A stretch of DNA of 64,000 nt. It comes from the human T2T-CHM13v2.0 reference genome, Homo sapiens. The stretch's first letter is position 1, and the number at the start of each line of letters is the position of its first letter. The DNA lies in NCBI RefSeq assembly GCF_009914755.1, contig NC_060940.1; one strand, written 5' to 3'. The translations under genes were made by a program, and so were the position numbers. Below, piece by piece: positions 1 to 64,000 of this stretch. The notes under the pieces were generated by a model, which was given only the letters and a program-made list of their open reading frames with translations, was not told the origin of the DNA and did not search any database.

Positions 1-321
1 CTCCAAATGGATAGGCACTGTCCTGGCTGTCACCTTATTATGGTCTCTTGATTTCCTCAGTAGACAGTGCCTCCAGGGCAGGGCAGTGTCTTAGGTCTCT
101 CATACCTGGCACTCAAGTGTTCGCCTGATTTCCTGGCATCCCCGAGCAGTCACTTCACCTGATGAAGACACTGCACCCAGAGAAACTGGATGCCTAGCAA
201 GTTAACATTAGGTTCTGGAGCTACAGGATATACCAAGTTAAGGTGTGGTGAGGGGAGTCCTGCTGCTGTAGGTGGTGATGAGGGAGGAGGTAGGTGGGGA
301 GCAACTTCTTTTTCTGCTCAG

Positions 322-490
322 CCCCCTACAGAAGCTAAGCAGCATGGACCCGGCCATGCTGGAGCGCCTCCTCAGCTTGGACCGTCTGCTTGCCTCCCAG
401 GGGAGCCAGGGGGCCCCTCTGTTGAGTACCCCAAAGCGAGAGCGGATGGTGCTAATGAAGACAGTAGAAGAGAAGGACCTAGAGATTGAG
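322..490 (+). CDS. KIF22: KIF22 (kinesin family member 22, Kid) coding exon; 5' boundary is the first AG after a strong polypyrimidine tract
   Basis: Translation ...[56 protein letters not shown] matches the KIF22 C-terminal region. Donor GAG|gtacgt at 490/491. Acceptor ttctttttctgctcag|C at 321/322. Confidence 0.6.
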
Positions 491-875
491 GTACGTGTTT
501 TAGGGATGTGGGAGCTGGATTCCTATTGGCCTTGAGAAGCAATCCTTGGATCTTCAGACAGGGAAGGACACTCAGGCTGGACTAGAGTCCAGTTTTCTCC
601 CAATACCGGAAGTTCTCCAGCTTCTGCTTGAATGTCCTTAACATGGCTGAACTTTGACAGACAATTGAGACCAGATGTGAGGGTGAGAAGAAAAAGTTCA
701 AAGTAAAAGCAACAAATGTTAAACATTACATTTCCTAAAGCCCAGCTCAATTAATTGAGGACTGTGCTTGAAAAGCCTTTCCCTTCAATATTTGCAGAGG
801 CTTGTTCCACCTCTGGGTAGCCCCCTAATCACAGAAAGCCCTTAATTATGTTAGGCTCCACCTGTCTCCTGGTAA

Positions 876-1208
<333 letters not shown>

Positions 1209-1550
1209 TAAGGGAGGAAGTGTTAGGAGCAGCTGTCTCCATGTCATTCATATTCTCCCACCACATACCAGTCCCAGGGAGGGGTGAGGAGGCTCTGAGG
1301 CAGTGCTGGGGGTGCTCTGCCCTCGGGTGTTTAGGACAGTGGGATGGACAAACGAGTAGAGGATTGAAGATAATGCAAGACTGACTGAAATTCCTTTAAA
1401 TGCGGGTATAAAAAAGGTCATGTGGAAACACAACAGGTTAACTCTGGATGGAGGGGAGCTGGGGAATCAGAAATGGAAGAATCGAAGGGCTACCAGGGAG
1501 GGTGAAAAGTACCCTTTGCCCTGACTCCAATTCTCGATTCCTACTTTCAG

Positions 1551-1618
1551 TTCAGGAGCAGGCAGCATCCCCAAATGCCGAGATCCACATCCTGAAGAAT
1601 AAAGGCCGGAAGAGAAAG
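1551..1618 (+). CDS. KIF22: KIF22 coding exon
   Basis: Acceptor ctactttcag|TTCAGGAG. Translation (I)[22 protein letters not shown]. Donor AAG|gtgaaa. Confidence 0.8.
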
Positions 1619-2174
1619 GTGAAAGTAGCTGGGGGCTTAGGCTACACCTGGAGCCCAGAAGTAAGGGGGAGTAGGCTCTAGGGGGAGGAGCGTTGGCCTT
1701 GGGGTTAAACGAACTGGATGATGGCCGCCAGCTACTAACAGACCTCAACTTGCTTACCCCTGGAATGTGGTGATGGATGGTTCCTTGCAGGGCATTTAGG
1801 GTGGAAGGCAGTGATGTGGATGTACCTCGCAGAGCGGATGTTCCACTGTGTAGCCTGGCTTCTACCCTCTACAAGCTTAAGAGGGAAAACTTAGGGAACT
1901 ATGACCTAAGCAGTCAAGCAAGAAACCACACATATGCACATACCCAGAATCGAACACCACTAGAACTACCCAAAAACTGAGATGGTTGGGGGAGGTATCA
2001 TTTATTCATATTACTTTCTCCCATGTACTTTTTGAAAGACAGCTTATTCTTTCCCTTTTAGAGATGAGGGACCAGATTTAAGAGCTTATTTTGTGCTTTA
2101 CATTCATTAACTCACTTGATCTCCACAGCAACTCCATGAGAAGGGTGCTAATATTACCACTGGGTACTGAGTAG

Positions 2175-2900
<726 letters not shown>

Positions 2901-3360
2901 TAACCCCGTGTTGTGTAAATACAGTTTTTGCTCCGGTGCTTCCGCCTGATTTTTGGGGCTGCGGGGGCGGGACCGGGGTGTGACCGCCTCGGGGTGGGCC
3001 GCGAGCAAGGCAGGCGACTCCACTGGGCGCCATCTTCGGGGAACGACTCAGCGCAGGATTGTAAATACACCGCTGGGGTGGGGCGGGGAGGACGGTGGCC
3101 TGCAGGACGCAAAAAGCGGAAGCCGAAGCATGAGGCCTGCGACCGTTAGGCGGGCGCGCGCTCAGGGATTAGCCCCGCCCCGTCCGTGCCCCCGGCGCGC
3201 GCGCTCCCCCATTCTCCCGCTCGGCAACGACGGCGGCCTTGTGCGCGTGCGCGCGAAATAACGGCCGCTGGCGGAGGGAGGGGGAGTGGAATCGTTGGCG
3301 GGGGGAAGAGGAGAGAAGCCGCCCTGTCTCCCGCGCGCCCACCACCTGCGCCATCGTCAG

Positions 3361-3365
3361 CCAAT
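3361..3365 (+). promoter_or_regulatory. MAZ: CCAAT box (cagCCAATcag), candidate NF-Y site in the MAZ upstream region
   Basis: Perfect CCAATCAG core within the CpG island, ~300-900 bp upstream of the MAZ coding starts. Confidence 0.35.
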
Positions 3366-3697
3366 CAGCAGCCGTCTCAGGGGTCTCGCGCTCGGGGCGA
3401 CTCGGGCTGCTGGGTGGCTCCCCCGTCCCTCCTCCCGCCAGAGTCCCTCTCGCGCCTGCCCCTCCCGCTGGCCACGCGCGCGCTCGCGCTAGCGCTCGCG
3501 CCCGCTCCAGCCTCTTGTGTGTCCTCGCGCCCCCCGCCCGCCCTCCCCGCGCGTAGTGTGCTCCGCTTCCCCCACCCTCCACCTCCCCCCTCCTGCCCGC
3601 CCCGCGCGCCTCCTCCCGGGTTCCCCCTCCCCCACCGCCGCCGCCTCCTCCTCCCGCCCCAGGGTGAGCGCGAGCCACCTCCCTCCCTCCCTCCGCC

Positions 3698-3733
3698 ATG
3701 GATCCCAGCAACTGGAGCAGCTTCATCTTCCAG
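3698..3733 (+). CDS. MAZ: Candidate alternative MAZ 5' coding mini-exon (MDPSNWSSFIFQ) that would splice in frame to MAZ exon 2
   Basis: Kozak-like gccATGG. 12 codons end in TTCCAG|gtaaca, a consensus donor in phase 0, compatible with the phase-0 acceptor at 4531. Confidence 0.4.
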
Positions 3734-3954
3734 GTAACAACTCCCTCCCCCCGCCCCCACCCCCCTGCCCACACCCCCTCCTGCCCGCCCTCCCTCCCGT
3801 CCCACCCCCCCTCCGCGCGCCCGGTGCGCGCGCAGCTGTCCCCCTCCCTCCCTCGCGCCCTCCCCCGCCCTCCCCGAGGCGCCGGCTGGGCGCGCGCGCG
3901 GCGGGGGCCGAGGCTGCTCCCTCGCTCCCCCCACCCCGCCCCGCCAGGCTCCAA

Positions 3955-3981
3955 CCGCCGCCGCCGCCGCCGCCGCCGCCC
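3955..3981. repeat. MAZ: (CCG)9 trinucleotide repeat in the MAZ 5'UTR or promoter
   Basis: ccgccgccgccgccgccgccgccgccc read directly. Confidence 0.9.
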
Positions 3982-4254
3982 GGGCCCCCGCCCCCGGCCC
4001 CGGCCCCGCGGGGCCTCCCGCCCCCACCCAGGGGGCGTCGCCGCCGCCGTCGCCGCGGCGCTCCGCGGCCCGCAAGGCGCCCTCCTTTCCTCCCTCCCGC
4101 CGGCCGGGGTGCGCGGGCGGCGGGGCGGCCCGCGGGCCATGCGTTCGGCGCGGCCCAGCCCGGCCGGCCGGGGGCGGCGCCCCGAGCCCGGGCCCCGCGC
4201 GGCCCGCGCCCCCGGCCCCCGCTGAGCCCTGGGGGCCCCGCTGCGGCCGAGGCC

Positions 4255-4446
4255 ATGTTCCCGGTGTTTCCTTGCACGCTGCTGGCCCCCCCCTTCCCCG
4301 TGCTGGGCCTGGACTCCCGGGGGGTGGGCGGCCTCATGAACTCCTTCCCGCCACCTCAGGGTCACGCCCAGAACCCCCTGCAGGTCGGGGCTGAGCTCCA
4401 GTCCCGCTTCTTTGCCTCCCAGGGCTGCGCCCAGAGTCCATTCCAG
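4255..4446 (+). CDS. MAZ: MAZ exon 1 coding part (MFPVFPCTLLAPPFPVLGLDSRGVGGLMNSFPPPQGHAQNPLQVGAELQSRFFASQGCAQSPFQ)
   Basis: Exact match to the MAZ N-terminus, 64 codons. Donor CAG|gtgagt at 4446/4447. Confidence 0.9.
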
Positions 4447-4530
4447 GTGAGTAGGGCCGGCCGCGGCGGCCCGGGCTGGGGGGGGACGCCCGCCCGCACC
4501 CGCGGCCCACTCGGCGCCTTGTCTCCGCAG

Positions 4531-5381
4531 GCCGCGCCGGCGCCCCCGCCCACGCCCCAGGCCCCGGCGGCCGAGCCCCTCCAGGTGGACTTGCTCCCGG
4601 TGCTCGCCGCCGCCCAGGAGTCCGCCGCGGCTGCTGCGGCCGCTGCCGCCGCTGCTGCCGCCGTCGCTGCCGCGCCCCCGGCCCCTGCCGCCGCCTCTAC
4701 GGTGGACACAGCGGCCCTGAAGCAGCCTCCGGCGCCCCCTCCGCCACCCCCGCCAGTGTCGGCGCCCGCGGCCGAGGCCGCGCCCCCCGCCTCCGCCGCC
4801 ACTATCGCCGCGGCGGCGGCCACCGCCGTCGTAGCCCCAACCTCGACGGTCGCCGTGGCCCCGGTCGCGTCTGCCTTGGAGAAGAAGACAAAGAGCAAGG
4901 GGCCCTACATCTGCGCTCTGTGCGCCAAGGAGTTCAAGAACGGCTACAATCTCCGGAGGCACGAAGCCATCCACACGGGAGCCAAGGCCGGCCGGGTCCC
5001 CTCGGGTGCTATGAAGATGCCGACCATGGTGCCCCTGAGCCTCCTGAGCGTGCCCCAGCTGAGCGGAGCCGGCGGGGGAGGGGGAGAGGCGGGTGCCGGC
5101 GGCGGCGCTGCCGCAGTGGCCGCCGGTGGCGTGGTGACCACGACCGCCTCGGGGAAGCGCATCCGGAAGAACCATGCCTGCGAGATGTGTGGCAAGGCCT
5201 TCCGCGACGTCTACCACCTGAACCGACACAAGCTGTCGCACTCGGACGAGAAGCCCTACCAGTGCCCGGTGTGCCAGCAGCGCTTCAAGCGCAAGGACCG
5301 CATGAGCTACCACGTGCGCTCACATGACGGCGCTGTGCACAAGCCCTACAACTGCTCCCACTGTGGCAAGAGCTTCTCCCG
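4531..5381 (+). CDS. MAZ: MAZ exon 2 (poly-Ala/Pro region plus C2H2 zinc fingers 1-4)
   Basis: Acceptor ctccgcag|GCCGCG. Translation AAPAPPPTPQ...KSKGPYICALCAKEFKNGYNLRRHEAIHTG...CGKSFSR. Donor CCCG|gtgtgc. Confidence 0.9.
4624..4676. repeat. MAZ: Imperfect GCN repeat encoding a poly-alanine tract (13 consecutive Ala) in MAZ exon 2
   Basis: gcggctgctgcggccgctgccgccgctgctgccgccgtcgctgccgcg. Confidence 0.8.
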
Positions 5382-5782
5382 GTGTGCACGGGGCCTCGGC
5401 CGCCCGCTAGGCCGTGGGGAGGGAGGGACGCGACGGAGGTGGCCTGGCCGTGGCTGGCGGGGAGGGAGGCGGCTGCTGAGGCTGGGGAAGGGGAGCCACT
5501 CCCAGGGCGGAGGGAGGAAGCCTCTCCCGGTTACCAGGGAGCAAGGGGTGGTCCTTTGTCGAGGAGGTGGGCCTTGGGGTTGACGGAAGCTTCGCGTGGG
5601 AGGAGGCGGCGGCGGCGGCAGCGGCTGCTGGGCTCCAGGGGAGGGATTTCCTGCTTAAGTGTCGCTGTGACGGCCTGGGCTCCGGGAGGAGGCGCAGGGA
5701 TCCTCGGAAAGGCCTGTGGTGCGGTTTGGTGGATTTGGGGCGCACCACCTCCGCCCTAACCCCAACCCCAACGTGTCCCCAG

Positions 5783-5846
5783 GCCGGATCACCTCAACAG
5801 TCACGTCAGACAAGTGCACTCAACAGAACGGCCCTTCAAATGTGAG
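5783..5846 (+). CDS. MAZ: MAZ exon 3 (zinc-finger linker PDHLNSHVRQVHSTERPFKCE)
   Basis: Acceptor gtgtccccag|GCCGGA. Donor GAG|gtagga. Frame continuous with exon 2. Confidence 0.9.
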
Positions 5847-6122
5847 GTAGGAAGCCCGCCTCCTCCTGTCTTGGTTTTCATGATTTTGATCCTCATGGTA
5901 GCTGTCTGAGTCAGTCTCTCAGACCCCCTTTTTCTCTCTCTTCTTTTTGCCTTTTTGCTCCATTTTCTCATCCCTTCTTCAAGGCCTCATCATGTCACTC
6001 CCATTTCCTACAGATCAAAGATCCCCAAGGCTCTGATTCCTTTAATCTCTTGCTCCCCCCTCCCCAGCCCACCAAGCTTTAACTCTCCTGTGACACCCCC
6101 CACGCCCCTCCCCCCTCCTCAG

Positions 6123-6294
6123 AAATGTGAGGCAGCTTTCGCCACGAAGGATCGGCTGCGGGCGCACACAGTACGACACGAGGAGAAAGTGCCATGTCAC
6201 GTGTGTGGCAAGATGCTGAGCTCGGCTTATATTTCGGACCACATGAAGGTGCACAGCCAGGGTCCTCACCATGTCTGTGAGCTCTGCAACAAAG
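6123..6294 (+). CDS. MAZ: MAZ exon 4 (KCEAAFATKDRLRAHTVRHEEKVPCHVCGKMLSSAYISDHMKVHSQGPHHVCELCNK)
   Basis: Acceptor cccctcctcag|AAATGT. Donor AAAG|gtacat. Confidence 0.9.
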
Positions 6295-7092
6295 GTACAT
6301 GCCGAGGGCTGCCGGGAGGGCCAGGGGCAGAGGGTGGGCGCCTGGCCAGACGCCTTGCCACGGATACGGGTTAAGGGTGCTGTAGCCAAGAGCTCGTGGC
6401 GTCTAGATTCCTACAAGAGGTCAAGGGAGCAGCGGGGGGACACCTGAATGAACATCATTAGACTCTAAGAAGTCCTGGTTGGAAGAGATGATCTGCCAGA
6501 GAGGTTGAACCTCCTGGTAATGTGTGGGGAAAGCGGGAGTGGAACTTGGCTGCTCTGGGGAAGGAGTAGTCAAGAAAGCCAGTTCCAGGGGTCACAAGGC
6601 AAGGTTTCCGCTGCGCAGCCACAAGGTCTTGTCTCCAGCTCCTGGGGCAGGTGGAGTACACGGGCCGGGCTTTACCAGCACGCACCCTGCACGGGTAGCA
6701 GAGAAAGCTGCTTTCAGTCAGACTCACCGGTTAACTGGGTTGAGACCGCGGGGCACTGGAGGGAAGGGGACACAGCCGTCTCTGCTGAGGGTCAACCCTG
6801 CAAGTGGCTAGGAGTCAGTGTCTCGTCATCCTGGGAGAGGTCTCCCGGCCATGGAGAATGAGTTCTGTAGGTACCAAGGCTGAGAAGCGGGCACCACACA
6901 AGCCAGGCCCCAGGCTCAGGGAGGGGCTGTGTCTACCAGCCCCAACAGAGCAGTTGGCCCCAGGCTACCAAGGATACCGTGGGAGGAGGACAGGGCCATC
7001 TGAGGAGGGCATCCCCCGCCTAGGAGATCAGCCCCGTCTCTGGGGTCTCCGCCTGGCTGACCCCCGCCCCATCCCAATCCACCCCCCAATAG

Positions 7093-7295
7093 GCTTCACC
7101 ACGGCAGCATACCTGCGCATCCACGCGGTGAAGGACCACGGGCTCCAGGCCCCGCGGGCTGACCGCATCCTGTGCAAGCTGTGCAGCGTGCACTGCAAGA
7201 CCCCTGCCCAGCTGGCCGGCCACATGCAGACCCATCTGGGGGGGGCCGCCCCCCCTGTCCCGGGAGACGCCCCCCAGCCACAGCCCACCTGCTGA
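7093..7295 (+). CDS. MAZ: MAZ alternative terminal coding exon (isoform with extra zinc finger: GFTTAAYLRIHAVKDHGLQAPRADRILCKLCSVHCKTPAQLAGHMQTHLGGAAPPVPGDAPQPQPTC*)
   Basis: Acceptor ccccccaatag|GCTTCA in the same phase as the exon-4 donor. C2H2-type finger motif. Stop TGA 7293-7295. Confidence 0.7.
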
Positions 7296-7629
7296 GGGGG
7301 ACCCCCGCACCCACCAGGCAAGGCGTGGGGCATGGCTGGGGGGCGGGATGGGGGGTGTGGGGGACAACGGGGCTCAAAGGGCCCAATAGGGGATCTCAGG
7401 AAGGCGAGGGATGCCCATGTACCACTCAGGCTAGGGAGACTTCTGGGCACAGGGAGGATCCTTGAGAACTGCTCTGTCTGGGTGAGGATGCAGGCTGAGG
7501 CCTCTGGGGTCCAGATAGGAAGTGAGCAACGGCTGTGTCCCAGGGGAAGCAGGCTGGGAAGGTGTGGGGTGAGGGCAAGGCTCTTGCCATTCAGATCGCG
7601 CTGTGATCCGTGGTGTTTCTCCTGTGCAG

Positions 7630-7784
7630 GTACTGGTGAGGTTTGTCCAATGGCGGCGGCAGCGGCAGCGGCGGCAGCGGCAGCAGCGGCAGCAGTAGCA
7701 GCCCCTCCCACAGCTGTGGGCTCCCTCTCGGGGGCGGAGGGGGTGCCTGTGAGCTCTCAGCCACTTCCCTCCCAACCCTGGTGA
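7630..7784 (+). CDS. MAZ: MAZ terminal coding exon of the 477-aa isoform (TGEVCPM-A15-VAAPPTAVGSLSGAEGVPVSSQPLPSQPW*)
   Basis: Acceptor cctgtgcag|GTACTG. Stop TGA 7782-7784. Total spliced CDS is 1434 nt, i.e. 477 aa. Confidence 0.9.
7652..7700. repeat. MAZ: GCN repeat encoding poly-Ala (about 15 Ala) in the MAZ last exon
   Basis: gcggcggcagcggcagcggcggcagcggcagcagcggcagcagtagcagcc. Confidence 0.8.
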
Positions 7785-8694
7785 GCTCCAAGTTGGTTGC
7801 GGGGGAGAGGGGAGAATGGAGTAGAGTCCCTTGGTACAAGCTCCTCTCCCCCCTCTTTTCCCACCAACTCCTATTTCCCTACCAACCAAGGAGCCTCCAG
7901 AAGGAAAGGAGGAAGAAATGTTTTCTTAGGGGAATTCGCTAGGTTTTAACGATTTGTTTCTCCTGCTCCTCTTCTATCAGACCTGACCCCACACAAACCT
8001 GTCCCCTCGGTTGTGTTGAAGTCCCCTGGACAGTGGGCAGGGGTGGCAGAGGACACGAGCAGCCACTGCCCGTACCCCCTCTCCTCTCTGTAAGCCCATG
8101 CCCTGTCTTCCCAGGGACTTGTGAGCCTCTTCCCTCGACGGTCCTCTTCTCTCCTTCCAGTCCTCTCCCCCTGCTGTCTGCAGCCCCTCCCCGGGGAGTT
8201 GGTGCTTTCTTTTCCTTTTTTTTTTTTTTCCAGGGGGAGGGAGGAGAGGAAGGAGGGGGATCAGAGCTGTCCCAAAGAGGGAAAGCGGTGAGGTTTGAGG
8301 AGGGGCAGAAGCAGGGCCGGCAAAGGTTGTACCTTCATAAGGTGGTATGGGGGGTTGGGGTCAGGCCCTGAACATCGTCCTACTTGAGAATCTGTCAGGG
8401 GAAAAAGTCAAGGGGAGCAGGAGGAAGAGCCAGGAGGGCCAGAGGCAGAGAAGAGATGGAGTCTTAGGGGCCAGGGTGAGCGAGGGGTCCAGGGCCTAGA
8501 GGTGCTTCCTGGGGGCGGGGGAATGCAGCCAGTGTCCCCCTCCCCTCTTCCACCCCAGCTCCAGCCCTGGTCTTGTCTTTTCATCCCTCTTCCCCACGAC
8601 AGAAGAAGTTGTGGCCCTGGCCATGTCATCGTGTTCCTGTGTCCCCTGCATGTACCCCACCCTCCACCCCTTCCTTTTGCGCGGACCCCATTAC

Positions 8695-8712
8695 AATAAA
8701 TTTTAAATAAAA
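8695..8712 (+). terminator. MAZ: Two AATAAA polyadenylation signals marking the MAZ 3' end (~8720-8730)
   Basis: aataaattttaaataaa about 920 nt after the stop, consistent with a ~2.6-kb MAZ mRNA. Confidence 0.55.
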
Positions 8713-9499
8713 TCCTGTTTCTGGCTCTGGATTGAATGAATTGCCCTCACTAAGAACTGCCGCCAACCCCAAGGGTTTCTTCTCGGCCTGGTGTCCGTCA
8801 ATCCAGCCTTGCTCTGCCCTGTGAGGCTGTGAGGTTCTGGCTCCGCCCTCCCCAGGGGCAGCCTTACTGGCGGCAGCACAGATACAGGGCGGGGCCAAGG
8901 CTGTGGCTGTGGAGAGCAAGTTCCAGGTCTCTGGGGAATTCCCAACTCGGACAGGCCCAGAATAGCCCCTGGAGGTTTGAAGAGGCCCCGTCAGAAACCC
9001 AAACAGAGCTGCCAGACGGGAATGCCGCCCTCCCCCGTCCACACTCATGGCCGCTGCTCAGCCCCCAGCCGCCTCCCTCCCCACGCGCGTCACGGCCCTG
9101 AGGCCATGGTGGGTGGATGCGGCTGCGGAAAGGCTGGGGAGTCCGAGCCCTAGGACTGGGAGCAGCGAGGTAGAGAATGAAAGCTGCACCTGTCCCTCAT
9201 CCTGGGCATGGGCCACTCTGTGTTTACACGGGCTCCTCTGCCCAGCTCCTCCTGCCCCTTGGAATTCCCTTTCCTGTCCCCGCTCCGTCCTTTCCAGGGC
9301 CCCTTTTTTGAGCCTTCCAGCGCCAGTTTCTGCCGCTCCTTTCTGCAGGCTCCATTCTCTCCAAACCCCACCCTGCTCCTCCTCTGCAGCCTCCCCGCGT
9401 CTTGCCCCATCTTCCTTGCCCTCCTGCTCGTAGGGACGCCTCCACCCGGTCCTGCCTGTCTCACTGGTCCCGTCTCCTCGCAGAACCCTCTCCGTTTCC

Positions 9500-10000
9500 C
9501 CCAAATCCCCGTCTCTTCCAGGAATCCCGGTGACCGTTGGCGGGAGGGGCCGGGGACTTAAGAAGGAGGCGTCCCTCCTGGAGGCGCGCGTGAGAAGGGG
9601 CAGGGAGGGGGCGCGAGTGGTCCCCGGGCCGGTTGCCTGGGTAACGCGTGGCTCCCTTGGGCTGGCGGGAGGGGCCGGAGGCTCGCGAGGGGCGGGGGCG
9701 GCGACGGCGGCGGAGCGTAGGGGAGGGGACCGGAGAGGAGGGGATGAGCACACGGGAGAGGAGAAGAGGGAGACCCGCCGCCTCCCTCCCTCCCTAGCTG
9801 ACTTGCTCCCTCCCGGGCTGCGGCTGCTGCAAAAGCCAGCAGCGGCAGCGGGAGCTGTCCGGAGGCCGGCGTCGAGGTGAGACCCGGGCAGACTGAGGCT
9901 GCGGGTAGGAGTGGACCGACCGACGGCTGACGCCGGGCGGACTGCACGGGAATGCGGGTGTCTGGAGGGCTGGTGGTGGTGCTGGGCGGGCTGAACCATC
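9500..10000. promoter_or_regulatory. PRRT2: CpG island and promoter of PRRT2
   Basis: CpG-dense block. Donor-terminated non-coding exon ending at 9876 (GTCGAG|gtgaga). Confidence 0.55.
9750..9876 (+). other. PRRT2: PRRT2 non-coding exon 1 (5' end approximate)
   Basis: Consensus donor cgag|gtgagacc inside the CpG island, ~730 bp upstream of the coding exon. 5' boundary not determinable from sequence. Confidence 0.4.
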
Positions 10001-10580
10001 GGGAGGAGGCGCCAGCCCACCGAAGGCGAGGGAAGCCCCGGGAGAGGGGCTGACAGGGGATCGAAGGAGATAACCAGGTCCCCCAGAAAGGGGCGGGAGC
10101 GTCCTCGCCCTAAACGCGCAGCAAGAAAACCCGCACCGCCTGGGAGCCCAGGGAGGAGGGGAGGATGCAGAGGGAGTGGAATGCGAATGTCGGGTCCTCT
10201 GCCCAGTCGGCCTGTCGGAGTGCTATTTGCACAGCTCGTTGATTTTGGGGTGCTGGGATCTGAGAGTCTGGATCTTGTTGGATGGACCCAGGGAGAGACC
10301 CTGGAGAAGGTCCTGTTTACAAAAGGGTTAATCTTCCCCAGGGCTCTCCAAGCAGAAGACTTTGAGTAGAGCACTCCTCCCGCAGGGATGTCCCACCCTA
10401 AGGCAAAGGAAACCCCAACTTTTCTTCCTCTCCCTAGAGGCAGTGCAAGGCTGGCCCTGAGACAGGAATGTGGCCCAATTGGGCCTGCAGTGCTGAGCGC
10501 CCTCTTCCCTCCTCACCCCAAGCCTATCTCCTCCTCTTCCAGGGTTTGCCGCTGTCTCTGCTATTCCATCCTCCCCATAG

Positions 10581-11504
<924 letters not shown>

Positions 11505-11879
11505 TAGCCCAGGCCTGCTGTGGCTCCCAGCTTCCCGCCAGCGCTGCAATAGAGCCTCTGGAGTAATCATGCCTTCCTTCCCCTCTCCTCTCTGCATGGA
11601 TCCCACCTCCCCAATTCCAGGGCCTTTGTTTGCCTCTCCCTAGGACCTAACCCTCTGAGCCACCACTGCCCTGCCCCTTTGGGTGGGAGGGATATGGAAA
11701 CACGTGTCACACAGCCTCGCTGACCTGTGCCCTCCTCCCCCTGCCCCTTCACTCCTCCTTCCTCCCTTACCCGCCATCTATGGGGCTGGCCTCTCTCTCT
11801 TCTGGATGACTTTTCCACCTGATCCCTTCTGGGCTGGCTTCTCCTGACCCCGGCTATGTGCCTCCACCCCTCGCCCTAA

Positions 11880-12191
<312 letters not shown>

Positions 12192-12394
12192 GGGGCTCTG
12201 CCCCGCATCCCAAGACTTTTCTTCCTGTTGGGAGCTGCCTTGGGCCCATCCCTCCCCTGGGGGGAGCCCAACTGATGGCCCTGGCCCCCACCCCTAAGGA
12301 CCAAGGGAGCCTGAGCGGCCTTGTTTACAGCTTCTGTCCTGCTCCTGCATCTTGCCAGGCTCCTCTGCCAACTGTAGGCCTGCCTCATCCCTGC

Positions 12395-12575
12395 ACTGGT
12401 TCCAACCTCCCTGCACTAATGCCTGCATCCCCTCCGGCCTCTTGGCCCCCTATCCCTGCACTTCTGGAAACCTCCCTGCACTCTGGAAACCTCCCTGAAC
12501 ACCTCCCCAACTCTGCGCTCTCAGCCTCCCTGCATCTCTCCTGGCCTCCCTGCACTTCTTCCAGCCCCCCAAATT
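12395..12575. repeat. PRRT2: Imperfect tandem array (~8 copies, ~20-24-bp period) of the motif CCTCCCTGCAC in the PRRT2 3'UTR
   Basis: ctccctgcactaat...atccctgcacttctggaaacctccctgcactctggaaacctccctgaac...cctccctgcatctc...cctccctgcacttc. Confidence 0.6.
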
Positions 12576-13274
12576 CTCTGGACCTCCACCCTGGCCTCCT
12601 CCTCCCAACTTTCATTGTCTTGGCATCTCTCAACCCTCAGTCCTCTCTTCCTTCCCTTCTTTATCATCTCCCCTTTCCTCTCCACGTCCCGCCCCCTTCC
12701 TCTTCCTGCCTCCTCATCTCCCTTAAGCATCCTCTTCTCCAACCTCCCGTCACCGTTTACTCTGCAAAATTGACAGCACTTAGACGAGGCTTGGGGGCAG
12801 GGAGCAGTGTTGGGAGAGGGCTCCCCAACCCCAGGCTCGGACTGTTCTCTGCTGGGACCACCCAGGGTCGGACACCCAAGGGTGCCTGGCAGGTCGCAGA
12901 GTTGGCAAGCCGGGCCTCGTATGGGGACTCGGGTGAGGGTGGCGAGTACTGGTTCCGAACGCACGCAGGGGAGAAGGGAGGGACGCGGCGCTGACCCTTC
13001 CAGGTCAGCTGGAGTTGACCCGCCCACCTGGGCTTTTCAACCCCAGTCCGCGAGTTTCTTTCTTGAAGGTGTGGGGGCTAGATTCATTCACGTGCTTCGT
13101 AATGAAATAATCCAAAAAATAGGACCAAAGCGCCCACTGGCAGGAGCGAGGGCGGGGCGCCGCGCTCTATAATTATTTTCTAAGATGATGGGGGAGGTTT
13201 GTTGCACGCGACAGCCCGCTGAGGAGGCGGGGACCGAGCTACAACGCGGTTCGGATTTGGCGGGGGTTTTTTTC

Positions 13275-13277
<3 letters not shown>

Positions 13278-13305
<28 letters not shown>
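13278..13305. repeat. A28 homopolymer, followed by A12 at 13336-13347, in the distal PRRT2 3'UTR
   Basis: Uninterrupted run of 28 A read directly. Confidence 0.9.
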
Positions 13306-13311
<6 letters not shown>

Positions 13312-13399
13312 GGGAAGAAAAAAACTAAAATTCTTAAAAAAAAAAAAGGCTATTATCAAACTGATTTCTCCCTTTTTGTATGCCGGATGCTGCATGAGT

Positions 13400-14558
<1,159 letters not shown>

Positions 14559-14601
14559 TAAAGGCACACCCTTACACCTTGTCCCGGGGCTGCTCCCCTG
14601 A

Positions 14602-15550
<949 letters not shown>

Positions 15551-15737
15551 TCATTGATTCTGGAAAATTACAGATAATTCTATCATGTTTCCCATTCCCA
15601 GAAGTCCAAGTCCTGGCCTTTCAATATTATCTAGATCTGCATCCCTCTACTACCATGTACATTCTTTAATCACACCGCTGGCCCCATTTCCCACCCCACA
15701 TGCCTTCCTAGAATTTACCCTCAGAGTCATGCCTTTC

Positions 15738-15882
15738 CTTTTTTCTTTTTTTTGAGGGGTGGAGAGACAGAGTCTTGCTGTGTTGCCCAGACTGGTTGGT
15801 CTCGAACTCTTGAGCTCAAGTGATCCATCCGCCTCGGTTCCCAAAGTGCTGAGATTACAGGCATGAGTCACTGCACCCAGCC
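15738..15882 (-). mobile_element. Partial Alu (reverse orientation)
   Basis: cagagtcttgctgtgttgcccagactgg...ctcccaaagtgctgagattacaggcatgagtcactgcacccagcc. Confidence 0.8.
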
Positions 15883-16105
15883 TAGAGCCATTCTTGATTT
15901 CTCTCTCTTTTACCTGAACATTCACACCAGCAGCAAGTCTTGGTAGCTATAAGATGTACATTTCCAAGTACCTCTGCTAGTCTCCACTTTCAATACCACA
16001 TCCCCATCCAAGCCACTGTCTTTCTTGCCTGGATAGTTGTAGTAGCTCCTAACTGGGCTCTCTGCTTCCAGTTTCTGCAATTCAGATGAACCTTTTAAAA
16101 CATAA

Positions 16106-16414
<309 letters not shown>

Positions 16415-16530
16415 ATAAATCGTGTCACTTTTCCACTTAAAATTTTCCAAGGGATTCCATCTTGCCAGGGAAGAGCATGTCAAAGGAGAATCCAAGCGCT
16501 TTTCCCGCCACCTCCAGTTCTCTGCACTCT

Positions 16531-16812
<282 letters not shown>

Positions 16813-17031
16813 CTGCACTCTTCTTTGAACAGAACTCTGTTCTTGTCCTGGGGCCTCTACCCTTGCCATTCCCCTGCCCAGTATGTTCCTCCCTGTTCTT
16901 CACATTACCTGTGCCTTCCTGTCAATCAAGATCTTTGCTTCTCACCCTCTCTGAGGTCCAACCCTGAACCTCAGGTCCTCCAAGACAGAGGCCTGGGGAC
17001 CTGCATGTTTAACCAGCTCCCCAAGTGATGA

Positions 17032-17301
<270 letters not shown>

Positions 17302-17442
17302 TTCCCACTGCTCCTGCCTCTAGGGTGCAGTGTCCGTACCTGCTGGAGCCTGGGCCCTCCTTCCCCAGCCCAGACATTGAGAAACTTGGGAAGAAGAGAG
17401 AAACCTCAAGCTCCCAAACAGCACGTTGCGGGAAAGAGGAAG

Positions 17443-17603
17443 AGAGAGTGTGAGTGTGTGTGTGTGTTTTTTCTATTGAACACCTGTAGAGTGTGTGTGT
17501 GTGTTTTCTATTGAACACCTATAGAGAGAGTGTGTGTGTTTTCTATTGAACATCTATATAGAGAGAGTGTGTGAGTGTGTGTTTTCTATTGAACACCTAT
17601 TCA
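17443..17603. repeat. PAGR1: Minisatellite in the PAGR1 3'UTR: 4 tandem copies of a ~35-40-bp unit (GA)n(GT)nTTTTCTATTGAACACCTATA
   Basis: agagagagtgtgagtgtgtgtgtgtgttttttctattgaacacctgt, agagtgtgtgtgtgtgttttctattgaacacctat, agagagagtgtgtgtgttttctattgaacatctatat, agagagagtgtgtgagtgtgtgttttctattgaacacctattc. Confidence 0.9.
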
Positions 17604-17632
17604 GAGACCTGGACTGAATTTTCTGAGTCTGA

Positions 17633-17638
17633 AATAAA
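17633..17638 (+). terminator. PAGR1: AATAAA, candidate PAGR1 polyadenylation signal just 3' of the minisatellite
   Basis: tctgaAATAAAag ~330 nt after the PAGR1 stop. Confidence 0.4.
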
Positions 17639-17949
17639 AGATGCAGAGCTATCATCTCTTAAAAGGAGGGGCTGTAGCTGTAGCTCAACAGTTAGGCCCC
17701 ACTTGAAGGGAGAGGCAGAATTGTACTCACCCAGATTGGAAAATGAAAGCCAGATGGGTAGAGGTGCCCTCAGTTAGCACCTGTCCCATCTCGGGCCCTC
17801 CAACTCCTCCCAGTCCCACTCCAGTGCAGCCAGCTGGCTCCAAGGTAGAAACCCATGAGCACTCAGGGAGCAGTGTGCCTTCAGCTGCAGCAGAAGCAGC
17901 CCGGAGGATAAAATGAGAACCAGCTGCACACGGGCCCTTTAACTCCCAA

Positions 17950-18058
17950 GCCCCACCCCTGGGCTTGGCCTGCCTTGCCCTGCCGGGAAGTGATCCCCAA
18001 GGCAGGGTGAGAGTTCCCCATCTGAGGCGTTTGTTTGCAGCTACCTGCACTTCTAGAT
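17950..18058 (+). other. MVP: Candidate MVP non-coding exon 1 with promoter (GATAAAA at ~17917, CCCCACCCC GC/GT box at ~17951). The TSS is not determinable and the exon may be elsewhere in 17.9-18.6 kb.
   Basis: Consensus donor AGAT|gtgagtac at 18058/18059. The first coding exon has an acceptor (28090/28092) just upstream of the ATG, so an upstream non-coding exon is required. Confidence 0.3.
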
Positions 18059-19490
18059 GTGAGTACATTGTACTAGCCCCCCAAACCCCAAATCAGGGGC
18101 AGATCTTTGTATCCCTTGAGGCTCTCTTTAGTCCTGTCTTGCTTTGAAGGGCCTTGCTTCTGCTGGGGCAGGGAAAACATGTCTGAATCAGAGTGGGGAA
18201 GGAGGATGGGTGGTGGCTTTGCTTTTGGAGGTTTCACTTTCCAATAGTTGGGAGTCTTCTGGGTTTTGAAGTAAAGGCAGATTAACACCAACACCGGTCC
18301 CCCACCCCCCTGCAACTCTCAGGCCTCTCTCTGACTTCAGGGTCCCACCTGGGAAATCAGGTGGAGAACCTTACAGGGTCATTCAGACCCCATCTTAGCC
18401 CTAGATCGGTGCTTGCTCTACTCACCTGCACTGTCCTGGGGACCTGGGCTCTGGCCTGTCACCTTGAGCTCCAAGAATGTGACCTGTACCCATTCAGGCC
18501 CCTTAACTCTGACAGATGAGGGTTTCTTACTCCTCCATGCAGGGCTGGGCCAGCTGTTGGTCTCAGTCGATCATTCAGGAAGTCATTAGCAGAGTGATTT
18601 CCAGAAGGCGTAGAATTTAGTGACCAAGGTTCTTTCCTTTTTGGGAGGAGAAAGTGAAAACTAGGATGCTCAGCTGGACCCACCAGCCTGAGATTCTGGG
18701 GATTTTAGAGCTGTCCCTTGGGGAGCCAAGCACTTGGGGGTGGAGGTGATAGCGAGGCTGATGGCCCCTGTGTTCTCAGCTCTCTGCCTGGGTAGCCCCT
18801 GGGTGATGGGGGAGAGGCCAGCTGTCACGTGGGGTATCAGGTGGCTCTGCCAGAAACTCCCTTGGCACACAGAGCACTGGGTCGGCCCTCGGGTGTGGCT
18901 GTTTGGGCAGGACAGCCCTCTGTATGTAGCCTTGAGCAGGTAGGGGGGCCACCTTGAGTGGGTGGCCCAGAGACAGCCTCAGGGCTCCAAGGTAACGGGG
19001 TGCTCAGGTTATCTTGGGTGCTGCCCTCCCAGGTTCTGGGGGAGCAGAGGCTGGGCGCTGGCCCAACTTACAGGAAACACTCACCTTTGAACTGCCATTG
19101 GCACCATCTGGGCAGTACACAGCCCCACCCAGGTCCTCTAGTTCTTGTTCTCGGCTTAGAATCTTTGTGTTTCTGCCTGAGAAGCCACTGCCTCCTAGTT
19201 TGTGGTCTCTACAGTTATAGCCAGGTTGGACTTCCGGCTCCGTCCTTTGATAACTGTGTGCTCTTGGGCAAATTTCTTAACTTGCAGGTTCTTGTGAGGA
19301 TAACATGAGTTAATTGAGGGCACTTAACACTACCTGGCACAGATTAAGCTCATCTGAAGTGGGAGCTGTTACTTAGGGGCGTTTGCCTAGAACACAGGGT
19401 CCAGAGGCTCTCTCCCGGAAACTTAGACCCAGTGAGTCAGAAGTGAGGCCTGCAAAAAGCAGCAGGAGTGGGGTTAAGAATTCCAGCCTA

Positions 19491-19649
<159 letters not shown>

Positions 19650-20092
19650 TTAAAGAATTATAGCTCAGTCCTATGATTAGGCAAGTTGAGAAAATATTGA
19701 TGAAGATCAGGGGTTCTGAAGCCTGGTTCCTGGGGTCGCTTCTGATCTAGGCGGTTCTTGCCTCTGGTGACTGGTGTTAATTGGCAGGAGTGGGAGGAGG
19801 GAGGACAAGTGGAAGTCTAGGCTGGCTGAGCTGTTCTGTCTCGAAAAGTTCCTAAAACTGTGCTGCTTTAAAAAAAAAAAAAGTAATTTATGAGACACAT
19901 TCTCAATTTCCATTAATCATCTCCTAAAGGGGGTAAACCAAGAAGCCGCTGGGTGAAAACAGGCTGTTGGCAATTCCTGAGTCATGTGACCCATTCTCTA
20001 AAGACTAGAATATTTAACTTAAATCAGTGAGAAACTCTGTGAAGTTGTGTCCTTGTTTATACCAAACTTCATGTGCCTTTTCCTGAACCTGA

Positions 20093-20617
<525 letters not shown>

Positions 20618-20644
20618 TAATACCTTTGACTTGAAGAGCAGTCA

Positions 20645-20975
<331 letters not shown>

Positions 20976-21120
20976 TCAACAGTCACTTTTATTCTCACTT
21001 CACTGGAGAGGAAGGCTCAGAGGCTAGTAAGTGGCCCAGGAGCATGCTGGCAGTGATAAAACCTGCTGGAGTGACATTTTCCCACTGGCTCTCAATCCTG
21101 GATATATATTAAGAGTCAGA

Positions 21121-21407
21121 GGCCAGGCGCGGTGGCTCACGCCTGTAATCCCAGCACTTTGGGAGGCCAAGGCAGGCGGATTACGAGGTTAGGAGATCAA
21201 GACCATCCTGGCTAACACAGTGAAACCCCATCTCTACTAAAAATACAAAAAAAATTAGCTAGGCGTGGTGGTGGGTGCCTGTAATCCCAGCTGAGGCAGG
21301 AGAATGGCATGAACCCGGGAGGCGGAGCTGCAGTGATCCGAGATCGTGCCACTGCACTCCAGCCTGGGTGACAGAGCGAGACTCGTCTCAGAAAAAAAAA
21401 AAAAAAA
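21121..21407 (+). mobile_element. Alu, full length
   Basis: ggccaggcgcggtggctcacgcctgtaatcccagcactttgggaggcc...poly-A. Confidence 0.9.
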
Positions 21408-21506
21408 TGAGGGAGAACTTTTTACAATAGCAACGGGTGAACCTCACCCAGACCAATTAAATAGAATCACCGGAGATGGGTGGCTTTAAAAAAAGGTCTC
21501 CAGAAG

Positions 21507-21789
21507 GCCTGGCGCGGCAGATCACACCTGTTATCCTAGCCCTTTGGGAGGCCGAGGTGGGTGGATCACTTCCAGCCTGACCAACATGGCGAAACCCTGT
21601 CCACTAAAAACAAAATTATCTGGGTGTGGTGGCGGACATCTGTAATCCCAGCTACTTGGGAGGCTGAGGCAGGAGAATTGCTTGAACTCGGGAGGCAGAG
21701 GTTGCAGTGAGCCGAGATGGCTACACTCCAGTCTGGGCAACAAGCACGAAACTCCATCTCAAAAAAAAAAAAAAAAACAAAAAAAAAAC
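21507..21789 (+). mobile_element. Alu, full length
   Basis: ggcctggcgcggcagatcacacctgttatcctagccctttgggaggccgagg...poly-A. Confidence 0.85.
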
Positions 21790-22028
21790 AGATTTCCAGA
21801 TGACCAGTGTGCACCCCGAGCCGAGAGTCTGCTTTAGACCAGAGCTGCTCAGACTGTAATGTGCATGCAAGTCATTGAGGGTCGAGTTAAAATGCCAGTA
21901 GATTCAGTGGCTCTGGGGTGGGGCCCCAGGCTGTGTTGCTATCAAGCCTCCAGGTGGTACCACTCTACTCACTGCAGACCCCGTAGGCAGTGTGGTCACT
22001 TGGTCAATTGCCATTTAAGACTCACTAG

Positions 22029-22312
22029 GGGCCAGGTGTGGTGGTTCACGCCTGTAATCCTAGCACTTTGGGAGGCTGAGGCAGGCAGATTGCCTGAGCT
22101 CAGGAGTTTGAGACCACCCTGGGGTGAAACCCCATCTCTACTAAAATACAAAAAATTAGCCAGGCTTGGTGGCATGTGCCTGTAATTCCAGCTACTCGGG
22201 AGGCTGAGGCACGAGAATTGCTTGAACCTGGGAGGTAGGTGGACGTTGCAGTGAGCCGAGATTGTGCCACTTCACTCCAGCCTGGGCTACAGTCTCCAAA
22301 AAAAACAAAAAA
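22029..22312 (+). mobile_element. Alu, full length
   Basis: ggccaggtgtggtggttcacgcctgtaatcctagcactttgggaggctgagg...aaaaaaaacaaaaaa. Confidence 0.9.
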
Positions 22313-22446
22313 GAGATTCAGTATATCAGCTACTCACAGTTGACCCTGAAGATCTCTGGGAAGTAGTGACTCATGACTCGTTTATTTATTAAGTTTTGCT
22401 GTAGCAGAAGTTTACTTTTGAGCCAAGAGTCTGATCCGGTCTCCCT

Positions 22447-22585
22447 CTTTTTTTTTTTTTTCTTTCTTTAAAGAGATGGGGCCTTGCTATGTTGCCCAAG
22501 CTGGTCTTGAACTCCTGGCCTCAATCCATCCTCCCACCTTCGGCCTCCCAAAGTGTTGGGATTACAGGTGTGAGCCACCTCTCTC
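22447..22585 (-). mobile_element. Alu monomer fragment (reverse orientation)
   Basis: poly-T, agagatggggccttgctatgttgcccaagctgg...gttgggattacaggtgtgagccacc. Confidence 0.75.
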
Positions 22586-23897
22586 AGGCAAGAGCCCCTC
22601 TTTTAACTAGACAATGAACCTGGTTTCTGCTTTGGACAGGCTATTTAGTTCCTGCTTATTTACCCTCATGGTGGGAGAGACCCTGGTGGGATTTGGGGTG
22701 AAAGCTGGCTGTGGTTCTTGCAGGAGCCTCATGACACCTGAGGGAGGTGTGATCAGGCAAGACTGGGCCTCTACACTGAGAGCCGACTAGGGCAGGTCTC
22801 AGAAGCAGAGACTGAAGGAAGTTGGGTGGATGAGTGGATCTGGGGAGCAGGGGCCAAGCCTGAGGGCTGGGCAGAGCCTTCCAAAGGTCAACACAATCCT
22901 TGCTATTGTCTTTTGAGGGCCCTGATCTATTTTAAGTAAAATGCTCTAACTGCGCATGTCATCTGGAAGGAAACCACAAAAAACTCAATCTGAGACTTGT
23001 CACCAATGTGCTGCCTGAGTCAAAGGGTTTCCCTGGCTCACCTCCATAGATGGCGAGGGTAGAAGGCAAGACCTGTCCTGGGTGGTCTAGGCAGAAGGCC
23101 CAGGTTTAGGGCATGGCAGGTGGGTGGTCAGGGAGGTGAGGTGGGGTCCTGGTGCTGATGCAGGGGCAGTTGCCGAGGGCTTGGCCTCAGAACAAGGCAG
23201 GAGTCCAGCCATGAGGATGACTCTTGCTGAGTCACTGAGCTGGGCGAGGCATTCAGACCCCCTGACTGGGCCCAGCTGGGGCGGCAGATGGTGGAGAGGC
23301 CTCAGCTGTGGGGGGTGTTGGGGAGATTATCCATTGATGAACCAAATGGAGGCTGTTCCCAGAGCCTGCTTCCAACCTTGCACGGCCTTCTAGAGTTCAA
23401 ATCTTTCCTGGGGGGGCCTCAGAGCCCTGTCCATACCTCCGCTCACAGCCCCAGCCCTTCCTCTTCTCCCATCTGGTTTCCTGGCCAGGTTTCGGCCCTG
23501 CGGAGAACCCTCCAAGGGAGCAGTGGAAAAAGCTTCACTTGGCAGTAAAGCCCCTACTTGCTGTTCCATCCCTGCAGCTGGGGTGAAATAAGCCACTGAC
23601 CAGTAAACAACTGAGGCTTAAACCAGCATGCCAGCTCAGGTGGGGAGCCCCCAGCACTGGTTATATTCCCTAGATTCCTCACTGGATAGGAAAGTTGGGC
23701 CTCAGGCACTCTTCCCTCCTCTGCAGTCAAACAGTGCAGATGAAGAGCCAGGCTCTGTTCCCAGTGCTTTATGTGCTAACTTGGTTGATAATGTTATCCA
23801 TTCTCATTTTGTAGATGAGGAAACAGGCACAGGGTGGTCAAGGGACTTGTTCAAATCACTGATCCCATAAGGGTGAGAGCCAAGATCCAGGCATCCT

Positions 23898-24524
<627 letters not shown>

Positions 24525-25180
24525 CTAGGAAGTCGTCTTTCCAGAACAGAGCCCCGTATTGTGGAGCAACTGGGGGGTGGAATCAAAGGTGAGCAGGACA
24601 GGGCTATAGGAAGAAAAGACAAGGTCCCCATAAGAGTGGCGAGAGGAACAGAGCCAGGACATCGGAAAGCAAGCCCCTGTGTTCCCAAACCGCAGAAGAG
24701 GGAGCTCTGATGTTAGACAAGCCACCCTCCTACAAGCGAAGGGAAAGTAACTTTGAGCAAAAATGAGCAACAGAAAATGAGATCAAGGTCAGATCTCATA
24801 CAAAGTTGCAAGATGAAAGAATGAGCAGCAGAATAACCTCCCTGTGATGTGGAAAGTGTGCCAGGAAAACAGACCCAAACTGTAACCTCTTTCAGAATGA
24901 GGCAAGGCAGTGAGGAAACTATGTGAAAACACGAAAGCAGCCGATCAGAGTTGTAAGCCCGGGCAGTCTGGGTTGGAATGGGTGCCCCGAGCCACGGGAC
25001 CATGATGCCTCTCTAGAAAGACAGGACCAGGCATTCCACCAGGGTTCTAGTCCCAACAGCACCACTAACTTGCTTGTGGCCCTAAAGGATTCATTGTCCC
25101 TCTCTGGGTCTCAACTATTTAGAGCTCTACTGTCCAGTATGGGATCAACCAGCCATATTTGGCAATTTAAATTAAAATTA

Positions 25181-25470
25181 GCTGGGTACGGTAGCGTACC
25201 CCTGTAATCTCAGCACTTTAGGAGGCTGAAGCGGGAGGATTGCTTGAGCCCAGGAGTTCGAGACCAGCCTAGGCAACATAGCAGGACCTTGTCTCTGCAA
25301 AAAAAATGAAAAAATTAGCTAGGCGTGGTGGCACATGCCTGTAATCCCAGCTACTCGGGAGGCTGAGGTGGGAGGATCACTTGAGCCTGGAGGTTGAGGC
25401 TGCAGTGAGTCATGATTGTGCCACTGCATTCCTGCCTGGGCAACAGAACAAGACCTTGTCTCAAAAAATA
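25181..25470 (+). mobile_element. Alu
   Basis: gctgggtacggtagcgtacccctgtaatctcagcactttaggaggctgaag...tctcaaaaaata. Confidence 0.85.
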
Positions 25471-25484
25471 ATTTAAAAATTTAG

Positions 25485-25806
<322 letters not shown>

Positions 25807-25921
25807 ATTAGCCACATTTTAAGTGTTCAGGAGCCACATGTGGATGTGGCTAGTCCAAAGACAGCACAGATTTAGAATATTCTCATCATTGTAGAAAGCT
25901 CTATTGGACGCTGCTGAGTAA

Positions 25922-26231
<310 letters not shown>

Positions 26232-26623
26232 TAAAGGGTTTTTAAACAAGAGCTGGGCAGTGCAATGGCATAGCTGTAAGGCAGCAGGGGGTGGTGGGGA
26301 CTGTGGTAGGTGGGAAAGCTTGTGTTCCATCTAAATGGGGCAGCTGCTGCTTGACTGTAGGCTGTATTGCTGGTCTTCTAATTCTTCAAGTGAATCAGGA
26401 ATTGGGATTTTGTGAAGACTCACAATTTCTAAACAAAAAGTTGAAGTTTTACAGATCGTGGGGCTCAAGTATAACTCCTCTTGGGCTGTATCCAGCCTTG
26501 ATTCTGTAATCTGTGGCTCCTGCCTGTTTTTCCTCGGCCAGGCCACTCCCTTCTTCCCCTCACTTATATTTTTCACCTGGGGTTGGAGGCTGGGTAGATG
26601 GTGGAATTGATGAGGAACCACTT

Positions 26624-26710
26624 TTTTTTTTTTTTTTTTTGAGATGGAGTCTCACTCTGCCTCTCATAATGCTGGGATTACAGGCATGAGCCACTGCACC
26701 TGTCCTGGCC
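26624..26710 (-). mobile_element. Heavily deleted Alu remnant (reverse orientation)
   Basis: T19 gagatggagtctcactctgcc..ctcataatgctgggattacaggcatgagccactgcacctgtcctggcc. Confidence 0.7.
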
Positions 26711-26754
26711 AGACATTTTTGAGGCCACCACCAGACAAAAGAGGCTCCTCATCG

Positions 26755-27028
26755 GCCAGGTGTGATGGCTCGCCTATAATCCCAGCACTTTGGGAGGCAG
26801 AGGCAAGAGGATTGCTTGAGGCCAGGAATTCGAGACCAGCCTAGGCAACATAATGAGACCTCATCTCTCCAAAAAAAAAAATTAGCTAGACATGGTGGCA
26901 TGTACCTGTAGTCTCAGCTACCCAGGAGGCTGAGGCATGGCTTTTGTGAGCTATGATTGCACCACTGCACTCCAGCCTGGGTGACAGAGTAAGACTCCGT
27001 CTCAAAAAAAAAAAAAAAAAAAAAAAAA
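26755..27028 (+). mobile_element. Alu
   Basis: ggccaggtgtgatggctcgcctataatcccagcactttgggaggc...A26. Confidence 0.85.
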
Positions 27029-28099
27029 GTCTGACCTGAGTCTCTTAAGGATGAGGCTCTGGAGCACCTAGTAAACTTGGTCCCATTTGTGTGACTCAAA
27101 GGGACATGTCCAAAGTCCAAAGTGCTGGGGGCAGGGGTGGGGCTTAGGTAGGGCATGTGACATTCCTGAACAGGCCAAGCACTGGGTGAAACTACTCAGG
27201 ATTCAGAAGCAGGTGGGATGGGTGGGTGGAACATGATAATCATCCCCCTTCTCCTTCCTTTCCACCCTACCCTTGCTCACAACTGCAGGAGCTGAGGATG
27301 GGAGAGAACTGGGGACGAGGGGGCCAGAGTGATTTGCAGTGTTAGTAATGCAGCTGGTTCTATGGAAGGCTCAGTTCCATCTGGGATCCCTTTATGAGCA
27401 GTGGACTAGGTCTTCACATTCAGCCCAGGATTACTAAAGCATAGGAAAGAGGCGGGGAACATAGACACAGCTCATGTAAACATTCCTTTTGTTTATGGCC
27501 GAATCCTAGCCACTGGACTACCTGAGGCATACAGATATTCTTTGGCTATGGGCTGACATTTGAATACAGCTGGGGCCTCAGGATTCTCTGAAATAAAGGG
27601 CTGCCTCCCTCTGGAGGAGCCAGGCAGCTCCTCAGAGCAGCTGCCCATTGCGTGCTGGACAAGGCCATGTCACCACCTCCATGGCTCCCCAGTTTCCCAG
27701 CTTGCTGTATCTCTCCACCGTAAGAGACTGGGAGCACCTTGATCTGAAGCTCTTTGCAGTGCCGGTGGCAGTGTAGGGGGAAGTAGTTGATGGGAGTGAG
27801 GGAAAGGAATTGGCAAGGAACCCTGGGCCTCTGTGGCTCACTGCATCAAGCAGTTCTTGGCAAAGGTAAGGTCAGGATGGGCTGTGTCGTCTTGGGTGGG
27901 GTGAAGACAGGGAGCAGTGGGCATGCAGATGCGGACAGGGAAGGGTGCAGTGGCCTGGCTGGAGGAGGTAGGGCCGTATCCCACCCAGAGTCTGTCACCA
28001 GATTCATGCCTGCCCCACCCCAGGCTCCCCAGGTTCATCCTGTGTCGTCTCCCCCACCTACCAGTCATCTTCTTGTGAGCCCTGGGCTTAGGAGTCACC

Positions 28100-28224
28100 A
28101 TGGCAACTGAAGAGTTCATCATCCGCATCCCCCCATACCACTATATCCATGTGCTGGACCAGAACAGCAACGTGTCCCGTGTGGAGGTCGGGCCAAAGAC
28201 CTACATCCGGCAGGACAATGAGAG
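28100..28224 (+). CDS. MVP: MVP (major vault protein) first coding exon (exon begins at 28092; [41 protein letters not shown] + AG)
   Basis: Acceptor ggcttag|GAGTCACCATGG with Kozak accATGG. Exact match to the MVP N-terminus. Donor GAGAG|gtgggt. Confidence 0.9.
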
Positions 28225-28427
28225 GTGGGTGTGGGGGCTGGGCTGTGGGGGATCCTTGGGGATGTGGGGGCCTGTTTGGCTGGCATGATGGTCCTTATCC
28301 TCCTCCCTCTTCCCAAGCAGGAGTGGCCCTCGCTTGGGCGATAGAGAGGTTTCTCTCTCATTTGGTGTCCTCTTTGGTAGTGGAGACCTGGTCCCAGGTC
28401 CTCACACCTCTTCTCATCTTCCTGCAG

Positions 28428-28623
28428 GGTACTGTTTGCCCCCATGCGCATGGTGACCGTCCCCCCACGTCACTACTGCACAGTGGCCAACCCTGTGTCT
28501 CGGGATGCCCAGGGCTTGGTGCTGTTTGATGTCACAGGGCAAGTTCGGCTTCGCCACGCTGACCTCGAGATCCGGCTGGCCCAGGACCCCTTCCCCCTGT
28601 ACCCAGGGGAGGTGCTGGAAAAG
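28428..28623 (+). CDS. MVP: MVP coding exon (R)[65 protein letters not shown]
   Basis: Acceptor ttcctgcag|GGTACTG. Donor AAG|gtacct. Confidence 0.9.
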
Positions 28624-28696
28624 GTACCTGGTTTCCTCACTCCCTATGCCCCACCCTACCTGTCCTCCACCTGCCTTGGGCTCTATACTGCTGCCT

Positions 28697-29003
28697 TCTT
28701 CTTCTTTTTTTCTTTTCTTTTTTGAGGCAGAGTTTCACTCTTGTCGCCCAGGCTGGAGTGCAGTGGCATAATCTCAGCTCACTGGAAGCTCCACCTGGGT
28801 TCAAGTGATTTTCCTGCCTCAGCTTCCTCAGTAGCTGGGATTACAGGCACCCGCCACCACACCTGGCTAATTTTTGTATTTTTAGTAGAGACAGGGTTTC
28901 ACCATGTTGGCCAGTCTGATCTCAAACTCCCGACCCCAGGTGATCCACCTGCCTCGGCCTCCCAAAGTGCTGGGATTACAGGCATGAGCCACTGTTCCCG
29001 GCC
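28697..29003 (-). mobile_element. Alu (reverse orientation) 75 bp downstream of an MVP exon donor
   Basis: ttttgaggcagagtttcactcttgtcgcccaggctggagtgcagtgg...ggattacaggcatgagccactgttcccggcc. Confidence 0.9.
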
Positions 29004-29485
29004 TGTACCGAGTTCTAAAGGGAAAACAAACCAGGGCAGTGGGAGGGGTGGGGAGAGACACTTGCTGGCTCTCACCAAGGGTGGAATTGACTCACTGTAC
29101 CTCCACTCACCTCCAGCCATCCCCATCCTCCACACATGCCCCAAACACACCTGCCTCTTTTCTGAGAACTGTTGGCCCATCTCACCTTCCCAGGCTCCAG
29201 AGCCTACCAGAAGTGCCCAGCCAGTCTGGCATTAAATGACATGTGCCAAGGTTAAGCAGTTCATTCACCCGGTGCCAGACACTGGTGGGCAGTGCCAAAG
29301 CAGCAGTGACAAGCCCAGGCCCCAGGCTGTGCCTGTTCTAGGAGAAGCCATCACAGGCCTGAACCTACAGCCAGGCTCTTGTCCCCGTTGGCCTCAGGCC
29401 TGGGCCTGAGCAGGTGGGTGTCCCACCTTCATTCCTTTACCTGTTCTTCCACCTTTACCTTCTGGCCATTTAATGGTTTTGGGTT

Positions 29486-29628
29486 TTTTGTTTGTTTGTT
29501 TGTTTGTTTTTAATAGAGACGGGGTTTCACCGTGTTAGCCAGGATGGTCTTGATCTCCTGACCTCATGATCCGCCCGCCTCGGCCTCCCAAAGTGCTGGG
29601 ATTACAGGCATGAGCCACCGTGTCCAGC
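29486..29628 (-). mobile_element. (TTTG)n microsatellite (29486-29510) fused to an Alu fragment (reverse orientation)
   Basis: gtttgtttgtttgtttgttttt then aatagagacggggtttcaccgtgttagccaggatgg...acaggcatgagccaccgtgtccagcc. Confidence 0.8.
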
Positions 29629-29798
29629 CCCATTTAATGGTTTTCTTACTGACTTTACTAACCAGTGCTGCTTGATCCTGAAAGCATAATAGCAGAACAT
29701 GGGGAACTTTTAGAGACATTCATGTCCACTTAGGTGCAGACAGTTTGGGGGAAGAAGTGTGTGTGTAGAGAGAAAATGAAGAATGATTAAGACAATAA

Positions 29799-30309
<511 letters not shown>

Positions 30310-30333
30310 TAAGCTTTCATTTTAAATATGTTC

Positions 30334-30795
30334 AGCCGGGCACAGTGGCTCACGCCTGTAATCCCAGCACTTTGGGAGGCCAAGGTAGGCAGATCACTTG
30401 AGGTCAGGAGTTTGAGACCAGGCTGGCCAACATGGCGAAAACCCATCTCTACTAAACATACAACAATTAGCCAGGCGTGGTGGCATGCGCCTGTAATCCC
30501 AGCTACTTAGGAGGCTGAGGCATGAGAATTACTTGAACCTGGGAGGCGGAGATTGCAGTGAGCTGAGATTGCGCCACTGCGCTCCAGCCTGGGTGACAGA
30601 GCAAGACTCTGTCTCAAAAAAAAAAAAAAAAATTAGCTGGGGGTGGTGACACACCTGTAATCCCAGCCACTCAGGAGGCTGAGACAGAAGGATCACATGA
30701 GCCTGGGAGATTGAGACTGTTGTGAGCCATGGTTGTACCACTGCAGTCCAGCCTGGATGACATAGGAAGACCCCATCTCCAAAAATAAAAAAAAG
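30334..30795 (+). mobile_element. Full-length Alu (30334-30632) followed by an Alu right-arm fragment (30633-30795)
   Basis: gccgggcacagtggctcacgcctgtaatcccag...A17. Then ttagctgggggtggtgacacacctgtaatcccagcc...ccccatctccaaaaataaaaaaaa. Confidence 0.85.
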
Positions 30796-30865
30796 CCAGC
30801 TCTTCCTTTGAGCCCCAGTTTCAGTTCAAAGGGCCTTCTCTAACTTCTCCTTCATCTGAACTCCT

Positions 30866-31161
30866 GAGACAGGGTCTTGCTCTGCTGCCCAGGCTGAAGT
30901 GCAGTGGTGCAGTCATAGCTCACTGAAGCCTTAACCTCCTGGGCTCAAGTGATCCTCCCACCTCAGCCTCCCGAGTAGCTGGGACTACAGGTGTGCGCCG
31001 CCACCATGCCTGGCTACACTTTTTTTTTTTTTTTTTTTTTTTTAGAGATGGGATCTTGCTATGTTGCCCAGGCTGGTTCTTGAATGTCTGAGGTCAAGCA
31101 ATCCTCCTACCTCAGTCTCCCAAAGTTCTGGGATGACAGGTGTGAGCCACTGTGCCCGGCC
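30866..31161 (-). mobile_element. Alu (reverse orientation) with an expanded internal T-rich linker
   Basis: gagacagggtcttgctctgctgcccaggctgaagtgcagtgg...T26...tgggatgacaggtgtgagccactgtgcccggcc. Confidence 0.8.
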
Positions 31162-31284
31162 TCCACCCCAGTCTTATTTCAGGACATACAGAGATGGATG
31201 TTGTGGACCCGCCTCCAGAGCATCAGGCTTGGCCCTGGGGTCACAGCACTGATGGTTCTGTGTCTCCACCTTCTTCCCCACTAG

Positions 31285-31408
31285 GACATCACACCCCTGC
31301 AGGTGGTTCTGCCCAACACTGCCCTCCATCTAAAGGCGCTGCTTGATTTTGAGGATAAAGATGGAGACAAGGTGGTGGCAGGAGATGAGTGGCTTTTCGA
31401 GGGACCTG
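31285..31408 (+). CDS. MVP: MVP coding exon [41 protein letters not shown](G)
   Basis: Acceptor ccccactag|GACATC. Donor CCTG|gtaagt. Confidence 0.9.
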
Positions 31409-31486
31409 GTAAGTTCTGTCTCCATAGGGCTCCCTGCCTTCCTGTCATAGCCCTGATACCTTCTGACCATCACCTTCCCTCCCCAG

Positions 31487-32556
<1,070 letters not shown>

Positions 32557-32795
32557 CATTCCCACTTTCTATATATCAAAACTGGGATGCAGAATGCAGG
32601 TTGCTTGCCCTGGGGTGTGGCCAGGCAGGGCGAGGCTGGGACCTGCATCCAGGCACTCTGGCTTCTCCAGTAAACCAAAGGACATCCACAACTCTAACAG
32701 AGGCAGTTCTGCTGCCTGTTTTAGCAGAAGGACAAAAGTTGGTCTTTGGAGCTTAGAGAAGGCAGAACAGGCTGTTGGCATAGCAGCAACTTGGG

Positions 32796-33054
32796 CATCT
32801 TAGGAGGCCAAGGTGGGCGGATCACTTGAGGCCAGGAGTTCCAGACTAGCTTGGGCAACATGGTGAAACACCATCTCTACAAAAAATACAAATATTAGCC
32901 GGGCGTGGTGGCACGTGCCTGTAATCCCAGCTACTCAGGAGGCTGAGGCATGAGAATAACTTGAATCCAGGAGGCTGAGGTTGCAGTGAGCTGAGATCAC
33001 AGCCTGGGCAACAGAGGGAGACTCCGTCTCAAAAAAAAAAAAAAAAAAAAAAAA
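32796..33054 (+). mobile_element. Alu (5'-truncated)
   Basis: cttgggcatcttaggaggccaaggtgggcggatcacttgagg...gagactccgtctc A24. Confidence 0.85.
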
Positions 33055-33252
33055 CTTTTAAAATTCAACTGGGGTGGGGGTTTGGCCTCAAAAGAATGAA
33101 TAAGAGGACCGCAGTCAGGAACTTGAGCCTGGGGTCAGTGCTATCTTTTTGCCTATGAAATCTGTCAATCCCCTGTGTCTAAGCTGTGGGGGAGGGGTAG
33201 GTGGGGAGCAGGCTGGGGGGCCCTTGTCCCTTACCCTCCACTCTTGGCCCAG

Positions 33253-33347
33253 GGGAAGAATGGCTGGTCACCACAGTAGGGGCGTACCTCCCAGCGGTGT
33301 TTGAGGAGGTTCTGGATTTGGTGGACGCCGTCATCCTTACGGAAAAG
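33253..33347 (+). CDS. MVP: MVP coding exon (G)[31 protein letters not shown]
   Basis: Acceptor ttggcccag|GGGAAG. Donor AAG|gttggt. Confidence 0.9.
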
Positions 33348-33532
33348 GTTGGTGCTCTGGGGGCTGTGGTTTAAGGGACCTGGGGCTAGGGAACCCTCCG
33401 AGTGGCAGAGAATGGTGGTAGAATGGCATGAGAGTAAAAGAGAAGCAATAATTTTAGGGTCACTTAAAAAAATTCAGAGATCAGATTGCCTGAGTATTCT
33501 GGATCATCTGAAGGGTTAAATAGTCTTTCTGG

Positions 33533-34144
<612 letters not shown>

Positions 34145-34273
34145 CAATCCCTGGATTGGTAGAAATTGTCTCTGAGATCTGGGAGCATTGGGAGCATTTG
34201 GTGGCCAATGGGGCTCGCAGATCCCCTGAAGTTGGAGGCAGGTCACTCAAATACCCAACATGTTGCTCTGCAG

Positions 34274-34510
34274 ACAGCCCTGCACCTCCGGGCTCGGCGG
34301 AACTTCCGGGACTTCAGGGGAGTGTCCCGCCGCACTGGGGAGGAGTGGCTGGTAACAGTGCAGGACACAGAGGCCCACGTGCCAGATGTCCACGAGGAGG
34401 TGCTGGGGGTTGTGCCCATCACCACCCTGGGCCCCCACAACTACTGCGTGATTCTCGACCCTGTCGGACCGGATGGCAAGAATCAGCTGGGGCAGAAGCG
34501 CGTGGTCAAG
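34274..34510 (+). CDS. MVP: MVP coding exon (79 codons, [79 protein letters not shown])
   Basis: Acceptor gctctgcag|ACAGCC. Donor AAG|gtgagg. Confidence 0.9.
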
Positions 34511-35024
34511 GTGAGGTCCCTACACCCCCACAGAGGACTGCCCTGGGAGATGTATGTCCTCTAGTGGCATGAGGCCCTCTGCCTTCTCTCCTCCAGACGC
34601 ACGTTCTAGGAACACCTTCTGTGCCTTTGCATGCTTAGTTCTTACACGCCTGAGACACTGGCCCATTTGATTCCTGGCAGCCTCTGACTTACCCCTCAGA
34701 CCTGAAGTTAATTCCCCTTCTGGGAAGGCCTCCTGGCTACCCGCTGCCTGAGACTCTGAAACTCTGATACAGTCATGCGCCACTTAATGATGGGGATACA
34801 TTCTGAGAAATAGTCCTTAGATGATTTTGTCTTTGTGCAAAAGAGTGCACTTATGCAAACCTAGATGGCACCTAGTCTAGATGGCGTAGCCTGCCCCTAG
34901 GCTGCCAACCTGTGCAGCATGTGACTGTCCTGAATACTGCAGGCAGCTGAACACAATGGCAAGTACTTGTGTATCTAGCCATAGAAAAGGTAAGGTAAAA
35001 ATACAATATAAAAGCTTCGTTATA

Positions 35025-35315
35025 GGCCAGCACAGTGGCTCATACGTGTAATCCCAGCACTTTGGGAGGCCGAGGCAGGTGGATCACTTGAGGTCAGGAG
35101 TTCGAGACTAGCCTGGCCAACGTGGGGAAACCCTGTCTCTACTAAAAATACAAAAATTAGCCGGGTGTGGTGGCACGCACCTGTAATTCCAGTTACTCGG
35201 GAGGCTGAGGCACGAGAATCACTTGAACCCTGGAGATCAAGCCTGTGGTGAGCCGAGATCGTGCCACTGCACTCTAGCCTGGGCGATAGAGTGAGACTCT
35301 CAGAAAAAAAAAAAA
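35025..35315 (+). mobile_element. Alu
   Basis: ggccagcacagtggctcatacgtgtaatcccagcactttgggaggccgagg...gagactctcagaaaaaaaaaaaa. Confidence 0.9.
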
Positions 35316-35703
35316 TCTCCATTATAATCTTACGGGACCACCATGTGCAGTCTGTAATGGACTGAACTATCATGCAGTGACTATATTTCACATCTTTAAT
35401 ATCCTGGTGTTCACTTTGCTTTGTCATCTTTTGTAAAATAAACCTCTTGGTTTACCCTCTCCCACCCCCTACTTCATCCCCTCTCTGAACTATATGTGGG
35501 AATACCAGCAGTTGCCAAACTCATTCTGTAAAGGGGGCTGGATGGTAGATACTCCAGGCTCCGTGAGTCATTGTTTCTGTGGAAGTTCTTCAACTCTGCT
35601 GTTATGTCAGGAAAGCAGCTTGGGCACTACGTAAACAAGTGAGTACTGCCATGCTCCTGGAATAGTTTATCTGCAAAAACAGGAGGCAGAAAAAGTAGAA
35701 ATA

Positions 35704-36395
<692 letters not shown>

Positions 36396-36453
36396 TAATG
36401 ACATACGTGCTACAACATGGATAAAATTGAAAATGTTATGCTAAGTGAAAGAA

Positions 36454-36760
<307 letters not shown>

Positions 36761-37040
36761 GCCAGACATCAAAGACCACATATTGCATGATTCCATTTAT
36801 GTGAAATGTCCAGAATAGGTAAACACATAAAGAAAATAGACTAGTGGTGGGTGGGGTAGGTGGGGAGTGGCAGTAACTTCTAGGTACAGGATTTCTTTTC
36901 AGGGTGATGACGAAAATACTCTAGACTTAACATAGTAGTGATGGTTGGACAACTTTGAGTATACTAAAACAACTGAATTGTGAATTGTATACTCTAGATG
37001 GGAAAATTTCATATGTGGATTATATCTCAAAATTTTTTTA

Positions 37041-37419
<379 letters not shown>

Positions 37420-37729
37420 CTAGAAAACAAAGCCTGGGAGAAAGAAGAAAAAACAGGTTGATTTTTAATGGTTTAGCTTGCGTGGATCCAGGTCCTGACA
37501 GTTATGGAATCTTTCAAGGACACATTTGACCAGATGAGATTTGGCAGGCGTTTGTGTAGAGCCTCACAGTCCAGACAGTGCCTCACCGTATTATGATGTG
37601 GGGGTGGGGGCGGGCTTCTGGTGCTCTTGTCCTCCACACAGGCCTGAAACAGCACAGGACTGGGGAGGTACCATTGGAAGCACCCGCAACCCTAAAGGCA
37701 CTGACCCTAACCTCACGTCTCCCCACTAG

Positions 37730-38011
37730 GGAGAGAAGTCTTTTTTCCTCCAGCCAGGAGAGCAGCTGGAACAAGGCATCCAGGATGTGTATGTGCTGTC
37801 GGAGCAGCAGGGGCTGCTGCTGAGGGCCCTGCAGCCCCTGGAGGAGGGGGAGGATGAGGAGAAGGTCTCACACCAGGCTGGGGACCACTGGCTCATCCGC
37901 GGACCCCTGGAGTATGTGCCATCTGCCAAAGTGGAGGTGGTGGAGGAGCGCCAGGCCATCCCTCTAGACGAGAACGAGGGCATCTATGTGCAGGATGTCA
38001 AGACCGGAAAG
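37730..38011 (+). CDS. MVP: MVP coding exon (94 codons [94 protein letters not shown])
   Basis: Acceptor ccccactag|GGAGAG. Donor AAAG|gtaatg. Confidence 0.9.
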
Positions 38012-38210
38012 GTAATGGCTGGGAGTGAGCAGCAGTGCTGCCACGTGGCCTTGGCCTTGGTGGCGGCTTCCTCTGGGTGTGTGGAAGAGGTGGGCAGGGA
38101 CTTCAGCAGCATGGAGAGCCATATCAGGTGGGCTGTCTGGTTGGGGGAGGGCACTACGTGGAGTGTTTGCCATCCTTCTGCCTTAAATGTCTCATTTGAA
38201 ATGTTAGAAC

Positions 38211-38497
38211 CAACCAGGTGCGGTAGCTCACATCTGTAATCTCAGCACTTTGGGAGGCCGAGGCGGGCGGATCACCTGAGGTCAGGAGTTCAAGACTAGC
38301 CTGGCCAACATGGGAAACCCTGTCTCTACTAAAAGTACAAACATTAGTCAGGCGTGGTGGTGGTCTGAGTAGTCCCAGATACTTGGGAGGCTGAGACAGG
38401 AGAATTGCTTGAACTGGGAAGCGGAGGTTGCAGTGAGCCGAGATCACACCACTGCACTTCAGCCAGGGTGACAGAGTGAGACTCTGTCAAAAAAAAA
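38211..38497 (+). mobile_element. Alu, 200 bp downstream of an MVP exon
   Basis: ccaggtgcggtagctcacatctgtaatctcagcactttgggaggccgaggcgggcgg...gactctgtc A9. Confidence 0.9.
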
Positions 38498-39147
38498 TAT
38501 TAGCATGTCCACTGAGAGGACAAGTGGGGGTTTAGGACAGGGACCCTTTCCCACAGCAGACCTGGTTTCCAGCATAAAGGTCTGATGGGGTGGCCAGGGA
38601 ACAGGAAGGACCTCCTCCCTCATGCCCATATCCCGGTGGAATCTTTCATTTTTTTCTGCTTCACCTAAAACCTTGACCTTGATTTGACCTCGGGCCACAT
38701 CTCCAACCTTCTCTAAGAATCCAAGCTGGAAGTCCAGCTTGGAATCCGAGGGAGCATCCGTGTACACAGCCTACTTCACCATCCCCGAGGTGCCCTCCAA
38801 ACTGCCCCATGAAGGAAGATTCTAGAAATAACATTGAGCACCTTCTCTATGCCAAGAGCTGTTTGAGCTAGACATGTGAAGATGTCATTCACCCCTAGAC
38901 CCTGCAAGGTAGCCACCGTCAAGTCCACTTGACACATGAGGAAACTGAAGCCCAAGGGGTGAGGTAGTTAGCCCACGATGACAGGGCCAGCAGATGGCAA
39001 ACCCGGGGTGGAGCCTGGCCTCCCCGTAGAGAAGGTGTTTAACCTCGTGGCGCGCCTTCCCTGGATGGGCTCTGCTTTGGGACAGCTGGGTGGATCTTCC
39101 TCCCTTCCACCCTTACGGGCAGCTTCCCTCCCTGTCCTCGTCCCAAG

Positions 39148-39392
39148 GTGCGCGCTGTGATTGGAAGCACCTACATGCTGACCCAGGACGAAGTCCTGTG
39201 GGAGAAAGAGCTGCCTCCCGGGGTGGAGGAGCTGCTGAACAAGGGGCAGGACCCTCTGGCAGACAGGGGTGAGAAGGACACAGCTAAGAGCCTCCAGCCC
39301 TTGGCGCCCCGGAACAAGACCCGTGTGGTCAGCTACCGCGTGCCCCACAACGCTGCGGTGCAGGTGTACGACTACCGAGAGAAGCGAGCCCG
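39148..39392 (+). CDS. MVP: MVP coding exon [81 protein letters not shown](R)
   Basis: Acceptor tcccaag|GTGCGC. Donor CCCG|gtgagt. Confidence 0.9.
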
Positions 39393-39466
39393 GTGAGTGC
39401 TGGCAGCGCAGGGTGTAGGGGGTGGCTCTCCATGGGTCTGGCTCTGACCCTCGGCTGTCTCTGCAG

Positions 39467-39664
39467 CGTGGTCTTCGGGCCTGAGCTGGTGTCGCTGGGT
39501 CCTGAGGAGCAGTTCACAGTGTTGTCCCTCTCAGCTGGGCGGCCCAAGCGTCCCCATGCCCGCCGTGCGCTCTGCCTGCTGCTGGGGCCTGACTTCTTCA
39601 CAGACGTCATCACCATCGAAACGGCGGATCATGCCAGGCTGCAACTGCAGCTGGCCTACAACTG
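39467..39664 (+). CDS. MVP: MVP coding exon (R)[65 protein letters not shown](W)
   Basis: Acceptor tctctgcag|CGTGGT. Donor AACTG|gtaaaa. Confidence 0.9.
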
Positions 39665-39693
39665 GTAAAAATGGGGACAGGGCATGGGGGTGC

Positions 39694-39822
39694 ATTCCTG
39701 GAATCCCAGCACTTTGGGAGGCTGAGGTGGGAGGATCACTTGAGCCTAGGAGGTCCAGGCTGCAGTGAGCCTTGATGGCCCCACTATACTCCAGCCTGGG
39801 TGACAGAGCAAGACCCTGTTTC
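39694..39822 (+). mobile_element. Alu fragment (fused left and right pieces) beginning 30 bp after an MVP exon donor
   Basis: ggtgcattcctggaatcccagcactttgggaggctgagg...ccactatactccagcctgggtgacagagcaagaccctgtttc. Confidence 0.75.
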
Positions 39823-39825
39823 TTT

Positions 39826-40156
<331 letters not shown>

Positions 40157-40761
40157 AACCCTGTTTCAAAACAAAAAAAACAAACCGGGTGGCAAGCAGT
40201 GGGTGAGGGTTCCTGCTGGGTGCAGCCTAGGAACCCCAAGAAAAGGAGGGTCCTGCTCAAGTGCTGGTGCTGGGCTCCTCATGAAGGCAGGACACCTCAT
40301 TCAGTGCTGAGGTCAAGAGGGAACCTAGGAGTTCACGCAAATCCAGGGAAGGCGTGGGCTCACCTCCTGGGGTCAGGACTCAGGGATCCAGTAGCAGGAC
40401 ACTACCCCAACTAAGCTCCCAGTGAGCGTGCAGCCAAATGCGTAACTGTCGGGCTGTTAAAAGATGCATGGGACACAGCTGGCGGGAGTGGGCAGTGCAA
40501 GGGGGCGGTGAGAACTCAAGTTCAGAAACTGACTGCCCTGGCCTGCGCCCCCGCCCTGCTGTTTGCAGCCTGTGGACCTGGGGAAGGGACAGGGTGCTTT
40601 CCTCAGTTTCCCCATCTGTAACATGAGGAAGACAGCATTTTCTCCTTCACAAGGCCATTGAAAAGATGCAATGAGTGTTAGAACAGTGCCTCTATTGGTC
40701 AGAGCTCAATAGCAGCTATTAGGATTGGGTGAGATAAGTCATGTACAGAAACAGTGTTCAT

Positions 40762-41960
<1,199 letters not shown>

Positions 41961-42343
41961 TTAGCTGAGAGCAGCCAGTGCCCTGATGGCGGCAGACAGC
42001 TGCCGACATATTCCCAGGGCTGCCGACATATTCCCAGGCACTACAACATCATAGTTAAGAGCACAGGCCCCAGAAGCAGCTGCCTGGTTCAGCTTTCTGG
42101 CTTGTCACATGTTATATGGCAAGTCTTGGGCCAGCCACTTGACTTCCCTGGACCTCTACTTCCTCATCTGTAAAATGGGGGTGGTGATCATTGCCATCTC
42201 ATAGGGTGGCTGAGTGGGATTAAAGGAGAACGTGTGTTAAGTTTTTAGGACCTTACCAGGCATACATTAGCATTCTCTATTGCGAGAGACCCTGCCCGGC
42301 CACACAGGATGGGTGTTGAAGTTCTTCTCGGAGAGAGTTGCTG

Positions 42344-42461
42344 GCTGGGCGTGATCACACATGTAGTCCCAGCACTTTGGGAGGCTGAGGTTGGGGGGTT
42401 GCCTGAGCCCAGGAGTTCAAGACCAGCCTGGACAACATGGCAAGACCTTGTCTCTTCTAAA
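42344..42461 (+). mobile_element. Alu left-monomer fragment ending ~50 bp upstream of an MVP exon acceptor
   Basis: ggctgggcgtgatcacacatgtagtcccagcactttgggaggctgagg...cctggacaacatggcaagaccttgtctc. Confidence 0.8.
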
Positions 42462-42514
42462 GAGAGATTCCTGGGTGAAAGCAGCTTCCCCATTCTGGGC
42501 CTGTTTGTTCACAG

Positions 42515-42901
42515 GCACTTTGAGGTGAATGACCGGAAGGACCCCCAAGAGACGGCCAAGCTCTTTTCAGTGCCAGACTTTGTAGGTGATGCCTGCAAAG
42601 CCATCGCATCCCGGGTGCGGGGGGCCGTGGCCTCTGTCACTTTCGATGACTTCCATAAGAACTCAGCCCGCATCATTCGCACTGCTGTCTTTGGCTTTGA
42701 GACCTCGGAAGCGAAGGGCCCCGATGGCATGGCCCTGCCCAGGCCCCGGGACCAGGCTGTCTTCCCCCAAAACGGGCTGGTGGTCAGCAGTGTGGACGTG
42801 CAGTCAGTGGAGCCTGTGGATCAGAGGACCCGGGACGCCCTGCAACGCAGCGTCCAGCTGGCCATCGAGATCACCACCAACTCCCAGGAAGCGGCGGCCA
42901 A
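42515..42901 (+). CDS. MVP: MVP coding exon (W)[128 protein letters not shown](K)
   Basis: Acceptor gtttgttcacag|GCACTT. Donor GCCAA|gtaagt. Confidence 0.9.
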
Positions 42902-43037
42902 GTAAGTGAGGCTGGGAGCTCGGCTGCCTATAATGCCCATGGCAGGCCACTGCTGGGAACTGGATAACCTGGCATCCCTTGTGGACTGCCTGCTGCCATC
43001 CCTACCCTCAAAGATCTATTCCCTACCCAACAGATCA

Positions 43038-43238
<201 letters not shown>

Positions 43239-43885
43239 GCACGTATCAGATGTGGCTCCTGCAGCCTCCCATCTTGCATGTGATAAAACCTAAACTCCTT
43301 CCTGCAGCTCCAGCCGGCCTCCCCCGATTTGCCTTCTAGCCTCCCCCTTCCATGCTCCTCGTCCCTGGAACATGTTCCAGCTGACATGTTCCAGCCCCAC
43401 TGGCTTCCTCTGCTCCTTCAATGCACAGCTTGGACCCACCTGAAGGCCTTTTGCAATGGCTATTCCTGCTGCCCAGAAAGCTTCCCCCCGCCCCTGAGCT
43501 CCCTTCCAGGCAGGCTTCTCCTTCTGGCTTCAGCCCAAAGATCCCCTCCTTGGGGAACACTTTTCTTTCTCTCACAGCTGAATAGCACCCTCTTTGCCTG
43601 GTCTCTCCCACACTTGTCACTGTCTGAAATCCTCCTTGTATACTTGTTCTTTTCCCACTCAAGTGGCGTGAAAGTAGGGGGCCGCAGTCACGCCTGCATT
43701 TGTCCGGCCTAGAATGACACTGGCTTGTGGCGCGTATACCATTCTGGGTTGAGTTGCGTATTGGGTGCCTTCTAGGGGCTGGGGTCTGTCCTGGGCACCG
43801 GTTTGGTTGGTGGCCGCTGCCCTTGGCGCTCCTGTTCCTGCTCTGGCCCCATGCCAGCCTCTCACCTGCGCTCCGTCTCCTCCAG

Positions 43886-44002
43886 GCATGAGGCTCAGAG
43901 ACTGGAGCAGGAAGCCCGCGGCCGGCTTGAGCGGCAGAAGATCCTGGACCAGTCAGAAGCCGAGAAAGCTCGCAAGGAACTTTTGGAGCTGGAGGCTCTG
44001 AG
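43886..44002 (+). CDS. MVP: MVP coding exon (K)[38 protein letters not shown](S)
   Basis: Acceptor tctcctccag|GCATGA. Donor CTGAG|gtgggt. Confidence 0.9.
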
Positions 44003-44180
44003 GTGGGTTGAGAACTAAAGGAGGAGACTGGCAGGGGCCGAGGGTCTTAGGACAGCAGCTGGTGTGGGCAGCAGGCCTGGGTGGGGTGTCGATGAGACAG
44101 TGCACGGCTACAGCATAAGCCAAGGCCGTGGGGGGACTGGGCTGTCTCCCGGGTCTTACCTGACTCTGCCTTCTCCCCAG

Positions 44181-44307
44181 CATGGCCGTGGAGAGCACCG
44201 GGACTGCCAAGGCGGAGGCCGAGTCCCGTGCGGAGGCAGCCCGGATTGAGGGAGAAGGGTCCGTGCTGCAGGCCAAGCTAAAAGCACAGGCCTTGGCCAT
44301 TGAAACG
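44181..44307 (+). CDS. MVP: MVP coding exon (S)[42 protein letters not shown]
   Basis: Acceptor ttctccccag|CATGGC. Donor ACG|gtgagt. Confidence 0.9.
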
Positions 44308-44598
44308 GTGAGTGGGGGGAGGCATTAAGAAGAGGGTGGCCTTGAGTCCTGGAAAAGGCCCATTCCCTACAGTCCCTGAGACTGTATAGGACACCAGGTC
44401 CCCCAACATAAAGCCCTATCCAAGTACTTTGCATTTGCAAAGTCCTTTGCCTTGTAGGATTCATTGACTCCATTGCTGGAAGGTAAGGATTAGAACACCC
44501 ATTTTGCAGCTGGGCGCTCATGCACTGGCCACCTTGGCACAAGTGCTGTGTATGCTTCATAGGCATTATCTTATTTAATGCTTGAAATCCCATTAAGA

Positions 44599-45195
44599 GG
44601 CCAGGTGCAGTGGCTCACGCCTGTAATCCTAGCACTTTGGGAGGCCGAGGCGGGTGGATCACCTGAGGTCAGGAGTTCAAGACCAGCTTGGCCAACATGG
44701 TGAAACCCCATCTCTACTGAAAATACAAAAAATTAGCTGGGTATGGTGGCATGTGTCTGTAACCCCAACTACTTGGTAGGCTGAGGCAGGAGAATTGCTT
44801 GAACCCAGGAGGTGTGGAGGCTGCGGTGAGCTGAGGTTGTGCCACTACACTCCAGCCTGGGCAACAAGAGTGAAACTCCATCTCAAAAATAAAGTAAATA
44901 AAAATAAATGTAAAAAGAGGCCTAGTGTGGTGCCTCAGGTCTCTAACCCCAGCACTTTGGAAAGCTGAGATGGGAGGATCATTTGAGGTCAGTTCGAGAC
45001 CAGTTCAAGACTAGCCTGGGCAACATAGCAAGACCTCATCTCTACAAAAACAAAATTTTTTAATTGACTGGGTGTGGTGGCACATGCCTGTAGTCCCAGC
45101 TACCCAGGAGGCTGAGGCAGGAGGATCCTTTGAGCCAGGAGTTCAAGGCTGCAGTGAGTCCTGATCTGCATTCCAGCCTGGGTCAAAAAATAAAG
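44599..45195 (+). mobile_element. Two Alus in direct tandem (44599-44908 and 44918-45195). The second one's A-rich tail ends ~20 bp before an MVP exon acceptor.
   Basis: ggccaggtgcagtggctcacgcctgtaatcctagc...tctcaaaaataaagtaaataaaaataaa. Then ggcctagtgtggtgcctcaggtctctaaccccagc...cctgggtcaaaaaataaag. Confidence 0.9.
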
Positions 45196-45204
45196 AATGA
45201 TTGA

Positions 45205-45519
<315 letters not shown>

Positions 45520-45784
45520 TGACCTGACCCACGATGCAGGGACATTCACACAGTGTCACGCTGCATCAACGTCAGGCACTGTACTAGACCCAGCAGTGAG
45601 CCAGAGCTCCGGAGGAGACAGGAAATGGATGGGACGCCAGTCTGACAGGCATTTCCAAGGCAGTCAAGCAGGGTGGTCAGATGCAGGGGAGGTGACCCTT
45701 CAAACCAGCTGACTTAAGGAGGGTCACTCTGAAGTGGCCAGGGTTTGACGCCCATCTCAACTTCCTCCTGTTCTCACCCTCCAG

Positions 45785-46012
45785 GTAAAACTGCTCCAGT
45801 CCCTGGGCCTGAAATCAACCCTCATCACCGATGGCTCCACTCCCATCAACCTCTTCAACACAGCCTTTGGGCTGCTGGGGATGGGGCCCGAGGGTCAGCC
45901 CCTGGGCAGAAGGGTGGCCAGTGGGCCCAGCCCTGGGGAGGGGATATCCCCCCAGTCTGCTCAGGCCCCTCAAGCTCCTGGAGACAACCACGTGGTGCCT
46001 GTACTGCGCTAA
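45785..46012 (+). CDS. MVP: MVP terminal coding exon ([75 protein letters not shown]); short 3'UTR to ~46060-46090
   Basis: Acceptor caccctccag|GTAAAA. Stop TAA 46010-46012. The 14 coding exons total 2682 nt, i.e. 893 aa, the known MVP length. Confidence 0.9.
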
Positions 46013-46075
46013 CTCCTGATTAATACAATGGAAGTTTCTGGGCATTTACAATTTCAACACTTTTCTCTTGTCTGA

Positions 46076-46429
<354 letters not shown>

Positions 46430-47050
46430 AACATCTTTAGATAGTTACAGGAGACTCTTCTCCTCCATAAAGGGGAGAGGACCCCGAGGCAGGGGAAGGA
46501 TGAGCTGGAAGTCACCCAGTAGGAATGTGGCCCCAAAGCCTTGTGCACTGGGCTTCCTAGAGCCCAGATAGGGGTGATGATGCCACGGGTGGGGGCATGG
46601 GGCCCACAATGGCAACATCTCACCACTGGTTCTCCAGGAGCCCAGCTGCCTGGTAGCTCTCAGCTGTTGCAGATGCAGCCCAGCTTCCCATTCGGGAGGC
46701 GCCCTCCAGCGCCACCTGCTGGAGCACCCACAGCACCAGCAGACGTGTCAGGCTTGCACCCGGTGCTGTGCGCTTGTCCCTTCCCAGGTGGGGGTGTCAG
46801 GTTGGGGAGGAGGACCCTGCCTAGGGCAGTAGGAATTGGGCATCTCCTTGAGCTTCCGGTCTGGGCTGTTTGGGAGCACTGAAGGAGGAGTGCCCTTATC
46901 CCACCTTCTCCCCCACAACCAGTATGGGGTCCTCATTTGAGAGAAGGATCCAGGTGCAGTCAGCCTGGGTGCACTAGCCCTTTGGGGCCAGGAACAGTTG
47001 TAGGTGCCAGGCCTGCCCCGTCTCTGCCGAGGAAGTAAAAAGATCCCAGG

Positions 47051-47367
47051 GGCCGAGTGCAAGAGCTTAGGCCTGTAACCCCAGCACCTTGGGAGGCCAA
47101 GGCACAAGGATCACTTGAGACTAGGAGTTCGAGACCAGCCTGGGCAACATAGCAAGACCCCCATCTCTACCAAAAAAAAAAAAAAAAAAGCAAAAGCCAG
47201 ATGTTATGGCATGCATCCGTGTTCCCAGCTACTCGGGGGGCTAAGGTGAGAGGATTGCCTAAGCCCAGAAGTTGGAGGCAGCAGTGAGCTATGATCATAC
47301 CACTGCAGTCCAGCCTGGGTGACAGAGGGAGACCCTGTCTCTATAAAAAAAAACAAAACAAACAAAA
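47051..47367 (+). mobile_element. Alu with an expanded middle A-tract
   Basis: gccgagtgcaagagcttaggcctgtaaccccagcaccttgggaggcc...A18...cagcctgggtgacagagggagaccctgtctctataaaaaaaaacaaaacaaacaaaa. Confidence 0.85.
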
Positions 47368-47812
47368 CCCTTAAAGCCTCCCTAACGCCCTCATTTTCAC
47401 CTTCCTGTAATATTGAGTGGAAAAAGCCCGATCCCCCCTTAAACCACCTCCCTCCCTCTCTGCCCTGCCCCTGACCGTTGCTGCAGGAGGAACACCCCAC
47501 GGAGCTGACTGATCTTATTTTAAACTCATGGGAACAAATTTTGAGGGAGGTGCAGCTTCTCTGACTGTGCTGCTCTGTCTTGTGTGCGATCCGCTTTGAG
47601 ACAACCATTCACACCACCTCTCCTCTCAGCCTCCTACACCCCTGCCCACTTTCTCTCACCTCTTTGAGAAAATAGAAGCAAATTGGGTAGGAAGGCCCTT
47701 CCCAGCAACAAACCTAACAAACTGCTGGCATCTAGACTCTGTCCTCCCTCCTCTTCCCACCCTGGGCTCCTCCCCTTGGGCTCTAGGAGAGAGGGCTGCA
47801 TTCCTTCACTGA

Positions 47813-48144
<332 letters not shown>

Positions 48145-48248
48145 TGATATACCATCAATTTCTTCTCTCCTGCATCATCATCATCAGGATATAGACATGT
48201 CTACTCTGTCCATATAAAACAACTCCCTTAACCCTATGAGCCCCTCTA

Positions 48249-48671
<423 letters not shown>

Positions 48672-49299
48672 TTACTTTATGGAAACTGCTTTATTCGGCA
48701 TCACCAGTAATGTCCCGTTGCTAAATCCAGTAGTTGATCGGTCACTTGGCACAGTTGGCCATTCCTCCCATGCTGGGCTTTCCTGACATCACCTGTTCTA
48801 GTTTTCTTTCTCGCTTCTCTCAGTAGGTTCCCTAAGGCCCACTTCTCATGCTGACATTCTTGTCCAATCGCATGACCTCAGATGGTCTCTATACCACTGA
48901 CCTCAGAATCCATTACTCCAGCTCCGACCTCACCCAAGAGCTCTGGACTCATTTCCAATCCATGCCTTGATGTCTCCACGTGGACCTCAATTGGTGATCA
49001 GGCTTTGGCTCTTGCCAATGAAATGCAAGGGGAAATGACATCACATGCCTGTTCTTCCCTTTTCCATATAAATGGGTGACCAGCAATGTTCCAAGTGGAA
49101 GCTGCTCCAACCACCTGGGTCCCAGGGAGAAAATGGCATGAGGTGCAGCCACAGCTGACCTGCAACAGACATGTGGCAGGAGTGAGAAATGTTTGCTGTA
49201 TTAAGCAACGGAGATTTGGGGGGTTTTGTTACCACAGTATAACCTAGCCTATCCTGACTACTTTGTGTGCCTCACAGGATTGTAAGATCTCATAGGTCA

Positions 49300-49647
<348 letters not shown>

Positions 49648-49922
49648 TATATGCACGAAGAGGGGCCCAGCACAGGCCATAGAGTGGGGAAGACAGGACT
49701 TGCTGGAAATACAGTGAGCTTCTGTCTCCAAAAAAAAAAAAAAAAAAAAAAATTAGATTAATTTTTTTTTAACTTTACATTTTTAAAATTTTAATTATTA
49801 GGTTTAACCTCAAATTTTTTTTTTTTTTTTTTTTGAGACAGGGTCTTGCTCTGGCTTGGTGGTTAAATATTTTGAATTTCATCCCTGGGGCTTAGGGTTG
49901 CCCCAAGCAACCTGTTTACTGA

Positions 49923-50407
<485 letters not shown>

Positions 50408-50469
50408 TAGTTTTTTATATCTTAAAAATTAGGCCTATGTCTAATCCAAAAAAAGTGTTTTTAGATTAA

Positions 50470-50625
50470 ATTAGCTAGGTGTGGTGGCATGTGCCTGTAG
50501 TCCCAGCTACTCAGGAGGCTGAAGTAGGAGGATCACTTGAGCTCAGGAATTTGAGGCTGCAGTGAGCTATGACGGCATCACTGTACTCCAGCCTGGGCAA
50601 CAGAGTGAGACCCTGTCTCAAAAAC
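50470..50625 (+). mobile_element. Alu right-arm fragment
   Basis: ttagctaggtgtggtggcatgtgcctgtagtcccagctactc...gagaccctgtctcaaaaaca. Confidence 0.8.
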
Positions 50626-51157
50626 ATACATAGAGAACAGTGTGATCTCTGAAGAAGTTCAACACAGCCTGTTTTTCTCTAGCACTAGAACAAATGGCTT
50701 TTCTTTGGTTGAATACCAAAGTAATTGATGTGTTGAAGGACCCCCTTTATAAGAAAAATCTGTGTCTTTCAACAGCGAACACATTCAGCATGGTAAGATG
50801 CTGTTTACCGAATCAGTTTCCTCTTCCACTTACGCCCACAACTAATCTGTGTCCCAGCTTCCCTTGTCCTTAGACACTGCCGTGTGACCGAGTTGTAGCC
50901 AATGGAATGGAAGTGGAAGTAATAAGTGCTAATTTCCTGTCTTTCCATAAAAACTTGGCTCCTGCAACCTCCATACACATCATCTGCCTACATGATGCAA
51001 ACAAGCTGGGCAGTCCCAGGAGCCACGTGTTGAAAATGGCAGAATCACAGAACAGGAGATGCCCGAATTCCTGAATCGCCGCTTGCAGGAGAGCTGTCTC
51101 CCAGTCGGCAGCATCTGATTAAGATTTAATATGAGTTAGAAATAAAATAATGTTCTT

Positions 51158-51592
51158 TCTTTTTTTTTTTTTTTTTTGAGACAGAGTCTTGCTCTGCCTC
51201 CAGGCTGGAGTGCAGTGGCACGGTCTCGGCTCACTGCAACTTCCGCCTCCTGGTTCAAGTGATTCTCCTGCCTCAGCCTCCCGAGTAGCTGGGACTACAG
51301 GCGTGCACCACCACACCCAGTTAATTTTTGTATTTTTTGTAGAAATGAGGTTTCACCATGTTGGCCAGGCTGGTCTCGAACTCCTGACCTCAGGTGATCC
51401 CCCACCTCGGCCTCCCAAAATGCTGGGATTATAGGTGTGAGCCACCACGCCTGGCCAACTCTTTAACTCTTTTGTAGCAATGGGGACTTGCTATGTTACC
51501 CAGGCTAGTCTCAAGCTCCTGACCTCAAGTAATCCTCCTGTTTCAGCCTCCCAAAGTGCTGGGATTACAGGCATGTGCCACCACAACCAGTC
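51158..51592 (-). mobile_element. Full-length Alu (51158-51455) plus an adjacent partial Alu (51470-51592), both reverse orientation
   Basis: T18 gagacagagtcttgctctgcctccaggctggagtgcagtgg...gtgtgagccaccacgcctggcc. Then gcaatggggacttgctatgttacccagg...caggcatgtgccaccacaaccag. Confidence 0.85.
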
Positions 51593-52165
51593 TAGAAATA
51601 AACTATCATGTTTGAGGCACTACACATCTTGAAGTTTGTTACAGTAGTTAGGGTTATTTTTAATCACAGAAGGAGAGCCTTGAAGACTGAGACTGCCTAG
51701 AGGAACAGCAAATGTACAGGTACTGATCTCCTGCCCTCCGAGGCGCAGTCATTGAGTGGAACAAACAAATGAAACTTCTTACACAGTGGCGTGGTGATCA
51801 TTCATTTATTCTGAAGGCATATAGCTGATTCCAGAAGGCTATTACTGCACATATAACGTGACTCCACTATGTTCCCTAGATCAAATATAGATACTCCAGG
51901 GCCCAGGTCAGCTCAGCCTTTCCCCACTCCCCACCTCCAGATCAAGGGCTCTGCAGGTTCTTCCTGAGCCCAGGCCAGCCACTGGACATGGAACGCCGGC
52001 ACCAGTCTGACTGCGAGCCACGTCCCTGTAGGCCAAGGGGACTTAGAAGCCCTCCTGTGAGTCTTCAGTGCTACCCTACAAGCCTCAGGATGCTCGGGTG
52101 CAGATTCTTTTAGACTGCCCGTGCTCACACTCTCCTCCTCAACTCTCTTTTTTAAGATCACATAT

Positions 52166-52768
<603 letters not shown>

Positions 52769-53043
52769 CTCAATGTAGCTGGATTTACACAGTCAGCCTT
52801 CTGATGTCACTGTAAATGGTTAGAGCCAAGGAGCCTAGGAGCCAGCCAGGGACATGGGAGTCAGGCAGGCCAAGGGCTCTGTCCTCTGGGGCTGGAGAGA
52901 GAGGACCCACCAGGCTGGAGGAAGAGCCAACAGGAAGGAGAAAGGGCTGCAGGGCAGGCACAGGGACAGCCCCTGACCCAGTCTCCTACCTTGACTGCAG
53001 CAGGCCAGGTAGTGGGGTGCCCACAGCTGGAAACGCACCTCAG

Positions 53044-53336
<293 letters not shown>

Positions 53337-53496
53337 GCACCTCAGTTTTGTGCACCAATAGCTTCTTCAAGCACAGGTCTGTCCCTGCCACTGTCCTGCT
53401 TTAAGCCCCTCAACGTTCATCCTATACGTGTCCCCCAAAAAGCGCGAGATGATTTACCGCAGCACCATTCACAGTGGTAGGACCAGGTTAAACTGA

Positions 53497-53780
<284 letters not shown>

Positions 53781-53922
53781 TGAGAACAGTAACAGGGCTG
53801 TCGTATTGTGTGCAACTGTACAATTGTGAGATAAGATAATGCACGCAAATAGCACTTAGAGCAGGGTAGCTTGTGTTAGCAGAACAGCACATACATAAAA
53901 TGAATGTTAAGATATGGAAATG

Positions 53923-54226
<304 letters not shown>

Positions 54227-54410
54227 TCCTCTGGGCTCCTAGGCCGCCCCAGCTGGCTTCTGCGTCGCCTCTCACCAGCTCTCCCAGCCCCCAACCCCCA
54301 CTCCCCCAACCTCCCTGGAGCACTTGGTGCTCCAGGCCCTGTGACCTAGATCTGTTTCTTTTTTTTTTCCCCACCTTGACTGGAGCAGGCCAGGTTGGCA
54401 GGGATGGTAG

Positions 54411-54751
<341 letters not shown>

Positions 54752-55514
54752 TAGATCTGTTCCAATTTCTGTTGTCACTGTAAATGGTTAGAACCAAGGA
54801 GCCCAGGAGCCAGTCAGGGATGTGGGACCCAGGCCGACCAAGGGCTCCGTGCTCTGGGGCTGGAGAGTGCTCAGAGGACCCACCATGCCGGAAGAAGAGC
54901 TGACAGGAAGGAGAAAGAGGTGCAGAGCCCAGGGGCCTCTCTGGCCTCCCTGCCTTCCCATGCCATTCCCTCAGCTAAGAACCAATCTCCTCTGCACTAA
55001 CCCTTTCCTCTCCAATCCCTACCAGCCTTCTACATGGGATACCCAGCCCCTTCACCAAACCCTAAATCAGGTCCTAGGTGTCTTCTACTCCCACCCCCAA
55101 CGAGCACTTTCCTATGTTATTGTAGAGGAAGCCAGCTGCCCAGTACCCAGTGAATCCCCTGGGCCTAGCACAGGAGTTGAGGCTCAGTACATGTCTGGTA
55201 AATTTCTGCTCTCCTGGACACGGGGGCCTCTTGGGCCACTTGGCTAAGCTATCATGCAGATAGAATGAGTAACATCTGCAAAGAACCCGCAGCACAGAGT
55301 CTGGCATGCGGTACAGTAGTTTAAAAACCACAGATGGCAGGGGATAGATGCCCAGAACAGTGCCTAGTATATGATAGGAGCCCATAAAAAGAGGGAACAG
55401 TGTTTCTCAACATTACTGGAAGAATTCCCCGGCATTCAAGTTGCAGGTTTCTGAGCCCATCCCTAGAGCTTCTAACTCTGAAGGTTGGCTGCAGGGTCCA
55501 AGAAGTTGCATTTA

Positions 55515-56112
55515 TTTTATTTTTTGAGACATCTTGTTTTGTCGTCCAGGCCGGAGTACAGTAGCATGATCATGACTCACTGCAGCCTTGACTTCCCAGG
55601 CTCATTCAATCCTTTCACTGCAGCCTCCCCAGTAGCTGGGACTAAGGCACACACCACCACACTTGGCTAATTTTTGTATTTTTTTTTTGTAGAGACGGGG
55701 TCCTGCCATGTGACCCAGGCTGGTCTTGAACTCCTGGACTCAAGTGATCTTCCCACCTCAGCCTCCCAAAGTGCTGGGATTACAGGCCAGGCGTGAGCCT
55801 CCAAGACGGGCCAAAGTTGCTTTTTTTTTTTTTTGAGACTGCCTGGCTCTGCCTCCCAGGCTGGAGTGGCACCATTATGGATCACTGCAACCTCTCCCTC
55901 CTGCCTCCCAGGCTCAAGCCATCCTCCCACCTCAGCCTCCTGAGTAGCTGGGACCACAGGCATGTGCCACCACATTTGGCTATTTTTGTTATTTTTTGTA
56001 GAGATGGGGTTTCACCATGTTGGTCAGGCTGGCCTCGAACTCCTGTACTAAATCCACCCAACCTTGGCCTTCCAAAATGCTGGGATTACAGGCATGAGCC
56101 ACCACACCTGGC
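55515..56112 (-). mobile_element. Two Alus in tandem, reverse orientation (55515-55800 and 55820-56112)
   Basis: gagacatcttgttttgtcgtccaggccggagtacagtagcatg...attacaggccaggcgtgagcc. Then T13 gagactgcctggctctgcctcccaggctggagtgg...attacaggcatgagccaccacacctggc. Confidence 0.8.
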
Positions 56113-56139
56113 TTGAATTTGCATTTTAAAGAAATATCC

Positions 56140-56310
56140 AGCCAGGCTTTGTGGCTCATGCCTGTAATCCCAGCACTTTGAGAGGCTAAGGTGGGAGGAT
56201 CACTTGAGGTCAGGAGTTTGGGGCTGCAGTGAGCTATGATTGCACCACTGCACTCCAGCTTGGACGACAGAGTAGGACTCTGTCTCTAAAAAAAAAAAAA
56301 AAAAAAAGAA
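56140..56310 (+). mobile_element. Alu with an internal deletion, just beyond the CDIPT 3' end
   Basis: cagccaggctttgtggctcatgcctgtaatcccagcactttgagaggc...gactctgtctctaaaaaaaaaaaaaaaaaaag. Confidence 0.8.
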
Positions 56311-56395
56311 AGAAAAGCAAAAAAGAGAAATAGAAATATACCACAGGTGGTCTAAGGACCACACTCTGAGAAACCAACTCATTGACAGACGAGTA

Positions 56396-56401
56396 TTTAT
56401 T
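56396..56401 (-). terminator. CDIPT: AATAAA (as tttatt on the plus strand), candidate CDIPT polyadenylation signal ~810 nt after the stop codon
   Basis: gagtaTTTATTaagcagc on the plus strand. The implied ~1.75-kb mRNA is plausible for CDIPT. Confidence 0.4.
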
Positions 56402-57210
56402 AAGCAGCTACTATATGCCAGGTTCAAGTTGGTCTTACTCTAGGGATAGAGAAGAGAACAAGAAAAGTCTGTGCCTTCATGGAGTTTACATTCTAGTGAG
56501 GGTAGAAAATATCAAGAATATAAATACATGTAGACAGTCAGTGACATCAAACAAGTGGGCGGTGGGGACACCACATGAGCATGGGTGGCAGGAGGGCCTC
56601 TCTGTGAGGTCACTGTGGGTAGACGGAGAAGCCAGCCAGCAAACTGGAGGAAAAGCACCCAGACGGACGTCCTTCCCTAAGCTCCCTCAACCCAGGCCCT
56701 GAGCCAAGAATATCTGAAAGGAAACCAAGTCAAATAGTGAAGTCCCGCCAGGACCAGGGTAGGCAGGACAGAGGAGCCGGTGACAGGGAAGGCTGTGGAT
56801 GGCTTCTTCCCTCCTGGGCATGGTGCCCCAAGCTTGCTCTGGCTGGGGGCGGAGGTCTGACTCCCGCCTTTCAGGAAACCTGGCCCTCACACCACCTCCC
56901 TCACTCAAGCGTCCCTAGCATCTCGGACCCCAGGACTGAGCAGGCAGGGTGTGACACTGCCCGGTCCCGGCACCCCAGGAGCACCGCCTGGATGGAGGGG
57001 GCCTCCCGCGTATCCTCCCTGATTTGAGGCCCGGGTCCTCAGGATCCCAGAGAACGTGACGTCACCAAAGAGAGGCTGACCCCCATCCCAGCAGGTAGAA
57101 CAACACATGAGGAAGGCGTGAGACTGGGACCTCCTAGCAGGGGGTGGGGAGCTGTGTGGCACAGCAAGACTCCCAGGGCAGGTGGGCAGCCAGGACCCGG
57201 GGCTCCAGCG

Positions 57211-57356
57211 TCACTTCTTCTTGGCGCGGTCTGCTGCGTCCAGGGCAGCCATGTTGCGGGCGGCCGTGATCAGGTGGATGACGCTGATGAGCGACTTCAG
57301 CAAGGCGATGGGGGCAGTGACCCAGAGGCCCATCCGGAACAGTCCCACAGAGCCAA
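57211..57356 (-). CDS. CDIPT: CDIPT terminal coding exon (V)GSVGLFRMGLWVTAPIALLKSLISVIHLITAARNMAALDAADRAKKK*
   Basis: Minus-strand acceptor ctgcag|TTGGCTCTG. Stop TGA is tca at 57211-57213 on the plus strand. Exact match to the CDIPT C-terminus. Confidence 0.9.
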
Positions 57357-57463
57357 CTGCAGGAAGGCAGCAGGGGAGTTTGGGGCCCGAAGGAGGGGGC
57401 CTCCATCTCCCTGGGCAGGCCAGATCCCCCTCCCATCCTCCTGCCCAGCCCCTCATCTCCTAC

Positions 57464-57545
57464 CTAAAGGTCCCTCAGAGAAATGGAACAGGTAGAGGAG
57501 GCAGTAGAAGAGCTCATTCCCAGCACACAAGGTGAACAGAGCAGG
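57464..57545 (-). CDS. CDIPT: CDIPT coding exon PALFTLCAGNELFYCLLYLFHFSEGPL(V)
   Basis: Minus-strand acceptor tgtgtgcag|CCTGCT and donor TTTAG|gtagga. Confidence 0.9.
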
Positions 57546-57649
57546 CTGCACACACAGCAAACAGGCCACGTTAGCAAGAGGCAGGCGTGTGCCACCCCCT
57601 GCCCCCCCAGCACTAATGAAGGCACAATCTCGGCATATTACTTCTCTTA

Positions 57650-58282
<633 letters not shown>

Positions 58283-58602
58283 TAAAAATCCTTCCAGAGG
58301 CTGCCTGTGTTCCTGGAATCAAGTCCACACTCCAGCCCTGCAGACCTCTCTGGCTTATCTCCCTTCCCGCTTTCAGTCCCTTCTCTTTGCAGGCCTCATT
58401 CCCACTTGTTCCCTGGAGTAATTCACACAGGCCTTCCCCACCAATCCTCCTCCTCCACGCCTCAGCTTACGGGCCCTCCTCCTGGAGTGACTGGGCAGGC
58501 CCTGCTCTGCGCCCTCGCCTTCTCCTAGGCTAGGACCAGGATTCAGCCCAGGGCTTCCCACAGCCAAGAGCCTGAGGGGTGGGGTGTGCAGGAAATGCTT
58601 AC

Positions 58603-58684
58603 CCTCGAGGTGTAGTAGATCCGAAGCACCGGATTCCCGGACAAGTCGATCATCTTGTGACTCTCACTGCCTCGGACCACAGAA
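58603..58684 (-). CDS. CDIPT: CDIPT coding exon (S)SVVRGSESHKMIDLSGNPVLRIYYTSR
   Basis: Minus-strand acceptor ccccaag|TTCTGTGG and donor TCGAGG|gtaagc. Confidence 0.9.
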
Positions 58685-59127
58685 CTTGGGGAGAAAACAG
58701 GGGAACCCACAAGGTTTCATGACCACTACCATGCATCCAATCCTCATGTTAACACCTATTGTACAGATGGAAAACTGGGCACGGCTAAGGACCAGTATCC
58801 TGCCGAAAGCCACAGTTACCTATTTGGGGGCAGAGTCAGGATTCAAATGCCACATTTGAAAGCTCCCATGCCCCTTCCTATAAGCTGTCACCTATATGGA
58901 ATCCTAGAATACCCAGCCAGAAGAGTCCTAAGAATTGCTTAATGCAACTGTAAACATGACTGAAGCTTTAAAGAGAGGCAGGTTTGCCTGGGGTCTTTCT
59001 ACAAAGCAGAGCTAAAAAGGAGCCCTTCCAGGATGCCTAGTGCCATCCCAGACACCCTTCCATCTAGGCTCAGCCCACCCCACTGTAATGTCTCCAAGTG
59101 GCCCAGGCCCCCAGAATCGCAGCAGAC

Positions 59128-59281
59128 CTGTGGAGGTGCAGCCAGTGACTGGCCACATCCAAACTCATGCTGATTTGGAAGAACAGCGTGGCTCCAGGGT
59201 ACAGCAGGGCCAGGTTGACCAACAGGCACATGGTGGAGCAGCGGTCCGTCAGCATGTCCAGCATGGCCCCAAACCGGGTTC
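59128..59281 (-). CDS. CDIPT: CDIPT coding exon (G)TRFGAMLDMLTDRCSTMCLLVNLALLYPGATLFFQISMSLDVASHWLHLH(S)
   Basis: Minus-strand acceptor cttccag|GAACCCGG and donor CACAG|gtctgc. Confidence 0.9.
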
Positions 59282-59716
59282 CTGGAAGATTAGGTGGGCA
59301 AGGGCTGTTATGGCACAGTGGATGCAGGACAGGTGCCCATATTTGGTTTATCACTCTGACGCAGGGTGTAAACGAAGACTGGAAGTGTCCGCCTGCCTGG
59401 GGAGGAACGCAGGCTAGAAAACAGGCTGTGTGTGAGGTCAGTGGGCAAAGGTCACCATGGCATGAACTGAGAAAGGCATGAGAGTGGAGGGAACAGGGTA
59501 GGAGGAGAGGAAAGCTATGTCTGCAACTCATCAACCCCAGAACCAAGACTCCAGGGCTAGATAGAGACTTGATGCCTCAGGGGAAGCCTTACAGTTGGGT
59601 CTGGAGAACAGATTAAAAAATTAGTCAACCCTCCAGAAGCCATCACCCTTCCCTCTCCATCCTCCCTCTAAGCATGCCTTCTGGAACCCCAACTGCTTAT
59701 GCAGGGCACACAGTAG

Positions 59717-60052
<336 letters not shown>

Positions 60053-60186
60053 TGAATGGACTTGTATTCAGAGAGACCTCCAGCAGCGCCACCGCCATGT
60101 CATGTCTTGCTAATCCACACCTCTCACAAGCAGTGAGTTCTCAAGAGCTAGCTTAAATTCCTTTTGCTACAAAATCAGTCCATTCT

Positions 60187-60475
60187 TGCTGGGCGCGGCA
60201 CTTTGGGAGCAAGGCAGGAGGATCGCTTGAGGCTAGGAGCTGGGGACCAATCTGGGCGACACTGCAAGACCCAGTCTCTACAAAAATTTAAAAATTAGCC
60301 GGGTGTGGTGGCACGCTCCTGTAGTCCCAGCTAGTCAGGAGGCTGAGGTGGGAGGATTACTTGAGCCCAGAAGATGGGGGCTGCAGTGAGCCATGATCGC
60401 GCCACTGCACTCCAGCCTAAGTGACAGAGCGAGACCCTGTCTCAAAAACAAAAAAACAAAACACAAAACAAAAAG
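60187..60475 (+). mobile_element. Alu (5'-truncated) in a CDIPT intron
   Basis: ctgggcgcggcactttgggagcaaggcaggaggatcgcttgagg...gagaccctgtctcaaaaacaaaaaaacaaaacacaaaacaaaaa. Confidence 0.85.
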
Positions 60476-60607
60476 CCCCAGGCCATCCTGTTCTGCTTTT
60501 TCCAGAGATGGGAATGACAGCCCTCTGACTCTGAGGTCCCGAGGAGGCAGGGGAAGGGAGGAGGGGATTGTTGAACCCCAAGGCTGGCTGAGAGGGGTGT
60601 CTGTCAC

Positions 60608-60742
60608 CTTGATTAAGAGCGCGAGCAGCGTGTCCATCGAAAGCGTCCAGCAGGCCGCTGAGCAGGTAGAAGGAGGAGGCCGTGAGGGGGCAGCAGGGCA
60701 TGAAGTAGAAAGAAATGATGGCGAAGACAATCCGGGCATAAC
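60608..60742 (-). CDS. CDIPT: CDIPT coding exon (G)YARIVFAIISFYFMPCCPLTASSFYLLSGLLDAFDGHAARALNQ(G)
   Basis: Minus-strand acceptor ccgttccaag|GTTATGCC and donor AATCAAG|gtgacag. Confidence 0.9.
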
Positions 60743-60779
60743 CTTGGAACGGGACGCGGGGAGACAGGGCAGGATCAGG

Positions 60780-61400
60780 GAGCCCGCCAAGGCCCCTCGC
60801 CCTCTCGTTCGGCCCGGGGCCGTGGGCAGCACTCACCGATGAGGTTGGGCACGAACAGGAAGATATTTTCGTCTGGCATCGCGGCGCCTCCCTTGCTGCC
60901 CCGGGCCTGCTCTGGAGATGCCAGTGCTGTCCCAGCCCCGCAGCGCGGCCTCAGCCTCCGGCCCAGCGCATCGGCCGCACCACCTGCGCCCTGGACCCCG
61001 CCGCCCCAACCTGGCCCCAGATGCTGAAGCCCGCAGCCGTCGGGAGCATGGACCGGCCCCGAGGTGCGCGGGACGCAGGGGGCGCGCGCAGTCCGCCCTT
61101 CCTACCCGCAACCTCCCTCGCCTCTGCCAGCCCCGCAGGCGCTCCGGGCCTCCAGCTGCGGTCGCCGCTGCTCCAGCTGCGCGTGGCTTCCGGGAACCTC
61201 CTCCTCCGCGCCCGTCGTTGCAAAATTGGAGAGAGGAAAAAGTGGCTTAAAAAAATAGTTGCGGCCCCTTTAAGGCCTGTCGGCTTCCTTTCCCTTTTCC
61301 TCCCTCCGCCCCTCTCCCTTGGCTCGTACCAAAGCGCAGAGGAGGAGAGGGAGGAAGGAACCATTAACGTCAAGCAAAGTTAGAAACGGAAAAGGAAAGG
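60780..61400. promoter_or_regulatory. CDIPT: CpG island: CDIPT promoter, probably bidirectional with the divergent plus-strand transcript CDIPT-AS1
   Basis: Very CpG-dense block (gcgcggcctcagcctccggcccagcgcatcggccgc...gcgcgcagtccgccc) immediately 5' of the CDIPT ATG on the minus strand. Confidence 0.6.
60837..60879 (-). CDS. CDIPT: CDIPT first coding exon, coding part MPDENIFLFVPNLI(G); the exon extends 5' into the CpG island, with a TSS around 61.0-61.2 kb
   Basis: Start ATG is cat at 60877-60879 on the plus strand. Donor ATCG|gtgagt. The six coding exons total 642 nt, i.e. 213 aa, the known CDIPT length. Confidence 0.9.
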
Positions 61401-63668
61401 GTAAAAGAGAAGACCGAATAAAAATCTCTGCTTTCCTTTTGTGGAGGGTATGACTTCCTGGAGGCAAAGATAAGGCGATAAAATTCCTCCTCCTGAGTCT
61501 TTGCGTCCCCAAGAGGCCAGGAGATTTGGTGCAGTCCTCACTTTACTCCCCGCCCCCTAAGTCTCCAGCCGCCTTTGCTCTCGCAGGCTCTAGGCGGCTA
61601 GAGAGGCTCCAGAGCGCCCTGCAGATGGGTTGCTTCTCGCGTGCCCCTTGTGATGGGAGGATTAGGTCGCAGGCTCCACCCTACGTCATCCTCCCAAGCT
61701 TCTCAAGCGTCTGGCGCTTGGGGTCACTGCCCTCAAGGAGGCACCTGGAGGGGTACGGAGGGGAGGCTGGAGGAGCAAACGGGGCGCGCTAGGAAATTCC
61801 TCTGTCTTTAGTTCTAGAACCCCTGATCTCCTAGCAACGAGGCTGCGGAACCTCTGCAGACTCCAAGGGTTTTATAGCGTCCGGTAGCGACACGGAGCCG
61901 GCTCCCCCTTTTCCAGCCTTCCTCCCCATCTCCCATTCTCCGTCCCCCACGACCTATACCAGAGGTCCTTAGGCCTCCACGTCTCTCCTTTTGCCGAGTA
62001 GCCCAAGGTTTCCACCCATCTGCCAGGTCTGGGGCGTCAAGTCGGCTGCCTCGGCTTGGGAAGGTGCTTGGGAGGGAAGAAGGAAGGAGAGGCCCACCAG
62101 GCGAAGGGGTGAGGGGTAGGGGGTTGCGGGAGTTCCCTCTCACTCCCGAAGATATAAAGCAACCTTTATTATTATTATTATTTTTTCTTGTGAGAGGGAA
62201 TGAGGCAGCGGGATGTTTCCTCTAAAGGCCTTGTTTAAACCTGGGCCCGGGGAATGGTGGTGGACTGGGTTCTGGGGGAAAGCGGGCTGGTTTCTCAGGT
62301 CAACTCAGGCTTCGACTGTTCCCAGGGGGATGGCGTCCACTCCGATGGGGAATGAGGGGGAGAAGAAGAGCAGCTGGCCATCTCAAGCTGCACCCTCCTT
62401 GAGAGGAGGTCCGGTGAGCACTGCAGGGAACCCTAGAGGTGGGAATGTAATGAAGTGAAAGCCTCCCAGGCAGAGGCACCCCGTGCCAGGTCTGAGCCAC
62501 GGGCCCTGAGACTCTAGCCTCAACCCTGAGTCCTGAAGCCCCGACTCATAGCTCTCAGCACTAGGCCCTGACTCTAAACCCCCACCAAACCCCCCTCCCC
62601 CAGGTCCAGAGCTTTCTAGCTAAATCTCAAGGCCCAGTCCTTCAGGAGCAAGCTCCTTGGACCCACAGGCCCCAGCCTGGGAACTCCCACAGCCAGCACT
62701 CCCATGTGGGAGCTCCCAGGCTGAACCCCTCCGGCTTTTCCTTTCCCAGGCTTCGTTATCTCGTTCTGAGGAATACCTGTCCCAGATCAGTGCAGAACTC
62801 ATGGAGGAGGCTTTGTGCACTGCTTGCTGCCACTTGAACCCTGTGCCCATCAAAAAAAAGCAGTCACAAGACCAAGCGACTCAGATATCCAAACGCGGTA
62901 ACCCCCTGCCTCAGGACCACCGTGTCTAGAGAACCGCTGCCCCCACTATGCCTGGTTACAGTCCCTGACCCCTCCCACCCCTAGCTGAACTCTCCAGGAG
63001 TCTGTGCCCATCTCATCCATCTCACAGCCAGCCCTAGGACCTGTGAAATGCCCCTCTCACCCGCTAACCCAGTACCCACTCCTCACTGCTGGCCGAGAAT
63101 CCCCTTAGCCCCGTCTGCCCTGGCCGCATCTCTTCTGGCCACGGGGATAGTCCTTTCTCTGACTAGGTCCTCTACTTCCAGCATTCTTCACCAAGACCTG
63201 AGGCACAGACACCTGGTGAGTGAGGCTTCAAGGGAGATGCTCTTTGTCCTGGGAGAGAGGTGAGGAACCTGGAGGGGAGAGAGTGAGGGTTTCACAATAT
63301 CCCAGCAGGGTGGGGGAATTTTTGAACCGTGCACTTCCATTCTATTCTGCCCTGATCCTCAAATTCTGAATTCTCAGCCCTCTCCCCTCTCTTCCACCAT
63401 CTCCTGCTCGGACAGAAACCGTACCTGCAGCAAGGCATACCTCCTGCCAACTCCTGGTGAAAAGGTACATGCAGGGTCCATGGCTGCCAAGGCTATTCGA
63501 TATTAACCAAACCTTTTGAGTTTGCACTATATGTTGGTCCCTGTCTTAGGAGCTTGGGACACTGAAATGAATGGTACAGTCTCAGCCCTTGAAGAGTTCA
63601 CAGTTCAGTGTGGGGACAGACAAGGAAATGGCCAATTATAATACAGTCTGGATAAGTTTCCATAATAG

Positions 63669-64000
<332 letters not shown>

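What the first reader, a model, noticed from the sequence alone, without database searches (positions are those of the whole stretch)
3698..3733. Upstream in-frame MAZ mini-exon (MDPSNWSSFIFQ) with consensus donor
About 560 bp upstream of the canonical MAZ ATG there is a 12-codon ORF with a strong Kozak context (gccATGG) ending in TTCCAG|gtaaca. The canonical exon 1 also ends in the hexamer TTCCAG in the same phase-0 configuration. Splicing 3733 to 4531 would give an in-frame protein MDPSNWSSFIFQ-AAPAPPPTPQ... lacking the canonical N-terminal 64 aa. This would be an alternative MAZ N-terminus generated from inside the GC-rich 5' leader. I believe such a MAZ variant exists in transcript catalogues but cannot verify it here.
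Basis: partly seen in the sequence, partly recalled or inferred. Interest (0 to 1): 0.5.

Follow-up and report, generated by a model that had tools for sequence, protein, structure and literature searches.

The report
Known MAZ-3/SAF-3 alternative first coding exon

Summary
The sequence is exactly as described. ATG 3698 sits in a GCCATGG context, encodes MDPSNWSSFIFQ and ends CAG|GTAACA at 3733/3734. It lies 557 nt upstream of the canonical MAZ ATG (4255).

This is not new. Published SAF-3-specific primers, and the published SAF-3 start codon (ATG GAT CCC, with a BamHI site), map to 3693-3721 and 3698-3706 with no mismatch (PMC6340948, citing Ray et al. 2009, FEBS J 276:4276).

Three lines of evidence point to an internal acceptor, cctcag|GGTCAC at 4360, inside canonical exon 1 and in phase 0:
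- The reporter junction primer reads CATCTTCCAG|GGTCAC...
- The reporter fragment ends at the Bsu36I site 4354-4360, so it has no exon-2 acceptor.
- The published MAZ-3 length is 454 aa, which is 12 + (477 - 35) (PMC5622404).

MAZ-3 therefore replaces residues 1-35 of MAZ-1, not 1-64. It comes from an upstream alternative promoter: reporter expression of SAF-3 needs window ~2683-3489.

I could not query transcript catalogues, RNA-seq junctions or vertebrate orthologues with these tools. A minor 3733>4531 product is therefore not excluded.

Verdict: already known, low interest.

The parts
3698..3733 (+). Coding part of the SAF-3/MAZ-3 alternative first exon (MDPSNWSSFIFQ). The 5' end of the exon (its transcription start) lies further upstream and was not mapped here.
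   Evidence: Sequence. The published SAF-3 forward primer CCGCCATGGATCCCAGCAACTGGAGCAGC maps to 3693-3721 with 0 mismatches, and the BamHI site is at 3700. The published start codon is 'ATG GAT CCC'.
3734..4359 (+). SAF-3-specific intron: 626 nt, 84.5% G+C, GT...AG. It contains the SAF-1 transcription start (~4084), the canonical ATG 4255 and codons 1-35 of MAZ-1.
   Evidence: Donor CAG|GTAACA. Acceptor ccacctcag|GG. A candidate branch point CTCAT has its A at 4336, 23 nt upstream of the acceptor.
4360..4446 (+). The 87-nt 3' part of canonical exon 1, used as an internal exon in SAF-3 (GHAQNPLQVGAELQSRFFASQGCAQSPFQ). The acceptor AG is at 4358-4359, in phase 0.
   Evidence: The junction primer CATCTTCCAG|GGTCAC... 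and the reporter fragment ending at the Bsu36I site 4354-4360. Only this junction gives 454 aa.
4255..4446 (+). Canonical MAZ-1/SAF-1 first coding exon (64 codons), donor CAG|GTGAGT.
   Evidence: The assembled protein is 477 aa, the published MAZ-1 length.
4531..5381 (+). Exon 2 in canonical numbering, shared by all isoforms.
2683..3489 (+). Region needed for SAF-3 reporter expression: the MluI-NheI fragment, -1395/-595 in the paper's numbering. It probably holds the upstream promoter or transcription start.
   Evidence: MluI at 2682 and NheI at 3488 are 806 bp apart, as in the paper. Deleting this fragment abolished SAF-3 fluorescence. A CCAAT box lies at 3361-3365.

Best explanation
Window 3698-3733 is the coding end of the alternative first exon of human MAZ isoform SAF-3 (MAZ-3). 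Transcripts from a promoter upstream of the classical SAF-1/MAZ-1 start site include this exon. Its donor (CAG|GTAACA, 3733/3734) is spliced to an alternative 3' splice site inside the canonical first exon (cctcag|GGTCAC, exon base 4360, phase 0). That removes the canonical ATG and codons 1-35 as part of a 626-nt intron. Translation starts at the strong-context ATG 3698 and yields a 454-aa protein, MDPSNWSSFIFQ + MAZ-1 residues 36-477, with the same zinc fingers.

Shown: the sequence features, the exact match to published SAF-3 primers and start codon, and the agreement of protein length and amplicon size with the 4360 junction.

Taken from the literature: the use of an upstream promoter, and the report that SAF-3 is a better activator expressed during inflammation. 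I did not see the stated reason for that stronger activity.

Inferred: the position of the transcription start, and the branch point.
For: The primers used to clone the human SAF/MAZ promoter map exactly at 1725-1744 and 4439-4458. The SAF-3 forward primer maps at 3693-3721 with 0 mismatches. CATCTTCCAG, the 5' half of the junction primer, equals 3724-3733, and its 3' half GGTCAC equals 4360-4365. Restriction sites reproduce the paper's map: Bsu36I at 2391 and 4354 (the 1.9-kb fragment), and MluI 2682 to NheI 3488 (806 bp). This places +1 at about 4084 and +277 at 4360. The reporter therefore has no exon-2 acceptor, yet it expressed SAF-3 and gave the junction RT-PCR product. Assembled proteins are 477 aa (MAZ-1), 493 aa (MAZ-2) and 454 aa (3733>4360), the three published lengths. 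The endogenous SAF-3 amplicon was reported as 208 bp; I calculate 203 bp via 4360 and 116 bp via 4531. PMC12102611 states that MAZ-3 has a different N-terminus because of a different transcription start site. It also calls the MAZ-2 exon 'exon 6', which fits only if the upstream exon is counted as exon 1.
Against: I could not read the original paper (Ray et al. 2009), and no transcript catalogue or RNA-seq junction data are available here. The calculated amplicons differ from the reported ones by 5 bp (SAF-3) and 2 bp (SAF-1). The SAF-1 forward and shared reverse primers carry 2 and 1 mismatches to this human sequence, so the published sizes may come from another species' cDNA. The wording in PMC5622404 ('first 34 aa replaced by 13 aa') does not add up to its own 454 aa. 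The junction primer was designed for a reporter, not for the endogenous mRNA. The rough acceptor score for 4531 (5.6) is slightly higher than for 4360 (4.4). TCGA data cited in PMC12102611 show very low MAZ-3 mRNA in gastric cancer. No text hit was found for the peptide.
Confidence: 0.88

Rival explanations
1. One reading: the mini-exon is spliced directly to exon 2 (3733>4531) and skips canonical exon 1 entirely. The main product is then a 425-aa protein, MDPSNWSSFIFQ-AAPAPPPTPQ..., lacking MAZ-1 residues 1-64.
For: Both sites are in phase 0 and the join is in frame. The 4531 acceptor is constitutive and scores slightly higher than 4360 in a rough position-weight score. Nothing available here excludes a minor product.
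Against: The published MAZ-3 is 454 aa, not 425. The reported 208-bp RT-PCR product is far from the predicted 116 bp. SAF-3 was expressed from a reporter that lacks the 4531 acceptor, and was detected with a primer spanning 3733|4360.
Confidence: 0.07
2. The ATG at 3698 acts mainly as the start of an upstream ORF in unspliced long-leader transcripts. That ORF has 175 codons and stops at TGA 4223-4225, 30 nt before the canonical ATG. On this reading it represses translation of MAZ-1 rather than encoding an isoform N-terminus.
For: The frame is open from 3698 to 4225, and the ATG has a strong Kozak context. Any transcript from the upstream promoter that retains the intron would have to be read this way.
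Against: The open frame is no longer than chance allows in this composition (2779 of 5000 shuffles were as long). Published RT-PCR and reporter data show that the exon is spliced and that its ATG drives a fused reporter protein. MAZ-3 cDNA has been expressed and studied as a protein. The two roles are not mutually exclusive.
Confidence: 0.04
3. A chance ATG plus GT in a promoter CpG island, never used.
For: The sequence statistics alone are weak, and the donor lacks a G at +5.
Against: Directly contradicted by the published primers, RT-PCR and reporter data.
Confidence: 0.01

Closest known systems
SAF-3 / MAZ-3 (human MAZ isoform 3; Ray et al. 2009, FEBS J 276:4276, as cited in PMC6340948, PMC5622404 and PMC12102611)
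   Same: The start codon and first codons (ATG GAT CCC...), the specific primer, the BamHI site, the upstream position relative to the SAF-1 start, the requirement for an upstream promoter, and the 454-aa product.
   Different: Nothing in the sequence differs.
MAZ-1 / SAF-1 (477 aa) and MAZ-2 / SAF-2 (493 aa)
   Same: Same gene, same exons from 4531 onward, same zinc-finger region. MAZ-3 shares the MAZ-1 C-terminus.
   Different: MAZ-1 and MAZ-2 start at ATG 4255 from the downstream promoter (+1 at about 4084). MAZ-2 differs at the C-terminus through the exon at 7093-7296.
General class: an alternative promoter and first exon joined to an alternative 3' splice site inside the canonical first exon (a 'hybrid' first/internal exon)
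   Same: Canonical exon 1 is a first exon for one promoter. Its 3' 87 nt serve as an internal exon for the upstream promoter. The two N-termini are mutually exclusive.
   Different: None of note. This is a common arrangement in mammalian genes.

Membership tests
Human MAZ locus (16p11.2) | Published human SAF/MAZ promoter primers and restriction map fit the sequence; the assembled proteins have the published lengths; the expected neighbouring genes are present. | tested here: met
   Primers map exactly at 1725-1744 and 4439-4458, and the Bsu36I/MluI/NheI/BamHI sites match the paper. The assembled proteins are 477 and 493 aa. Exact peptide matches place PRRT2, PAGR1 and MVP downstream on the + strand.
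SAF-3/MAZ-3 first exon | It contains the published SAF-3 start codon and the SAF-3-specific primer sequence. | tested here: met
   CCGCCATGGATCCCAGCAACTGGAGCAGC equals 3693-3721 with 0 mismatches, and 'ATG GAT CCC' overlaps the BamHI site at 3700.
SAF-3/MAZ-3 first exon | Splicing from its donor gives the published 454-aa protein. | tested here: met
   3733>4360 gives 454 aa and 3733>4531 gives 425 aa. The published length is 454 aa.
SAF-3/MAZ-3 first exon | The spliced junction is observed in endogenous RNA (cDNA, EST or RNA-seq). | not testable with these tools
   I have only indirect evidence. The published 208-bp RT-PCR product compares with 203 bp calculated for the 4360 junction. No transcript databases are available, and the protein collection lacks even canonical human MAZ.
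SAF-3/MAZ-3 first exon | It is transcribed from a start site upstream of 3698. | not testable with these tools
   The literature shows that SAF-3 reporter expression is lost when window ~2683-3489 is deleted. No CAGE or RACE data are available here.
SAF-3/MAZ-3 first exon | The mini-exon is conserved in other mammals. | not testable with these tools
   No vertebrate sequences are in reach (one search found no candidates). There is only a weak hint: the SAF-1 forward and shared reverse primers of Ray et al. carry 2 and 1 mismatches to human, as if designed on another species, while the SAF-3 primer matches human 29/29.

The most novel reading that the evidence does not exclude
That would give further N-terminally truncated MAZ isoforms, possibly not yet catalogued, that lack more of the N-terminal region.
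Probability: 0.15. Interest if true: 0.15.

Novelty: already known. Interest (0 to 1): 0.08.

Why it matters
The finding has little importance as a discovery. The exon and its isoform were published in 2009. They have since been used in promoter-reporter work (2019) and isoform-function work (2025).

The practical value of this check is the corrected structure. The alternative N-terminus replaces 35 residues, not 64, because the acceptor lies inside canonical exon 1.

This changes how the isoform should be looked for:
- Primers: the expected product is 203 bp with the published SAF-3 primer pair (3693-3721 forward, 4585-4605 reverse), not 116 bp.
- Proteomics: the diagnostic tryptic peptide is MDPSNWSSFIFQGHAQNPLQVGAELQSR.
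- Function: residues 36-64 of MAZ-1 are retained in MAZ-3.

Tried and rejected
An exact-sequence look-up of the 425-aa, 441-aa and canonical 477-aa proteins found none in the collection. The collection therefore lacks human MAZ altogether and is uninformative here.

A homology search seeded on the alternative N-terminus plus the start of exon 2 found no candidate, for the same reason.

The original paper (Ray et al. 2009) could not be fetched by PubMed id or by DOI.

Full-text searches for the peptide and for RefSeq/UniProt isoform accessions gave 0 hits.

PMC5622404 has no supplements held. The PMC12102611 supplements contain only C-terminal isoform primers, which do not distinguish MAZ-1 from MAZ-3.

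The PDB sequence search returned only generic C2H2 zinc-finger hits.

An Rfam scan of the whole window gave 0 hits.

I considered and rejected the idea that the 175-codon unspliced ORF is significant, because 56% of shuffles were as long.

I attach no significance to the shared TTCCAG hexamer at the two exon ends. It is a 6-mer that largely overlaps the donor consensus, and I did not test it.

Full report
**Observation**

The window around the finding reads ...ctccgccATGGATCCCAGCAACTGGAGCAGCTTCATCTTCCAG|gtaacaac....
- The ATG is at 3698 with G at -3 and G at +4. The 36-nt ORF encodes MDPSNWSSFIFQ and ends at 3733, directly followed by GT.
- The canonical MAZ ATG is at 4255, 557 nt downstream. 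Its 64-codon exon ends TTCCAG|gtgagt at 4446/4447.
- The next acceptor is ccgcag|GCC at 4531.

**Gene identity**

I assembled the exons 4255-4446, 4531-5381, 5783-5846 and 6123-6294.
- Adding 7630-7785 gives a 477-aa protein.
- Adding 7093-7296 instead gives a 493-aa protein.
- These are the lengths published for MAZ-1 and MAZ-2 (PMC5622404).

The primers used to clone the human SAF/MAZ promoter map exactly at 1725-1744 and 4439-4458. Exact peptide matches place PRRT2 (10608), PAGR1 (14076) and MVP (28100) downstream on the same strand. This is the human 16p11.2 MAZ locus.

**What the mini-exon is**

PMC6340948 (Biosci Rep 2019) describes two MAZ variants, SAF-1 and SAF-3. They are transcribed from two start sites and differ at their N-termini.
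- The paper gives the SAF-3 start codon as 'ATG GAT CCC', overlapping a BamHI site.
- It gives a SAF-3-specific forward primer, CCGCCATGGATCCCAGCAACTGGAGCAGC, taken from Ray et al. 2009 (FEBS J 276:4276).
- That primer equals window 3693-3721 with no mismatch, and the only BamHI site in 1501-5000 is at 3700.

So the finding is the first coding exon of the published isoform SAF-3, also called MAZ-3.

PMC12102611 (2025) likewise states that MAZ-3 has a different N-terminus because of a different transcription start site. It calls the MAZ-2-specific exon 'exon 6', and that numbering fits only if this upstream exon is counted as exon 1.

**Which acceptor is used**

Four lines of evidence point to an acceptor inside canonical exon 1, ...aactccttcccgccacctcag|GGTCACGCC, with first exon base 4360. 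Position 4360 is 105 nt (35 codons) after ATG 4255, so it is in phase 0.

1. *Protein length.* PMC5622404 gives MAZ-3 as 454 aa. Joining 3733>4360 gives exactly 454 aa, beginning MDPSNWSSFIFQ-GHAQNPLQVGAELQSRFFASQGCAQSPFQ-AAPAPP.... Joining 3733>4531 gives 425 aa.
2. *Junction primer.* The reporter RT-PCR primer for SAF-3 is CATCTTCCAG|GGTCACCTCG. CATCTTCCAG is 3724-3733 and GGTCAC is 4360-4365. The remaining bases (CTCG) come from the cloning oligo.
3. *Reporter map.* The reporter's 1.9-kb promoter fragment was inserted through Bsu36I sites.
   - Those sites are at 2391 and 4354. MluI (2682) and NheI (3488) are 806 bp apart, as the paper states.
   - This fixes +1 at about 4084, +277 at 4360 and -1692 at 2392.
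   - The fragment therefore ends at the internal acceptor and lacks 4531 altogether, yet SAF-3 reporter protein and the junction RT-PCR product were obtained.
4. *Amplicon size.* The endogenous SAF-3 RT-PCR product is reported as 208 bp. I calculate 203 bp through 4360 and 116 bp through 4531.

The small discrepancies (208 against 203 bp for SAF-3, 271 against 269 bp for SAF-1) go together with 2 and 1 mismatches of the SAF-1 forward and shared reverse primers to the human sequence. That suggests the sizes were computed on another species' cDNA. This is my inference.

**Anatomy of the splice**

The SAF-3 intron is 3734-4359: 626 nt, 84.5% G+C, GT...AG. A CTCAT branch-point candidate lies 23 nt upstream of the acceptor.

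I scored splice sites with a rough position-weight matrix. Its frequencies are recalled from the literature and approximate, so it is useful only for ranking.

| Site | Sequence | Score | Percentile |
|---|---|---|---|
| Donor 3734 (mini-exon) | CAG\|GTAACA | 3.05 | 95.6 |
| Donor 5847 (exon 3) | GAG\|GTAGGA | 3.51 | 96.6 |
| Donor 5382 (exon 2) | CCG\|GTGTGC | 1.78 | 93.0 |
| Donor 6295 (exon 4) | AAG\|GTACAT | 1.77 | 92.9 |
| Donor 4447 (canonical exon 1) | CAG\|GTGAGT | 8.52 | 100.0 |
| Acceptor 4360 (internal) | ...ccacctcag\|GGT | 4.4 | 96.9 |
| Acceptor 4531 (exon 2) | ...ctccgcag\|GCC | 5.56 | 98.0 |

Percentiles are among all 3098 GT or 5213 AG dinucleotides in the window. 'Consensus donor' is thus a mild overstatement, and sequence alone would not choose between the two acceptors. 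The experimental record does that.

**Promoter**

In the paper's numbering the SAF-3 ATG lies at about -386. It is upstream of the SAF-1 start and not inside the canonical leader.

SAF-3 reporter expression was lost when -1395/-595 (window ~2683-3489) was removed, even though the ATG and 209 nt upstream of it remained. The upstream promoter, or elements it needs, lie in that interval. A CCAAT box at 3361-3365 is one candidate element. I could not map the start site.

**Function, from the literature only**

SAF-3 is reported to be a better transcriptional activator than SAF-1 and to be expressed during inflammation (PMC6340948, citing Ray et al. 2009). MAZ-3 behaves like MAZ-1 in gastric cancer migration assays, and its mRNA is very low in TCGA gastric cancers (PMC12102611).

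**Rivals**

- The reading of ATG 3698 as an upstream ORF start applies only to unspliced transcripts. That ORF has 175 codons and stops at 4223-4225. Its length is what chance gives in this composition (2779 of 5000 shuffles).
- A pure chance ATG plus GT is contradicted by the published experiments.

**Limits**

None of the sequence collections available here holds vertebrate genes. Even canonical human MAZ is absent. I therefore could not test cross-species conservation, transcript catalogues or junction reads. The original paper could not be opened.

The sentence in PMC5622404 that '34 aa are replaced by 13' does not add up to its own figure of 454 aa. A replacement of 35 by 12 does.

**Verdict**

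The feature is already known, so interest is low.

Noticed in passing
window 4139-4225 (+): An upstream ORF of 28 codons (GGGCCATGC context; MRSARPSPAGRGRRPEPGPRAARAPGPR) ends at TGA 4223-4225, 30 nt before the canonical MAZ ATG. It lies inside the SAF-1 5' UTR if +1 is about 4084, and it is in the same frame as unspliced read-through from ATG 3698.
   Followed up: partly
window 3661-3669 (+): A donor-like site AGG|GTGAGC (GT at 3664-3665) lies 34 nt upstream of the SAF-3 ATG. It scores higher than the 3734 donor in the rough position-weight score (4.5 against 3.05). It could end a non-coding alternative first exon that bypasses the SAF-3 ATG.
   Followed up: no
window 4409-4425 (+): A third in-frame acceptor candidate, tctttgcctcccag|GGC (exon base 4423, phase 0), has the best rough acceptor score between 3734 and 4600 (8.7). 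Joined to 3733 it would give MDPSNWSSFIFQ-GCAQSPFQ-AAP.... No branch-point motif was found within 12-55 nt upstream of it.
   Followed up: partly
window 3955-3980 (+): A perfect (CCG)8.7 trinucleotide repeat sits just upstream of the SAF-1 start site and inside the SAF-3 intron. It is flanked by further C-rich short repeats between 3743 and 4058.
   Followed up: no
window 3540-3695 and 3740-3880 (+): Dense CCCTCCC/CCCCGCCC runs (G-rich on the other strand) surround the mini-exon, with GC skew down to -0.46. These are the kind of Sp1/MAZ sites to which the cited literature attributes repression of the MAZ promoter by Sp1 and by MAZ itself. Binding was not tested here.
   Followed up: no
window 10608, 14076, 28100 (+): Exact peptide matches place the starts of PRRT2 and PAGR1 and the N-terminus of MVP downstream of MAZ on the same strand, which confirms the 16p11.2 context. 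An Rfam gathering-threshold scan of the whole 64-kb window found no RNA family.
   Followed up: partly
primers of Ray et al. as quoted in PMC6340948, against window 4253-4281, 4585-4605 and 3693-3721: The SAF-1 forward and common reverse primers have 2 and 1 mismatches to this human sequence, while the SAF-3 forward primer matches 29/29. If all three were designed on a non-human cDNA, the 5' part of the mini-exon is perfectly conserved in that species. This is an untested inference.
   Followed up: no
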